Shown one piece after another: positions 1-64,000 of a DNA stretch of 64,000 nt (positions are counted from its first letter, which is position 1; the number at the start of each line of letters is the position of its first letter). A model generated the notes under the pieces. The model made no database searches. It was not told the origin of the DNA and was given only the letters and a program-made list of their open reading frames with translations. Where the stretch lies: assembly GCA_036229005.1 (NCBI GenBank), contig JAZAMN010000071.1, forward strand, positions 1 through 64,000, in the 5' to 3' direction. The stretch is from Myxococcota bacterium (GTDB taxonomy: Bacteria > Myxococcota_A > UBA796 > CAJQPC01). The position numbers and the translations under genes are program-made.

Positions 1-425
1 CCACCCGCGGCCCCCATCAGGCCCCCCAGCGCCCCCACCAGCGGCCCCAGCTTTGGGGAGGGGAGGGGTCGCCAGCCCATCGCGCGGGCCGTCCCCACCG
101 CCAGACCCGTGAGCACCAGCCCACCCAGAAGACGCGTGGGCACCAACGAGGTCACCAGACCCGCGCCCACCCCCACCGGCACCACCCCCGCCAGCACCGG
201 CAGCATCACGGACCAGGGCACCTCTCGCCGGAACACCAGCAGGCGGTGGGCGTTCCCAAGCAGCAGCGCGGGCGCGCTCCACAGCAGCGCATGCGCCGGC
301 CCGACCCACAAGGTGAGCACCGCGAGCATCAGCAGGCTGCCGCCCATCCCGGCCACCGTGGTGACCCCGCCGGCCGCCACGCCGAGCGCGAACAGAGCGC
401 TGCCATCGACCCAGAACCAGGCCAC
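1..425 (-). CDS. TSUP (TauE/SafE sulfite exporter-like) membrane protein, truncated by the window start
   Basis: Manual minus-strand translation gives VAWFWVDGSALFALGVAAGGVTTVAGMGGSLLMLAVLTLWVGPAHALLWSAPALLLGN..., with the G-rich TSUP N-terminal motif. The GTG start at 425 follows AAAGGAGG; an alternative in-frame ATG lies at 470. Divergent from the LysR gene. Confidence 0.7.
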   Translation of the reverse strand, partial: MAWFWVDGSALFALGVAAGGVTTVAGMGGSLLMLAVLTLWVGPAHALLWSAPALLLGNAHRLLVFRREVPWSVMLPVLAGVVPVGVGAGLVTSLVPTRLLGGLVLTGLAVGTARAMGWRPLPSPKLGPLVGALGGLMGAAG

Positions 426-523
426 CTTCGCCTCCTTTCGCGGGGCCAGCGCCAGGGTGACCTCGCACATGCAGCCTAGGATCGGGGGGTGGATTGGGCC
501 AATGGATTGATTTGGTGGGGGCC

Positions 524-538
524 ATAGGTCCTGGTTAT
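524..538. promoter_or_regulatory. Putative LysR recognition box (T-N11-A)
   Basis: ATAGGTCCTGGTTAT (ATA-N9-TAT) in the divergent intergenic region just upstream of the LysR start. Confidence 0.5.
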
Positions 539-547
539 CGATCGGCC

Positions 548-1402
548 ATGTTCGACCCCCTCCGACACTTCCTGCTGGTCGTCGAGCACGGCTCCTTCAC
601 GGAGGCGGCCCGCCGCGCGCACCTCTCCCAGCCGGCGCTGAGCGCGTCGATCAAGAAGCTGGAGGAGCGCATGGGCGCGCCTCTGCTGCACCGGCTGCCC
701 AGAGGCGCGGAGCCCACGGCGGCGGGTCTGGCGCTGATCCCCCACGCGCGGGGGGCGCTGGCGGCGGTGGCCTCCGGGAAGCAGGCCGTGCGGGCGCTGG
801 AGGGGCTGGAGCAGGGCCAGGTGCGCATCGCGGGCGGGGCGACGGCGTGCACCTACCTGCTGCCGACGGCGCTGGCGCGCTTCCACGACCTGCACCCCGG
901 CGTGACCCTGCGCCTGCGAGAGACCTGGACGCCGCGCATCGCCGAGGCCGTCCGCACCGGCGAGGTGGACCTGGGCATCGTCCAGGGCGAGAGCACCCAC
1001 GGGCTGGACGGCGAATACTGGGGAGAGGACGAGCTCTGCCTGGTCGCTGCGCCCGCGCTGGCGGCCTCTCTGGGAGGCGGGGACCCGCCCGCTGGGACAC
1101 CGCTGATCACCTTCGCGGAGGGGGCGGCCATGCGGGGCCTGTCGGATCGGCACCTGCCCGACTGCGAGGTCATCGTGGAGCTGGGCAGCATCGCCGCCGT
1201 CAAGGGCCACGTGCGCGCCGGCCTGGGCGTCGCGCTGCTCTCCCACGTCGCCGTCGCGACGGATCTGGAGCTGGGTCGACTGGTGCGCATCCCCATGGCG
1301 CTGCCCGCCCGGAGCCTGAGCATCGTGCACCTGGGCCCGGATCGCCTGCCCCCCGCCGGCCGGGCTCTGCTCGCCCTGCTCCGCGAGTTCCGTCCCGGCT
1401 GA
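548..1402 (+). CDS. LysR-family transcriptional regulator
   Basis: HTH GSFTEAARRAHLSQPALSASIKKLE followed by a LysR substrate-binding domain; ATG at 548. Confidence 0.95.
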   Translation: MFDPLRHFLLVVEHGSFTEAARRAHLSQPALSASIKKLEERMGAPLLHRLPRGAEPTAAGLALIPHARGALAAVASGKQAVRALEGLEQGQVRIAGGATACTYLLPTALARFHDLHPGVTLRLRETWTPRIAEAVRTGEVDLGIVQGESTHGLDGEYWGEDELCLVAAPALAASLGGGDPPAGTPLITFAEGAAMRGLSDRHLPDCEVIVELGSIAAVKGHVRAGLGVALLSHVAVATDLELGRLVRIPMALPARSLSIVHLGPDRLPPAGRALLALLREFRPG

Positions 1403-1408
1403 TGCCCC

Positions 1409-1864
1409 TCAGCGCAGCAGCAGGACGCCCCAGATCACCACGCCGAGCAGCATCACGGGCCAGCTCAGGTGCAGGGCATCCCGGGCGGCCACGGGGCGGC
1501 GCCGCCGCCACGCCAAGAAGAGCACCAGCCCAACCAACGGCGTGAAGAGCACGTTGAACGCCAGGAGTTGGAGCCGCTCCCGCGTACTCAGAGGCGCGTC
1601 CGGGTCCGCCGGCTGCTCCACGCGGGCGTCGGGCACGGGGTTCAGCGCGTCGCGGGCGACGGCCAGCAGCTCGGGCCCCGGCTTTGGGAAGGTCCCCGCG
1701 CTGATGCGCTCCGCGGCCTCGATCAGCTCGGCCTGGGGCAGGTGCTGGCTGGAGAGCAGCCAGGAGAGCAGGCGCTCGTCACCCACCGGCTTCTGACCGC
1801 AGGCGGGGCAGGAGCCCATGGGCCGGTCCTTGGCCTGCCCGCAGGAGAAGCAGACGGCCTTCAA
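1409..1864 (-). CDS. Membrane protein with N-terminal zinc ribbon
   Basis: CFSC...CPAC followed by two C-terminal hydrophobic helices. The TTG start overlaps the upstream TGA (TTGA). Confidence 0.6.
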   Translation of the reverse strand: MKAVCFSCGQAKDRPMGSCPACGQKPVGDERLLSWLLSSQHLPQAELIEAAERISAGTFPKPGPELLAVARDALNPVPDARVEQPADPDAPLSTRERLQLLAFNVLFTPLVGLVLFLAWRRRRPVAARDALHLSWPVMLLGVVIWGVLLLR

Positions 1865-2865
1865 TGCAGGCTCAGGGGGGTCATCGGCGAGGCCCGGCGG
1901 CGCAGGCCCCGGTCCGTGATGGGCACCCCGCCGCGGCGGGAGAGCACGATGAGCTGCTCCAGGGGGCCTCCGGGCGCCTCCAGCAGGCGCTCCAGCCAGC
2001 GCATCACCGCGGGGCCGCTCTCCAGCAGCAGGCCGGGGTGGTCCAGGACCAGGATCTCGGCGGGATCCAGGTAGATGGCGCAGAGCAGCGAGAGGGCGGC
2101 CTGGGCGGCGGGGCCCAGGTCCTGGACGGGCCGGAGGGCGGGGCCCAGGGCCAGCCAGCTCCCCTGCTCGCCGTCGATCACGGAGACCCGGCCCAGGTTG
2201 AAGGGCGAAGCGCACAGCGCGCGCTGCAGGGACTCCAGGTCCTCGCGGGTGGAGGGATCCGGGCTGCGGGTGGCGGCGGCCAGCATCTCCAGGGGGTGGT
2301 CCCAGGTGTTGTGGATGCGCACCCGCCCCTGCATCCCCTTGAGCAGCGGCGCGAGCACCTTGAAGGCCTCGGTGCTGGGGCTGATGTCCAGCTCGCCCAG
2401 GCGCAGGCCCAGCACGCTCGCGTCGCCGATGGAGAGATCGCGGGTGAAGGCCCAGCCGCAGCGCAGCTCCAGGCGCAAGAGCTGGGGGCCCATGGCCTCG
2501 GCCAGCACGGGGTCCTTGAACGCGAGCTCCCGGAGCAGCCCGAACTGGGGGGGATCCAGCTCCACCTGCAGATCCACCTGGACGGTGCGCTCCTGGGGGT
2601 CGACCCACCCGCGCAGCCTCGCCGGCTCGGCAAAGTGGTGCTCGCTCTCCGGCGCCTCGGCCACGCTCAGGGTCTTGAGGCCGGCGGACTCCAACAGGGG
2701 GCGGGCCTGCCCCAAAGTCCCCATGGCCAGGGTGAACGCGCTGCGCAGGCTGGCGCGCTGCTCCAGAGGGCCGCTCATCCGCGCGAGCCTGGGGAGGCCT
2801 TGCAGCTCACAGCGCGCCAGACCGAGCACCTTGCTGACGCGAATCCCGACAATGACCACGCTCAC
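1861..2865 (-). CDS. Hypothetical protein resembling a degenerate ABC/AAA_21-type ATPase
   Basis: The N-terminus (IVGIRVSKVLGL...) and C-terminus (DLGPAAQAALSLL..ILVLDHPGLLL) echo the SMC/OLD-like ATPase layout, but no Walker A motif is present. Confidence 0.45.
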   Translation of the reverse strand: MSVVIVGIRVSKVLGLARCELQGLPRLARMSGPLEQRASLRSAFTLAMGTLGQARPLLESAGLKTLSVAEAPESEHHFAEPARLRGWVDPQERTVQVDLQVELDPPQFGLLRELAFKDPVLAEAMGPQLLRLELRCGWAFTRDLSIGDASVLGLRLGELDISPSTEAFKVLAPLLKGMQGRVRIHNTWDHPLEMLAAATRSPDPSTREDLESLQRALCASPFNLGRVSVIDGEQGSWLALGPALRPVQDLGPAAQAALSLLCAIYLDPAEILVLDHPGLLLESGPAVMRWLERLLEAPGGPLEQLIVLSRRGGVPITDRGLRRRASPMTPLSLH

Positions 2866-2979
2866 GCTCCTTGGCCTGGGTCTCGGACGCCGGGGCCCGG
2901 CCTTGATGTTGATGCTGAATGATCCGAACAGCCGGACGGAAGGCTAGCGCACCTGCTGTGCGCGGGCCAGGAGTGTCCC

Positions 2980-3606
2980 ATGACCGCCCACGCCCTCAAC
3001 GATCCCCAGCGCATCACCCTCCACCTGGAGGCGATGGCCGAGAGCACCCGCGGCGCCGTGCTGACCATCGGCCGGCGGCAGGTCTTCGGCGAGCTCGGCT
3101 ACCCCCACCCGGACTCGGGGGAGACCACCTTCCTGGTGCATCCAGCCCTCCACGGGCTGCTGGATCCGCCGGCCCAGGGCACCACGGTGCAGCTCGAATA
3201 CCAGACCCAGCACACCCGCTACGCCTTCTTCACCACCGTACAGGGCGCGCACACGCCGATGCTCTGGCGCCTGGCGCGCCCGCAGGCCATCTCCAGGCGC
3301 GAGACCCGCAAGCACCGGCGCCTGGAGCTCTCCGCGCTCTTCCGCACCCACGCCGGCCAGTTCCAGGAGGTCGTCGACATCTCCGAGGGCGGCTTCGGGC
3401 TGATCGTCCAGGGCGCCCCGCCCCGGGTGGGGACCCAGCTCCAGGGCTGGCTGGACGTCGAGGGGCTGCCCCCCACCGCGATCCTGGCCACCGTGCGCCA
3501 CGAACGCAAGGCCGACCAGCACTGCATCGTGGGCTGCTCCATCGACCACATCCACCCCAATGACCTCGCCGCCCTGCGGCAGCTCCTGAGCGGTCTGGGG
3601 GGCTGA
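2980..3606 (+). CDS. PilZ-domain (YcgR-like) c-di-GMP receptor
   Basis: RxxxR (RKHRR) and DxSxxG (DISEGG) motifs; N-terminal PilZNR-like domain. Confidence 0.8.
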   Translation: MTAHALNDPQRITLHLEAMAESTRGAVLTIGRRQVFGELGYPHPDSGETTFLVHPALHGLLDPPAQGTTVQLEYQTQHTRYAFFTTVQGAHTPMLWRLARPQAISRRETRKHRRLELSALFRTHAGQFQEVVDISEGGFGLIVQGAPPRVGTQLQGWLDVEGLPPTAILATVRHERKADQHCIVGCSIDHIHPNDLAALRQLLSGLGG

Positions 3607-3633
3607 GATCCCCAGGCGGTGTAGGCTGCCGGC

Positions 3634-4239
3634 ATGTGGCTCGCCCTGATCCCCTCCCTGCTGGCCGCCCCCGAGCTGGGCGTCAGCTTCACCCCCACCG
3701 CGGGCCTGGCCTCCCAGGCTGGAGACACCGGCTTGGGGGAGTTCGACGGCCTCCTGCGCCCCACCCTCACCCCCTGGGTCAGCCTCCAGGGAGAGGGTCT
3801 CTGGCGCTGGCAGCTCGGCCTGGGTGGCGCCCGCAGCGTGGTCACCCGCTGGGATGCGGGCGCGTGGCAGCGGCAGGCGATCACCACTCTGCGCCCCACC
3901 ATCGAAGCCCAGCGGCCCATCGGTGAACAGGACGGGATCCTCCCCTTCCTGGGGGTCGGGATCTGGGGCGTGGTCCCCATCGTCCGCTACACGAGCACCG
4001 CCTACGGACCCGCCGAGCAGCAGGACGCGCGGGAGAACGCCCGGGGCACCATGGCGCGCCTGGGTGGGGCCGGGATCAGCCTGGGAGGGGGGATCGACAT
4101 TCCTGTGACTGATCAGCTCACCGTCGGGGCTGCAGCCCGCTGGAGGCTCTGGCGGGGACTGGACGTAGACGAGGACGCGCTGAGCACGTCAGCCCTGGGC
4201 TGGGGCGAGGTCTCGCTGCGGGTGGGCGTGGCGCTCTGA
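3634..4239 (+). CDS. Putative outer-membrane beta-barrel protein
   Basis: Signal-like N-terminus and amphipathic strands (LPFLGVGI, ISLGGGIDIPVTDQLTVG, VSLRVGVAL). Confidence 0.55.
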   Translation: MWLALIPSLLAAPELGVSFTPTAGLASQAGDTGLGEFDGLLRPTLTPWVSLQGEGLWRWQLGLGGARSVVTRWDAGAWQRQAITTLRPTIEAQRPIGEQDGILPFLGVGIWGVVPIVRYTSTAYGPAEQQDARENARGTMARLGGAGISLGGGIDIPVTDQLTVGAAARWRLWRGLDVDEDALSTSALGWGEVSLRVGVAL

Positions 4240-4377
4240 AACACCCCTGACACGCGCCGGGAGCTGCCCCTCTGCGCTGGGTCGGCCCCCCACCTTGCGA
4301 GGCCCCCCGGGTGTGTTACCAAGGCGCCCCGCCCGCGCAGACCGGATTCCCCATGGTCGCGCCCTGGAGGTTTTCCA

Positions 4378-4866
4378 ATGACTTCTGGCCTCCTCCTTCT
4401 TGCCTCCACCGCGCATGCGGCTGGGAGCATGTCTCTGGTGCCGGACTGGAAGCTCACCCTGATTCAGATGGCGCCGTACCTGGCGTCTCTGGCAGTGCTT
4501 CACTTTGTGCTCTTCAAGCCCATGCTGGCCTACCTGCAGGGCCGCGATCAGGCGACCGTCGGCACCCGCGAAGAGGCAGCCCGCCTCCAGCAGGAGGCCG
4601 AGGCCCGCCTGCAGGAGTACGAGCAGCGTCTGGCCGCAGCCAAGGCCGAGATCCAGGCCTACAGCGCCGACCACCGTCACGCCGCCGCGCAAGAGCGCGA
4701 GGAGCTGATCAGCAAGGCCCGCGCTGAGGCCGAGGCTGAGAAGACCAAGGCGCTGGAGTCCCTCCGCGCCGAGGTCGAGCTGGCCTCCCGCGAGCTGGAC
4801 AGCCTGGGCCGCAGCCTGGGCGAGGACATCACCAAGTCGGTCCTCGGACCGCAGCCCAACGCCTGA
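4378..4866 (+). CDS. ATP synthase F0 subunit b'
   Basis: TM helix, FKPML motif and coiled coil; first gene of the atp cluster. Confidence 0.85.
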   Translation: MTSGLLLLASTAHAAGSMSLVPDWKLTLIQMAPYLASLAVLHFVLFKPMLAYLQGRDQATVGTREEAARLQQEAEARLQEYEQRLAAAKAEIQAYSADHRHAAAQEREELISKARAEAEAEKTKALESLRAEVELASRELDSLGRSLGEDITKSVLGPQPNA

Positions 4867-4874
4867 GGCGGACC

Positions 4875-5471
4875 ATGCGCTCCTTTGCCAAGGCCCTGAT
4901 CGCCACCACCCCCCTGCTGCTCGTCTCCGGCGCCGCCTTCGCGGCCGGCGGCATGAACGAGTGCGCGAACGGACTGGACGCCACCTGTGGCAAGGCCATC
5001 GGAATCCACTTCGTCAACTTCGTGATCCTCTTCGGCGGCCTCTTCCTGGTCGCCCGCAAGCCCGTCGGTGAGCTGCTCAAGCAGCGCCAGGCGGAGATCA
5101 AGAAGGAGATCACCGACGCTCAGGAGGCCCGGAACGTGGCCCAGGAGCGCTTCGACGAGCTGGAGGCGCGCCTGGCCCGCTTCGAGCAGCAGGTCGAGCA
5201 GATGAAGACGGACGCCAAGGCCGCCGCTGACCGCGACGCCGCACTGCACCACGAGCGCACGATGAAGGACATCGAGCTCATCAAGGAGCAGACCACCCGC
5301 GCCATCCGCGAGGAGAGCACCAAGGCCCACCGCCGTCTGCGCGAGCAGGCCGTGGACCTGGCCCTCGAAGTCGCCACCGAGCGCCTCAAGGGGCAGCTCA
5401 CCACCGACGACCACAAGCGCCTGAACCAGGAGTTCCTGCTGGCCGTCAACCCCGGAGCCGCCGATGCCTGA
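4875..5471 (+). CDS. atpF: ATP synthase F0 subunit b
   Basis: HFVNFVILFGGLFLVARKP followed by a coiled coil; precedes delta. Confidence 0.88.
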   Translation: MRSFAKALIATTPLLLVSGAAFAAGGMNECANGLDATCGKAIGIHFVNFVILFGGLFLVARKPVGELLKQRQAEIKKEITDAQEARNVAQERFDELEARLARFEQQVEQMKTDAKAAADRDAALHHERTMKDIELIKEQTTRAIREESTKAHRRLREQAVDLALEVATERLKGQLTTDDHKRLNQEFLLAVNPGAADA

Positions 5472-6027
5472 TATCGCCGTCGCGGAGCGCTACGCCCGCG
5501 CCCTGATCGAGATCGGTCAAGACGAGAACAAGGTCGACGCCTACGCTGCCGACCTGTCCCGCTTCAACGAGGTGCTCACCGGCACCGAGCTGCTCTCCGC
5601 CCTGGCCCACCCCGGCTTCTCGAACGACGAGCGCCGCAGCGTGCTGGACACCGTGCTCGGGCAGCTCAAGGTCGACCCCATGGTCGGCAACTTCCTGCGC
5701 ATCGTGCTGGAGAAGGGCCGCGTCGGCGCCCTGCCCGGCATCGTGGACCGCTACCGCCTGCTCGCAGACCGGCTCGCTGGCCGCGTCCGCGCCGTCGTCA
5801 CCACCGCTGTGCCCCTGGATGACGCCATGACCGCCGAGGTCAAGGCCGCCCTCGAGGCCAGCACCGGCAAGACCATCCTGATCGACCCCAAGGTCGACCC
5901 CGAGATCCTCGGGGGGCTGGTCGCCCACGTCGAAGGCCGCGTCTACGACGCCAGCCTCCGCACCCGTCTCCTCAACCTTCGTCAGACCCTTCTCGCTACG
6001 ACCCCGGACCAGGCTGCAGAAGCCTGA
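5464..6027 (+). CDS. atpH: ATP synthase F1 subunit delta
   Basis: [10 protein letters not shown]-terminus and VDPEILGG...YDAS. Confidence 0.95.
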
Positions 6028-6047
6028 GCCCCTCTCGGGAGCCCAAC

Positions 6048-7577
<1,530 letters not shown>

Positions 7578-7587
7578 GCGCCTACGA

Positions 7588-7620
7588 GCCGCTTCCCTCC
7601 CGGGGAGCGGCATTTTCTCT
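7588..7620 (+). terminator. Intra-operon stem-loop between atpA and atpG
   Basis: GCCGCTTCCC-TCCC-GGGGAGCGGC followed by ATTTTCTCT. Confidence 0.5.
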
Positions 7621-7637
7621 GAATCAGGGAGGCCCAA

Positions 7638-8522
7638 GTGGCCAATCTCCGTGACATCAAGCGCCGCATCGGCTCGGTGAAGAACACCCGGCAGATCACG
7701 CGCGCCATGAAGATGGTCTCCGGCGCCAAGCTCAAGCGCGCCCAGGAGCGGGCAGAGGGCGCCAAGCCCTACGCCGAGGCCCTGGACCGCGTGCTGCAGC
7801 GTGTGGTCGCCAGCGCGGGTGAGGAGCTCTCCCACCCCATGCTGACCTCCCACGACGAGGTCAAGACCGTCCGCGCCATCGTCATCGCCTCCGACAAGGG
7901 CCTCTGCGGCTCCTTCAACGGCGGCCTGCTCCGGAAGACCCGGGCCTGGCTGGAAGGCGAGATGGGCGACAAGGACGTCGAGCTGGCCGCCTTCGGCAAG
8001 AAGGCCCGCGGCGCTTTCGACAAGCACCCCGGCTTCAAGGACGCCACGGTCGACCTCAAGGCCCCCGACTTCCCCAGCTACGCCCACGATCTGGCCGAGG
8101 CCATGATCGCGGACTTCGAGCAGGGCGAGGTCCAGGAGGTCTACCTGGTCTACAACCGCTTCGACTCGGTGATGACCCAGACCCCCGTGTTCGTGCGCCT
8201 GCTCCCCCTGGACATCGCCAGCGAGGACCAGGCCGAGGTCAACACGACCGCCGAGGCCGCCCCCGAGGTCGAGTACAAGTACGAGCCCGGCGGTCAGCAG
8301 CTCCTGGACACCCTGCTCCCCCTGCAGCTCCAGACCATGATCCTCCAGGGCTTCTTCGACTCCGAGGCCGGCGAGCACGCCTCGCGCATGACCGCCATGG
8401 ACAGCGCGACCCGCAACGCCTCCGACCTCGTCGATCGCCTCACCCTCGAGTACAACCGGGCCCGTCAGGCCGCCATCACGACCGAGATCATCGAGATCGT
8501 GAGTGGCGCCGAGGCCCTGTAA
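7638..8522 (+). CDS. atpG: ATP synthase F1 subunit gamma
   Basis: QITRAMKMVS, SDKGLCG and YNRARQAAITTEIIEIVSGAEAL. Confidence 0.99.
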   Translation: MANLRDIKRRIGSVKNTRQITRAMKMVSGAKLKRAQERAEGAKPYAEALDRVLQRVVASAGEELSHPMLTSHDEVKTVRAIVIASDKGLCGSFNGGLLRKTRAWLEGEMGDKDVELAAFGKKARGAFDKHPGFKDATVDLKAPDFPSYAHDLAEAMIADFEQGEVQEVYLVYNRFDSVMTQTPVFVRLLPLDIASEDQAEVNTTAEAAPEVEYKYEPGGQQLLDTLLPLQLQTMILQGFFDSEAGEHASRMTAMDSATRNASDLVDRLTLEYNRARQAAITTEIIEIVSGAEAL

Positions 8523-9998
<1,476 letters not shown>

Positions 9999-10001
9999 GC
10001 C

Positions 10002-10391
10002 ATGTCCCTGCACGTCGAGATCGTCACCCCCACCGCCACCGTGTTCTCCGGTCAGGCGGACGAGGTCAAGGCCCCGGGATTCCTGGGTGAGTTCGGCGTG
10101 CTGCCGGATCACACCCCCTTCCTGTCGGTCGTCACCCCTGGCGTCGTCGAGGTCATCTCCGGCGGCAAGGCCCAGAGCTTTGTCGTCGGCCGCGGCTTCG
10201 TCGAGGCCGGCCCTGACCGCCTGACCGTCCTGGCCGAGGTGGTCGAGGCCGCCGACGCCGTGGACGCCAAGGCCGCGCAGGCCGAGCTGGAGGCCGCCGA
10301 GGCCCTGCTCGCCAGCGAGGATCCCAACGGCGCCGAGTACGCCGTGGCCGAGCGCCGCGCCGAGATGGCTCGGGCCCGCCTGCGGACCTGA
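10002..10391 (+). CDS. atpC: ATP synthase F1 subunit epsilon
   Basis: LHVEIVTP and GEFGVLPDHTP. Confidence 0.97.
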   Translation: MSLHVEIVTPTATVFSGQADEVKAPGFLGEFGVLPDHTPFLSVVTPGVVEVISGGKAQSFVVGRGFVEAGPDRLTVLAEVVEAADAVDAKAAQAELEAAEALLASEDPNGAEYAVAERRAEMARARLRT

Positions 10392-10413
10392 GCGCTCCCC
10401 GCCAGCCAACAGA

Positions 10414-10442
10414 GCGCCTGCCCTTCGGGGCGGGCGTTTCTG
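10414..10442 (+). terminator. Intrinsic terminator of the atp operon
   Basis: GCGCCTGCCC-TTCG-GGGCGGGCGT hairpin with a cUUCGg loop, followed by TTCT, between convergent genes. Confidence 0.7.
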
Positions 10443-10482
10443 CTCTGGGGCCCCTCCAAACTGGGCCCCGACTGCGCCCGGC

Positions 10483-11481
10483 TCAGAAGCGCAGCGCCAG
10501 CGCTCCCAGAGACACCCGGTTGGCCTCGACTGCGGCATTGGCCAGCCGGATGTTGTCCGACATCGCGTTGAAGGCGGCGTGCCTCCAGATGCGGGCCAGC
10601 GTCCCGTTCCTCTCCTCCAGGGCCCCCTGCAGGCGCACCGGCAGGCGCAGGATCCACGCCGGCTCCGCCGCCACCGCGCTCACCAGGGACCCACCCCCCA
10701 GCAGCCCCGCTGCCAGGCACACCAGGCGGCCAGCGCGCAGTCGGCCCAGGCGCAGGTGTCCACCGCTCTGAGCCGGGTGCCAGAGATCCAGGCGACCGTC
10801 CAGCACCAACACCGGACCGGCCTCGGGCTGACCGTGCTCCACGGCGAGCTGCCCGGCGTCCAGGCCCTCCACCTCGCCCAGGTCCTCCAGGTGGGAGGCC
10901 AGCTCGGGCAGGTATTCGCGGCCAAAGATCCCATCCAACGCCAGGACACGGCTCAAGGGAGGAGGGGGCGTCTTGGGTCCGGAGCGCGAGAGCCACCGCC
11001 CCAGCAGCCCCTTGCGTGTCACTGGGCGCTGAGATCCGGGCACCGCCGAGGACAACAGCCTGTAGGTGTCCCGTAGGCGCTCCATCGCCGTCTGGGCCGC
11101 GTGCTCCCGGAGCGGTCCCAGCAGGGGGCTGTGGTCGAGCTTGAGTACGCCCAGCCCCTCCCGGTCCAGGATCAGCAGCCGGCAAGGGCTCGCTGTGATC
11201 ACCGTGGCGGCGCGGCGCTCCAGGTGCCCAAAGAGACTCAGCTCCCCCACCGTGTCGCCGGGGCCGATGCGGCCCACCTCGATCTGATCCTCCCCCACGC
11301 AGACCGCGAGCTCCCCGTCCAGCACGAGCACCATGGAGCGGTCGGACTCCCCCTCGCGCATCAAGATCTCGCCGCCGCCGATGCGACACGCCGAGAAGGC
11401 CATCAGCGCCCTGGCGAGCTGCATCCTCCCCACCGAGCGCAGGGCGGGGATCCTGGCCAGGTCATCGACCGAGAGGCTCAC
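10483..11481 (-). CDS. Tandem cyclic-nucleotide-binding domain protein
   Basis: Intact GELSL...RRAATV phosphate-binding cassette in domain 1; degenerate second CNB domain; no HTH. Confidence 0.8.
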   Translation of the reverse strand: MSLSVDDLARIPALRSVGRMQLARALMAFSACRIGGGEILMREGESDRSMVLVLDGELAVCVGEDQIEVGRIGPGDTVGELSLFGHLERRAATVITASPCRLLILDREGLGVLKLDHSPLLGPLREHAAQTAMERLRDTYRLLSSAVPGSQRPVTRKGLLGRWLSRSGPKTPPPPLSRVLALDGIFGREYLPELASHLEDLGEVEGLDAGQLAVEHGQPEAGPVLVLDGRLDLWHPAQSGGHLRLGRLRAGRLVCLAAGLLGGGSLVSAVAAEPAWILRLPVRLQGALEERNGTLARIWRHAAFNAMSDNIRLANAAVEANRVSLGALALRF

Positions 11482-11900
11482 CGCGCAGCCAGATGATCCG
11501 CGTAGGCCCGCCGCTGCTGGAAGTCCATCGCCGAGGCCGCGCGGGCCTGGGACTCGGAGAGCAGGTACTCGCGGATCTGGTAGTCCCGCGAGCCCATCAG
11601 CGTGGAGGTGAAGTAGCTGGCCGCGAAGGTGGTGAAGGTGCCCAGCGCCACCCCCCGCCAGAGCATGTAGGGCTCGGCTTCTTCGGCCTCGGCGGCCTGC
11701 AGCGCCTTGACCGAGGCGAACACCGTGCCGGCGATGGCCAGGCTCTGGGCGCTGGCGTGGGTGGCCCCCCAGCCGGAGCGCTCGAAGGCGAACTGCGGCA
11801 CGCCGAAGGGCATCACCAGCTTGTACTTGGGTGGGAGCGGCGGCAGGGCCTCGGGGGTGGGGTCCTGCGCGAGAGCGAGTGAAGAGAGCAGCAACAGCAA
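11478..11900 (-). CDS. Hypothetical exported/membrane protein
   Basis: Short signal peptide (ALA-Q), PFGVPQF motif and hydrophobic segments. Confidence 0.55.
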   Translation of the reverse strand: MLLLLSSLALAQDPTPEALPPLPPKYKLVMPFGVPQFAFERSGWGATHASAQSLAIAGTVFASVKALQAAEAEEAEPYMLWRGVALGTFTTFAASYFTSTLMGSRDYQIREYLLSESQARAASAMDFQQRRAYADHLAAR

Positions 11901-11910
11901 GGGTGCGACC

Positions 11911-12516
11911 TCAGCGCTTGGGGACGGCCTTGAGCTTGGCCTTGCCGTCCTCGACCTGAACGCGGAAGGAGACGGAGTTGCACTTGTAGCGCGCCTTGAT
12001 GTTCCGCACCTGCTGCCTCAAGGCCTTCTGCACGGACTCGTACTCCATGTCCGTGGACTGACCACACTTGGCCCGGGCGGTCATGTAGTGGTCGTAGATC
12101 TTGCGGAAGGCGGCGTCCTCCCGGCGGGCCTTCGCGGCGCGGGCGGCCAGCTCCTGCCGGGCAGCGTCCTGCTTGGCCTCGGCGCTCTTGCGCGACTGGT
12201 CCTTGAGGTCCGCGCGGAAGCGGAACTTGGGGTGCGTCCCCCGCTCGATCATGACCAGGTTGCGCCGCAGGTAGAGATCCAGGGTGTTCCACCGCGCCCG
12301 GAGCTGCCTGAATCTGTAGGCCTGCCGCGTGTTCTGGATGGGGTTCTGCAGCAGCGTGCGGATCAGGCGCAGGACCTCGTCCCGGTAGCGGATGGGCTCC
12401 AGGCGCTCGATCCCGGAGAAGTACTTCTCGTACTGCACCTTGAGGACGAACATCGACTGCTCCAGCTCGTCGAGCTGGGCGTTCACGGTGCGGTCGATCT
12501 GGTTTCGGCGGGCCAT
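11911..12516 (-). CDS. MXAN_5187 C-terminal-domain-like protein
   Basis: YEKYFSGIERLEP...IERGT...VSFRVQVEDGKAKLKA pattern, as recalled from this myxobacterial family. Confidence 0.65.
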   Translation of the reverse strand: MARRNQIDRTVNAQLDELEQSMFVLKVQYEKYFSGIERLEPIRYRDEVLRLIRTLLQNPIQNTRQAYRFRQLRARWNTLDLYLRRNLVMIERGTHPKFRFRADLKDQSRKSAEAKQDAARQELAARAAKARREDAAFRKIYDHYMTARAKCGQSTDMEYESVQKALRQQVRNIKARYKCNSVSFRVQVEDGKAKLKAVPKR

Positions 12517-12584
12517 TGGGGCTCCTCCGCGTGGCGAAAGACTATCACCCGACGCCAGGGACCGCAGAGCGGTAGACTGCCGCG

Positions 12585-13577
12585 ATGTCGCTGCAACCCG
12601 CCCGCGTCCTGATCCTGGACGATGACCCCAAGCTCAGCGAGCTGATGGGCGAGTACCTGCGGACCCGCGGCCACAGCGTGCTCATCGTCCCTGACGGCGC
12701 CGCGGCCCTGGCCCAGCTCCACGAGCAGAGCTTCGACGCCCTGATCGCCCAGCAGCGCATGCCCAAGGTGGGCGGACTTGAGCTGCTGGCCGGCCTCGCG
12801 GGCCTGGGACACCCCGTCGCGCCCGTGCTCCTGACCCCCTTCGCCGACGTCGAGGGCGTGAGCGCTGCCCTCCAGCGTGGCGCGCGCGCGGTGGTCCGTC
12901 TGCCCCTGCGCCTGTCCGAGCTGCACGACCGCCTGCTCGAAGCCATCCAGTGGCACCGCAAGACCCAGGACCTGGTCCCGCTCACCCCCCTGGAGCGCTT
13001 GATCCACGCGGCCAGCACGGTGACGCCGGAGTCCTGCGGCCCCCTGCTCAGTCAGCTCTGCCACCTGGCCACCGCCCACGCCGACGCGGCCCTGCTGCTC
13101 ATCGACGAACCCGGCCTGGGCATGGTCCCGCTCTTTGGCTCCGGCCCCTTCCCCGTGGCGGACCCCCTGGCCCAACGCGACGGCCTGCTCGCTCTCCCAA
13201 TCCCCCTGGAGGGCCCCGCCGGCCGCGGCCGCGCCGAGCTGCTCGTGGCCAGCCTGTCCTCGCTGAGCCCCACCCCCCCAAGGATGCTGGCGAGCGCCTG
13301 CTCAGTCGTCGGCGGTGCGCTCTCGAGGCTCTGCTGGACAGATCCCTGGTCCCCTCCCCAAGCCGTCGGACCGGGCTGGCAGGGCAGCCTCCCCGCGCGC
13401 CACCACCCCCTGGCCGACCCCCGCCTCAGCCAGGACCACACCCACCTGCGCCTGTGGTGGCGCCTGCGCACGGAGGGCATGCGCTGGCTCCCCCCCGCCC
13501 CCCGCGACCAGGCCGCCGCCGAGCTCCGGCAGCGCTTCCCCAACGCCGAGGACTTCCTCCAGTCCCTGAGCGCCTGA
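12585..13577 (+). CDS. Atypical response regulator (pseudo-receiver plus degenerate GAF-like region)
   Basis: VLILDDD...FDALIAQQRMPKVGGLELL; the phospho-Asp position holds Gln. Confidence 0.7.
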   Translation: MSLQPARVLILDDDPKLSELMGEYLRTRGHSVLIVPDGAAALAQLHEQSFDALIAQQRMPKVGGLELLAGLAGLGHPVAPVLLTPFADVEGVSAALQRGARAVVRLPLRLSELHDRLLEAIQWHRKTQDLVPLTPLERLIHAASTVTPESCGPLLSQLCHLATAHADAALLLIDEPGLGMVPLFGSGPFPVADPLAQRDGLLALPIPLEGPAGRGRAELLVASLSSLSPTPPRMLASACSVVGGALSRLCWTDPWSPPQAVGPGWQGSLPARHHPLADPRLSQDHTHLRLWWRLRTEGMRWLPPAPRDQAAAELRQRFPNAEDFLQSLSA

Positions 13578-13579
13578 GC

Positions 13580-14458
13580 TCAAGGCAGCGGCGGCGCCGG
13601 GATCCAGCCCTCAGCCTCCGCGCCGAAGCGTCCATCCTGTCCCTGCCACGCCGCGTGCATGGCGACGATGTCGTCGTGCCGCCGGCCCACAAAGTTCCAC
13701 CACATCAGCAGCGACTCTCCCAGCGGAGCGCCGCCCAGCAGCAGACAGCGCCCCCGCCCCTTGATCTCGACCTGAGCCCGCCCGGTGCCCAGGTAGAGGA
13801 GCTGGTTGGCCTGGGCCTGGACCGCGTCGACCTCTATCGGAGCGTCCAGGGGGAGCAGAGCGTGCTCGTGGGTGGTCTCCAGCGGGAGGACCCCACCGCC
13901 GGACAGCCGCAGGTCGGCACCCACCAGCGGAGAGCGGGTCTGCGCCGGCGAGGACACACTGCCCAGCTCCCCAACGAACACCTGCGCGTCCAGCCCCGGC
14001 AGTGAGAGCGTCGGCAGCGCGCCGTGGTGAAAGAAGGCCGGAGGGTCCTCGCGGTGGGGCTGGGGCAGCGCCACCCAGAGCTGCACGCCCCAGATGCTCT
14101 TGCCGGCCCCTGGCAGCAGCGACTCGCTGTGGGAGATGCCGTGGCCCGCGCGCATCCAGTTGAGCTGCCCGGGGCGGATGGGCTGCTCGGTGCCCAGGCT
14201 GTCGCGGTGCAGCAGCCCGCCCTCGAAGAGCCAGGTCACGGTGCTCAGGCCCGCGTGGGGGTGCACGCCTACCTCGAAGTCCTTGGCGGGGCTGGGCCCA
14301 AAGTGGTCGCAGAAGCACCACGCGCCCACCGTGCGCCGGCTGCGCTGCGGCAAAGCCCTCCGCACCCACGCGCCGGGTGCGATCTCGCTGTCCTGGGTGT
14401 CGTGGAGCTCCAGCACAGGGCCGGTCGCAGCGGGCGTGTCGCGGGGTCGGAGGCGCAT
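13580..14458 (-). CDS. Pirin family protein
   Basis: CDHFGP, HPHAGLSTVTW, HRDSLG, AGHGISHSE and GVQLWVALP motifs; ATG at 14458. Confidence 0.95.
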   Translation of the reverse strand: MRLRPRDTPAATGPVLELHDTQDSEIAPGAWVRRALPQRSRRTVGAWCFCDHFGPSPAKDFEVGVHPHAGLSTVTWLFEGGLLHRDSLGTEQPIRPGQLNWMRAGHGISHSESLLPGAGKSIWGVQLWVALPQPHREDPPAFFHHGALPTLSLPGLDAQVFVGELGSVSSPAQTRSPLVGADLRLSGGGVLPLETTHEHALLPLDAPIEVDAVQAQANQLLYLGTGRAQVEIKGRGRCLLLGGAPLGESLLMWWNFVGRRHDDIVAMHAAWQGQDGRFGAEAEGWIPAPPLP

Positions 14459-14514
14459 GCCCGGGTAGGCGGGTCGGAGGGGCGGCTTGCAGGGAGTCAG
14501 GGGCGGTCTTGGGC

Positions 14515-14631
14515 GCGCAAGTGGGTCTGAACGCAACACGGCCCCGCGCAAGTGGCTCTGAACGCAACGCGGCCCCGCGCAAGTGGCTCTGAACGCAACA
14601 CGGCCCCGCGCAAGTGGCTCTGAACGCAACA
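14515..14631 (+). repeat. Tandem array of a 31-bp unit, 4 copies (last one partial)
   Basis: GCGCAAGTGGCTCTGAACGCAACACGGCCCC starting at 14515, 14546, 14577 and 14608. Confidence 0.95.
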
Positions 14632-14676
14632 GATCCGCCCGAGAATGGCGCCCTCGCCCCACTCAGCGCCCCGACT

Positions 14677-14780
14677 TGTTGCGTTCGCACTCACTTGCGC
14701 AGCCGGCTGTTGCGTTCGCGCTCACTTGCGCTGCCGGCTGTTGCGTTCGCACTCACTTGCGCAGCCGGCTGTTGCGTTCG
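14677..14780 (-). repeat. Inverted tandem array of a related 31-bp unit, about 3.4 copies
   Basis: Plus-strand TGTTGCGTTCGCACTCACTTGCGCAGCCGGC at 14677, 14708 and 14739, partial at 14770. It is the reverse complement of the GCGCAAGTG-N5-GAACGCAACA core. Confidence 0.95.
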
Positions 14781-14795
14781 CCCCTGCTCGCGCCT

Positions 14796-15470
14796 TCAGC
14801 CCACCCGCAGCTTCTCGATCCGCGCCCGCCACGCCCAAGGCCGGTTCTCCCGGCGCTTGAAGAAGGGCCCCTGCCCGGCCAGCGCCGCCGCCTCGTCCAG
14901 GACCGCCCGCGCCCGGGTCTTCTCGCCGGCGCCCGCGAGCGCCCGGCCCAGCCAGAAGCGCGCCTGGGCGGAGGAGCTGTTCGCCTCCGCTGCCCGCTCC
15001 AGGGGCTCCAGCGCCTCTTGGTACCGGGCCTGCTCCACCAGGAAGCGGCCCAGATCCAGCCAGGGCTCCCCGCCAAAGGCCTGTTGACCTCGCTTGGCCA
15101 CGCAGCGCTCCAAGGCAGCGCGGGCAGACGCCTCCTGTCCAGTGTTGAGCTGTGCCCTGGCCAACAGGAACGAAGCCATCGCGTTCCCCCCCTCCTCGGC
15201 GGCCTGAAGGTGCGGGATCGCGGCCTCGGAGCGCCCGTACTTGACCAGGAGCTGCCCCCGCAGCAGGTGCGCCACGCGGTCGTGGGGGTTGTCGGCCAGC
15301 ACGCCCTCCAGGCGGCGCAGATCCCGGAGCTCCCCCAGCCAGGACACCGGGTTGAAGTAGCGCCCGCGCACCTGGCCCTCCGCCAGCCAGAGCAGCACCA
15401 GGAACGCGCCCACGCCCACCAGCGGGTTGCCGGTCAACAGGTAGGCCAGCCAGCCAAAGAGGAACTTCAC
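14796..15470 (-). CDS. Membrane-anchored TPR protein
   Basis: N-terminal TM segment (FLFGWLAYLLTGNP) and TPR-like helices; GTG start overlaps the upstream stop. Confidence 0.75.
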   Translation of the reverse strand: MKFLFGWLAYLLTGNPLVGVGAFLVLLWLAEGQVRGRYFNPVSWLGELRDLRRLEGVLADNPHDRVAHLLRGQLLVKYGRSEAAIPHLQAAEEGGNAMASFLLARAQLNTGQEASARAALERCVAKRGQQAFGGEPWLDLGRFLVEQARYQEALEPLERAAEANSSSAQARFWLGRALAGAGEKTRARAVLDEAAALAGQGPFFKRRENRPWAWRARIEKLRVG

Positions 15471-16591
15471 AGGTACCTCAGCCAGACCTTCTCGGGGTTG
15501 GCGCGCTTGAAGCGGCCCCAGGCCTCGCAGAGCGGGAACAGCGCCAGCAGCAGCAGCGCCCAGGCGCCCAGGATCAGGCCCAGCGACAGGGGCTGCTCTC
15601 CCGGGATGCCCGCGGTCCCGAAGCGCAGTTGCGCGTAGGCCAGGCCCATCAGGTGCGCCGCCGGGAGGTGCAGCAGGTAGAAGAACATGGGCACCCGGCC
15701 GAAGCCCTCCAGGGCCCGCGCGCCCCACCCCGACAGGCGCTCCAGCAGCGGCAGCGCCATCAGCGCCGGGCCCAGGGTCATGAGCTGATAGTCCAGCGAT
15801 GGCGGGTACTTGGTTGGATTCAGAAAGTGCATCAGCGTGGTCCCAGGGCGGGGGTGCGCCTCCCAGGGGGCGGGGTCGCCGAAGCCGTTGGCCCAGCGCA
15901 GCCCCAAGAAGGCGAGCACCGCCACAACGCCCACCAGCGGGGCCCACTTACGCTGCGGGCCGCCCACCGCCCCCGACAGCCCGTAGCCCAGGGCCATCAC
16001 CCCCAGCCAGGGGAGGATGACATAGGACTGCACGACGCTGTGACCGCCCACCTCGAAGGCTCCGGGGTGTACCAGCCGGTGCAGCGCGACCTGCCCAGGC
16101 GAGGCACTGCTGGCCAGCTCCCACCCCGACACCAGCTCCGGCATCGCGCTCAGCCACAAGGTGATCGCGGCCCCGACCACCCCCACCGCCCAGCGCGGCA
16201 GCCAGAGCAGCAGGGCCAGCCCCACCATCGCCCCGCCGATGGCCCACATGACCCCCAGGTGCGTGCGCTCCAGGTTGAAGTACCAGGAGAAGGAGATCCA
16301 GGTGGGCTCCAGCAGCATCAGCCACAGCCCGCGGGTGACCAGGAAACGCAGCCCCTCGGTCTTGCTGCGGCGGGGCAGGTACAGGCCCACGGACACGCCG
16401 GCCAGCAGCACGAACACCGGCGCGCAGAAGTGCGTCACCCAGCGCATCAGGAAGAAGGGCCAGGTCGTGGTGTCCCAGTCCTCTGGGCTCACCCCCGCGG
16501 GCTGGAAGAAGTCCCGCACATGGTCCAGGGCCATCAGGGCGATGACGAGGCCACGCAGGCGATCCAGAGCGGAGATGCGGTGGCCGCTCAC
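15467..16591 (-). CDS. DUF1624 / HGSNAT-like acyltransferase-fold membrane protein
   Basis: RISALDRLRGLVIALMALDHVRD, RWVTHFCAPVF, KYPPSL and FGRVPMFFYLLH. Confidence 0.88.
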   Translation of the reverse strand: MSGHRISALDRLRGLVIALMALDHVRDFFQPAGVSPEDWDTTTWPFFLMRWVTHFCAPVFVLLAGVSVGLYLPRRSKTEGLRFLVTRGLWLMLLEPTWISFSWYFNLERTHLGVMWAIGGAMVGLALLLWLPRWAVGVVGAAITLWLSAMPELVSGWELASSASPGQVALHRLVHPGAFEVGGHSVVQSYVILPWLGVMALGYGLSGAVGGPQRKWAPLVGVVAVLAFLGLRWANGFGDPAPWEAHPRPGTTLMHFLNPTKYPPSLDYQLMTLGPALMALPLLERLSGWGARALEGFGRVPMFFYLLHLPAAHLMGLAYAQLRFGTAGIPGEQPLSLGLILGAWALLLLALFPLCEAWGRFKRANPEKVWLRYL

Positions 16592-17511
16592 TCCTCGGCC
16601 TCAGATGGGGCCTGCTCGCTTGGGGCCTGCTCGGCCTCCACCAGCTCGGCCTCCACCAACTTGGAGAGCGCCTCGGGGCGCACCGGATCCCGCGCCTGGA
16701 GCTCGGCCAGCACCATGCGCTCGAAGGTCTCCAGGCGCTTGACCAGCCCGGGGTGTTCGCTCTCCTGCGCCCAGTCCCGCAGCCCCACGGTCAGGTGCCC
16801 CAGGTTGCGCTGCCGCCGCTGGATACGGGCCTGGGTCTCGTTGTCCCAGCGCTCCTTGGCGCGCACCCGACCCGGGTCCAACACCAGCCGCATGGTCAAA
16901 AAGCTCAGCACACCCAGCGCCACCACCACGCCCACCCCGGGGATCGCCGCGCCCACACCCAGCGCGGCCAGCCCCGCCAGCGCCCCCTTGCCCAGCCCCA
17001 GCAGCGAGCCGGAGAACAGCAGCGCGGCCTTGGGCACAGCCACCGCGGTCAGGCCGCTGGCGGCCTCCTTGACGGCGCGCACCTCGTCGTCCTCGCTCAA
17101 GCCCAGAGCGCGGATCCGGCGCACCTCCCAGATGAACTCCTCGATGGCGAGCTGCTGAGTCCGGGACACCCGCAGAGCCTCTCGGACCTCTCGCAGCAGC
17201 CGCTGTTCGGACAGCACCAGCTCCTCGTCGGCGAGCGCCACGTCCGTGAGGTGCACGACCACGCCGTAGCGCAGCTCAGGGGGCCCCGCGGCGAGCTCGG
17301 GCAGCACCAGCTCCAGGTCCGGGGGGTGCAGCATCCAGTAGCGGAGCGTCTTGCGGCCATCCTCGGACAGGCGCTCGATGTCCACGCACTCCAGGATCAA
17401 GCCCAGCTCTGCCGCGTCCACGTGCCCGTCGGCCGCCGCCAGGGCGAGCTGCAGCCCCACAAAGGAGAGCTGCTGGGGCTCGGTCAGCTTGTGGAAGTCG
17501 ACGCTGGACAT
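16588..17511 (-). CDS. TerB-like domain protein with C-terminal Gly-rich TM region
   Basis: AADGHVDAAE and VALADEELVLSE motifs. Confidence 0.7.
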   Translation of the reverse strand: MSSVDFHKLTEPQQLSFVGLQLALAAADGHVDAAELGLILECVDIERLSEDGRKTLRYWMLHPPDLELVLPELAAGPPELRYGVVVHLTDVALADEELVLSEQRLLREVREALRVSRTQQLAIEEFIWEVRRIRALGLSEDDEVRAVKEAASGLTAVAVPKAALLFSGSLLGLGKGALAGLAALGVGAAIPGVGVVVALGVLSFLTMRLVLDPGRVRAKERWDNETQARIQRRQRNLGHLTVGLRDWAQESEHPGLVKRLETFERMVLAELQARDPVRPEALSKLVEAELVEAEQAPSEQAPSEAEE

Positions 17512-17546
17512 GGGGGGATCCTACCCCGCCGAGCGCCTGCGCGGGC

Positions 17547-18416
17547 TCAGCGTCGCCCCCCGCCGCTGCCCACGTCGTCGCTGCCCGTGTCTCCGCTGCC
17601 CGAGCCGGTGCCGGTGGTGCCCGTCGGGAGCTCCCCGGTCTGCATGCTCTCGATGAGATCCCAGACCGTCGCCCCGCTCACCTGCGCGCTGACCATGGCC
17701 GTCTGCTGGGGCCCCGCCGCCGTGATCCGGTAGCTGTACTGCCCGTTCAGGCTGACGCCGCCGATCACCCCGGTGATCCCCGCCAGGTAGGTGAACTCGT
17801 GGCCGATGCCCGGAAGCGGGCTGTCCACCGTGTCCCAGTCCACCCGCCGGCTCTTGGTGTCCACCCAGGCCGGCGACACCCCCGCGTAGGCCTGCACCTG
17901 GTTGAGCTGCGCGTGCACCGTCACGGGGAGCTCCGCGCCAAAGGTCGGCTCCAGCTCCACGCTGCGGTAGGTCCAGGAGTTGTAGAACAGGTCCGGCCCC
18001 GCCTGCACCCCCACGGTCTTCCAGCTCGGCCCGATGAAGGTGCCCGCGCGCACGTCCAGCCCCTCGGCGTTGGCGCCGTCGCTGGCCGACACGATGTAGT
18101 TCGCGGCCACCCGGCTCTTCCCGCTCCAGCGGGGCAGGGGCGTGTTGACGTAGCTGTAGGCCAGCCCGGCCTCGCCACCCACGTTGACCGTGGTCGTGGT
18201 CGTTCCGCCGCTGTTGAAGACCTGCGCGCCACCGCCCGGTGTCACGTACCAGTCGCTCTCCCAGTGCGGCTTCTTCTTCTTCGCGCCTTTCTTCTTCGCC
18301 GCCAGCACATAGCGGTCCAGCGTCACAGCCGTTGGACTGATCGGCATCGGCGAGGACAGGCTGGGGCTGTCCGCAGACGCCACCGGGGTGAGCAGGGACA
18401 GCAGCGACAAGGTCAT
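17547..18416 (-). CDS. Hypothetical exported protein, probably a beta-barrel
   Basis: Signal-like N-terminus, Lys-rich linker and alternating beta-strand pattern. Confidence 0.55.
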   Translation of the reverse strand: MTLSLLSLLTPVASADSPSLSSPMPISPTAVTLDRYVLAAKKKGAKKKKPHWESDWYVTPGGGAQVFNSGGTTTTTVNVGGEAGLAYSYVNTPLPRWSGKSRVAANYIVSASDGANAEGLDVRAGTFIGPSWKTVGVQAGPDLFYNSWTYRSVELEPTFGAELPVTVHAQLNQVQAYAGVSPAWVDTKSRRVDWDTVDSPLPGIGHEFTYLAGITGVIGGVSLNGQYSYRITAAGPQQTAMVSAQVSGATVWDLIESMQTGELPTGTTGTGSGSGDTGSDDVGSGGGRR

Positions 18417-18514
18417 GGCGGCTCCGGGTCTCGGACCCCGAGGGTAGCCCGTTTCTTCCGCCGGGCTCCCTGGGTAGACTCCCGCCGAACCCCGAAGACG
18501 GAGCTTGAGCGCTG

Positions 18515-19384
18515 ATGATCACCGCATGGATGGGCCTCCTGGGCTGCGCCGTGGGCTACCACCATGGCGTCGTCAGCCACGACATGGGGACTGAGCTGGC
18601 CGAGGGGGAGAGCTCGATCCTGGTCGACCAGTACCCCTACCGGCACAGCGGCCGCTACCACCAGATCCGCCTGGTGGACACCAGCGGCTTCCTGATGGGC
18701 GCGATCACGACCTCGGCCAACCAGCACGCCGCCCGCGAAGAGGCCCTGGAGAACTCCATGGACTACGACGGGGACGGCTACATCGAGTACGACTACGAGG
18801 TGGGCGCGTTCACCCCCGGCTACCGGGTGACCTCCGACCTGCGGCTGGGGACTCCGGGGAGCGAGCTCGCCTTCCAGGGAGACGGCAGCCTGCAGCCCCA
18901 GGCCTTCGAGATGCCGGAGCGGGTGTACCTGGGCTGGGACGTGATCGCGGAGCTCCAGCCCCGCAGCCTGGGGCCGGTCCTCTGGACCCCCACCCTGGCC
19001 TTCCGCATGGAGAAGCTCAGCGCACAGACCACCCTCACGGACGCCGACATCCTGGGGCTGGACGTGTACGCGGGGCTGCAGGCCAACCTGGTGCTGCGCG
19101 ACCAGCTGATCCTCCGCGGCAGCGGGGATCTGGGGGTTGTCACCCCCCTGATGAAGCTCCTGATGGGCCCGACCGCGCCCACCTTGGCCCGGAACGCGGG
19201 CCTGGAGCTGGTCTGGCGCCCGAGCCGGGCGGTGGGCGTCAGCGCCACCGCGGACTGGGGCACCATGGCGGCGCTGGAGCGGCGCGTGCAGTACCAGCGC
19301 TACGGGGTGGGGCTGATCGTCGGCGCGGCCGGCGTGGCGCCTGCGCACGAAGATTCCGGCGCGCAGGCGGGGCTGACGCGCTGA
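18515..19384 (+). CDS. Hypothetical lipoprotein / outer-membrane protein
   Basis: LLGC lipobox-like site, DYDGDG loop and beta-rich C-terminus. Confidence 0.55.
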   Translation: MITAWMGLLGCAVGYHHGVVSHDMGTELAEGESSILVDQYPYRHSGRYHQIRLVDTSGFLMGAITTSANQHAAREEALENSMDYDGDGYIEYDYEVGAFTPGYRVTSDLRLGTPGSELAFQGDGSLQPQAFEMPERVYLGWDVIAELQPRSLGPVLWTPTLAFRMEKLSAQTTLTDADILGLDVYAGLQANLVLRDQLILRGSGDLGVVTPLMKLLMGPTAPTLARNAGLELVWRPSRAVGVSATADWGTMAALERRVQYQRYGVGLIVGAAGVAPAHEDSGAQAGLTR

Positions 19385-19402
19385 GCTGGGGGGCGCCGGG
19401 GC

Positions 19403-19801
19403 TCAGATCCCGGTGTCGCTGACCTCGGGCTCGCCGGTGTCCGAGGCCTCGTCGTCCTCGCAGTCACCGTCGTGGTCGTGATGGCCGTCGTGGTCGCGAT
19501 CGTCGTCGTGATCGTGGCCGTCGTGGTCGTGGTCTCGGTCGTCGTCGTGATCGTGGTCGTCGTCGTGTTCGTGGTCGTGCTCCTCCCGGGTGGCCTCGTC
19601 GACGGACTCATCGACATCGTCGTCCAGATCACCCGTGTCCTCGACGGTGGACCCGGTGTCTGGGTCTGCGCCGGTGTCCTCTCCAGCAGCCGTATCCGCA
19701 GTGCTGGCGAGCCGCGCGGCCATCGCGGAGTAGTCGGAGCGGGTGCAGGCGCTGAGGGCGAGCAGGGCGGTGAGGGAGAGGGTCAGAGTGAGGGTGCGCA
19801 T
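19403..19801 (-). CDS. Small His/Asp-rich lipoprotein
   Basis: MRTLTLTLSLTALLALSAC lipobox; HDHEHDDDHDHDDDRDHDH tract; DTG repeats. Confidence 0.75.
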   Translation of the reverse strand: MRTLTLTLSLTALLALSACTRSDYSAMAARLASTADTAAGEDTGADPDTGSTVEDTGDLDDDVDESVDEATREEHDHEHDDDHDHDDDRDHDHDGHDHDDDRDHDGHHDHDGDCEDDEASDTGEPEVSDTGI

Positions 19802-19949
19802 GGGAGGCTCCGGATCGGGGTTCGACACCCTGGAGCGGAAGACCCGCGGAGCCCAGACATAGGGAAGCCCCCGTAGTGGGGGCTGTGGTGGGCCGGGCGT
19901 GGGGCTGCGCTGGAGCCGAGGGCGCGCTGCCCCCGACTCCTGGGCGCTC

Positions 19950-20315
19950 TCAGTCGCGATCGTCGCCGGGCTCGCCGGTGTCCACGTAGCGGTCGTCGTC
20001 GTCGTCCCCGTCACGGTCGTCGTCGTCGCGGTCGTCGTCCTCGCGGTCGTCGCGGTCGTCGTCCTCGCGATCACCATCGTCGTCGTCATCGTCGTCGCAG
20101 TCGTCGCGATCGTCGTCGTAGCCCAGAGAGGAGTCGGTGACCTCGCCGTCTTCCCGATCCTCCGTGCAGTCGTCGTCACCATCCGCTTCGGCGGTGTCCC
20201 CACCCACCTCGGTGGCCGAGCGGCCGCCCAGCAGATCCCGGGCCCCGCTCGCGTCGCAGGCGGAGAGGCCGATCAGGGCCGCGAGGCCCAAGGTGGTCAT
20301 GGTCAGGGTGCGCAT
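19950..20315 (-). CDS. Small Asp/Arg-rich lipoprotein, paralogue of the neighbouring gene
   Basis: MRTLTMTTLGLAALIGLSAC lipobox; DDDRDD repeats; AAGGAG RBS upstream. Confidence 0.75.
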   Translation of the reverse strand: MRTLTMTTLGLAALIGLSACDASGARDLLGGRSATEVGGDTAEADGDDDCTEDREDGEVTDSSLGYDDDRDDCDDDDDDDGDREDDDRDDREDDDRDDDDRDGDDDDDRYVDTGEPGDDRD

Positions 20316-20526
20316 TTCGTTCTCCTTGGATGCTGCCCCCGGGGAGCCGAGGTGCTGCTCCAACATGGCCCGGCAGCGTACACATCGGAAGCGACCGCAG
20401 CCCGATTCCGTATCGAACCGGTGTACACCTCGATCAGCATTCTTAAGCCCAATTCATCGCTATTCGCGCGATTCCCGTTGACACCCCCAAGGTGTACACT
20501 GGACACTGCTGTGTACAGCGAATCCC

Positions 20527-21366
20527 ATGAACGTCCCCGACCTCTACAGCACCTTGGACTACCGCGCGTGGCTGCGCGCGTGGTTCGACGCCAAGAAGCA
20601 GGAGAATCCGCGCTTCTCGCACCGGATGTTCGTGCGCATGGCCAAGATGCGCTCCCCCAGCTCCATCCTGCAGATCATGGACGGCAAGCGGAACCTGAGC
20701 CCCCAGAGCTGCCGCCAGCTCTGCGACGCCATGAAGCTCTCGGCCGAAGACGCCCGCACCTTCGCCCTGCTGGTGGACTTCGATCAGGCCGACACCCCCG
20801 AGGCCCGGGACGCCGCCTACCAACGGCTCTCCGCCACCCAGCGCTTCAAGCAGGCCCACCGCATCGAGGGCGAGTCCTACCGCTGCCTGTCCCGCTGGTA
20901 CTACCCGGCCATCCACGAGCTGGCCCAGCGCCCCGACTGGCGCGCGGAGCCCGCCTGGATCGCCGAGCAGCTCCGACCGCCCATCGCCCCCCAGCAGGCC
21001 GAAGAGGCGCTGCGCGAGCTCCAGACCCTGGGGATGCTCCAGCCCGACGAGCAGGGCACCCTGCGGCCCCAGGACGGGAGCCTGACCACCCAGCAGCAGG
21101 TGACTGGCCTTGCGGTGCACAACTACCACCGGGGCATGAGCGCGCGGGCGCAGGACGCCGTGCGGGACTTTCCCAGCGACCAGCGGCACATGCTCGGCCT
21201 GACGGTGTCGATCCCCGCCGCCCTGGTGCCCCAGCTCAAGGCCGAGCTCAACGCCTTCCAGGCCCGGCTGCTGGACCTCTGCGATGGCGCCGAGGACCAC
21301 CCCGAGCAGGTCTACCAGCTCAACCTGCAGCTCTTCCCCCTCTCCAAGCGCTCGGAGCTTGAGTGA
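20527..21366 (+). CDS. TIGR02147 / DUF4423 family HTH protein
   Basis: DYRAWL..KKQENPRFSHR..GKRNLS, SRWYYPAIHEL, NYHRGM and VYQLNLQLFPLS. Confidence 0.88.
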   Translation: MNVPDLYSTLDYRAWLRAWFDAKKQENPRFSHRMFVRMAKMRSPSSILQIMDGKRNLSPQSCRQLCDAMKLSAEDARTFALLVDFDQADTPEARDAAYQRLSATQRFKQAHRIEGESYRCLSRWYYPAIHELAQRPDWRAEPAWIAEQLRPPIAPQQAEEALRELQTLGMLQPDEQGTLRPQDGSLTTQQQVTGLAVHNYHRGMSARAQDAVRDFPSDQRHMLGLTVSIPAALVPQLKAELNAFQARLLDLCDGAEDHPEQVYQLNLQLFPLSKRSELE

Positions 21367-22004
21367 TGTTGTTCCTGATCCTGGCCTGCCGCTCCACCCC
21401 CGCCGAGGGGATCGCGGTAGGCAACCCCGGCGACGGCTACACCGCGGTGTCCAAGAGCGCGGGCTACAGCCTGGAGTCGGCGTGGGCACCGGTGTCCTCG
21501 CTTGCGCTGATCGACTGTGAGGGTGCGAGCACAGAGCTGGCCCAGGGGGTGCAGCTCCCCTTGGATGGCAGCAGCAGCCTCTACCTCCCCCCCGGAGACT
21601 GGTGCGGGGTCAGCCTGAGCCTGAGCGGGCCCGCCGAGTTGCTCTACACCCGACAGGACGCGGAGCTGGAGCTGGAGCTGGACCTGCAGCCCGAGACCGC
21701 CGAGGGGAGCGGCTTCACGGTGGATGGGAACAGCCTGCTGCTGGAGCTTGGCGGGCTGGACTGGCTGGAGGCCCTGGACTGGGAGCCCGAGCCCGGAGAG
21801 CTGCTGGAGGTCCGCCCTGGCAGCGCCGAGCACGACGCGCTCGCCGAGCGGCTGGAGTCCTGGGTGCGCCTGGGAGAGGATGGCGACGGCGACGGGACCC
21901 TGAGCGAGGCCGAAGCCAGCGCGAGCTCCCCCAAGGCCGCCGAGGACATCGACCGGGAGGCCGACACCGATGACACCGACGACGACACCGGAGACCGAGA
22001 ATGA
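21363..22004 (+). CDS. Acidic lipoprotein coupled to the TIGR02147 gene
   Basis: LILAC lipobox, GIAVGNPG after the Cys, DGDGDG loop; GTGA overlap. Confidence 0.7.
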   Translation: MMLFLILACRSTPAEGIAVGNPGDGYTAVSKSAGYSLESAWAPVSSLALIDCEGASTELAQGVQLPLDGSSSLYLPPGDWCGVSLSLSGPAELLYTRQDAELELELDLQPETAEGSGFTVDGNSLLLELGGLDWLEALDWEPEPGELLEVRPGSAEHDALAERLESWVRLGEDGDGDGTLSEAEASASSPKAAEDIDREADTDDTDDDTGDRE

Positions 22005-23152
22005 GGGGTGCGGCAGTGAGCGCTGAGATCGTGGAGCTGGCGCGCTTTCAAGGGCCTTGTGTCGCGGACATCCACGCGGGTGAGGTCGTCGCTCTGGCGA
22101 TGGTGGATTCGCGGACAGCCACCCGCCAGCGCTGGGTGTTCCCCGCGGACGGGACTGGCGCGCGCCCGATGGGGACCGAGCCGGGCCGGGCGCGCTGTGT
22201 GCGCAGAGACGCCGAAGGACTCGTGGTGGTCGGAGACGACGAGGTCACCCTGTGCGATGCGCGCGGAGAGCGCCGGATCCCGGTCGAAGGTGGTCTGGGG
22301 GCGGAGCTGGCCACCTCGGGGACGCTGGTCGCCGGGGCCTCGACCTGGCCGGATCGCGCCCGGATCCAGCTCCTGTCTCGGGCGACCGGAGCGCTGCAGC
22401 GGCTGGAGCTCAAGGGCGCAAAGCTGCGCTCCATCGCGGTCTCCGACACCCACATCGCGTGGGTGGACGGGCGCGGCTCCGGGGGGCTTTACCTGGCCGA
22501 AGCGCACCGCCTCCAGGCGGCCCAGCGCCTGAGCATCGACGCGCCCAAAGCGGTCTCATTCATCGGCGGGGAGCTGTACGTCCAGCACCGCCCTGGCGAC
22601 ACAGCCATCGTCAAGCGCGCTGCCGGGGCGTGGGTCCCGCTGCTCCGGTGCCGATCGAGCCTGATCCGCCTGCTCGGAGAACAGACCCCCATGGTGCTCT
22701 GGCCCCTGGATACGGGCGGGAGCCCGGAGCGGCTGAGCTCCTTGGCCGACCCCCAGACCACGCTCTACTCCGGTCCAACCGGGGAAGGCCGCTCGGCGCT
22801 CGACCGCCCACAAGTCACGGAGCTGCGCGTGGACGGCAGCCAAGCTGTGGTGGTCGAGCGACACGGCCCGGCAGACTACCGCGTGCTCCGCATCACCCTG
22901 CCCCCTGCGCCCTCTCCCCCGGCAGCTCTGCCCACCCCCGCCCGCCCGCCGACGGAGCAGCGGTCCATCATGGAGCTGGAGCTCGACCCGCCCGTCCAGG
23001 ACGCGCTGGAGGCAGCGGGGCTCTTGAGGCTGGGCGACCTGACGCGCCTGAGGCGCCACGAGCTGCTGAGGGTGCAGGGCCTGGAGCCCGACGACGTGGA
23101 GCAGATTCAGGAGTGCCTGGAGGACTTCGAGCTGACGCTGCGGGACGCCTGA
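22001..23152 (+). CDS. Beta-rich protein with C-terminal RNA polymerase alpha-CTD-like domain
   Basis: After a Pro-rich linker: SIMELELDPPVQDALEAAGLLRLGDLTRLRRHELLRVQGLEPDDVEQIQECLEDFELTL. Confidence 0.65.
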   Translation: MRGAAVSAEIVELARFQGPCVADIHAGEVVALAMVDSRTATRQRWVFPADGTGARPMGTEPGRARCVRRDAEGLVVVGDDEVTLCDARGERRIPVEGGLGAELATSGTLVAGASTWPDRARIQLLSRATGALQRLELKGAKLRSIAVSDTHIAWVDGRGSGGLYLAEAHRLQAAQRLSIDAPKAVSFIGGELYVQHRPGDTAIVKRAAGAWVPLLRCRSSLIRLLGEQTPMVLWPLDTGGSPERLSSLADPQTTLYSGPTGEGRSALDRPQVTELRVDGSQAVVVERHGPADYRVLRITLPPAPSPPAALPTPARPPTEQRSIMELELDPPVQDALEAAGLLRLGDLTRLRRHELLRVQGLEPDDVEQIQECLEDFELTLRDA

Positions 23153-23177
23153 TTCTCCGGGTGCCTCCCGGAGCCGC

Positions 23178-24386
23178 CTACTCCAGGCGCAGCTCGATGC
23201 TGTCTCCGGCCTTGACCGGGCCCACGGGGGTCGCGACCGCGTCGTCCGGCCCCGTGGTCATGGGGTCGCCCGAGCGTGAGAGCTTGGCGCTGACGTAGAA
23301 CTCCTCCGGGATCGCGCGGATCACGGTGGCCTGGCTCAGGTCGAACTCCAAGGGCAGGCTCCAGTCCTTGATCTGGAGGGCAGCCAGGGGCGGTCCGCGC
23401 TCGGCTTGAGAGGCGCGTACGTAGACGTAGAGCACGCCGCCGGGCTCCAGCTCGCCCTGGATGGTGCCGGTGACCTGCGGGGCCGCGCCGCCTTGGGGTC
23501 CACCCGCCTGCGGTCCGCCCTGGGTGGGCATCTGCGCGGGGGGCATCATCAGGCTGGAGAGCAGGTAGGACGCGAAGTCGCGCTCCAGGGTGTCGTCCGC
23601 GTTCTTGACCGCGCTGCGCAGCAGGTCCTTGGCGGGGTCCATGTCCTCGCTGGTCTGCATGACGATGATGGCGCGCCAGATCTGGGCCTCATTGGGGGCG
23701 GTGGACCCCAGAGCAGCGATCTCCGCGCTGGCCTCGTCAAAGCGGCCGATCATGATCTTGAGGGCGGCCATGTGTGTGACCACGCACGGGTCGTCCGGGT
23801 GGGCCTGCTGGGAGCGCTCCATCAGGCTCATGGCGCCGTCCAGGTCCCGCGTGTAGAGCGCGTACTTGCGCAGGGTGCACAGGGCCTGGGCGTCGTTGGG
23901 GTCGGCCTCCAGGGCGTCCTGGGCGGCCTGCACGATGGGCATGACGGCGGGGGCTCCACCGCTGCTGCCGCCGGTCATGGGGGCGTCGGTGCGCTGGCTG
24001 ACGCCCTGCTGGAGGGCGATGCCGGCCGCGACCACAAAGAGCACGGCGCCCAGGGCGGTCAGCCAGCCGCTGCCTCCCTGGGGGTCGGTGGCGGGCAGGG
24101 GCTTGGGGGCGTCCAGGCCCTCTTCGAGCTGGCGCAGGACGTCCGCGGTCTCCTTGACGAGCTCCGCGCGCTGGGCCTCGTAGTCGGTGTCGCCCAGCTT
24201 GCCGCGGTCGGCGTCCAGGTCCCGCAGGCGCCGCATGAGCAGCTCGCGCCGGGCCCGAAGGTCCGCCATCCGGGGATCGTGGTCCCAGGGCAGTCCGCGC
24301 CGCAGGGAGTAGGCCAGGCCTCCGATGGCGCCCACCAGGAGCACGATCGCGGGGGGGCCCCAGGTCTCGATTGTCAGGTCCATCAC
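23178..24386 (-). CDS. ccmI: Cytochrome c maturation TPR protein CcmI/CycH
   Basis: TM segment, LRDLDAD..GKL, TPR-like helices, and C-terminal GPPLAA..SLPLEFDL..SAKLSRSGD domain. Confidence 0.8.
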   Translation of the reverse strand: MMDLTIETWGPPAIVLLVGAIGGLAYSLRRGLPWDHDPRMADLRARRELLMRRLRDLDADRGKLGDTDYEAQRAELVKETADVLRQLEEGLDAPKPLPATDPQGGSGWLTALGAVLFVVAAGIALQQGVSQRTDAPMTGGSSGGAPAVMPIVQAAQDALEADPNDAQALCTLRKYALYTRDLDGAMSLMERSQQAHPDDPCVVTHMAALKIMIGRFDEASAEIAALGSTAPNEAQIWRAIIVMQTSEDMDPAKDLLRSAVKNADDTLERDFASYLLSSLMMPPAQMPTQGGPQAGGPQGGAAPQVTGTIQGELEPGGVLYVYVRASQAERGPPLAALQIKDWSLPLEFDLSQATVIRAIPEEFYVSAKLSRSGDPMTTGPDDAVATPVGPVKAGDSIELRLE

Positions 24387-24880
24387 TCGTCCAACTCTCT
24401 GAGCACCTGGGCCGCGTAGGGGTCCTCTGCGCTCTCATCCGCCGGCGAGGTCACCGGTGCGGGCTCCGCCTTCTCCAGGGGCACCTTGGGCTGCCGCACC
24501 CACCAGAAGGCGGCCAGCCCGAAGCCCGCGAACACGCCCAACAGGGGCATCCAGATCAGGGCCGCGTTGCCGGCCTGCTTGCTGGGGTCGAGCACCACGT
24601 CGTCGCCGTAGACGGAGATGAAGTACTCGGTGATCTGCTCGGGGCAGTAGCCCTGGGCCAGGCCGGTGTGGATGATCTCCTTCATCCCCAGGGCCACGGG
24701 GGTCTGCGAGCCCGACACGGACTGACCGGAGCAGATGGGACAGGCCAGCTCCCGACCCAGATCGTCGGTCTCCTTGTCCAGCAGCTCGGGGGGCACCGCA
24801 TCGCACATGGGCGGCGCCGTGATGGGGAAGGCGGCCTGGGGACTCTGGGCCAGGCTCAGGGACGCGAGCAGCCAGATCAT
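24383..24880 (-). CDS. ccmH: Cytochrome c biogenesis protein CcmH
   Basis: LACPICSGQSV and YGDDVVLDP motifs, followed by a TM helix. Confidence 0.9.
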   Translation of the reverse strand: MIWLLASLSLAQSPQAAFPITAPPMCDAVPPELLDKETDDLGRELACPICSGQSVSGSQTPVALGMKEIIHTGLAQGYCPEQITEYFISVYGDDVVLDPSKQAGNAALIWMPLLGVFAGFGLAAFWWVRQPKVPLEKAEPAPVTSPADESAEDPYAAQVLRELDE

Positions 24881-25397
24881 TGGATGGTCTCCAGGGCCTG
24901 CCAGAGGGTGTCGCTGTCCAGGGGGCCGTTGTGGCGGTAGCGCATCACGCCGCTGGCATCGATGAAGAAGCTCTCAGGCACGCCCGTCACCCCATAGGCC
25001 GCCGCGGTGGCGCCGGTGGGGTCCAGCAGGGTGGGGTACACGCCGCCGGCCTGCTTGAGGTAGACCTCGGCCTTGGCGGGGTTGTCACCGTAGAGCACGC
25101 CCAGGAACTGCACGTCGTCGTTCACGGTGGCGGCCTGCTGCAGCAGCGGGTGCTCGGCCTTGCAGGGCACACACCAGGTGGCCCAGAAGTTGAGCACCAC
25201 GGGCTTGTCCTGCTCGCTCAGGCGCCAGACCTTGGCTTGCAGGTCCTCCAGGACAAAGTCGGGGGCGGGCCGCTCGCTGAACACGACCTCTTCGGGCTCC
25301 TCGCCAAAGCCCAGGGCCAGGATGACGATGAAGGGCACGATCAGCAGCAGCCCGCCGATCAGCACGGCCCAGTTGGGGCCGCCCTTGGGCGCGGTGC

Positions 25398-25401
<4 letters not shown>
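24877..25401 (-). CDS. ccmG: Thiol:disulfide oxidoreductase CcmG/DsbE
   Basis: NFWATWCVPCKAEHP and YGVTGVPESFFID. Confidence 0.9.
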
Positions 25402-27470
<2,069 letters not shown>

Positions 27471-27501
27471 GAGGGCTCCCTTTTCTGGGCTCCGCGAAGA
27501 G

Positions 27502-27960
27502 CTAGTTGGTCTTGAAGTCCTGCTCGAGGGTCTTGTACATCTCCTCGGCGGTGGCGCCCTCTTCGGGGGCCTTGTACTCGTTGCTGTGCTTGACCAGGAG
27601 CTGGTCGGCCTCGAACACGCCGGCCTGGGTGTAGGTGCCCTCGACCACCACGCCGATGCCCTCGCGCAGCATCTGGGGGGGCGCCCCCTGCGCGATCACG
27701 GGGACCTCGATCTCGTTGGCGTCCACCACCGTCAGCTTGACGGTCTGGGTGGCCTCGTTCCAGTCCAGGGTGCCGTCCTTGACCAGGCCAGCCAGGCGGA
27801 TCTGGGCGCCGTAGGCCTTGTCCCCGGCCTCCATGAGCTGGGTGGGCTCCCAGTAGTAGACCAGGTTCTCGCCCATGTCCGAGAAGGCCACAGCGGCCAG
27901 AGCGCCGCCGGCGACGACGAGGGCTCCGACCAGAAACAGACGCGAGGTGTTGTTGCTCAC
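27502..27960 (-). CDS. ccmE: Heme chaperone CcmE
   Basis: NLVYY, IRLAGLV and LLVKHSNEY (canonical HxxxY). Confidence 0.93.
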   Translation of the reverse strand: MSNNTSRLFLVGALVVAGGALAAVAFSDMGENLVYYWEPTQLMEAGDKAYGAQIRLAGLVKDGTLDWNEATQTVKLTVVDANEIEVPVIAQGAPPQMLREGIGVVVEGTYTQAGVFEADQLLVKHSNEYKAPEEGATAEEMYKTLEQDFKTN

Positions 27961-28223
27961 TGGGCGCTCCCGGGGGACTTGCGACGAAGGAAGAGGTAGA
28001 TCCCGTAGCCCGACAGGGCCAGCCAGGTCACGATGTAGACCGCCCAGATGTACTCCCAGCCGGTGCCCATCGGGATGGCCCCGAAGTCATCGTTGCCCAG
28101 GAAGCCGCCCTCCGGGACGCCCCCGGGGTCCTGGACGGTCTCGGAGCTCAGCGCCGGGGGCGCGTCCGCGGGCGCCTCGACAGTGGCGTCTTGAGCCCAG
28201 GAGGGGGACGACAGGGGGATCAC
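27957..28223 (-). CDS. ccmD: Heme exporter protein CcmD with N-terminal extension
   Basis: WEYIWAVYIVTWLALSGY single TM helix followed by basic residues; located between ccmC and ccmE. Confidence 0.7.
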   Translation of the reverse strand: MIPLSSPSWAQDATVEAPADAPPALSSETVQDPGGVPEGGFLGNDDFGAIPMGTGWEYIWAVYIVTWLALSGYGIYLFLRRKSPGSAQ

Positions 28224-29023
28224 GCGCCCTCCAGGGAGATCTTCTCCAGGTCCTGAGGCAGGCTGGGTGCGCCGTCCTCGTGCTCCAGCTTGTCCCGCTC
28301 CTGGCGGGCCCGCTCACCGGCGAAAGCCATGGCCAGGAAGAGCACGCCGAAGGCGGAGATCCGCAGGGGCCAGTGCATGGGGTTGGAGACGGTGTCCGGC
28401 GACGAGAAGCCCTGGTGCAGCGAGTTCCACCAGGTGGTCGCGTAGTAGACGATGGGCACGTTGACGAAGGCGATGATGGCGCTCACGCCGGTGACCATGC
28501 GCCGCTTGTCGGGGGCGTGCACCAGCGAGCGCAGGATCAGCACGCCGCCGAAGAGGGCGATGAGGATGGCCGTGGTGGTCAGGCGCGGGTCCCAGTCCCA
28601 GTAGACGCCCCAGGTGGGCTTGGCCCACATGGCGCCCTGGAAGCAGAGCAGCGTGTTCAGCACCAGCCCGACCTCGACTGCACCCACGATCCAACTCTCC
28701 CAGTAGGGCTTGCCATTCCAGAGGGTGAGGACGGCGGCGATGAGGGCCGCCAAGTACAGCACCAAGGAGACCCAGGCTGTGGGCACGTGGGCGTAGAGGA
28801 TGCGACCGACATCGCCCATCATGAACTCGGGGGGCGCGAAAAAGAGGCCCCAGACGTGGCCGGTCATCAGGAGCGCCAGGCCCAAGAGGCCGAGGGCGAT
28901 CCGCACGGTCCGCCCAAGAGCGTTCAGGCGGATGAGGCCGTAGACGACCGAGAGGCCGAGCAGGAGGACGGGAGAGAGCCTGCCGATCTTGATCAGCATG
29001 GGGAGCAGCTCGACCCACTTCAT
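28220..29023 (-). CDS. ccmC: Heme exporter CcmC
   Basis: YAHVPTAW, WAKPTWGVYWDWDPRLT and WWNSLHQ; ATG at 29023 overlaps the ccmB stop. Confidence 0.95.
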   Translation of the reverse strand: MKWVELLPMLIKIGRLSPVLLLGLSVVYGLIRLNALGRTVRIALGLLGLALLMTGHVWGLFFAPPEFMMGDVGRILYAHVPTAWVSLVLYLAALIAAVLTLWNGKPYWESWIVGAVEVGLVLNTLLCFQGAMWAKPTWGVYWDWDPRLTTTAILIALFGGVLILRSLVHAPDKRRMVTGVSAIIAFVNVPIVYYATTWWNSLHQGFSSPDTVSNPMHWPLRISAFGVLFLAMAFAGERARQERDKLEHEDGAPSLPQDLEKISLEGA

Positions 29024-29712
29024 TCGTCTACCACCTTGCCGAAGAGGACCCCACCCAATGCCCAATAGAGGAGGTTGAACGCCGTCAAGAGGCCAATCCA
29101 ACTCCCCGCCTGGTTCATGGGGTCACCGCCCAGGATGAAGCCGGTGGCCTTTACGGCCGCGAGCATGCAGGGGATGACGAGGGGAAAGAGGAGCACAGGT
29201 AACATCAGCTGCTGGGCCTGCGCCCGTGCGGTGAGCGCCGCGTAGAGGGTCCCGGGGGCCGAGATGCCCGCGGTGCCCAGCATGAGGACGCCCACCAACA
29301 TCACCGGGTTTCCGTCCACGCCCAGGTTGAACAGGAACATGCCACCGAGGACAACGAGGCCCGAGAGCAGGCTGAGCACCAGCCAGTTGGCCAGGGCCTT
29401 GCCATAGAAGAGCGCGCGCGGGTCGACGGGGAGCAGCAGCAGGCCCTCCATCGCGCCGGACTCGCCCTCGACCTGGAAGGACTGGGCCAGCAGCAGGGTG
29501 GAGGCCACCAGGGCGGCCAGCCAGATGTAGCCGGGGGCGTGCTTGGCCAGCAGGGTGCTGTTGGGGCCGATCGCGAAGGAGAAGAGCATCAGCAGGGTGC
29601 CGGCGAAGATCACCATCGCGGCCACGCGGGCGCGGCCCTTCCAGCCCAGCAGCAGGTCCTTGCGGAGGATCAGCCAGGTCTGGGTGAGCCAGCCGGGGAC
29701 GGTCTCAGCCAT
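29020..29712 (-). CDS. ccmB: Heme exporter CcmB
   Basis: FQVEGESGAMEGLLL and LPVLLFPLVIP. Confidence 0.93.
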   Translation of the reverse strand: MAETVPGWLTQTWLILRKDLLLGWKGRARVAAMVIFAGTLLMLFSFAIGPNSTLLAKHAPGYIWLAALVASTLLLAQSFQVEGESGAMEGLLLLPVDPRALFYGKALANWLVLSLLSGLVVLGGMFLFNLGVDGNPVMLVGVLMLGTAGISAPGTLYAALTARAQAQQLMLPVLLFPLVIPCMLAAVKATGFILGGDPMNQAGSWIGLLTAFNLLYWALGGVLFGKVVDE

Positions 29713-30385
29713 GGAGCACCCCCCAGGCCTTGGCGACGTCGGGGGCGGCGCCCTCCCAGCGGATCTGGCCCTGGTCCAGCAGGATGGCGCGGTCGCAGAG
29801 CAGGCGCGCGCGGTCGACCTGGTGGCTGGCCACGATCACGGTGGTCCCCTGGTCGGTGAGGGCCTGGAGGAGCTCGTCCACGAACGCGAAGCCGGCGGGA
29901 TCGAGCTGGCCGTAGGGCTCGTCGATCAGGGCCAGGCGGGGCTTCTGGGAGAGCAGGCGCGCGAAGGACAGGCGCTTGATCATGCCCGCGGAGTAGGTGC
30001 GCACGGGCTCGGGCCGCAGGGGCAGGCCGACGCGCTCCAGGGCGGGCTCCACGGGTTCGGTGATGCCCAGCAGGCGGTTGAAGACCCGCAGGTTCTCGGC
30101 GCCGGAGAGGTCGCGGTAGACCTGGGGCAGGTGGGAGAGCAGGCCCAGGCTGGCGCGGACGGCGACGGTGTCCTTGAGGGCGTCGCGACCGAAGATCCGC
30201 AGCTCGCCCATGCTGGGGGAGAGCGCGGTGGACAGGGTGCGCAGCAGGGTGGTCTTGCCGGAGCCGTTGGCGCCGACGATCAGCAGGCGCTCGCCGGCGG
30301 GGACCTCCAGATCCACGCGGGCCAGGGCCCACCGCTTTCCGTAGCGGCGGCCGAGCTGCTTGGCGTGGACGGCTGGGGGAGTCAT
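29705..30385 (-). CDS. ccmA: Heme ABC exporter ATPase CcmA
   Basis: GANGSGKT, YSAGM signature and LIDEP. Confidence 0.92.
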   Translation of the reverse strand: MTPPAVHAKQLGRRYGKRWALARVDLEVPAGERLLIVGANGSGKTTLLRTLSTALSPSMGELRIFGRDALKDTVAVRASLGLLSHLPQVYRDLSGAENLRVFNRLLGITEPVEPALERVGLPLRPEPVRTYSAGMIKRLSFARLLSQKPRLALIDEPYGQLDPAGFAFVDELLQALTDQGTTVIVASHQVDRARLLCDRAILLDQGQIRWEGAAPDVAKAWGVLHG

Positions 30386-30504
30386 GGCCGGCCCTCCTAA
30401 CGCACCCAGCGCCAGAGGCCGCGACATCCTGTCCCTCCAATCGCAGGAGTTGACGCAATGCTCGGACGGTCCCACCAGAAGAGTGGGATACAGACGGGGA
30501 GTCC

Positions 30505-31125
30505 ATGTCCAAAGCACGCCAGATGATCCAGCGCGAGACCCGCGCCATGGTCACCGAGGTCAAGCAGGCCGCGGCCCTCACCGCGGGCGGCTGGGCGCTG
30601 GTCTGGGGCGTGACCGTGCTGGACTGGGTCCTGCGCGGGGCCATCGCCGCCCACTCCGTGGTCCCCCGCACCGTCGCGGGCCTGTGGGGCATCCTGGTCA
30701 TGCCCTTCGTGCACGCGGACCTGGGCCACATCCTGGCCAACACCACGGCCGGCGTCCCCCTGGCCATGCTCGCCATGAGCCGCAAGCGCAGCGACGCCGT
30801 GGTGGTCGCGGGCGTGGCGGCCCTCACCGGCGGGCTGGGCGCCTGGCTGCTCGGCGCGCCCGGCAGCCTGCACATCGGAGCCAGCGGCGTGGTGTTCGGC
30901 TGGCTGGGCTTCTTGATGGGGCGCGGCTGGTTCGAGCGGCGCTTCGGCGCCATCGCCCTGTCGGTGCTCGTCACCTTCCTCTACGGCGGCGCCCTGTTCA
31001 CGATGATCCCCGGCGTCGCCGCCGGGATCTCCTGGCAGGGCCACCTCTTTGGATTCATCGGCGGCCTGCTGGTGTCTCGCTTTGTGGGCGAGCGCCTCAG
31101 CGGCAAGGCCAGGAGAGCTTCGTGA
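30505..31125 (+). CDS. Rhomboid family intramembrane serine protease
   Basis: PFVHADLGHILAN, HIGASG and SWQGHLFG. Confidence 0.92.
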   Translation: MSKARQMIQRETRAMVTEVKQAAALTAGGWALVWGVTVLDWVLRGAIAAHSVVPRTVAGLWGILVMPFVHADLGHILANTTAGVPLAMLAMSRKRSDAVVVAGVAALTGGLGAWLLGAPGSLHIGASGVVFGWLGFLMGRGWFERRFGAIALSVLVTFLYGGALFTMIPGVAAGISWQGHLFGFIGGLLVSRFVGERLSGKARRAS

Positions 31126-34022
31126 TCACCCCCCTCCCCCTGCTGCTGGCGCTCTCGGTCCCCGACCCCGAGGAGCTCAACAAGCGCGCCCGCATGGGCG
31201 GCGACCTCCAGCCCCAGAACACCCCGGTGAGCATCCGGGACCGGGACCTGAGCGTCGGCAACTGCGACTACCACTTCGAGAGCGGCGTGGTCCTGCCGAT
31301 CAAGGCCGGCCGCCGGGAGAACCAGCGCAACGCCGGCGTGGTGTTCCAGGGCGAAGGCAGCGTCACCGTCCACTTCGACACCCGCGCCGACGCCTGGGCC
31401 TTCGCCAACCACATGGTCCTCAAGGGCAACTACAGCGCCGACGAGATGCGCGCCGTGGCCCTGGAGGGCGCCGACTTCACCACCCCCATCAGCCGGGGCG
31501 TGGTCGTCTCCACCCACGCGGACGTCAACGACCTGCTCATCCCCCCGCGCAAGGGCGACCGCGAGGAGATCAAGAACTACGACGCCATCCTGGTGGTCGA
31601 AGACAAGCGCCACACCGGCGCCTTCCTCAAGGCCGGCGCCACCCTGCCCAACCGCCTGAGCAACTGGATCGCCGGCGGCCTGGATCCCCGCCCCCGCATC
31701 GCCCAGGAGATCCTCACCTCCGAGTTCGGCGGCCTGGCCTGGGACGAGCGCATGGTGGTGGCCGACTTCCTCACCGACAGCCACTACAACGTGGCCCGCG
31801 GGCCCGACTCCGTGGCGGTGGGCCCCAACGACCGCTGGCTGAGCTGCATGGTGGACCCCACCGGCGCGCTGGAGCAGGGCGAGCACAGCACCGTGTTCGC
31901 CCACGGCCGGGACCCCGACCAGAACTACCACCGCGTGCGCTTCACCGGCGCGGGCTACCCCGTCGACAAGCGCGAAGATCCCGACATCCCCGGCCTGCGC
32001 GCCCGGGACTTCGAGGCCATCGAGGCCCGCGTCAAGGTCGATGCCCGCCCCATCCGCCTGCGCAAGTACATCCGCGCCCAGGTGCGCTCCCGGCTGACCT
32101 TCGAAGCCCAGCGGGACGGCGCCCAGATCCTGGTCCTGAACATGCCCCGCTACGAGGGCCGCGAGAACACCTTCCAGATCCACCTGATCGCGGACCGGCG
32201 CGGCAACGCCCTGTCCTGGACCGCCCTGAACTCCGACATCTTCGGCGGTCAGATGACCGGCGACCCCGCGTCGCTGGCCAGCGTGGACACCGACCCCGAC
32301 AAGGGGAGCACCACCTCCAGCAGCAGCCAGAGCACCTCCAGCTCCGGCGTGGACTCCACCGCCGCGAACTCGACGGCCAGCGACGCCACCGACAACTCCG
32401 AAGACGGCAGCGGCCTGAGCCTGAGCAGCGACCCCGGCTCCACCTTCACCGACGACACCGTGAACATGAGCGTGGACCGCGCGGGGCAGGACTACCCCAT
32501 CCTGGTCCTGCTGCCCGAGCCCCTGGAGGCCGGCGAACAGGTGGACATCGTGATGGACTGGGAGACCCAGTGGAACTTCATCCAGATGGGCTCCCAGGGC
32601 GCCGGCGGCGAGGTGCAGTCCCTGGGCCCGACCACCGGCTTCCGCAACCTGCTCCCCGAGCTGTGGCCCCAGGCCGCGGGCACCCGCTGGGACCACGAGA
32701 CCACCGTCACCACCCCCAGCCTCTACAACTACAACGTGGCCATCTCCGGTGAGACCATCCGGGAGAACTGGGACCAGGAGGTGGAGCTGATGACCCTCAC
32801 GGTCCGCGGCCAGGACGACCTCCGTCCGGGCGTGGCCATGGGCAAGTGGAACACCCACGAAGAGCCGCCCGCGTTCGGCTACCCCGGCGTGCGCATCCAC
32901 CTCAACCCCGCCGAGGCCTACTCCCTGGAGGAGATCGCCCCCGAGCTCCGCCGCGTGCTGGGCTTCTACGCCCGCCTGATGCCCGAGCTCCCCGTCGACG
33001 AGTTCGAGATCTACCAGGGCCGCGATCTCACCTTCACCCGCGACCGCAACGAGCCCGGCGACGGCATGCTGGAGATCAACCAGCTCATCGGCCGCGGCGG
33101 CGGCACCGGCGCCAACACCCTCTACCGCGAGCTGGACCCCTTCACCGGCCAGACCATGCTCAGCCGGGAGCTCGCCCGCCGCTACTGGGACGGCCTGGTA
33201 CAGCCCGGCGGCGCCCGCGACGCGTGGCTGGCCTGGGTCATGCCCGAGGTCTACTCCGCCTTCTACGTGCGCGGCGTCCAGGGCACCCAGCCCTACTTTG
33301 AGTGGATGGAGACCCTGCGCGGCTACCTGGAGGACCCCCAGGAGCAGGTCGACCGCCTGGGCGTCCCCCAGAACATGCGGCCCGCCCTGGACCTGACCGA
33401 CACCGGCACCGAGGGCACCCGCGGCTGGTACGGCGGCCTCGCCCAGCGCTTCTACGGGCTCTACGTGATGGGCAACATGCTGCGCTACCGCGTCGGCGAG
33501 GACGTCTACTACAAGGCCCTGGACCGCGTCCTCACCGCCCGCAAGCACAACTTCATCACCACCGAGATGCTCCAGGAGGCCCTGGAGTACCACTCCGGCC
33601 AGGATCTGGACGACTTCTTCGACTTCTGGGTCTACCAGGGCATCATCCCCGGCGTGACGGTCGAAGTCCTCCACCAGGACGACGGCACCCTGCGCGGCTG
33701 CATCCAGTCCGACGTGCCCTTCGGCTCCTTCGATCTGCCCGTCACCGTCGACGATCAGGAGGGCTTTCGCCGCGTCGGCGCCCTGGTCGACGTGGACAAC
33801 GGCCACGGTCAGTTCGAGGTCCCCGGCCGCACCGCCGACTTCAACGTCATGGCCGACCCCGAGGGCCTCATCCTGCTCACCAGCCGGGAGGTCCGGGAGG
33901 TGAAGGATCTCAGCCACTGCTGGATCACGCCCCCACCCCCTCAGCCCGAGACCACCCCCGACACCTCCGAAGATCCGTCCACCGGCGAGGACACCGGGTC
34001 GCCGACCGCCCCCACGGAGTAG
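31122..34022 (+). CDS. Exported M1-aminopeptidase-fold protein lacking zinc ligands
   Basis: M1-like C-terminal half (NMLRYRVGED..ITTEML..SGQDLDDFFDFW); the HEXXH position reads RELAR. GTG start overlaps the rhomboid stop. Confidence 0.75.
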   Translation: MITPLPLLLALSVPDPEELNKRARMGGDLQPQNTPVSIRDRDLSVGNCDYHFESGVVLPIKAGRRENQRNAGVVFQGEGSVTVHFDTRADAWAFANHMVLKGNYSADEMRAVALEGADFTTPISRGVVVSTHADVNDLLIPPRKGDREEIKNYDAILVVEDKRHTGAFLKAGATLPNRLSNWIAGGLDPRPRIAQEILTSEFGGLAWDERMVVADFLTDSHYNVARGPDSVAVGPNDRWLSCMVDPTGALEQGEHSTVFAHGRDPDQNYHRVRFTGAGYPVDKREDPDIPGLRARDFEAIEARVKVDARPIRLRKYIRAQVRSRLTFEAQRDGAQILVLNMPRYEGRENTFQIHLIADRRGNALSWTALNSDIFGGQMTGDPASLASVDTDPDKGSTTSSSSQSTSSSGVDSTAANSTASDATDNSEDGSGLSLSSDPGSTFTDDTVNMSVDRAGQDYPILVLLPEPLEAGEQVDIVMDWETQWNFIQMGSQGAGGEVQSLGPTTGFRNLLPELWPQAAGTRWDHETTVTTPSLYNYNVAISGETIRENWDQEVELMTLTVRGQDDLRPGVAMGKWNTHEEPPAFGYPGVRIHLNPAEAYSLEEIAPELRRVLGFYARLMPELPVDEFEIYQGRDLTFTRDRNEPGDGMLEINQLIGRGGGTGANTLYRELDPFTGQTMLSRELARRYWDGLVQPGGARDAWLAWVMPEVYSAFYVRGVQGTQPYFEWMETLRGYLEDPQEQVDRLGVPQNMRPALDLTDTGTEGTRGWYGGLAQRFYGLYVMGNMLRYRVGEDVYYKALDRVLTARKHNFITTEMLQEALEYHSGQDLDDFFDFWVYQGIIPGVTVEVLHQDDGTLRGCIQSDVPFGSFDLPVTVDDQEGFRRVGALVDVDNGHGQFEVPGRTADFNVMADPEGLILLTSREVREVKDLSHCWITPPPPQPETTPDTSEDPSTGEDTGSPTAPTE

Positions 34023-35689
34023 TTCGCGGCCAGCAGGTCGCGGGCGGTGCGCAGGAACTCCTGGATGTTCAGGGGCTTGTTCAGGAAGGCATCCATGCCC
34101 ACCTGCGCGGCCCTCTCCCGGTCTTCGGGCATCACGGAGGCGGTCAGCGCGATCACCGGCAGCTTGGGGGCGACGCCCTCGCGGAGCTTCAGGGTGGCCT
34201 CGAAGCCATCCATGACCGGCATCTGGCAGTCCATGAGCACAAGGTCAAAGGGGTGAGCCCGGACGGCGCGCACGCCCTCCAGCCCATTGTTCGCCACCGT
34301 CACCTGCGCGCCCAGGCGCCGCAGCGTCGCCTCCGCCACCTTCTGGTTGACCGGGTTGTCCTCGACGACGAGCACCCGCAGACCGGGGGGGAGGCTGGAG
34401 AGATCCGGGGCGTTGGGCCCAGGTGTCCCGTTGGACGGGGTCTCCTCCTCCTCCTCCTGGACCTGGGTGGCGAAGGCGCTGCGGGCCGGGGCCGGGAGGG
34501 TGATGGTGAACGTGGAGCCTTCCCCCAGGCAGGACTCGACCTCCAGGCGGCCTCCCATGCGCTCGACGATGCGGGAGACGATGCTCAGGCCCAGGCCCGC
34601 GCCGCCGTAGCGCCGCGTGTGGGAGAGATCCGCCTGGGTGAAGGGCTCGCAGAGGGTGGGCAGGGCCTGGGGCTCGATGCCGATGCCGGTGTCACGGACG
34701 ATGATGCGGAGCGCGTCGTCCCGGTGCTCGATGCGCAGCTCGATCTCGCCGTCGTGGGTGAACTTGACGGCGTTGGAGAGCATGCGCTCCAGGATCTGGG
34801 CCACCCGGCGGGGGTCGATGCGGACCTTGGGGGGCGCGTCGCTGCACACCGAGTAGCGCAGGCTCAGGCCCTTGGCCTCGGCCCGGTCGGCGGCGTCCCA
34901 GACCAGCTCGCCGGCCAGCCGGCGGGGGTCGATCCACACGGGCCGGAGCTCCAGCTTGCCGCTGTCGATCCGGGCGTAGCCCAGGATGTTGTCGACCAGG
35001 CTGAGGAGCTGGCTGCCGGAGCGGGTCAGGGCGTCCAGGAAGTCCTGCTGCTCGGGGTCCAGCTCGCTCTGCTCCAGCAGCCTGGCCATGCCCAGCACGC
35101 CGTTGATGGGGGTGCGCAGCTCGTGGGACATGGTGGCCAGGAAGCTGTGGCGGGCGGCGAACGCGCGCTCGGCGTGCTCCTGGGCGACCCGGGCCTCCTC
35201 CATGCTGGTCCGGAGGCGCTTGCGGCGGCGCTTGAGGCGGTCGGCGAGCTCCTGGGAGTCCTGCAGCGAGACGTCCAGGGTGTGGATCAGGGTGACCAGC
35301 TCGGCGGTGGCGTCGTGGGGGGCGAGGTCCTCCAGGGACAGGCCCAGCACGCTCATCAGGGAGAGGCTGCGGATCTCGGGCGAACACAACAGCAGCGCGC
35401 CCCCGTCCTGCACGACCCACTGGCCGCGCAGCTTGAGCGGCAGGCTGCGCAGGCGCAGGTGGAAGCCCTCGCGGCGGTAGGTGGGGATGTCGTGGGTGGT
35501 GATCTGGTCCCGCTGCGGCCAGAGCAGCTCGAAGCGCTCGTTGATGGGGCCAGCGGGGATGCCCCCCAGCTTGGACCACCCCTGGCCACCGCCGACCACG
35601 CGCAGCTCCGCGTCGATCAGCAGGTAGAAGGGGAAGGCAGCGCTCAGGGACGCGCCCTCCAGGCAAGGCCGGGGACCGGGTGAGGTCAT
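33941..35689 (-). CDS. HNOBA(PAS)-HisKA-HATPase-receiver hybrid kinase, copy 2
   Basis: AFPFYLLID..LKLRGQW..SPEI..DLAPHDAT; MSHELRTP; DLVLMDCQMP. Confidence 0.9.
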   Translation of the reverse strand: MTSPGPRPCLEGASLSAAFPFYLLIDAELRVVGGGQGWSKLGGIPAGPINERFELLWPQRDQITTHDIPTYRREGFHLRLRSLPLKLRGQWVVQDGGALLLCSPEIRSLSLMSVLGLSLEDLAPHDATAELVTLIHTLDVSLQDSQELADRLKRRRKRLRTSMEEARVAQEHAERAFAARHSFLATMSHELRTPINGVLGMARLLEQSELDPEQQDFLDALTRSGSQLLSLVDNILGYARIDSGKLELRPVWIDPRRLAGELVWDAADRAEAKGLSLRYSVCSDAPPKVRIDPRRVAQILERMLSNAVKFTHDGEIELRIEHRDDALRIIVRDTGIGIEPQALPTLCEPFTQADLSHTRRYGGAGLGLSIVSRIVERMGGRLEVESCLGEGSTFTITLPAPARSAFATQVQEEEEETPSNGTPGPNAPDLSSLPPGLRVLVVEDNPVNQKVAEATLRRLGAQVTVANNGLEGVRAVRAHPFDLVLMDCQMPVMDGFEATLKLREGVAPKLPVIALTASVMPEDRERAAQVGMDAFLNKPLNIQEFLRTARDLLAANYSVGAVGDPVSSPVDGSSEVSGVVSG

Positions 35690-36246
35690 GCTGCCCGTTG
35701 TGAGGCGATGCGGAGTTCGAAGACATCCAGGGGGGCCCCCTCCGAGCGGCGCTCGCTCCAGACGACCTCGCCCTGGACCCCCTTGAGGCGCATCAGGGAG
35801 CGGAACACGCCGACCACGAAGCCGCCGAGGCCGTCGCGCTCGGAGTGGTACTCGATGCGGAACACCCCCTGCTCGGGCCCGTGGACCACAAAGCTGGGGG
35901 GGCGCATCTGGGGCATGGAGGTGCGGACCCGGCGGTGCATCTGGCCCAGGTTGCGGAGCACGTCCTCGAGGCTGCCCTGCTCCAGATTCAGGATGGGGCC
36001 GAAGCCGCGCATCCGGGTGTAGGTGGTCCAGTACTCCCCAAAGTGGATCAGCACCTCTTCGGCGCTCATCCCCTTGTACTCCGCGATCGCGACGACCAGC
36101 TTGACGGTGAGGGCGTCGGGGTAGCTCTGGAGGCTGACGAAACCGTCGATGTCGACGTCCGCCGACTCCAGGATGTCGAGCCAGACCTCCTCGCCGTGCT
36201 CCCGAAGGATGAGCTCCTCAAGCCCGCGATTGACGATGCCGTACAT
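35686..36246 (-). CDS. H-NOX heme NO-binding protein, copy 2
   Basis: MYGIVN start, proximal His (LGQMH), P..RPPSF and YHSER (YxSxR). Confidence 0.93.
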   Translation of the reverse strand: MYGIVNRGLEELILREHGEEVWLDILESADVDIDGFVSLQSYPDALTVKLVVAIAEYKGMSAEEVLIHFGEYWTTYTRMRGFGPILNLEQGSLEDVLRNLGQMHRRVRTSMPQMRPPSFVVHGPEQGVFRIEYHSERDGLGGFVVGVFRSLMRLKGVQGEVVWSERRSEGAPLDVFELRIASQRAA

Positions 36247-36328
36247 TCGTTCGACCTCCACCAACGGGGATCGACGCAGCCTGCCTCGGACTGAATCAAA
36301 GTAGGGACAAATCCCAAGGCGCGGGCGC

Positions 36329-38326
36329 TCACCCGAGCAGCGCCAGCCCCCGCGGGCGCAGGACCTGGGCCATGGTCCGCTCCAGCTCCTCCATCCGCAC
36401 CGGCTTGTGGAGCACCGCCGACATGCCCACTGCGAAGGCCCGCTCGCGGTCCTCGGGCATCACCGACGCGGTCATGGCGATGATCGGGGGCGCGCTCGCG
36501 CCCCGCTCCGCCAGGATCTGTTCAGTGGCCGTGAACCCGTCCATGACGGGCATCTGCACGTCCATCAGGATCAGGTCGAAGGGGAGCTCCGCGGAGAGCG
36601 CCACCGCGTGCAGACCATCCGGGGCCAAGGTCGCGTACACCTCCAGCCGCTTGAGCATGGCCAGGGCCACCCGCTGGTTGACCGGGTTGTCCTCGACCAG
36701 CAGCACCCGCAGGCCCGCGCAGGGGCTGGCGGACTGGGGCTCAGGGGCCTGGGGGATCACCCCGCCCAGCACGTCCCGGATCTGCTCCGGGCGGCAGGGG
36801 AAGCTCAGGTGGCCGCCCAAGCCCTCCGCGGCCTGGCGCGCCTGGGCCGCGTCCGCGAGGTCGGCGATCACAAAGCAGCGCTCCGGGGGGGCCTGGCCGG
36901 TGAGCTCCGCCAGCGGGTGCACCAACACCGCGGCCCAGCGGCGCTCCGGGAGGTTGCGCAGCGAGTCCACCGCGACCACCTCCGCGCCCATGTCCCGGAG
37001 CTGAGAGGCCCAGGCCAGCCGGGTGCGGGACCGGCGCTCGACGACAGCGACGGGGCCGTCCAGGAGCAGCCGCGGGCAGCGGTACTGGCCCTTGCCGGGG
37101 GCATTCAGGTGGAAGGAGAAGGTGGCCCCCTCTCCCAGGACGGAGCGCACCGAGATCCCGCCACCCATGGCCTCGCAGAGCTGCCGGGAGATGCTCAGCC
37201 CCAGCCCCGTGCCGCCGTAGCGGCGGGTGGTGGACAGGTCGGCCTGGGTGAAGGGCTCGAAGAGCCGCTCCTGGCGCTCCGGGTGCAGCCCGATCCCGGT
37301 GTCCCGGACCTGGCCGTGGAGCGCGCCGTCGATGTGGTCCAGCGAGACCTCGACGTAGCCCTTCCGGGTGAACTTGAGGGCGTTTCCGACCAGGTTGAGC
37401 AGCACCTGCCGCAGGCGGGTGGGGTCGGTGTGGATCTGGGCCGGGACCCGCGCCCGCACATCCAGGAGCAGCTCCAGCCCCTTGGCCTGGGCCTTGGGCG
37501 CCAGGAGCGTGACGACCTCCTCGGCCAGGGCCCGGGGATCCACATCCCGCAGCTCCAGGCCCAGCTTGCCGGAGTCGATCTTGGAGAAGTCCAGGATGTC
37601 GTTGATGATGTGCAGCAGCCAGGTGCCGGAGTCCCGCAGGGTGCCCAGGAGCTGCCGCTGTTCGCTGTCCAGGTCGGTGCCGTCGAGCAGCTCCCCCATG
37701 CCCAACACGCCGTTGAGGGGGGTGCGGATCTCATGGGACATGGCGGCCAGGAAGGCGTAGCGGGCGGCCGCGGAGCGCTCCGCCTCGATGCGGGCCTGCT
37801 CGGCGACCTGCAGGGCCTCTTCAGCCACCCGCTGCGCCTGCTCGGCCTCCTTTCGGGCCGCCTGGAGGCGCCGGCGGCGCTCGGAGAGCCGGGAGGCGAG
37901 CACCCGGGAGTCCTCCAGCGAAGCGTCCAGGCTCTGCACCAGCACCAGCAGCTCGGAGCTCGCGTCGTGGGGGGCGATGTCGCTGATCTGCAGGCCGCTC
38001 TGGCTGAGCTGCTCCAGGGAGCGGACCGCGGGCGAGAGCAGCAGCACCGCGTAGTCCTCGCGGGTGAGGATCTGTCCTCGCAGGCGCAGCTCCGTGTCGC
38101 GGAGCTGAAGGAGCACCGTGGTGTCGCGGAGGTGGGCCAGGGTGTCCCAGGAGAGCACAGCCCCCTCGGGCCTGAGGACCTCGAAGCGCTCCAGCAGGCC
38201 GCCCTGGGGGACCCCGAGACGATCCCACCCGGGCCCCGCGCGCAGGATCTCCAGCGCCGGATCCACCCGCAGGAAGAGCGGGAAGACCCTGCCGAGCTCG
38301 TCGTGGCCCAGACCGAGGGGGGTCAC
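36329..38326 (-). CDS. HNOBA(PAS) hybrid histidine kinase, copy 1
   Basis: VFPLFLRVD..LRLRGQI..GLQISDIAPHDAS; MSHEIRTP; degenerate middle receiver and an intact terminal receiver. Confidence 0.92.
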   Translation of the reverse strand: MTPLGLGHDELGRVFPLFLRVDPALEILRAGPGWDRLGVPQGGLLERFEVLRPEGAVLSWDTLAHLRDTTVLLQLRDTELRLRGQILTREDYAVLLLSPAVRSLEQLSQSGLQISDIAPHDASSELLVLVQSLDASLEDSRVLASRLSERRRRLQAARKEAEQAQRVAEEALQVAEQARIEAERSAAARYAFLAAMSHEIRTPLNGVLGMGELLDGTDLDSEQRQLLGTLRDSGTWLLHIINDILDFSKIDSGKLGLELRDVDPRALAEEVVTLLAPKAQAKGLELLLDVRARVPAQIHTDPTRLRQVLLNLVGNALKFTRKGYVEVSLDHIDGALHGQVRDTGIGLHPERQERLFEPFTQADLSTTRRYGGTGLGLSISRQLCEAMGGGISVRSVLGEGATFSFHLNAPGKGQYRCPRLLLDGPVAVVERRSRTRLAWASQLRDMGAEVVAVDSLRNLPERRWAAVLVHPLAELTGQAPPERCFVIADLADAAQARQAAEGLGGHLSFPCRPEQIRDVLGGVIPQAPEPQSASPCAGLRVLLVEDNPVNQRVALAMLKRLEVYATLAPDGLHAVALSAELPFDLILMDVQMPVMDGFTATEQILAERGASAPPIIAMTASVMPEDRERAFAVGMSAVLHKPVRMEELERTMAQVLRPRGLALLG

Positions 38327-38868
38327 TGGAGGGTCACCTCGAAGATCTCGTGAGGGGCGCCCTCGCTGCGCTTGGCGGTCCAGCGGATCTCCCCCTCCAG
38401 CTCCTTGACCTGAAGGAGGCCGCGCAGCAGCCCGGCGACCATGGGGCCCAGGCCCGCCCGGTCGCTGTGGTAGTGCATGCGGAGCTGCTTGGGGCCCAGA
38501 CGCTCCGCGGTGAAGCGCGGCGGGCGCAGCTCCGGCATGGTGTCCGCGACCCGGCTGTGCATCTGGTCCAGATCCTCCAGGAACTCAAAGAGCTCCCGGT
38601 TCTCCAGGTTCATCAGGGGGCCGTAGCCGCGGCTGCCGACGTACTGGATCCAGTAGACGCCGAAGGCCTCCAGCAGGTCGTCCGCCGGGATGTCCAGGGT
38701 CTCCGACGCGGCCCCGACGAGCCGGTAGGTGATCTCATCCGGGTAGGGGTCCATGGAGATGAAGCTGTCGGCGTCGACGCCGGCCCGGTCCACGATCTGG
38801 AACCAGGTGTCCTCGCCGAATTGCTTGCAGACCAGACCCTCGATCGCTTTGTTCACCAGTCCGTACAT
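38323..38868 (-). CDS. H-NOX heme NO-binding protein, copy 1
   Basis: MYGLVNKAI, LDQMH, PELRPPRF and YHSDR. Confidence 0.95.
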   Translation of the reverse strand: MYGLVNKAIEGLVCKQFGEDTWFQIVDRAGVDADSFISMDPYPDEITYRLVGAASETLDIPADDLLEAFGVYWIQYVGSRGYGPLMNLENRELFEFLEDLDQMHSRVADTMPELRPPRFTAERLGPKQLRMHYHSDRAGLGPMVAGLLRGLLQVKELEGEIRWTAKRSEGAPHEIFEVTLQ

Positions 38869-38934
38869 GGGACCTCCAGCCGCAAGATACGGCCGGACAT
38901 CTCTTCAGCCTGAGCGAAATCCGGCGAGCGGCCT

Positions 38935-40821
38935 TCAATCCCGCCGGCGGAGCAGCATCACACCAGCCAACAGCGCGAGCACGCCACCAAAGGCCCCCGC
39001 GGGCGCCTGGGTGCTGGAGCAGGTTGCGCCCGATCCGCCCGAGTAGAGGCCGTCGACGCCGCTCAGGGGGCTGGTGTCCTGGGTGGTCCCGCTGTCCTGG
39101 GGATCGCTGTCCTGGGGCTGGCCGGTGTCGCCCGAGTCCCCGGTGTCCTGGGGCTCGCCCGTGTCGCCAGTGTCCTGGGGCTCGCCCGTGTCGCCGGTGT
39201 CCTGGGGATCGGCGTCGTCGCTGGGGTCCAGGGGGTCGCTGCCGTCGCTGACCTCGTCGCCGTCGGACTTGCCGCCGCCATCCGTGTCGGCGTTCAGGGG
39301 ATCGGTGCCGTGGCTGTTGACCTCCTCGCCGTCGCTGAGGCCGTCGCCGTCGGAGTCCGGGTTGTCCAGGTCGGTGCCCAGCGCCCGCTCCTCGTCGTCG
39401 CTCAGGCCGTCGCCGTCACGGTCCCCGGAGCCGGGCAGGTCGTCGCTGCCGTCCAGGGGGTCCGTGCCGTCGCGCAGCACCTCGGTGCCGTCGGCCACGC
39501 CGCCGTCGTCGGTGTCGGTGTCCAGGGGGTCGGTGCCGTAGGTGTTGACCTCTTCCCCGTCGTCCAGGCCGTCGCCGTCCGTGTCCGCCGCGTTGGGATC
39601 GGTGCCGTGGGTCTTGACCTCGTCGCCGTCGCTCAGGCCGTCGTCGTCGCTGTCCGCGTCGTTGGGATCGGTGCCCTCGACGTTGACCTCGCGCCAGTCG
39701 TTCAGGCCGTCGTCGTCGGAGTTCTTGTCCAGGGGATCGGTCCCATGGGTGTTGACCTCCTCGCCGTCCGTGAGGCCCTCGCCGTCGGTGTCCTCATTCA
39801 GAGGGTCGGTGCCGTAGGTGTTGACCTCGTCGCCGTCGCTCAGGCCGTCGCCGTCGGTGTCGGGGGCGTCCGGGTCGGTCCCGTAGGTGTTGGCCTCGTC
39901 GTCGTCGTCCAGGCCGTCGCCGTCGCTGTCCACGCCGCCGTCGTAGCCATCACAGTCCTCGTCGATGCCGTTGGCGTCGATCTCCGTGGCGCCCGGGTAC
40001 ACAGTCGCGTCGGTGTCGTCACAGTCTCCGTCGTTCGGGGTCAGCCCGTCCTCGTCGAAGTCGTAGCAGGGGATGTCGCCGCCGCTGGAGACCGTCAGGC
40101 CAAAGCCGCTGGCCTCGAAGTCGGTGTCCTCCTCCAGGGTACCGGTCAGGCCGTTGGGGCCGCTGTCCGTGGCGGTGGTGGAGCCGGTGGCGTCGTCCAT
40201 GTTCCACAGGGCGTAGATGCCGGGCTCGCCGCCGGTCAGGGCGTAGTCCATCAGGCAGGAGACGGTGTCGGCGTCGTGGGCGCGCTCCCAGATCCGCACC
40301 TCGTCCAGCGCGCCGACCAGGTAGTCGGAGCTGTAGGAGCCGGCGGTGTCCATGTCCGTGCCCAGGCCCCACTCGTCGGTGCTGGACCAGGTGACCGCGC
40401 CGCTCAGGGTCAGGGTGTCCGTGGCGACGCCGTCCACGTAGAGCGTCACGTCGGTCCCATCGACCACCACGGCCAGGTGGGTCAGGTCGTAGTCGGCGTA
40501 GGAGGTGGCGTCGCAGATGGCCTCGGTCCCGTCCGTGCAGGAGCCGCCCTCGCTGGCGTTGACGTCGTTGAACTCGATCTGCCAGTTGCCGGAGACGTAG
40601 CCCACGTAGAACACGTTCTGGGCGGTGCTCGGGTCCACGACCTCCAGGATCGTGTCGTAGTTGGACTCGGCGTAGGTCTCGAAGGAGGCCCAGGCCTCCC
40701 ACGTGAAGCTGGTGCCCGGGTTCAAGCCGGTCCCCAGGTCGATGCGATCGGCGTCCCCGCCAAAGGCGGCCTGGTTTCCAGAGGCGTGGGCGGCGCCTGC
40801 GAAGAGGGCGAGCAGGAACAT
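38935..40821 (-). CDS. Surface protein: LamG domain, MopE-like motif, TSP3-like Ca-binding repeats and MYXO-CTERM-like tail
   Basis: GALDEVRIW; GDCDDTDATVYPGATE..NGIDEDCDG; GTDPxxxDTDGDGLSDG repeats; tail of Cys, TM helix and RRR. Confidence 0.85.
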   Translation of the reverse strand: MFLLALFAGAAHASGNQAAFGGDADRIDLGTGLNPGTSFTWEAWASFETYAESNYDTILEVVDPSTAQNVFYVGYVSGNWQIEFNDVNASEGGSCTDGTEAICDATSYADYDLTHLAVVVDGTDVTLYVDGVATDTLTLSGAVTWSSTDEWGLGTDMDTAGSYSSDYLVGALDEVRIWERAHDADTVSCLMDYALTGGEPGIYALWNMDDATGSTTATDSGPNGLTGTLEEDTDFEASGFGLTVSSGGDIPCYDFDEDGLTPNDGDCDDTDATVYPGATEIDANGIDEDCDGYDGGVDSDGDGLDDDDEANTYGTDPDAPDTDGDGLSDGDEVNTYGTDPLNEDTDGEGLTDGEEVNTHGTDPLDKNSDDDGLNDWREVNVEGTDPNDADSDDDGLSDGDEVKTHGTDPNAADTDGDGLDDGEEVNTYGTDPLDTDTDDGGVADGTEVLRDGTDPLDGSDDLPGSGDRDGDGLSDDEERALGTDLDNPDSDGDGLSDGEEVNSHGTDPLNADTDGGGKSDGDEVSDGSDPLDPSDDADPQDTGDTGEPQDTGDTGEPQDTGDSGDTGQPQDSDPQDSGTTQDTSPLSGVDGLYSGGSGATCSSTQAPAGAFGGVLALLAGVMLLRRRD

Positions 40822-40995
40822 GGGATCTCCTTGAGGGATCCCAGCCTATCCGCATCGTCGGTACACCCGCGAGTCCACTTGAGGCCTGCAAGGGACAGCG
40901 GAAGGAGTGTCGCCGACCTGACAGCCCCCGGTGCAGCCGTCCCAGATCGGCCTCAACTTCCGGCGATCGCGACCGATGCGCGGCCAGGAGTGCCC

Positions 40996-43900
40996 ATGCC
41001 CAAGCCGCCCGCCGTCTGCTACGTCCTGGCCGACTACCCCGTCCTCAGCCAGACCTTCGTCCACGCGGAGATGGTCGCGCTGCGGGCCGCCGGGGTGCGC
41101 GTGGGGGTGGTGTGCCACCGGGCGGGGGATCCCACGATCCGCTTCGGAGACGGGCCCGACGGGGCGCCCTTCCCCATCCTGCACAGCGACCTCTCCCAGA
41201 CCCAGGCCCTGGACGCCGTCCTGGCCGACTTCGACCACCTGCACGGGCACTTCGCCGACTTTGGCCTGCGGGTGCTGCAGGAGATCGCCGAGCGCACGCG
41301 GACTCCCTTCTCGTTCATGTGCCACGCCTACGACCTCTTCCGCCGAGACGCCGCCGTCACCATGGAGGACTGGCAGACCCTCAGCCCCCTGTGCACCAAG
41401 GTCGTCACCATCTCCCGCTTCCACCGGGACTTCATCGCCACCGCCGGCGTGGACCCCGAGCGCATCGCCATCGTCCCCAACGCCGCCCGCCTCAGCGGCC
41501 TGATCCACAGCGCGCCCCCCGCACCCACCCAGCTCAAGCGCATCCTCGCCGTGGGCCGGCCCACCCCCAAGAAGGGCTTCGGCGTGCTCCTGGAGGCCTG
41601 GAAGCGGGCCAAGAAGCACGCGCCGGAGCTGGAGCTGGAGATCATCGGGACCCAGGTCCCCAACAAGCCCCTCCCCAGCGGACTCCACCTGTCGGGACTG
41701 CGGCCCTACGGCGAGGTGCTGCGTGCCATGTCCCAAGCCGACCTCGTGGTCGCCCCCAGCGTCGCGGCGCCCAACGGCGACATGGACGGCATCCCCACCG
41801 TGCTCGCCGAAGCCGGCGCCCTCCGCCGCCCGGTGATCGCCTCCCGCATCGCCGGCATCCCTGACCTGGTCGCCCCAGGCGTCAACGGCCTGCTGGTCGA
41901 GCCCGGCGACCCCCACGCCCTGGCCATGGCCCTGGTGCGCCTCGCGCAGCGCCCCTCCGAGCTCACCCGCATGGGGGTCAGCGGTCCGCGCCTGGCGGCC
42001 TGCCACGACGCCGAGATCGCCGCGCAGAGGTTGATCCGCGACGTGTTCTCCTCGCCGGCACCCCGCAGCGCAAAGATCTTGGTGGCGGACAGCTTCTCGT
42101 CGGCGAACCGAGGTGACGCAGCCATCCTGGAGGGCATCCTCTCCGGCCTCAGAGAGCGCCTGCCGGACGCCCAGCTCCAGGTGATCTCCCACCAACCCCA
42201 GGTGGGCCGCAGCTTCCACCCCGGCGTCGAGTTCATCGGGGACAACGACCCCATCGCCATGGCCCGCGCCCTGGTCGACACCGACTTGGTGGTCTCCTGC
42301 GGGGGCAGCTTCCTCAACGACCTCTACGCGCTGAACCTGGGGCCCCGCCTGGCCTTCTACCAGGCCGCCCACCGCGCCGAGATCCCCGTGGTGTTCTTCG
42401 CCCAGTCCATCGGCCCCCTGGACAGCCCCCTCTCCCGCATGGCCACCCGCGAGGTGCTGGACCAGGCCGCCTGGATCGTCGCCCGCGACCCCGCCTCCGC
42501 CCGCATCGTGCGCGAGCTGGGCGTCGGAGCCCCCATCCACCAGGGCGTCGACGCCGCCATCCTCCACCCCCTGCCCCAGGAGAAGGAGGAGCGGACCCTG
42601 CCCACCCTGGGGGTCACGGTTCGCCACTGGCACTTCCCGGGCCACCCGGACCCCTCAGCGCTCCAGTCCGCCTACGAGGACAACGTCGCCCAGGCCTGCC
42701 AGCGCTGGCTGGACGCGACCGGCGGGCGGATCCGGCTGCTCTCCAACTGCACCGACCTGGGCGGCTACCGCCAGGACGACCGCCTGACCGCCCAGCGCGT
42801 GGCCGACCGGATCCGCGGGGACGTGCGCCTGGAGCGGGACCCCGCCATCTCCTTCCAGGCGCTGCGCGAGCAGGCCGGCGCGTGCGACTTCTTCCTGGGC
42901 ACGCGCATGCACTCGCTGATCTTCGCCACCACCGCCGGGGTGCCCGCGGTGGGGGTCGCCTACGAGTTCAAGACCCCGGAGTACCTGGGCATGTGCGGCC
43001 TGGAGGGGCTGTCCGTGGACATCGCGGACTGCGCGGGCCTGCCGGAGCTGCTGATGAAGGCCTGGGCCCACCGGGACAGCCACCGCGCCAACCTGTTGGC
43101 GGCCCTGCCCGAGCTCCAGGAGCGCGCCCACGAGCAGCTCGACACCCTGGCCGCGATCGCCAAGGGCAAGCGCATCGCCCGCCCCCGCTCGGGGACCAAC
43201 GGCCAGGCCGGCTGGCAGGGCGAGACCTTCAAGTACGACACCGCCCACCGGCGCCTGCGCAAGGTCGTCGACACCGTGCTGGGCGAGGGCGGCCGGCGCG
43301 TGCTGGACGTGGGCTGCTCGACCGGTCTGGTGGGCCGCATGCTGGGCAAGCCCTTCGACTACCAGGGCGTCGACATCTCCCACGCCGTGGTCACCGGCGA
43401 GCCCCGCTTCCGCATCCAGCAGGCCGACCTGAACCAGCAGCCACTCCCGGCGTTCAATGGGCGCTTTGACTCCGTCGTCTGCTCCGGAAGCCTGGAGTAC
43501 CTCGATGACCTCGCTGGCACCCTGCGGCAGCTCCGGGAGCGCGCACAGCCAGGGGCTCTGGGGGTGTTCACCCTCTACAACCTGAGCCACTTCGCCCGCG
43601 CGACCGGCCGCGCCAGCCGACACCCCACCTGGCGCTTCCAGGCCCGCCCCGACGAGCTCGTCCTGGCCCTCTACGAGGCCGGCTGGTCCCCCCAGCGCCT
43701 CAGCGCCAGCGCCGCTGGATATGGCCCCTCCCAGGCCGTCAACGCCGAGCACCCCACCGACTGGGACCGCTCCGGCAGCGCCCAGCTCCCCCCCCACCGG
43801 CTCGTGCGCCTGGGCCACCAGATCGTGGTCGTCGCCCGCGCCGTGGCCCCCCGCCCCGGCCCCCAGGCCATCGAGGATCTGGCCGGCCAGGGCAAGCTGC

Positions 43901-44265
43901 TCGAGGCCACCCACGTGGCCGTCTCCCTGGTCAAGCGCTTTGGCTGGTCGGCCCGCGCCTGGTCGGACCTGAGCGTGCTCTACCACCTGGCCGGCGACCC
44001 CCAGCTCGCCACCAAGAACCTGCTCAAGGCGCTCACCCGCGACCCCGCCAACGACACCATCCGGCAGAACCTGGAGGGCCTGGGGGTGGACCCGCGCATG
44101 GCCTTCCACGCCCACCCCGACACCGAGCTGCGGCTGATGCTGGACCCCAGCGACCCCGAGCGCTGGAAGGCCCTGATCGCCGAGCGCATCGCCGCCCACC
44201 GCCTGAGCGAGGCCGCCACCCTCCACGCGCTGATGCAGCGGGCGATGGCCCGACAGGCGGGCTGA
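40996..44265 (+). CDS. Fusion of GT4 glycosyltransferase (WcaL-like), polysaccharide pyruvyltransferase (WcaK-like), SAM methyltransferase and TPR
   Basis: YPVLSQTFV, GDMDGIPTVLAEA; NRGDAAIL, GGSFL, GTRMHS; VLDVGCSTG; ATG at 40996 after AGGAG. Confidence 0.85.
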   Translation: MPKPPAVCYVLADYPVLSQTFVHAEMVALRAAGVRVGVVCHRAGDPTIRFGDGPDGAPFPILHSDLSQTQALDAVLADFDHLHGHFADFGLRVLQEIAERTRTPFSFMCHAYDLFRRDAAVTMEDWQTLSPLCTKVVTISRFHRDFIATAGVDPERIAIVPNAARLSGLIHSAPPAPTQLKRILAVGRPTPKKGFGVLLEAWKRAKKHAPELELEIIGTQVPNKPLPSGLHLSGLRPYGEVLRAMSQADLVVAPSVAAPNGDMDGIPTVLAEAGALRRPVIASRIAGIPDLVAPGVNGLLVEPGDPHALAMALVRLAQRPSELTRMGVSGPRLAACHDAEIAAQRLIRDVFSSPAPRSAKILVADSFSSANRGDAAILEGILSGLRERLPDAQLQVISHQPQVGRSFHPGVEFIGDNDPIAMARALVDTDLVVSCGGSFLNDLYALNLGPRLAFYQAAHRAEIPVVFFAQSIGPLDSPLSRMATREVLDQAAWIVARDPASARIVRELGVGAPIHQGVDAAILHPLPQEKEERTLPTLGVTVRHWHFPGHPDPSALQSAYEDNVAQACQRWLDATGGRIRLLSNCTDLGGYRQDDRLTAQRVADRIRGDVRLERDPAISFQALREQAGACDFFLGTRMHSLIFATTAGVPAVGVAYEFKTPEYLGMCGLEGLSVDIADCAGLPELLMKAWAHRDSHRANLLAALPELQERAHEQLDTLAAIAKGKRIARPRSGTNGQAGWQGETFKYDTAHRRLRKVVDTVLGEGGRRVLDVGCSTGLVGRMLGKPFDYQGVDISHAVVTGEPRFRIQQADLNQQPLPAFNGRFDSVVCSGSLEYLDDLAGTLRQLRERAQPGALGVFTLYNLSHFARATGRASRHPTWRFQARPDELVLALYEAGWSPQRLSASAAGYGPSQAVNAEHPTDWDRSGSAQLPPHRLVRLGHQIVVVARAVAPRPGPQAIEDLAGQGKLLEATHVAVSLVKRFGWSARAWSDLSVLYHLAGDPQLATKNLLKALTRDPANDTIRQNLEGLGVDPRMAFHAHPDTELRLMLDPSDPERWKALIAERIAAHRLSEAATLHALMQRAMARQAG

Positions 44266-46041
44266 ATGGGACTCTCCACCGGCCTCCGCCCCCGCAGCCA
44301 ACAGGAGCGCCTGGCGGTCGCCGCGCTGCTCCACAAGGCCCCCCTTCACCTGAGCGTGCCCCCCTCCGACGACGGCTGGCTGGCCGCGCAGCTCTGGATC
44401 GCCGGGCGCATCCCCCACTGGCCCCACCCGGGGGGAGAAGCGGTCGATGCGGCCCTCCAACGTCTGGGCCTACCGCCCCTGGATCGCAGCCCCTGCGCGG
44501 CCTCCGTAGACGCATCCTTCCGCCTGCGAGGTGCGGCTACCGCCGAGTCCCGCCCCCTCCCCCGGCTCCAGGGCAAGCCCACCGTCAGCCTGCTGATCTG
44601 CACCTACAACCGCGCCGAGCTGCTGCCCGCCGCCGTGGCCTCCGCCCGCGCCCAGGACTGGCCTTGCGAGATCGTGGTGGTCAACGACGGCTCCCAGGAC
44701 GAGACCCGGTCCTGGCTGGAAACCCAGGACGACCTGGTGGTCCTCCACCAGGACAACCAGGGCAAGCCCACCGCCCTGAACGCCGCGATCAACGCCGCAT
44801 CCGGCGACGCCCTCCTGGTCCTGGACGACGACGACCTGCTGCTCCCCGGCGCCATCCGCCTGCTCGCCACCGCTCTGTTCAGCCACCCCGAGCTGTCCAT
44901 GGTGTTCGGCGACAGCGTGGTGTTCGACGGCGCCACCGGAGAGCCCGGCGACTGGCTCCCCGCCTCCCGCGTGCCCCCCGCCCGCTGCGTCGAGGAGTGC
45001 GTGCAGCGCATCCCCGGCATGCCCGGCGCCTGCCTGATCCGCGCCGGCGCCCAGGCCCAGGCCGGCCCCTACGACCCCAGCATGGTGCGCGGCCAGGACA
45101 TGGACATGTACCTGCGCCTGTCCCAGGTCGCGCCCTTCGCCAGCCTGCCCTTCGCGACCTTCCTGTACCGCTCCCACGATGGCCTGCGCGGCTCCGCGGC
45201 CGGCCAGTGGCGCAAGTCGGACCAGAGCACCCACACCGCGCGCTTCCGCAGCTTCGTGCAGCCGGTGTTCACCCGCCGCCTGGAGGCCGCCCGCGCCACC
45301 CTGAGCCCCGATCAGGCCCACTCCTGGGCTCTGGGCGCGCAGCAGCGGGGTCTGCCGGAGCTGGGCCGTTCGCTGATCGTTGACCTCGCCGGGGCCCACA
45401 GTCCCAGGCAGCGTTGGATCCGCCAGCAGCTTGGGTTGGTGAGCCAGGATGCGCAGCCCACCCAGGACCTCCTCCTCCTCCACGACGGAGACGAGGGCGC
45501 TCTGGAGGCCGCACTGCAAGCCCACGCCTGGAGCGACGGGGAGCAGGGAGAAGAGCGGGAGCCGAGGGGGATCTGGGTGCACCTGCATCAGCCGGCAGAC
45601 CCCCTGAGCGCCGTCCGCCTGTACTGGGAAGGCAACTTCGGCGCCGGCGAGGACCTGCGTGGCTGGATCCAGGCCTCGGGGCCGATCCACGTGCGCTTGT
45701 CTTCGGCCCCCGCTTGGTCCCCGCCGCCCTTGCCGGACCCGGGCTTCCTGCTGCCCGGGGACGCGCGCGTGAGTGTGTATGCGACCGCTCTGGCGATGGG
45801 GTGGCCCCTGCCCAAGCGCACCCGACCGGGCATGGCGCCGCCCGCGAATCCGCTGCTGGGGCGGCTGGTGCGGGCGCGCAGATCGGAGCTGGGCGGTCAA
45901 CACGCCGAGGCCTTTGGTGCCCTGGAGCCCTTGCTGGCCAAGCTCCCCGACTGGAAGGCCGGCTGGGTGTTCGCGCAGCGCCTGATGGCGGGGCTGGGGC
46001 TGCAGGAGCAGGCCGCGCAGTGTGGGGCGCGGGCGCGCTGA
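44266..46041 (+). CDS. GT2 glycosyltransferase with C-terminal TPR-like helices
   Basis: VSLLICTYNR, VVNDGSQD, NQGKPTALN, LDDDD and GQDMD. Confidence 0.85.
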   Translation: MGLSTGLRPRSQQERLAVAALLHKAPLHLSVPPSDDGWLAAQLWIAGRIPHWPHPGGEAVDAALQRLGLPPLDRSPCAASVDASFRLRGAATAESRPLPRLQGKPTVSLLICTYNRAELLPAAVASARAQDWPCEIVVVNDGSQDETRSWLETQDDLVVLHQDNQGKPTALNAAINAASGDALLVLDDDDLLLPGAIRLLATALFSHPELSMVFGDSVVFDGATGEPGDWLPASRVPPARCVEECVQRIPGMPGACLIRAGAQAQAGPYDPSMVRGQDMDMYLRLSQVAPFASLPFATFLYRSHDGLRGSAAGQWRKSDQSTHTARFRSFVQPVFTRRLEAARATLSPDQAHSWALGAQQRGLPELGRSLIVDLAGAHSPRQRWIRQQLGLVSQDAQPTQDLLLLHDGDEGALEAALQAHAWSDGEQGEEREPRGIWVHLHQPADPLSAVRLYWEGNFGAGEDLRGWIQASGPIHVRLSSAPAWSPPPLPDPGFLLPGDARVSVYATALAMGWPLPKRTRPGMAPPANPLLGRLVRARRSELGGQHAEAFGALEPLLAKLPDWKAGWVFAQRLMAGLGLQEQAAQCGARAR

Positions 46042-46083
46042 GCGGGGTCCCCCGGCCGGCGAATCCTGGGCTACCCTGGCGGC

Positions 46084-46620
46084 ATGAACGCCTTGTTGAT
46101 GCTGTGGATGGGCGCCGCCGAGCCGCCCGCTGAACTCCCCGCTGAGTCATTTATTGGGCTCCCCACCACCGTGCAGACCCAGGCCGTCCAGGACGAGCGC
46201 GGGGTGGGCGTGGAGATGTCCTTCGCGGTGGCCGCGGAGCCCGAGGTGGTGATCGCCGCGCTCTGGGCAGACGACAACTTCCAGGCCGTCTTTCCCTCGG
46301 TGGTCGCCAGCAGCGTGCTCAGCGAGACCGAGACCACCAAGACCCTGCAGCTCACTGAGCGCTACATGGGCATCGAGACCTCCTACGTGCTGGTGCTCAG
46401 CCGGGAGCCGGGCAAGCTCAGCTACGTGCAGGGGCCCGAGGAGCGCACCAAGATGGCGGGGGAGATCGTGGCGAGCCCCCTGGGTCAGGGCGCCAGCCGG
46501 GTGACCTACACGGGCACCGCGGACATGGGCTGGATGGTGCCCGACAAGATGATGATCCAGGCGATGCAGGACATGGCGCCGCAGATCGCGGCGAACCTGC
46601 GGGCGCTGGTCGCCTCCTGA
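46084..46620 (+). CDS. SRPBCC/START-like protein with signal-like N-terminus
   Basis: Helix-grip pattern (AAEPEVVIAAL..FQAVFP..SRVTY..C-terminal helix). Confidence 0.55.
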   Translation: MNALLMLWMGAAEPPAELPAESFIGLPTTVQTQAVQDERGVGVEMSFAVAAEPEVVIAALWADDNFQAVFPSVVASSVLSETETTKTLQLTERYMGIETSYVLVLSREPGKLSYVQGPEERTKMAGEIVASPLGQGASRVTYTGTADMGWMVPDKMMIQAMQDMAPQIAANLRALVAS

Positions 46621-46676
46621 AGCAGGCGCGGCCCGCCAGGAGCACCTGACGGACCGCGCGCTTTCAGCTCGGAGTG

Positions 46677-49600
46677 TCAGCGCCGGCGGCGCACCACCAG
46701 ACCGAGCATGGCGAGCAGACCGAACACCAGGCCGCTGGGGGCCGCGGGGCTGGAGCTGCAGCCGAAGCCGCCGCCGCCCAGGTAGGTGCCCACATCGTCG
46801 GCGGGGTCCAGGGGATCCAGGCCGCGGGCGACCTCCTCGCCGTCGTCGATGCCGCCGCCGTCGGAGTCGGCCTTGATCGGCGAGGTGCCCAGCTCGACCT
46901 CGAAGCCATCGTCCAGACCGTCGCGGTCGGAGTCCATCACCATCGGATCGCTGCCGATCTCGTAGGCCTCGTCGCGGTCGCTCAGGCCGTCGCCGTCGCT
47001 GTCCTCGACCATGCCGCTGGTGCCCAGCTCGGCCTCGTAGCCGTCGTCCAGGCCGTCGCCGTCGGAGTCGGGGTCGATCGGCGAGGTGCCAGATTCGACC
47101 TCCTCGCCGTCGCTCAGGCCATCGCCGTCGCTGTCCACCGCCAGGGGATCACTGCCCAGCTCCTTCTCCTGCCCATCGTCCACGCCGTCGTCGTCACTGT
47201 CGGCGTCCAGGGGGTCGGTCTCGTCAACGTAGACCTCCTCGCCGTCGTCCACGCCGTCGCCGTCGCTGTCCGCGCTCAGGGGATCGGTGCCAAAGCTGTT
47301 CTCCTCCTCCCAGTCGGTGATCCCGTCGTCGTCCGTGTCGGCCAGGTCGTCGGAGACATCGAAGGGGTCGGTGCCGTCGACCAGCACCTCTTCGCCATCG
47401 CTGCGGCCGCCGCCGTCGCTGTCGGGGTTCCAGGGATCGGTCCCCCAGTCCACCCACTCGTCGTAGTCGTCCAGCCAGTCACCGTCGCTGTCCGCCGACA
47501 GGGGGTCGGTCTCGGACTCGTAGAGCTCCGCCCAGTCCCCCAGGCCGTCGTCGTCGGTGTCGGGCTCGTTGGGATCCGTGCCCAGCTCATAGGCCTCCTC
47601 GTAGTCGTCCAGGCCGTCCTCGTCGGTGTCCTGCGCGGTGGGGTCGGTGCCCAGCTCGTGGATCTCCGCGTAGTCGCCCACGCCGTCGTCATCGCTGTCC
47701 GGCTCGGTGGGGTCCGTGCCCCACTCGTTGACCTCGACGCCGTCGGAGATGCCGTCCTCGTCGCTGTCCTCGACCAGCGGGTCGGAGCCGTGGATCAGGA
47801 CCTCGTCCGCGTCGGAGACGCCGTCACCGTCGCTGTCGCCAGAGGCGTCGCTGGGATCGGTGCCGGCGCTGTCCTCCCAGTCATCGCTCAGGCCGTCGCC
47901 GTCGCTGTCGCTGCTGGTCGGGCTGGTCCCGATTCCGGCCTCGTAGCCGTCGGCCAGGCCATCGCCGTCGCTGTCCGTGCTGGCGGGATCGCTCTCCCAG
48001 ACGCTGACCTCATCGCCGTCGTCCAGGCCGTCCCCGTCGGTGTCGGGGTCGTAGGGGTCCGCGCCGTAGCTGGCCTCGCTGGCGTCGGAGAGGCCGTCGT
48101 CGTCGGAGTCCTCGTCCAGATAGTTGGCCGCGCCGTCGGCGTCCGCGTCGTCGTTGGTGGGGTCGCCGTCGCCGTCGACGTCCTCGTCGGCGGTGCTCAG
48201 GCCGTCGCCGTCGTCGTCGCTGTCCAGGTAGTCGGCGATGCCGTCACCGTCGGTGTCCTCGCCGGTGGGCGCGGAGGCGGTGTAGACCTCGCTGGCGGTG
48301 GGCACGCCGTCGCCGTCGTCATCGCTGTCCAGGTAGTCGGCGGTGCCGTCCCCGTCGCTGTCTTCCCCGGTGGGGCCGCTGGCGGTGTAGACCTCGTCCG
48401 CGGTGGCCACGCCGTCGCCGTCGTCGTCGGTGTCCAGGTAGTCGGCCCAGCCGTCCCCGTCGCTGTCCTGGGCGGTGGGATCGCTGGCGCCGTAGACCTC
48501 GTCGACCGTGGCCACGCCGTCGCCGTCGTCGTCGCTGTCCAGGTAGTCCGCCACACCATCCGCGTCGGAGTCCTGGTCGGCGGGCTTGGCGGCCGCCAGG
48601 CGCTCGTCCCAGGTGCTCACGCCGTCGCCGTCGTCGTCGCTGTCCAGGTAGTCCGGGGTGCCGTCCCCGTCGGAGTCCTGGTCCACGATGGCGCTGCCCG
48701 CGTAGGCCTCGCTGGCGGTGGGCACCCCGTCGCCGTCGTCGTCGTCGTCCAGGTAGTCCTCGAAGCCGTCCGCGTCGCTGTCCAGGCTGGCGATGGGGTC
48801 GAACTCAAAGGAGGTGAGCAGCCCGTCGCCGTCGTCGTCGTCGTCCAGGAAGTCCGGGGTCAGGTCGCCGTCCGAGTCGTCGGAGCCGGGGTCGCCGTCG
48901 CCATCCAGGTCCTCGTCGACCGTCTGAATCCCATCGCCGTCGTCGTCGGAGTCGGCGTAGTTGGGCACGCCGTCGCCGTCGGTGTCGTCGTTGGTGGGGT
49001 CACCGTCAAAGTCGAGGTCTTCGTCGGCCGTCTCGATGCCATCGCCGTCGTCGTCGGTGTCCAAGTGGTCGACCACGCCGTCGCCGTCGGTGTCGATGGA
49101 GCTGCCGCCGGAGACCTCGGCCGAGGTGGGCACGCCGTCGTCGTCGTCGTCGGTGTCCAGGTAGTCCGGGGTGCCGTCGCCGTCGGAGTCGTCGTTGCTG
49201 GGGTCGCCGTCGCCGTCGATGTCCTCGTCGTCGTTGGAGACCCCGTCCTTGTCGTTGTCCGTGGGTGCGTCGAGGTAGTCCGGGATGCCGTCACCATCCT
49301 CGTCCCCCGTCGTCCCCTCATCGATCGTCAGGGTGCCGTCGCCGTCGTCGTCGTCGTCCAGGAAGTTCGGGATCCCGTCGCCGTCGGTGTCGTCGTTGGT
49401 GGGATCGCCGTCGCCGTCCACGTCCTCGTCGGCGGAGGGGATGCCGTCGCCGTCATCGTCGTCGTCCTGGTAGTTCGGGGTGCCGTCGCCGTCGGTGTCG
49501 TCGTTGGTGTAGTCGCCGTCGCCGTCCGCGTCCTCGTAGGCGTCGATGACCAGGTCACCGTCCTCGTCCTCCGCCACGTCGGGGAAGCCGTCGCCGTCGG

Positions 49601-50522
49601 TGTCGTTGCAGAAGGCGGTGTACTCGGCCTCGTAGTTGGCCACCGCCTCGGACTGGCTGGTGCCGTAGACCACCAGCAGGCCAAAGCTCACCGAGTCGCC
49701 CGCCGCGATGGTGGCCTCGGTGTGCCGCCAGTGCATCGTGTCGTCCGCGCTGGCGCTGTTGGGGTCGCTCAGGGTCGCGTCTGCGTCCTGGTTCCAACCG
49801 GTGATGCCGAACTCATCCTTGTCCGGCTCGCAGGAGCCAAAGGCCCAGGTGTACCCGCTGGAGGAGCCCACGGCCTCGACGTAGTCGTCGGTCCCGTCGG
49901 AGTCCAGGTCGCGCACGTCGTTGTAGGTCGCGGTGACGCCAAAGGTCTCGGAGTCCACGTCCGGGTCCACGCCGAAGTTGATCCGGAAGTTCGTGGCGTC
50001 CGCCGTGCCGTTGTTCTCGACCAGAAAGCGCACGGACATCAGGATGCCGTCGACCGCCCACACCTCGGTCTTGGTGACGCTCAGGTCGCCGTAGTCCATC
50101 CCGTACTTCACGACCTTGTAGTCGCTGGTGGACTCGTCGGCCTCATAGGTGACCGTGTAGTTGTAGGTCCCCGCCGAGCTGTTGCCCGCGGCCGTGTACG
50201 CAGTGCCGCCCTGGTCCCACTCCCAGGTCAGGTTGTGCCAGGGGGAGCCCGCGCGGACCCAGTCGGTCCAGAGCCCATCGCCGTCCAGGTCCGTCTGGAT
50301 CCCGTTGTGGCTGGTGCTGTCGTACCAGAGCCCCGCGTCGTTGGTGTAGAGCTGGACGTAGGTGCCCGTGGTCTGCAGCGCGGCCTGCGCGGACGGCGAG
50401 AAGCCCAGGGTCAGGGAGAGGAGCGAGGCACCCAGGCCCACTCCAGCGGCGCGCCCACCGACCAGCTTGAGGGTGCGGGAGGCAGGCTTGGGCTTGCGGG
50501 CCGAGCGAGGAAAACGTTGCAT
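46677..50522 (-). CDS. Large surface protein with many TSP3-like acidic repeats and MYXO-CTERM-like tail
   Basis: Signal peptide ending AQA, an N-terminal domain of about 250 aa, DxDGDGxPxYLDxDDDGDG and GTDPxxxDSDxDG repeats, and tail YLGGGGFGCSS..TM..RRRR. Confidence 0.88.
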   Translation of the reverse strand: MQRFPRSARKPKPASRTLKLVGGRAAGVGLGASLLSLTLGFSPSAQAALQTTGTYVQLYTNDAGLWYDSTSHNGIQTDLDGDGLWTDWVRAGSPWHNLTWEWDQGGTAYTAAGNSSAGTYNYTVTYEADESTSDYKVVKYGMDYGDLSVTKTEVWAVDGILMSVRFLVENNGTADATNFRINFGVDPDVDSETFGVTATYNDVRDLDSDGTDDYVEAVGSSSGYTWAFGSCEPDKDEFGITGWNQDADATLSDPNSASADDTMHWRHTEATIAAGDSVSFGLLVVYGTSQSEAVANYEAEYTAFCNDTDGDGFPDVAEDEDGDLVIDAYEDADGDGDYTNDDTDGDGTPNYQDDDDDGDGIPSADEDVDGDGDPTNDDTDGDGIPNFLDDDDDGDGTLTIDEGTTGDEDGDGIPDYLDAPTDNDKDGVSNDDEDIDGDGDPSNDDSDGDGTPDYLDTDDDDDGVPTSAEVSGGSSIDTDGDGVVDHLDTDDDGDGIETADEDLDFDGDPTNDDTDGDGVPNYADSDDDGDGIQTVDEDLDGDGDPGSDDSDGDLTPDFLDDDDDGDGLLTSFEFDPIASLDSDADGFEDYLDDDDDGDGVPTASEAYAGSAIVDQDSDGDGTPDYLDSDDDGDGVSTWDERLAAAKPADQDSDADGVADYLDSDDDGDGVATVDEVYGASDPTAQDSDGDGWADYLDTDDDGDGVATADEVYTASGPTGEDSDGDGTADYLDSDDDGDGVPTASEVYTASAPTGEDTDGDGIADYLDSDDDGDGLSTADEDVDGDGDPTNDDADADGAANYLDEDSDDDGLSDASEASYGADPYDPDTDGDGLDDGDEVSVWESDPASTDSDGDGLADGYEAGIGTSPTSSDSDGDGLSDDWEDSAGTDPSDASGDSDGDGVSDADEVLIHGSDPLVEDSDEDGISDGVEVNEWGTDPTEPDSDDDGVGDYAEIHELGTDPTAQDTDEDGLDDYEEAYELGTDPNEPDTDDDGLGDWAELYESETDPLSADSDGDWLDDYDEWVDWGTDPWNPDSDGGGRSDGEEVLVDGTDPFDVSDDLADTDDDGITDWEEENSFGTDPLSADSDGDGVDDGEEVYVDETDPLDADSDDDGVDDGQEKELGSDPLAVDSDGDGLSDGEEVESGTSPIDPDSDGDGLDDGYEAELGTSGMVEDSDGDGLSDRDEAYEIGSDPMVMDSDRDGLDDGFEVELGTSPIKADSDGGGIDDGEEVARGLDPLDPADDVGTYLGGGGFGCSSSPAAPSGLVFGLLAMLGLVVRRRR

Positions 50523-50627
50523 GAAGGGGTCTCCTGTTCAGGACTCCGCGTCCCGGGAGTCGTCCCCGTTCCCCTCGGACCATCCGGCCCCCCGCTTAGC
50601 GATCAAGCGGGCAGGATCTGATCCCCC

Positions 50628-52442
50628 TCAGGCCGACTGGCGCTCCCCGCCCCAGCGACCCAGCTCCGCGCGCAGCTTCTCCATGGAGACCGGCTTGGCC
50701 AGGATCGCGTCCATGCCCGATGACCAGCACGCCTCCTGCTCCTCGGGGGTCAGCCCGGCGGTGAGGGCCACGATCGGGAGCGCGGGCTGGCTCTTGTGCA
50801 GCCGCCGCGTGGCCTCGTAGCCATCCATCTCGGGCATGTGGCAGTCCATGAGCACCAGATCGAACTGCGAGCGGCCCGCCCGCTCCAGGGCCTGCCGGCC
50901 GTGCTCGGCGACCTCGGAGTCCACCCCGAGCTGCTTGAGCATGCGCTGGACCACCATCACGTTGACCGGGTTGTCGTCCACCACCAACACCCGCGCCGGG
51001 AGCGCCACGCTGTCCGTCACCACCCGCACCGGCGAGGCCGCCGCCGCGATCGGCGCCGGGATCTCAAAGGAGAAGCAGCTCCCCACCCCCAGCGTGGACT
51101 GCAGCTCCAGGCGGCCCCCCATCAGATCCAGCAGCCGCTTGCAGATGGCCAGCCCCAGCCCCGTCCCCCCAAAGCGCCGGGAGGTCCCCATCTCCCCCTG
51201 CACAAAGGGCTCGAACAGCGCCCTCTGGGCCTCCTCCGAGATGCCGATGCCCGAGTCCCGGACCTCGACGCGCAGCCGATCTTGGGCCCACAGCGCCGTG
51301 ACCGAGACCTCCCCCTGCCGGGTGAACTTCACCGCGTTCCCGACCAGGTTCAGCAGCACCTGCCGGATGCGCTGGGGGTCCCCCTTGAGCTGCTTGGGCA
51401 GCGCCACCCCCTCCACCCGCAGCGTCACCTGGTCGCTCTTGAGCGCCCCCCGCATCAGCGCCCCCACGCCCTGCAGCAGCTCCTCCGGCGAGTAGGCGAT
51501 GTGCTCCAGCTCCATCCGGCCCGCGTCCAGCTTGGCCATGTCGAGGATGTCGTTGAGCACCCCCAGCAGTCCCTCACCGCTCTCCCGGATGACCCTCACC
51601 ATCTGGTACTGCTCTGCGTCCAGCGAGGTCTCCCCGAGCAGCTCCGCCATGCCCAGCACCGCGTTCAGCGGCGTCCGCACCTCGTGGGACATGGTCGCCA
51701 TGAACTCCTTGCGGGCCTTGAGCGCGAGCTGCGTGCGCTCCAGCAGCGCGGCGTTCTCCCGCTCCCGGGTCAGCAGCAGCTCCTGCTCTTGGGCCATCTT
51801 GACCAGGGAGCGCTCCAGGAGCTGGCTCGCGGGCCTGAAGATCAACAGCGCCTCCAGCGCCAGCAGCCCCAGGGTGAGCGCCAGCAGCCCCGCCTCCCCC
51901 CGACGCAGAGCCTCGGTCCGGGCCTCGCTCGCCTGCACGTTCAGCAGGACCGCCTGGTGCAGATCCGGGAGCAGGCTCCCCGCCGTGCTGCGGTTCAGCC
52001 GCTCCAGCGCGGCCGGATCCGAGGGCACCGCCGCCACGGCCCGCGCGTCGTCCAGGAAGGTCTCCACGTGGCGGTCCAGGGCCGCGGGCCCAAAGTAGAG
52101 GCGGTCCAGCTCGCTTCCCTGTTCCACCGCCGGCCACTCGCGGGCCGGGTCTCCGTACACCAACCCGTGGTGGTTGTAGTCCATCTCCCGGATGGCCCGC
52201 TGCAGCTCCTCCCGCGCCCGCTGCACCTCGCCGGGCCTCTGGCCCTGCACCACCAGGTTGGCCAGCGCCGGGATGCGCTGCGAGAGCATGCGTTGCCGGC
52301 CGGCCTCGTTGATCCGGGAGGCGTCGGCCTGCTGCAGGTGCAGCAGGTAGTTCAGCCCGATGAAGGCCGCGATGGCGAGCACAGCGACCAGGCCCAGAGC
52401 GAGCCGGTAGCGCGCGCGCAGCGAGTGCACTGGGGTCAACAT
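50628..52442 (-). CDS. Hybrid histidine kinase with NarX/PilJ-type periplasmic sensor
   Basis: P-box INEAGRQRMLSQRI between two TM helices; MSHEVRTP; receiver DLVLMDCHMP. Confidence 0.88.
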   Translation of the reverse strand: MLTPVHSLRARYRLALGLVAVLAIAAFIGLNYLLHLQQADASRINEAGRQRMLSQRIPALANLVVQGQRPGEVQRAREELQRAIREMDYNHHGLVYGDPAREWPAVEQGSELDRLYFGPAALDRHVETFLDDARAVAAVPSDPAALERLNRSTAGSLLPDLHQAVLLNVQASEARTEALRRGEAGLLALTLGLLALEALLIFRPASQLLERSLVKMAQEQELLLTRERENAALLERTQLALKARKEFMATMSHEVRTPLNAVLGMAELLGETSLDAEQYQMVRVIRESGEGLLGVLNDILDMAKLDAGRMELEHIAYSPEELLQGVGALMRGALKSDQVTLRVEGVALPKQLKGDPQRIRQVLLNLVGNAVKFTRQGEVSVTALWAQDRLRVEVRDSGIGISEEAQRALFEPFVQGEMGTSRRFGGTGLGLAICKRLLDLMGGRLELQSTLGVGSCFSFEIPAPIAAAASPVRVVTDSVALPARVLVVDDNPVNVMVVQRMLKQLGVDSEVAEHGRQALERAGRSQFDLVLMDCHMPEMDGYEATRRLHKSQPALPIVALTAGLTPEEQEACWSSGMDAILAKPVSMEKLRAELGRWGGERQSA

Positions 52443-52583
52443 GGTGGGGTCCGTCACCCGCAGTTCTACGGGAGGCGATCGCGCGCTCTGGACGCTTTCT
52501 GCGGCCAGAGAGAGCCGCCCGCGCAGAGGCAAGAGCCCGCCCGCTGCCAACAACCAGCGGTATCCACGCGATCACGCCGACTC

Positions 52584-52919
52584 TCAGGGGGTCAGGACCA
52601 GCTCAAGCACCGCTGAAGGCCGCGCCCCGTACTCCCGCACGGTGGCGTCTTCATCCAACACGAGCACCCAGCCCTCGGCGTACGCAGGGTCCAGCTCCTG
52701 CCGCCGGATCCGGTCCGCGGTCTCCTTGGCCTTGCGGCCGTCCGGGTCCACCACCGCCACGGCCCCCTGCCAGCTTGTCTGCTGGTGCACCAGGCGGCCC
52801 CCGTCCAGGGTCAGCGTCGCCCAAGACTGCTCGGCGTACTTGGGGTGCGGGAGCTGCACCTGACAGGGGGTGCGGCAGTTCTGGCCCGGGGTGCAGGCCA
52901 GCGCGAGCAGCAGAAGCAC
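52584..52919 (-). CDS. Small hypothetical lipoprotein
   Basis: GGGAGGA RBS, GTG start and LLLLALAC lipobox. Confidence 0.6.
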   Translation of the reverse strand: MLLLLALACTPGQNCRTPCQVQLPHPKYAEQSWATLTLDGGRLVHQQTSWQGAVAVVDPDGRKAKETADRIRRQELDPAYAEGWVLVLDEDATVREYGARPSAVLELVLTP

Positions 52920-52986
52920 GGGGTCCTCCCGACGAACGGCGGCTCCTCTATCCCAGGGCCCCCGTCTCCACGACCCCAGGCCGGCT

Positions 52987-54987
52987 TCACGGCCCCGCCT
53001 GCACGACCGCGCCCGTGCGCACCGCCTGCTCGGGGACCTGGACCGCAAAGACCTGCCCCCCGACCTGCAAGGCTGCGGTCGGCGCCGTGGTGACCTCGCC
53101 GATGGATCCGGTGGCGTAGGGCACGCGCAGAGACCAGGTCCCGTCGGGGTGGACCTGGGTGAAAGCACGCCACGGCCACCGCTCCTCCCCCCAGGCCAGC
53201 TCCTGCAGGTAGCCGACCTTCTGCCCCGGCTGTCCGTGGCCCTGGAGCACCGCGCCCGGCACCCGCTCGTAGACCCAGGCCCCAGGCAGACCCGGAGCCC
53301 GTAGATCCTGCGCCTGCGCGGCGAACACCAGCCGCAGCCCGTCCACATGCCCGGCCCCCTCTGCGCTGCTTCCGGCCTGCAGGAGCGGGTGCCCGGGGGG
53401 GAGCTCGTGGGACTCGACCAGCAGGTAGCGGTAGGGGCCGCCGTCCATCAGCGCCAAGAGCTCGGGGACGCCGCCCGCGTACATGTCCTGGGTGGCCTGC
53501 CAGCGCTCGACCCCGCCCGCGTAGCTCCCAAAGTGACCGATCGCGGCGGGCTTTTGGCCGATCACCGTGATCCAGTGCCCGTGGTCCCAGAGCCCCAGCA
53601 CGCCGTACTCCGGGGCCTGGGGGTCCACCGGGGGCGTCCCGCGGGCCAGGAAGTGGTAGGCCTCGAAGCTCCAGGGGACCTGGTACTGGCGCGCCTTGGG
53701 GCGCAGGTAGAAGAAGCTCAGGGCGTTGGGGCTGAACAGCAGCAGGCTGAGGCTCGCCAGGGGCAGGAAGCGATGGAGGGAGGGCTTGACGGCGCGTCCC
53801 AGGGCTGCGGCCAACACCCACGCAAGCAGGGGGGCAAAGCTCCAACCAAAGCGGTTCTGGATGCAGGCGAGGACACCGGCTCCCAGGCTGGCCAGCAGCA
53901 ATCCCAGGTGCTCACGTCCCGCCTTGTACGCCAAAAATCCCCACGCAAACGGGAAGGCGTAGAGCCCCCAGCCCAGCATGCGCGCGGGCTGCACCCAGGG
54001 CTGTTGGCTGTGGGAGAACAGGGGCTGCATCTCGGGGATGGAGGCCAGCCAGGGGTCGCCGGTCAGCAGCCACTCCCGCAGCCCGGTCCAGACGAAAGGA
54101 CCCAGCGCCACGCTCCCCACCACGAGGGCGATTCCGCCCCCGCCCAGCAGCAGCCGCCGACGCTCCGGGAGGGTGCGCAGCGCCACCGCCCAGGCCACCG
54201 CCGCCGCCCCCGCGAGCAGCGCCGTGGGGTGGAACGCCGACATCTGCGCGTAGGTGAAGGGTGTGCCCTGGGCGATGCCCATGGCCGTCGCTATCGGGAA
54301 CACCAGCGCGCTGCCCAGAAGCATCCCGCGCACCGGCGCCCAGTCGCCATCCAGCACCGCCCGCAGCCCCAGCGCCGCCATGCCCAGGCCCGCATAGAGC
54401 AGGCCGCCCACCCAGCCCAGGCAGGCCATGGCCAGGCCCCCGGCGACCTCCCAGGGGCGCACCTTGGGGCGCAGCGCCGCCACCGTCAGCCAGAGCAGCG
54501 CGAAGCCCTCCACCGCGTTGTGGTCCAGGCGCGCGAACTGCGTGGCCGCGACGTGCTGGGGGGTGCCCGCGAGCAGCAGCCCGGCCAGCAGCGCCACCCA
54601 GGCTCCGCCGCGCTCCCGGGCCGCCGAGAGCAGCAGCGCGACCGCCCCCACCCCGGCGACCAGGGGGGCCAGCGCCACCGTGAATTCGCCGAGGCCGAAG
54701 GGGCGGCCCAGCGCCATCCACAAGGCCAGCCAGGCGTCCCACCCCGGCGCCCAAGGCACCGGCGCCCCCTCGGGGAAGCCCAGGAAGGGATCCTGCACCG
54801 ACGGGATCCCGTAGGGGGGCGAGAAGAAGCTCGCTGCGCGCCGCAGGTGGTAGGCAGAGTCGGCGTCGGCGGGGACCAATCTCCCCGCGGCAAAGTGCGC
54901 GGCGGGGCTGGCCAGCCGGACCGCAGCGGCCAAGGTGAGCACCGCCCCACAGAGCAGGGGCCATCGCTGGGGCGGGGTCGGAGGCAT
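52987..54987 (-). CDS. STT3/AglB-like oligosaccharyltransferase
   Basis: DADSAYHLRR, DPFLGFPEG, LDHNAVE, SIPEMQPLF and YGVLGLWDHGHWI (WWDxG variant); many TM helices. Confidence 0.82.
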   Translation of the reverse strand: MPPTPPQRWPLLCGAVLTLAAAVRLASPAAHFAAGRLVPADADSAYHLRRAASFFSPPYGIPSVQDPFLGFPEGAPVPWAPGWDAWLALWMALGRPFGLGEFTVALAPLVAGVGAVALLLSAARERGGAWVALLAGLLLAGTPQHVAATQFARLDHNAVEGFALLWLTVAALRPKVRPWEVAGGLAMACLGWVGGLLYAGLGMAALGLRAVLDGDWAPVRGMLLGSALVFPIATAMGIAQGTPFTYAQMSAFHPTALLAGAAAVAWAVALRTLPERRRLLLGGGGIALVVGSVALGPFVWTGLREWLLTGDPWLASIPEMQPLFSHSQQPWVQPARMLGWGLYAFPFAWGFLAYKAGREHLGLLLASLGAGVLACIQNRFGWSFAPLLAWVLAAALGRAVKPSLHRFLPLASLSLLLFSPNALSFFYLRPKARQYQVPWSFEAYHFLARGTPPVDPQAPEYGVLGLWDHGHWITVIGQKPAAIGHFGSYAGGVERWQATQDMYAGGVPELLALMDGGPYRYLLVESHELPPGHPLLQAGSSAEGAGHVDGLRLVFAAQAQDLRAPGLPGAWVYERVPGAVLQGHGQPGQKVGYLQELAWGEERWPWRAFTQVHPDGTWSLRVPYATGSIGEVTTAPTAALQVGGQVFAVQVPEQAVRTGAVVQAGP

Positions 54988-55020
54988 CGGCGTGGCATCA
55001 TACGCGCCGTGCACCCCCCC

Positions 55021-55728
55021 ATGACCGATCCCCTCCTCTCGGTGGTCATCCCCGTCTACAACGAGGCCGCCACCCTGCGCGAGCTCGTGGAGCGCGTGGC
55101 CGACACCCCCTACCGCCTGCAGATCATCTGCGTGGACGACGGCAGCAGCGACGGGAGCTGGGAGATCCTGCAGCAGCTCCAGGACGAGCTGCCCATGCTG
55201 GAGGCCCACCGCCAGCCCGAGAACGCCGGCAAGGGCGCTGCGCTGCGGGCGGGCTTCTCCCACGCCCAGGGCGACCTGGTGCTCATCCAGGACGCCGACC
55301 TGGAGTACGACCCCGTGGACTACCCCGTGCTCCTGGAGCCGCTGCTGGACGGCCGCGCGGATGTGTGCTTTGGAAGCCGCTTTCTTGGCGGCCCACACCG
55401 CGTGCTCAACTTCCACCACTACCTGGGCAACCGGGCGCTGACGGCCCTGAGCAACCTGGCCACCAACCTGAACCTGACGGACATGGAGACCTGCTACAAG
55501 GTCTTCCGCCGCGAGGTGCTGGACGGCATGGTGCTCACCGAAGACCGCTTCGGCTTCGAGCCCGAGTTCACCGCCCGCGTCGCGGCCGGGGGCTTCGCCG
55601 TCTACGAGGTCCCCATCTCCTACTCGGGCCGCACCTACGACGAGGGCAAGAAGATCACCTGGAAGGACGGCGTGCGCGCTCTGCGGGTGATTGTCTCCAC
55701 CCAGGTCCGGCTGCGCCTGGGGCGCTGA
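55021..55728 (+). CDS. DPM1-like GT2 (polyprenol-phosphate glycosyltransferase family)
   Basis: LSVVIPVYNE, VDDGSSDGS, NAGKGAALR, QDADLEYDP, DMETCYK and GKKITWKDG. Confidence 0.92.
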   Translation: MTDPLLSVVIPVYNEAATLRELVERVADTPYRLQIICVDDGSSDGSWEILQQLQDELPMLEAHRQPENAGKGAALRAGFSHAQGDLVLIQDADLEYDPVDYPVLLEPLLDGRADVCFGSRFLGGPHRVLNFHHYLGNRALTALSNLATNLNLTDMETCYKVFRREVLDGMVLTEDRFGFEPEFTARVAAGGFAVYEVPISYSGRTYDEGKKITWKDGVRALRVIVSTQVRLRLGR

Positions 55729-55808
55729 ACCCCCGCCCGGCTGGGCCCTGGCCTGTAAAAGAGAGGGCTGACCCCCTATACTCCCCCGGTTCCCCGCCCG
55801 GAGAGTGA

Positions 55809-58241
55809 ATGCACCTGCTCGCGCCGCTGCTGCTGGCCGCCCCCGCCTTCGCCCAGGAGACCGCCCCAGAGGCGCCCGCTCCCGAGGCCACCCAGGCCGC
55901 CGAGGCGCCACCCCCTGAGGCCCCCGCCTCCTTCGGGGACCGCGCAGACGCCGCCTTCGGCAAGTGGGTCGTGGGCCCCCTCGCGAGCGTGATGTTCTTC
56001 GACCTCTACCGGGGCGACGAGACCCTGGACGTGGACCCCAAGCACGTCGGCAAGGTCGTGGATGGGCGCCAGATCCTGGGCATCGAGGGCGAGCACTTCG
56101 TCCTGGCCCCCGTGGTCGAGCTGGAGCTCCCCCAGGCCTTCCCCATGTACCCGGAGCTCGAACTCCAGGGCGACGGCCCCGCCCGCTGGGGCTACCTCTC
56201 CCGCGAGGCCGACCACGTCCCCTACACCCTGCTGGTGGTCCAGGAGACCGAGATCTCCGCGGAGCAGGCCGGCGAGCTGGTCCCCCTGTCGGCGTTCGAC
56301 GGCGCCCTCAAGGCAGAGCCGCGGCTGAGTGATGAAGACGCACACTTCGTCTCCACCGCTCTGGCCCCCTTCCCCCTCGTGCTCGCCCAGACCCGCTCCA
56401 CCAGCGAGGACACCGGTGCGGAGACCAGCCCGGACACCGTGGACCCCAGCCGCCCCCTGCGGGTGCTCCCCCTGGAGCTCCCCGCCCCCGAGCAGCGCCC
56501 GGAGCTGTCCATCGGCGGCAGCATCCTCACCCTCCAGGGCCCCGCCAAGGTCCTGAGCATCGACGGCGACCAGGTCATCGCCCAGACCGGCCCCGCCGCC
56601 GTCGAGACCGAGCCCGTCGCCAACACCCGCGCCATCACCCTGCCGGTGGTCGTGGTCTGGCTGGTGCTGGGCGCCATCTTCTTCACCCTGCGCATGAACT
56701 TCATCAACCTGCGCGGCGTGGGGCACGCCATCTCCGTCACCAAGGGCGACTACGACAACGAGGAGGATGAGGGCGAGATCTCCCACTTCCAGGCCCTCAG
56801 CTCCGCCCTGTCCGCCACCGTCGGCCTGGGCAACATCGCCGGCGTGGCCGTGGCCGTGGCCGCCGGCGGTCCCGGCGCCATCTTCTGGATGATCGTGGCC
56901 GGCTTCCTGGGCATGTCCAGCAAGTTCGCCGAGTGCACCCTGGGCCAGATGTACCGGGTGACCGACGCCAACGGGAACGTCAGCGGCGGCCCCATGCGCT
57001 ACCTGAGCGCCGGCCTGCAGGAGAAGGGCATGGGGGGCCTGGGCAAGGTCCTGGCCGTGATGTTCGCGCTGATGTGCGTGGGCGGCAGCTTCGGCGGCGG
57101 CAACATGTTCCAGTCCAACCAGAGCTACCAGGCCGTGGCCGACGTGGTCCCCGTGCTGGCCCCCAAGGCCGAGGGCGAGGTCCGCTTCGAGCGCACCCGC
57201 GCCGAGGTCGATGTGGTCGTGCCCAAGAAGACCGCCCTGACGGTCGGCGACCACAGCTACGTGACCCTCAAGGAGGTCACCGTCCCCGCCGGCGAGCTCA
57301 GCTCTCCCCCCGTCAAGGTCCGGGCCCTCCAGGCCAGCGAGGCCAGCAACCTGGCCGACGGCGCCGCGCTCTCCGTGAGCGTCGTGGGCGTCAGCGGCGC
57401 GGTGGCCACCGGCGAGATCGACGGCGGGGCCGCTCCCCGCGCCTGGCTCTACGGCCTGATCATCAGCTTCGTGGTCGGCCTGGTCATCATCGGCGGCATC
57501 AAGTCCATCGGCAAGGTCGCGGGCGTCATCGTGCCCGTGATGACCGGCGTCTACGTGCTGGCGGCCATCTGGATCCTGGTGGCCAACGCCGACCAGATCG
57601 GAGCCGCCTTCGGCACCATCGTGGGCGGCGCCTTCACCATGAAGGCCGGCTTCGGCGGCCTGCTGGGCACCCTGATCCAGGGCTTCCGCCGCGCCGCCTT
57701 CTCCAACGAGGCCGGCGTGGGCTCCGCGTCCATCGCCCACTCGGCGGCCAGCACCGACGAGCCCGTACGCGAGGGCATCGTCGCCCTGCTCGAGCCCCTG
57801 ATCGACACCATCATCGTGTGCACCATGACCGGCCTGGTGGTGGTCATCACCGGGGTCTACGAGTCGGACGTGGGCGACGGCGTGCTGATGACCTCGGCGG
57901 CGTTCGAGAGTGTCCTGGACTGGTTCCCGCTCATCCTGTCCCTGGCGGTGGTCCTGTTCGCGTTCAGCACCATGATCAGCTGGTCCTACTACGGAGAGCG
58001 GAGCTGGACCTTCCTCTTTGGGGCGCGCAGCTCCATGGTCTACAAGCTGCTCTTCCTCTTCTTCGCCTTCCTGGGCTCGGTCATCAAGCTGCAGTCCGTG
58101 CTGGACTTCTCGGACCTGATGATCCTGGGCATGGCCTTCCCCAACATCCTGGGCGTCGCCCTGCTCTCCGGCAAGGTCCGGGCCGCCCTGGACGACTACT
58201 GGGGCCGCCTCAAGCGCGGCGAGATGAAGCCGGTGAACTGA
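55809..58241 (+). CDS. Alanine/glycine:cation symporter (AGCS) with large N-terminal extension and internal insert
   Basis: ATVGLGNIAGVA, GGPGAIFWM, GGPMRY, FSNEAGVGSA and WSYYGE. Confidence 0.93.
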   Translation: MHLLAPLLLAAPAFAQETAPEAPAPEATQAAEAPPPEAPASFGDRADAAFGKWVVGPLASVMFFDLYRGDETLDVDPKHVGKVVDGRQILGIEGEHFVLAPVVELELPQAFPMYPELELQGDGPARWGYLSREADHVPYTLLVVQETEISAEQAGELVPLSAFDGALKAEPRLSDEDAHFVSTALAPFPLVLAQTRSTSEDTGAETSPDTVDPSRPLRVLPLELPAPEQRPELSIGGSILTLQGPAKVLSIDGDQVIAQTGPAAVETEPVANTRAITLPVVVVWLVLGAIFFTLRMNFINLRGVGHAISVTKGDYDNEEDEGEISHFQALSSALSATVGLGNIAGVAVAVAAGGPGAIFWMIVAGFLGMSSKFAECTLGQMYRVTDANGNVSGGPMRYLSAGLQEKGMGGLGKVLAVMFALMCVGGSFGGGNMFQSNQSYQAVADVVPVLAPKAEGEVRFERTRAEVDVVVPKKTALTVGDHSYVTLKEVTVPAGELSSPPVKVRALQASEASNLADGAALSVSVVGVSGAVATGEIDGGAAPRAWLYGLIISFVVGLVIIGGIKSIGKVAGVIVPVMTGVYVLAAIWILVANADQIGAAFGTIVGGAFTMKAGFGGLLGTLIQGFRRAAFSNEAGVGSASIAHSAASTDEPVREGIVALLEPLIDTIIVCTMTGLVVVITGVYESDVGDGVLMTSAAFESVLDWFPLILSLAVVLFAFSTMISWSYYGERSWTFLFGARSSMVYKLLFLFFAFLGSVIKLQSVLDFSDLMILGMAFPNILGVALLSGKVRAALDDYWGRLKRGEMKPVN

Positions 58242-59753
58242 GTGGAAGGGACCGTCTGGGCGCTGCTGCCCGCCCTGGCCGCCGTGGCGCTCGCCCTGAG
58301 CACCCGCAACGTCATCCTCAGCCTCTTCTCGGCCTGCTGGCTGGCGGGGGTCCTGCTCACCAAGAGCCTCTTTGGCGGGCTCTACCAGGTGGTGGACCCC
58401 TGGCTGCTGGACGCCATCGCCGACCGCGACCACGTCAAGGTCACCCTCTTCTCGCTCTTCGTGGCCGCCATGGTGGGCATCCTGGGCAAGTCCGGGGGCA
58501 CCACCGCGCTGGTCCAGCAGCTCATCCGCATCGCCACCACCCGGCGCCGGGGCATGGTCGCCACCTGGCTGGCCGGCATGGTCGTGTTCTTTGACGACTA
58601 CGCCAACTGCCTGATCGTGGGCAGCTCCATGCAGGCCCTGTCGGATCGGCTGGGGATCAGCAGAGAGAAGCTCTCCTACCTTGTGGACTCCACCGCTGCG
58701 CCCATCGCGTCGGTCGCGCTCGTCAGCACCTGGATTGGCTACGAGGTCGGGCTGATGGGGGACGGCTTGTTGGCGGCCGGGGTCACGGACGTGGAGCCCT
58801 ACGGCTTCTTCGTGGAGGGCATCCCCTACCGCTTCTACTCGCTGTTCACCATCGTGTTCGTGGGGGCCATCGCCTTCTCCGGCCGGGACTTCGGGCCCAT
58901 GCTGGAGGCCGAGCGCCGCCAGGCCCAGCGCAGCGACAGCGCCGAGCTCCCCGAGCCCGAGCCCGCGTGGAAGGCCCTGCTGGCCGTGGTCCCCATCCTG
59001 ACCCTGCTGGCGGTGACCGGCGTGATCCTGTGGATCGACGGCAGCGCGGGGGCCCCCCAAGGCGCCCGGCTCTTCGAGATCCTGGGCGGCGCGGACGGCT
59101 ACGACGCGATGCTCAAGGGCTCCCTGGCCGGCATGCTGGTCGCCGCCCTGATGGCCCTGGCCACCCGCGCCATGGACCTCAAGGCCACCTTCGACGCCGG
59201 CCTGGAGGGCATGGGCCAGCTCTTCGAGGCCCTGGCCGTGCTCTTCCTGGCCTGGAGCCTGGGCACCGCCATGGGCGAGCTGGAGGCCGCCGCCTTCCTG
59301 GTGGACCTGCTCCAGGGCAGCCTGCCCGCCGCGTGGCTGCCCACCGCCGTGTTCGTCGTGAGCGCCGCGACCGCCTTCGCCACCGGCACCAGCTTCGGCA
59401 CCATGGGCATCGTCATGCCCATCGCCCTGCCCCTGTCCTTCGCCCTCTCGGACGACCCCATCATCGCCCTGGCCGCCAGCGGCGCGGTGCTCTCCGGGGC
59501 CTGCTGGGGCGACCACTGCAGCCCCATCTCGGACACCACCATCCTCTCCAGCGTGGGCGCCGGCTGCGAGGTCGACAAGCACGTCAAGACCCAGCTCCCC
59601 TACGCCATCGCCTCCGGGCTTATCGCGGTGGCCCTGGGCACCATCCCCGTGGGCTTCGGCGTCCCGGTGTGGGTGGTCGTGCCCCTGGGCTGCGTGGCCT
59701 GTGTGGCGCTCGTGCTGCTGGTGGGACGCAAGCCCGCCGCTGCGCGCGCATGA
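58242..59753 (+). CDS. NhaC-family Na+/H+ antiporter-like transporter
   Basis: FFDDYAN, VDSTAAP, ATGTSFGT and GDHCSPISDTTILSS. Confidence 0.92.
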   Translation: MEGTVWALLPALAAVALALSTRNVILSLFSACWLAGVLLTKSLFGGLYQVVDPWLLDAIADRDHVKVTLFSLFVAAMVGILGKSGGTTALVQQLIRIATTRRRGMVATWLAGMVVFFDDYANCLIVGSSMQALSDRLGISREKLSYLVDSTAAPIASVALVSTWIGYEVGLMGDGLLAAGVTDVEPYGFFVEGIPYRFYSLFTIVFVGAIAFSGRDFGPMLEAERRQAQRSDSAELPEPEPAWKALLAVVPILTLLAVTGVILWIDGSAGAPQGARLFEILGGADGYDAMLKGSLAGMLVAALMALATRAMDLKATFDAGLEGMGQLFEALAVLFLAWSLGTAMGELEAAAFLVDLLQGSLPAAWLPTAVFVVSAATAFATGTSFGTMGIVMPIALPLSFALSDDPIIALAASGAVLSGACWGDHCSPISDTTILSSVGAGCEVDKHVKTQLPYAIASGLIAVALGTIPVGFGVPVWVVVPLGCVACVALVLLVGRKPAAARA

Positions 59754-59830
59754 GGGGAATCCGCAAGGCCAAACGAAAGATCCAGGCCCCATCGCCGTTG
59801 TAGAGTGGACAGGCACCGGGGACTCCCACC

Positions 59831-61300
59831 ATGGCCCAGCAGTACCGTCAGACCCAGACCCCCGCCGCGGCCCCCGAGGCGGCGCACGCCGGTCACGACC
59901 ACGGCCACGACCACGGCCACACCCACGGGAACGCGGCGGCGCAGGAAGACCTCCTGGGCGGCGCCCGCAGCAACGCCCCGGCCAGCCGGGAGGCCGCTCT
60001 TCGGCGTCACGCTGACAACCGCGCGCGCATGAACAGCGTGCTGGGCCGAATGCTCGCGCGGAACCCCGGCTCGGACGATCATGACGAGCTGATGGAGCGC
60101 AACAGCGCGGAGTGGATCAACAACGGCGAGGCCCGGGCCGTCGTCCTCACCCCCATCCACGACGCCCACGAGCGCCCCGGGGTCCCCGCCGGCAAGGACG
60201 CCTTCTTCGATGGGCGCAAGGCCTTCCACGAAGACGGCGCCACCTACTCGACCAACGTCAACGACATGAGCGGCATCGAGCTCAAGAACCCGGGGGCGGG
60301 CGGCACCATGTCCAACGACGGGCGCACCCTGACCGTCATCGACCCCGAGCAGTGGAACAGCGACACCACCCTGATCGACGTGATCGTCCACGAGGTCCAG
60401 CACGACGCCGACCAGCACGGCCAGGGTCAGGTCTGGGAGTTCGACCGCCCCGCTGCCGTGGCCGGGCAGGCCGACCGAGCCCCGGACTGGTGCTACAACA
60501 GCTACGCCTCCGAGTTCCGCGCCTACTGGACCATGAACGAGGAGGGCTCTCGCGGGGACGCCTTCGCCCGCTCCAGCAACACGCGGGTCTCCAACTTCAA
60601 CGTGACCGCGGTCCATGGCGGCCAGAGCCACACCGTGCAGACGAACTTCTCCAACAAGCGCCAGCAGGAGATCTTCGAGCACATGTACAAGGAGATCGTC
60701 GGCCACCAGTACAAGGTCAACGGCCAGTGGGTCGCGGTCAACTACGCCTACCTGCCGCACTACTACGCCACCGATCCCGCCTTCAAGGCCTTCATCGACG
60801 GCCTCACCCAGCCCACCGGCGGCAACCTCATCAACTCGGTGCGCATCCAGAACCTCTCCGAGCGCATCCAGCGCGGCAGCCTGGAGCCCGAGCTCTCCCA
60901 GCTCGACGCCCACGACCGCCGCTTCTTGGCCGACCAGACCGCCTCCGCCGAGTTCTGGTCCCACGCCAGTGGGCGCCTGAGCCGCTCTGAGCAGGCCACC
61001 CTCCAGGCCGCCGTGTTCGGCACCGCGACCCCCGCCGCCGCCACCAGCACCGCAGCCGCCGCGCCGCAGATGAGCACCGCCGAGCTCGAGGCCGCCACCC
61101 GCGCCTCCGCCGGTGGTGGCGCCACCCCCCAGCAGAGCGGCGTACAGATCAGCGTCGGCGCCGGAGACACCCTGGGCAGCCTCGCCGCGCGCCACCTGGG
61201 CAGCAGCAGCCGCTGGCAGGAGCTCTACGCCGCGAACACCGACATCATCGGCAGCGACCCCAACCGCCTCCAGGTGGGCATGCGCCTGCGCCTGCCGTGA
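59831..61300 (+). CDS. HEXXH metallopeptidase-like protein with C-terminal LysM domain
   Basis: IVHEVQH..SEFRAY; LysM VGAGDTLGSLAARHLG..WQELYAAN..DPNRLQVGMRLRLP; His-rich N-terminus. Confidence 0.8.
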   Translation: MAQQYRQTQTPAAAPEAAHAGHDHGHDHGHTHGNAAAQEDLLGGARSNAPASREAALRRHADNRARMNSVLGRMLARNPGSDDHDELMERNSAEWINNGEARAVVLTPIHDAHERPGVPAGKDAFFDGRKAFHEDGATYSTNVNDMSGIELKNPGAGGTMSNDGRTLTVIDPEQWNSDTTLIDVIVHEVQHDADQHGQGQVWEFDRPAAVAGQADRAPDWCYNSYASEFRAYWTMNEEGSRGDAFARSSNTRVSNFNVTAVHGGQSHTVQTNFSNKRQQEIFEHMYKEIVGHQYKVNGQWVAVNYAYLPHYYATDPAFKAFIDGLTQPTGGNLINSVRIQNLSERIQRGSLEPELSQLDAHDRRFLADQTASAEFWSHASGRLSRSEQATLQAAVFGTATPAAATSTAAAAPQMSTAELEAATRASAGGGATPQQSGVQISVGAGDTLGSLAARHLGSSSRWQELYAANTDIIGSDPNRLQVGMRLRLP

Positions 61301-61650
61301 GCTGGCTGCTGCTGCTGGCCTGCCACCGCCAGGACCCGCCCATGATGCAGCCCAAGCCCCTGGACCCCGCCCCGGTGACCTCGCCGGCGGAGCAGAGCCT
61401 CACGCTCGTGCGCGGGGAGCCCCAGGCCCTGCTCGGTGGGCAAGTGATCCTGGAGCAGGCCACAGCCTCCTCCACCTTCGTCCACGACTGGGAGGAGGTC
61501 ACCACCCCCGCCTTCGGCACTCTGCGCTTTGAGCGCGACGGAAAGGTCGAAACCGTCGACTTCGAGCAGGACGCCACCCTCCACGTCTGGGGACGACAGA
61601 TGGTGGTGCGGGGACCCCAGGGCGATCAGCTCGTCGTGCTGAGCGACTGA
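61297..61650 (+). CDS. Small lipoprotein coupled to the LysM gene
   Basis: MSWLLLLAC; GTGA overlap with the upstream stop. Confidence 0.6.
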   Translation: MSWLLLLACHRQDPPMMQPKPLDPAPVTSPAEQSLTLVRGEPQALLGGQVILEQATASSTFVHDWEEVTTPAFGTLRFERDGKVETVDFEQDATLHVWGRQMVVRGPQGDQLVVLSD

Positions 61651-62819
61651 GCCCGCCAGGCCCGCCACAGCGCGGCCTCATCCCAGGGCGTGCTCGCCGT
61701 CATCGGGACCTCCCGGTGGTAGCGGGCCATCTCCACTGCGAAGCCCGCGTCGTCCCGCTCGAACCACTGGGCCGCCTGAACGTCTCCGTGGATCAGGCGC
61801 TCGAAGCGGAGGCGGAGGACCAGGCGACATGCGATCCCAAACCCCTGGGGATCCAGGCCCGCCGGGACCTCTCTGCACCTGTAGGCCCGCGCGAGGTGCG
61901 GCTCGGTCAGCCCGACCTCGTTCTCGTCCAGGAGTTCAAGTGCGGCGTTCAAGCTGCCTTGTTGTGGCTGCCCCAGGGGCAGCCCATGGTGGACCGAGAG
62001 CTCCCGGGCGCGCTGCAGCTCCTCCCTCAAGCGGGGGATCTCGGGGGCGCCGAAGCTGCCCTCCACGCGCTCCAAGGTGACGCCGCGCAGGCCAGGACAG
62101 CGGGGCAGGACCTGCTCCAGCAGCGCCCAGACGGGCTCGGGGATGGCGTCGTCGTGGGAGTCCAGGCGGCGGCGGCGGTCGGGGCTCCAGGCGGGGGGCG
62201 CGTCCTTGCCGCCGGAGATGTGGATCTCGATCACGCGGTCCAGGGGGGCGGCGTCGAGCCAGGCCTGGGGGGACTCGCCGGCGTTGATGGCGCCGGTCCA
62301 GAGGTTGTGGACGTCCAGCAGCAGGTGGTGCTCCTGGCCCAGGGACTCGCCCAGAGCGCGGGCCTCGTCGGCCATGGGGCCGGGCCAGGCGTAGACGGCG
62401 GAGTTCTCCACGGCGGCGGTCCCGACCAGGGCCCGCAGGTAGCCCAGGCGGCGGCGGAGTCGGGCGGGGGGTGCGTCGATGGGGACGGGCAGGCCCACGT
62501 GCTCGCTGCCCAGCTTGACGGCGCCCAGGTGGTCGGAGGCCCACAGGAAGCGGAAGATGGCGTGGTCGCGGGCCAGGGCGCGCAGGTGTTCGGGCCAGTG
62601 GCCGCCCTCGGCCCCGCAGAGGTTGGCGGCGACCCCGTGGGCCACGAAGGGCAGCGCCCCGGCGAGCTGCGCCAGGATGCCGTGGAAGGCGTTGGGCGCC
62701 CGGCCCGGCCCCCACAGGGTCTCCGGGGTCACCCCGCCGTAGTCGATGTCGTCCAGCAGGGGCTCCAGCAGGGCCAGGGCCTGCCGGTCCGGGGGGAACA
62801 TCAGGCCGACGGCGGCCAC
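61626..62819 (-). CDS. DUF692 / multinuclear non-heme iron oxidative enzyme (MNIO) with C-terminal extension
   Basis: HGV, WASDHL, VEN, LLDVHNL, EIHISGG, LDSHD and TLER in the DUF692 order. Confidence 0.88.
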   Translation of the reverse strand: MAAVGLMFPPDRQALALLEPLLDDIDYGGVTPETLWGPGRAPNAFHGILAQLAGALPFVAHGVAANLCGAEGGHWPEHLRALARDHAIFRFLWASDHLGAVKLGSEHVGLPVPIDAPPARLRRRLGYLRALVGTAAVENSAVYAWPGPMADEARALGESLGQEHHLLLDVHNLWTGAINAGESPQAWLDAAPLDRVIEIHISGGKDAPPAWSPDRRRRLDSHDDAIPEPVWALLEQVLPRCPGLRGVTLERVEGSFGAPEIPRLREELQRARELSVHHGLPLGQPQQGSLNAALELLDENEVGLTEPHLARAYRCREVPAGLDPQGFGIACRLVLRLRFERLIHGDVQAAQWFERDDAGFAVEMARYHREVPMTASTPWDEAALWRAWRAQSLSTTS

Positions 62820-63572
62820 TCAGATGCCCTGGAAGTCGGCGACGTCGTGCAGGTAGAGGAAGCGGCGGCTGCCCTCGGGCACGTGGCCCATGCCGCAGTC
62901 GATCGCGTATTGGCTCTCCACGCCCTCGATGTCGGTGCCGCAGCCCCAGGAGCTGGCCCAGTGCGCGCCCGCGGGGGCCTTGGTGACCAGCGCGGCGCGG
63001 ACCTTGGCGCCGTCTCCGGTGGGCGCGGGGCCCAGGCGCTGGAGCACCGGGTAGAGCGCGCCCTGGATGGCCTGGCCCTCGGCGGCGATGCGGGCCTTGT
63101 TCCAGGCCTCGTGCTTGGGCGTGCCGTAGTCCGGGTCGCCAAAGTTGGGATCCTGGTCGGGGTCGACCTTGGGGAGGGTGACGGCCACGCCCTCGGCGGT
63201 CAGCGGGTCCAGGCGAACGACCACGAACCAGTCGTCCTCGCTGACCTGCAGGTCGGGCACCAGCTTGCGCACATCGGAGGCCAGGGCGAACACCACCTCG
63301 GCCGCGCTCAGGGGCGCCAGATCCGCGTCGCTGGCGTTGTTGAGCCACTGCCCGAGCTGGTTGCCGCGGGTCCACTTTGCGCCGTCGTCGGCGGGGATGA
63401 GCATGACGAGCACCGCCTTCTTGGCGCGGGCGGCGCTCTGCCAGGCCTTGGAGAGGGCGGCGCGCTGCTCGGCGGGCGAGCCGCTGGCCAGGGCCACGCC
63501 GGACCAGATCGGCGCGGACAGGGCGCCGGCGGACAGGCCCAAGGCGGCGCGGAGGAGCATGCGGCGGTTCAT
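62820..63572 (-). CDS. Tat-signal protein with C-terminal C-x14-CGMGH motif (putative MNIO substrate)
   Basis: MNRRMLL...ALA signal; its only two Cys are in WASSWGCGTDIEG...CGMGHVP; stop abuts the MNIO start. Confidence 0.75.
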   Translation of the reverse strand: MNRRMLLRAALGLSAGALSAPIWSGVALASGSPAEQRAALSKAWQSAARAKKAVLVMLIPADDGAKWTRGNQLGQWLNNASDADLAPLSAAEVVFALASDVRKLVPDLQVSEDDWFVVVRLDPLTAEGVAVTLPKVDPDQDPNFGDPDYGTPKHEAWNKARIAAEGQAIQGALYPVLQRLGPAPTGDGAKVRAALVTKAPAGAHWASSWGCGTDIEGVESQYAIDCGMGHVPEGSRRFLYLHDVADFQGI

Positions 63573-63633
63573 GGAGTCTCCAGCTTGGATCGCGCTGTGG
63601 AATCAACGCGGGGATCGACACGGTACACCGGCG

Positions 63634-64000
63634 TCATCCGGTGAACTCCGAGACGTCGTGCAGGAAGAGGAAGCGCTGGCTCGCGGCGGGCACGTGGCCC
63701 ATGCCGCACTTGACCCGGTACTGCGGCTCCACGCCCTCGATGTCGGTGCCACAGCCGGAAGACCGGGCCCAGTGTGCGCCCGCGGGGGCCTGCTCGACGA
63801 CCTGGGCGCGCACCTGGGGACCGCAGCCGGCGGGGGCGGGCGCCAAGCGCTGGAGCACCGGGGACAGGGCCCCCTGGATGGCCGCGTTGTTGGCCTGGAT
63901 GCGCTCCAGCAGCACCGCCTCCTCCACCGCGTCGAAGGCCCGGAACTGGGCGCGCTCGGCGTGGGGCAGGCTGGGCCGCAGCAGCTCACCGCGGGCCCGG
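63634..64000 (-). CDS. Paralogue of the preceding protein, N-terminus outside the window
   Basis: Frame is open to the window edge; C-terminus APAGAHWARSSGCGTDIEGVEPQYRVKCGMGHVPAASQRFLFLHDV. Confidence 0.8.
   Translation of the reverse strand, partial: RARGELLRPSLPHAERAQFRAFDAVEEAVLLERIQANNAAIQGALSPVLQRLAPAPAGCGPQVRAQVVEQAPAGAHWARSSGCGTDIEGVEPQYRVKCGMGHVPAASQRFLFLHDVSEFTG

Follow-up and report, generated by a model that had tools for sequence, protein, structure and literature searches.

Background

What does an MNIO (DUF692), an iron enzyme, act upon when the gene in front of it encodes a predicted exported protein of 250 residues? This question is raised by a stretch of 64,000 nucleotides (hereafter the window) from a Myxococcota bacterium, for which an original prediction, made from the letters alone, proposed that the MNIO installs a Cys-derived modification or metal site, perhaps for copper, on a folded, Tat-exported protein of no recognised class. 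Protein substrates of MNIOs have been predicted (PMC12452194), and in Candidatus Melainabacteria MelH/MelHc modify the 34 kDa secreted protein MelA1 at a CPACGMG motif (PMC13056109). Since this modification is already published, an MNIO acting on a protein-sized secreted substrate is not a new category. DybH converts APACGMG into a hydantoin and an electrophile that is trapped by any thiol (PMC13733907), and the physiological function of the ChrH/DybH product has been called currently unknown (PMC13056109).

Organisation of the locus

The operon runs from a lipoprotein gene through three twin-arginine paralogues to the MNIO (Table 1). The 250-aa twin-arginine reading frame with just two Cys residues (C211 and C226) was present as predicted, and so was the DUF692 gene, whose GTG start directly follows the stop codon of candidate substrate 3 and is backed by a homologue beginning MAGVGLMLPP. 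The genes of substrate 1, substrate 2 and the lipoprotein are joined by overlapping stop and start codons, and a promoter scan of 3.7 kb around substrate 1 found no sigma-70-like sites. Reading beyond position 64,000 for further genes, as had been suggested, yielded the rest of paralogue 2, a third paralogue and the lipoprotein gene.

The three paralogues share 49-55% mutual identity over their full length. The upstream paralogue had been described as diverging outside its tail; it is in fact 50% identical to substrate 3 over 251 aligned residues, with four Cys, and looked divergent because the window displayed just its most variable part. The tail motif itself is there, with a spacing one residue longer at each of two places than first written (W-x4-GCG and GCGTDIEG-x8-CGMGH), and the C-x14-C spacing claimed for the tandem paralogue holds in all three proteins. 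When the 6.4-Mb genome was scanned in six frames with the loose pattern CG-x8-22-CGM[GA], the three paralogue tails came up together with one match spanning a stop codon, so that recurrence of the tail is not a matter of chance.

Table 1. Features of the locus on contig JAZAMN010000071.1; all genes lie on the minus strand.
Feature	Position	Strand	Remarks
MNIO (DUF692) gene	61626..62819	-	397 aa; GTG start at 62819; no signal peptide
C-terminal all-helical domain of the MNIO, inferred partner domain	61626..61990	-	about 120 aa
Candidate substrate 3	62820..63572	-	250 aa, starts MNRRMLL; twin-arginine signal, predicted thioredoxin-like domain, Cys tail
Predicted Tat signal peptide of substrate 3	63486..63572	-	MNRRMLL ... 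ALA, about residues 1-29
Tail motif of substrate 3	62883..62960	-	W205-x4-G-C211-G-x13-C226-G-M-G-H230; from codon positions
Candidate substrate 2	63634..64365	-	243 aa; 3' part (63634..64000) in the window, start at 64365 beyond it
Candidate substrate 1	65105-64365	-	246 aa; outside the window, same contig numbering
Lipoprotein gene	66034-65102	-	310 aa; outside the window, upstream of substrate 1

A family of predicted exported proteins with a Cys tail

All three paralogues are members of a family that comprises 920 clusters and carries no annotation. None of 44 members matched a Pfam or NCBIfam family, Buf1, Buf2 and EGKCG precursors included, except for weak hits to Tat signals (the TAT_signal profile in 10 of the 44). 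The original statement that the class was not recognised stands for the protein family, but not for the general idea, as MelA1 is a whole exported protein modified by an MNIO (PMC13056109). In 177 of 183 relatives an RR pair lies among the 25 N-terminal residues, and substrate 3 possesses, judged by inspection and conservation, an RR motif, a hydrophobic stretch and an AxA site. The N-terminus of the family profile weakly resembles the signal peptide of CueO (E 0.044), and a TatC gene was found in the host genome. Export of these proteins by Tat, as originally proposed, is thus very probable from their sequences.

The proposal of a folded protein rather than a small RiPP agrees with the AlphaFold2 (AF2) model of substrate 3 (pLDDT 87, pTM 0.83), in which residues 29 to 183, approximately, are predicted to adopt a thioredoxin-like fold. 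The best structural match is 3fk8 (Z 6.5, rmsd 3.1, 112 residues aligned), thioredoxin-fold chains dominate the list, and the Atlas leads are thioredoxin-like too, all of these matches being weak (Z below 8; Foldseek E at least 0.4, no match passing 0.001; Atlas TM 0.36-0.43 by query). Searching the PDB sequences with the substrate profile gave signal-peptide matches and weak hits only. No CxxC follows the first core strand: the sequence at positions 60-67 is P-x-D-D-x-x-K-W, and Cys is not one of the most frequent residues there (n = 188). At the position that we take, from thioredoxin topology, to be cis-Pro-like, 157 of the 188 relatives carry a Pro.

In the tail, W205, C211, C226, G227 and R237 are found in 188 of 188 relatives and M228 in 187, Met being exchanged for Ile or Leu in the family. 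His230 is kept in 157 (84%), the other 31 having Tyr, Phe, Ser or Arg; a type-1-copper-like or Rieske-like tail was rejected on account of this variable His. The distance between the two Cys is mostly 13-22 residues and reaches about 37, and a third Cys, inside the domain, is 87% conserved. The mature model is least certain at the CGMG motif (pLDDT 59), beyond which 15-39 further residues follow; these appear to lie against the domain. Positions G210-M228, Q75-S235, P60-P232 and G70-P232 co-vary, couplings between nearly invariant columns that may stem from joint decay in degenerate paralogues. As a check on selection bias towards the tail, a search with the domain only gave 17 hits, all close relatives and all with a CGMG tail; tail-less family members exist nonetheless.

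The CGMG of the candidate substrates corresponds to the end of CPACGMG. Three of six tails without the distal Cys, from three genomes, carry CPxCG[M/L]G, against none of 296 with it. These three, divergent array members that were found post hoc, suggest that both positions of the first Cys do the same job. CPxCGxG is absent from the three proteins of this locus and occurs in 3 of the 302 family tails having CGxG.

The enzyme and its helical domain

The MNIO matches PF05114 with 102 bits (cut-off 25), and the metal-ligand motifs seen originally resolve into nine ligands (H61, H97, E138, D169, N172, H200, D220, H222 and E250), invariant in 38 of 38 aligned relatives. Its AF2 model (pLDDT 95.8) consists of a TIM-barrel core, about residues 1-278, and a fused domain. 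MbnB, TglH and HS_1138 match it structurally (Z 22-26), TglH and MbnB best, ChrH being absent among the solved chains found. The match lists of the whole enzyme are filled by its barrel.

The enzyme falls under every NCBIfam equivalog cut-off, both for the ChrH type (NF050165, 61 bits against 600) and for the BufB/HvfB types (76 against 310 and 66 against 360 bits). In a tree of 56 MNIO cores, whose reference rows passed the ChrH, BufB and HvfB cut-offs, it belongs to a clade of its own (99/93), next to the ChrH type (100/99), and both together split from bufferin, HvfB and other types at 100/98. By sequence, the clade adjoins ChrH/DybH and is separate from the ChrH clade, in an unrooted tree that leaves out TglH, MbnB, ApyH and PbsC and so does not prove a sister relation. 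A profile of the clade scores ChrH-type enzymes at 147-192 bits, other genome hits at 145 or less, TglH at 93 and MbnB at 27 or less; one genome hit (G308, E 7e-4) was rejected as spurious. The ApyH model found nothing over its cut-off in 351 genomes, its matches being mostly bufferin types, and a plasmid search for TglH-, ApyH- or MbnB-type sequences gave distant hits only. MNIOs this far apart, such as MbnB, TglH, ChrH and BufB, differ in the reaction they perform.

The fused C-terminal domain, all-helical in the model, likely serves as the partner of the MNIO: a homologous domain is encoded as a separate gene of 97-141 aa right after the MNIO at 16 of 52 loci. None of six partners tested has a Pfam match, and likeness to the C-terminal bundle of ChrH is weak (hhalign probability 1.9%, best hmmsearch E 0.001).

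Association of enzyme and protein

The tail family was expected to sit beside DUF692 genes, and it does so: the MNIO directly follows on 36 of 40 contigs from a pattern scan, compared with 0 of 31 chance loci, and in 11 of 11 other genomes it comes next. Among 401 genomes, the 12 with the clade MNIO are also the 12 with the protein. Three family genes have no adjacent MNIO, and each of their genomes encodes one of the clade at another place (407-474 bits). One genome has the enzyme and the protein on separate contigs, and there the MNIO is not preceded by a family gene. Each MNIO is accompanied by one to nine related proteins. A cultured Sorangium strain is among the carriers of the operon. 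A homologue of the lipoprotein, which has no Pfam match and whose sole conserved Cys is that of the lipobox, lies upstream of or inside the array at 21 of 52 loci.

We consider it probable, from these sequence associations, that the twin-arginine protein is the substrate of the MNIO. Alternatively, its two Cys might form a disulfide or metal site, the protein being a partner, receptor or downstream binder of an MNIO product made from another peptide. A thioredoxin-like fold with a Cys pair would suit a redox use, extra family copies occur away from the MNIO, and the neighbourhood survey, which found no other recurring Cys-bearing gene besides the lipoprotein at 52 loci, was systematic only for reading frames of 80 aa or more. 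Yet the protein stands in the place of a precursor, immediately upstream of the MNIO, and has CGMG (sometimes the whole CPxCGMG) in common with the substrates of the closest enzymes that have been characterised. It bears a predicted export signal, which the enzyme lacks. Loss of the Cys can go along with loss of the neighbour, as in two homologues that have neither the tail Cys nor an MNIO gene within 6 kb. We hold this alternative to be quite improbable.

A proposed modification of the tail

In the reaction that we propose by analogy with DybH, the MNIO, which has no export signal, would oxidise Cys226 of the CGMG motif in each neighbouring twin-arginine protein; Cys211 would then close a ring of about 15 residues, and the modified, predicted thioredoxin-like protein would leave through Tat. 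On this view C226 is the residue that the enzyme would attack, and the thiol closing the ring would be that of C211. MNIO activity on an internal CPACGMMM motif and on a 34 kDa protein is documented (PMC13056109), and because the DybH electrophile is caught by any thiol (PMC13733907), ring closure would come last and need just a nearby thiol. The low certainty of the model at CGMG and the co-varying positions speak for the proposal. Apparent packing of the tail on the domain counts against it, as this would hinder access to the active site once the protein has folded. The enzyme's place outside the ChrH clade (61 of 600 bits) and the weak likeness of the helical domains likewise count against it. 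We give this sequence of a DybH-like -4 Da hydantoin at CGMG, a ring closed by the Cys 15 residues upstream and subsequent Tat export an even chance of being right. The predicted product, a -4 Da hydantoin with a thioaminal cross-link and one free thiol, stands overall at roughly the same balance.

It is also conceivable, if unlikely, that the MNIO modifies Cys226 with another outcome: a formylglycine or thioaldehyde, a hydantoin without a ring, or a cleavage that frees a short C-terminal piece, with the domain as carrier or catalytic scaffold and Cys211 in a redox or catalytic role of its own. The separate enzyme clade, the variable Cys spacing and the conserved third Cys would fit such outcomes, as does the observation that DybH variants may stop at the thioaldehyde or aldehyde (PMC13733907); the three paralogues in which CPxCG[M/L]G stands in for the distal Cys, and the lack of a recurring protease in 52 neighbourhoods, argue against them.

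The copper reading of the Cys/Met/His tail is not supported. Both Cys would here become a thiooxazole or oxazolone-thioamide and form, with Met and His, a periplasmic copper site of the bufferin/oxazolin kind. Cys is the usual target in MNIO products, with copper bound by the largest families (PMC12452194), Met228 is nearly invariant, and the lipoprotein has an Atlas lead to NlpE, a weak one under the tool's own bar (0.82). The enzyme, however, groups with ChrH/DybH and is split from the BufB and HvfB types, Met can be exchanged for Ile or Leu as in the CPGCGLG of HymA (PMC13056109), and no copper gene, DoxX or DUF2063-RRE partner recurs in the 52 neighbourhoods. Given just 84% conservation of the His and the lack of a conserved copper gene nearby, the reading is weak, and we hold it for rather improbable.

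Implications

The rearrangement performed by ChrH/DybH is among the oddest of MNIO reactions, and the present clade offers a neighbour of these enzymes with a large, soluble, predicted well-folded candidate substrate. Its natural variants (with a distal Cys, with CPxC, or with no Cys) would allow ring closure set by the fold to be tested against the CPxC turn, and the role of the product to be addressed. If the DybH-type proposal is true, chemistry so far seen mainly on short peptides would reach a large protein family with predicted folds, there would be a rationale for an MNIO pathway to use Tat, and folded proteins could be equipped enzymatically with large rings or a reactive handle.

Very tentatively, the modified tail may fold over the thioredoxin CxxC site and act in the cell envelope as a protein-derived group that reacts or binds ligands; each paralogue might suit a different target, and the lipoprotein might serve for docking, a suggestion that we regard as weakly inferred. 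Doubtful, though of wider reach, is the idea that this MNIO clade builds a new protein-derived cofactor, namely a long-range Cys-Cys thioaminal/hydantoin link over a vacated thioredoxin active site, in hundreds of Tat-exported enzymes or sensors, expanded into arrays with up to nine specificities in Myxococcota and Planctomycetota; were it true, it would provide a structural setting in which to test the function of the ChrH/DybH product.

The literature searched (MNIO with twin-arginine, CGMGH) holds no description of the operon or family; the supplements of PMC13056109 or the review PMC11806912, which lay outside this search, could mention the clade. The main text of PMC12452194 tabulates no family alike in length, Cys count and signal, and Tat, thioredoxin, Myxococc and Planctomyc are absent from it.

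Comparison with known systems

The domain at residues 29-183 is predicted to resemble those of the SoxW/DsbH/AGR2 type (PF13899, PF13098), from which the proteins differ by the absence of CxxC and of any sequence-level match, and by the additional Cys tail. BufABC and HvfABC systems share the order precursor-MNIO-partner and exported, sometimes tandem, Cys precursors (PMC12452194), whereas here the enzyme belongs to another clade, without a DUF2063-RRE partner (~250 aa), DoxX, a matching precursor motif or any sign of a copper context. TIGR04222/'adjamnio' systems with PME-type 2 partners likewise combine predicted protein-sized substrates with a short helical partner that has no Pfam match (PMC12452194).

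Closer are ChrA/ChrH and DybA/DybH, with which the CGMG context of the second Cys is shared (PMC13056109; PMC13733907). The DybH iron ligands H65, H102, D179, H210, D228 and H230 correspond to H61, H97, D169, H200, D220 and H222, and HxSGG, LDLHN and CPxL are common to both enzyme cores. The chryseobasin precursors ChrA and DybA, by contrast, are short peptides with CPxCGxG and Sec or lipoprotein signals.

The nearest characterised relative found for the enzyme is MelH, of the ChrH/DybH subfamily. Absent from the original prediction were the link from CGMG to CPACGMG, the partner domain, the lipoprotein and the predicted thioredoxin-like fold. The MelA1-MelH-MelHc system (PMC13056109) resembles the present one in an MNIO paired with a protein-sized secreted precursor (here a candidate substrate) with a CGMG-containing motif, and in a small helical partner that is fused or encoded separately. 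MelA-type proteins, in contrast, are tetratricopeptide-repeat proteins with an SPI signal, a C-terminal CPACGMG and the first Cys three residues upstream, while the family studied here is predicted to combine a thioredoxin-like domain and a twin-arginine signal with an internal CGMG, followed by 15-39 residues, and a first Cys that usually precedes it by 14-23 residues. Tandem arrays with as many as nine proteins, a conserved lipoprotein and a separate enzyme clade further set it apart from the MelA1 system.

The operon and its surroundings

The window covers positions 1-64000 of contig C71, from a genome of 6.4 Mb. Near its right edge, a gene for a DUF692 iron enzyme (MNIO) directly follows that of a 250-aa twin-arginine protein, as originally predicted and in agreement with both the coordinates and a PF05114 profile match of 102 bits. 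The AF2 model of the enzyme has a pLDDT of 95.8, its nearest solved structures are MbnB, TglH and HS_1138 (Z 22-26), and all nine ligand positions are invariant in the 38 aligned relatives (38/38). The enzyme nevertheless stays under every NCBIfam equivalog cut-off (score/cut-off: BufB 76/310, HvfB 66/360, ChrH 61/600, ApyH 41/400). Reading past position 64000, where further paralogues were to be looked for, revealed a third paralogue and, preceding all three (246, 243 and 250 aa), the gene of a 310-aa lipoprotein. The paralogues share 49-55% identity over their full length, rather than diverging outside the tail as had been supposed.

The lipoprotein belongs to a conserved 270-340-aa family with no Pfam match, whose C-terminal part gives weak Atlas leads, under the tool's bar, to NlpE/lipocalin-like barrels. 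The two genes convergent on the MNIO gene (HExxH/LysM and lipoprotein-like) are not kept beside other loci. Further into the window, a 1281-aa protein ends in a Cys, a hydrophobic stretch and an Arg-rich terminus, which we take to resemble a myxobacterial surface-sorting signal.

Coordinates of the features discussed (L, retrieved loci; C, contigs of the window's genome)
Feature	Location	Strand	Remarks
Candidate substrate 3	C71:63572-62820	-	250 aa
MNIO	C71:62819-61626	-	397 aa; abuts the 250-aa ORF, zero gap
Lipoprotein	C71:66034-65102	-	just outside the window
HExxH protein	C71:59831-61300	+	489 aa; C-terminal LysM domain
Lipoprotein-like ORF	C71:61297-61650	+	small; after the 489-aa gene
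Acidic protein	C71:46677-50522	-	1281 aa; dozens of DxDGDG repeats
Further MNIO gene	C48, near 19897-20613		large bufferin-like group; 252-aa partner
Further MNIO gene	C7, near 5259-5714		long-branch type; 276-aa gene downstream
Tandem array	L108:768-8828	-	Planctomycetota; nine paralogues (27-60% identity), then one MNIO; two tails degenerate
ChrH-motif paralogue	L076/L078 (L078:5430-6392)	-	CPPCGMG or CPACGLG; distal Cys replaced
ChrH-motif paralogue	L059/L060 (L060:2184-2891)	-	as above
ChrH-motif paralogue	L425, 5' end		as above
Tail-less homologue	L038:5846-6685		apart from any MNIO
Tail-less homologue	L039:6204-7079		apart from any MNIO
Tail-less homologue	L075:2064-2816		inside operon
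Tail-less homologue	L424, 5' end		inside operon

The protein family

A word-based search yielded 48 homologues of the candidate substrate, all hypothetical, with Sorangium and Sandaracinaceae as named sources; a profile from 44 homologues gave 920 clusters at 50% identity (150 of them listed). In the set of 188 proteins used for conservation counts, W205, C211, C226, G227 and R237 are invariant (numbering of the 250-aa protein), while M228 is found in 187, G229 in 184 and H230 in 157. The spacing of the tail cysteines is 14 in 104 proteins; the remainder mostly fall in the range 13-22, with rare values as high as about 37. The tail motif first reported was correct, with two of its spacings off by one. 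An RR pair lies within the first 25 residues in 177 of the 183 proteins with a literal CGMG, and the window's genome has a TatC gene. Apart from weak Tat-signal matches, no Pfam or NCBIfam model fits any of the 44 members tested. Tandem arrays reach nine copies of 27-60% identity.

The AF2 model of the candidate substrate (pLDDT 87, pTM 0.83) resembles thioredoxin-fold chains over residues 29-183 (best 3fk8, Z 6.5 against the tool's bar of 8, rmsd 3.1, 112 aligned); the structural matches agree on this fold and Atlas leads concur. This domain contains no CxxC, Cys not being among the commonest residues at the corresponding positions in 188 proteins. The tail is modelled as short strands, CGMG being the least certain block (pLDDT 59). 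Among 285 full-length members, S235, P232 and G234 covary with Q75, G70, P60, N158 and K159, and G210 with M228, although degenerate paralogues may inflate couplings among conserved columns. These pairs suggest that the tail folds back onto the helix after the vacated CxxC position, with C211 near CGMG.

Linkage of protein and enzyme

The family profile matched 13 of 401 genomes of the phylum, or 12, including the window's own, once a weak match was dropped. The expectation that homologues adjoin DUF692 genes was borne out, MNIO being the next gene in all 11 other genomes. The reverse search with the MNIO alignment, scoring four candidates per genome with a profile partly built from the same genes, gave at least 380 bits in 11 of the 12 family genomes and in none of the others among the 401; the twelfth holds a copy truncated by its contig end. 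Scanning species genomes for the tail pattern produced at least 136 stretches, 80 with full and 56 with short flanks. Chance matches account for 31 of the 80, none of these with an MNIO; the remaining 49 derive from 40 contigs (3 also in the 401-genome set). The MNIO is the next gene on 36 of these contigs and not on 3, while 1 stops at the contig edge. These four exceptions all hold a clade MNIO elsewhere in the genome (397-474 bits), adjoining other family copies in two and with no family gene upstream in one. The short-flank loci comprise 22 non-family cases, 18 MNIO starts, 14 with two family frames (mostly the next paralogue) and 2 with neither. As kin are not independent, such counts overstate the number of events. 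The records concerned mostly bear the names Myxococcota and Planctomycetota, and named relatives make the window's genome a probable member of Myxococcota. In one genus, two homologues whose tail Cys are lost also lack a neighbouring MNIO.

Homologues with the thioredoxin-like domain that lost the CGMG tail occur at four loci (table), at least three of them keeping the Tat signal. In the neighbourhoods of 52 loci (ORF calls lacking for two), the lipoprotein gene recurs at 21 and a stand-alone gene of 97-141 aa corresponding to the MNIO C-terminal domain at 16; all further gene clusters are confined to at most 4 loci.

Kinship with ChrH-type enzymes

The family tail contains the CGMG of CPACGMG, and ChrH-type enzymes were therefore gathered by this motif and by the ChrH model. 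The clade of the window's MNIO comes straight after the ChrH-type matches in the model's ranking. Profile cross-scores between the two have medians of 160 and 159 bits, against 113 and 100 for each versus other MNIOs. A careful, unrooted tree of 56 cores, hand-picked from 182 plus an additional set and leaving out TglH, MbnB and ApyH, supports the clade (99/93), the ChrH-type (100/99) and both together versus the rest (100/98); its reference sequences score above the cut-offs for ChrH, BufB and HvfB, and a quick tree of 125 cores agrees. Against the clade's profile, TglH scores 93 bits, ChrH-type enzymes 147-192. The C-terminal helical domains of the window's MNIO and ChrH resemble each other weakly.

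CGxG is present in 302 of 325 distinct family ends, the other 23 being truncated fragments, pieces read off-frame or copies without the tail. The distal Cys accompanies it in 296, none of which has CxxC. Among the remaining 6 are 3, found in three genomes, with CPACGLG or CPPCGMG at the same place; this replacement of the distal Cys is the most specific link to the ChrH-type enzymes, and these paralogues are natural test cases for the chemistry.

Near ChrH-type MNIOs of the phylum (L298, L300, L301, L302), frames end in CTACGRG, CGPCGRG, CPPCGRG or CPACGRG, Arg replacing Met, a variant unmentioned in the accessible part of PMC13056109.

Proposed modification

The twin-arginine protein is probably the substrate of the MNIO. 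In the cytoplasm, the enzyme and its partner domain would oxidise C226, a hydantoin would form from C226 with the following Gly-Met, C211 would close a large ring, and the folded product would be exported by Tat. The chances that the product is indeed this hydantoin and ring are about even. As for its biological job, a tentative guess is that it holds a reactive or binding group above the thioredoxin face and that this group differs between paralogues.

A different outcome at C226 is unlikely. Copper-binding heterocycles, in line with the copper site suggested by the original prediction, appear improbable, since His is variable, Met is exchanged for Leu or Ile, and the enzyme's position in the tree and the gene neighbourhoods also speak against them. 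That the twin-arginine protein is not a substrate is similarly doubtful.

Comparison with known systems

A bufferin or oxazolin identity was rejected for the window's system. In the accessible part of PMC12452194, protein substrates are predicted and signal-bearing precursors were chosen below 200 residues; its text gives no match for Tat, thioredoxin, Myxococcota or Planctomycetota terms, nor do two supplement files, one incomplete, contain CGMGH. A term search of the available PMC12668002 text gave 0 matches. The literature within reach, largely outside subscription journals and without the supplementary files of PMC13056109, holds no description of such a pair. The MNIO-protein system is real, tightly conserved and apparently undescribed.

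According to the accessible part of PMC13056109, ChrH/DybH enzymes turn CPACGMG into a product with hydantoin and macrocycle that is 4 Da lighter, has a free thiol and lacks a UV band. They tolerate an internal motif, may have their C-terminal helical bundle as a separate gene, and include one modifying MelA1, a secreted 34 kDa protein. The available text of PMC13733907 has the second Cys oxidised first and, with the first Cys missing, an intermediate trapped by glutathione. The window's system does not belong to the ChrH subfamily, because its MNIO lies outside that enzyme clade and its candidate substrates lack CPxCGxG. In the best reading, however, it would work like MelA1/MelH/MelHc.
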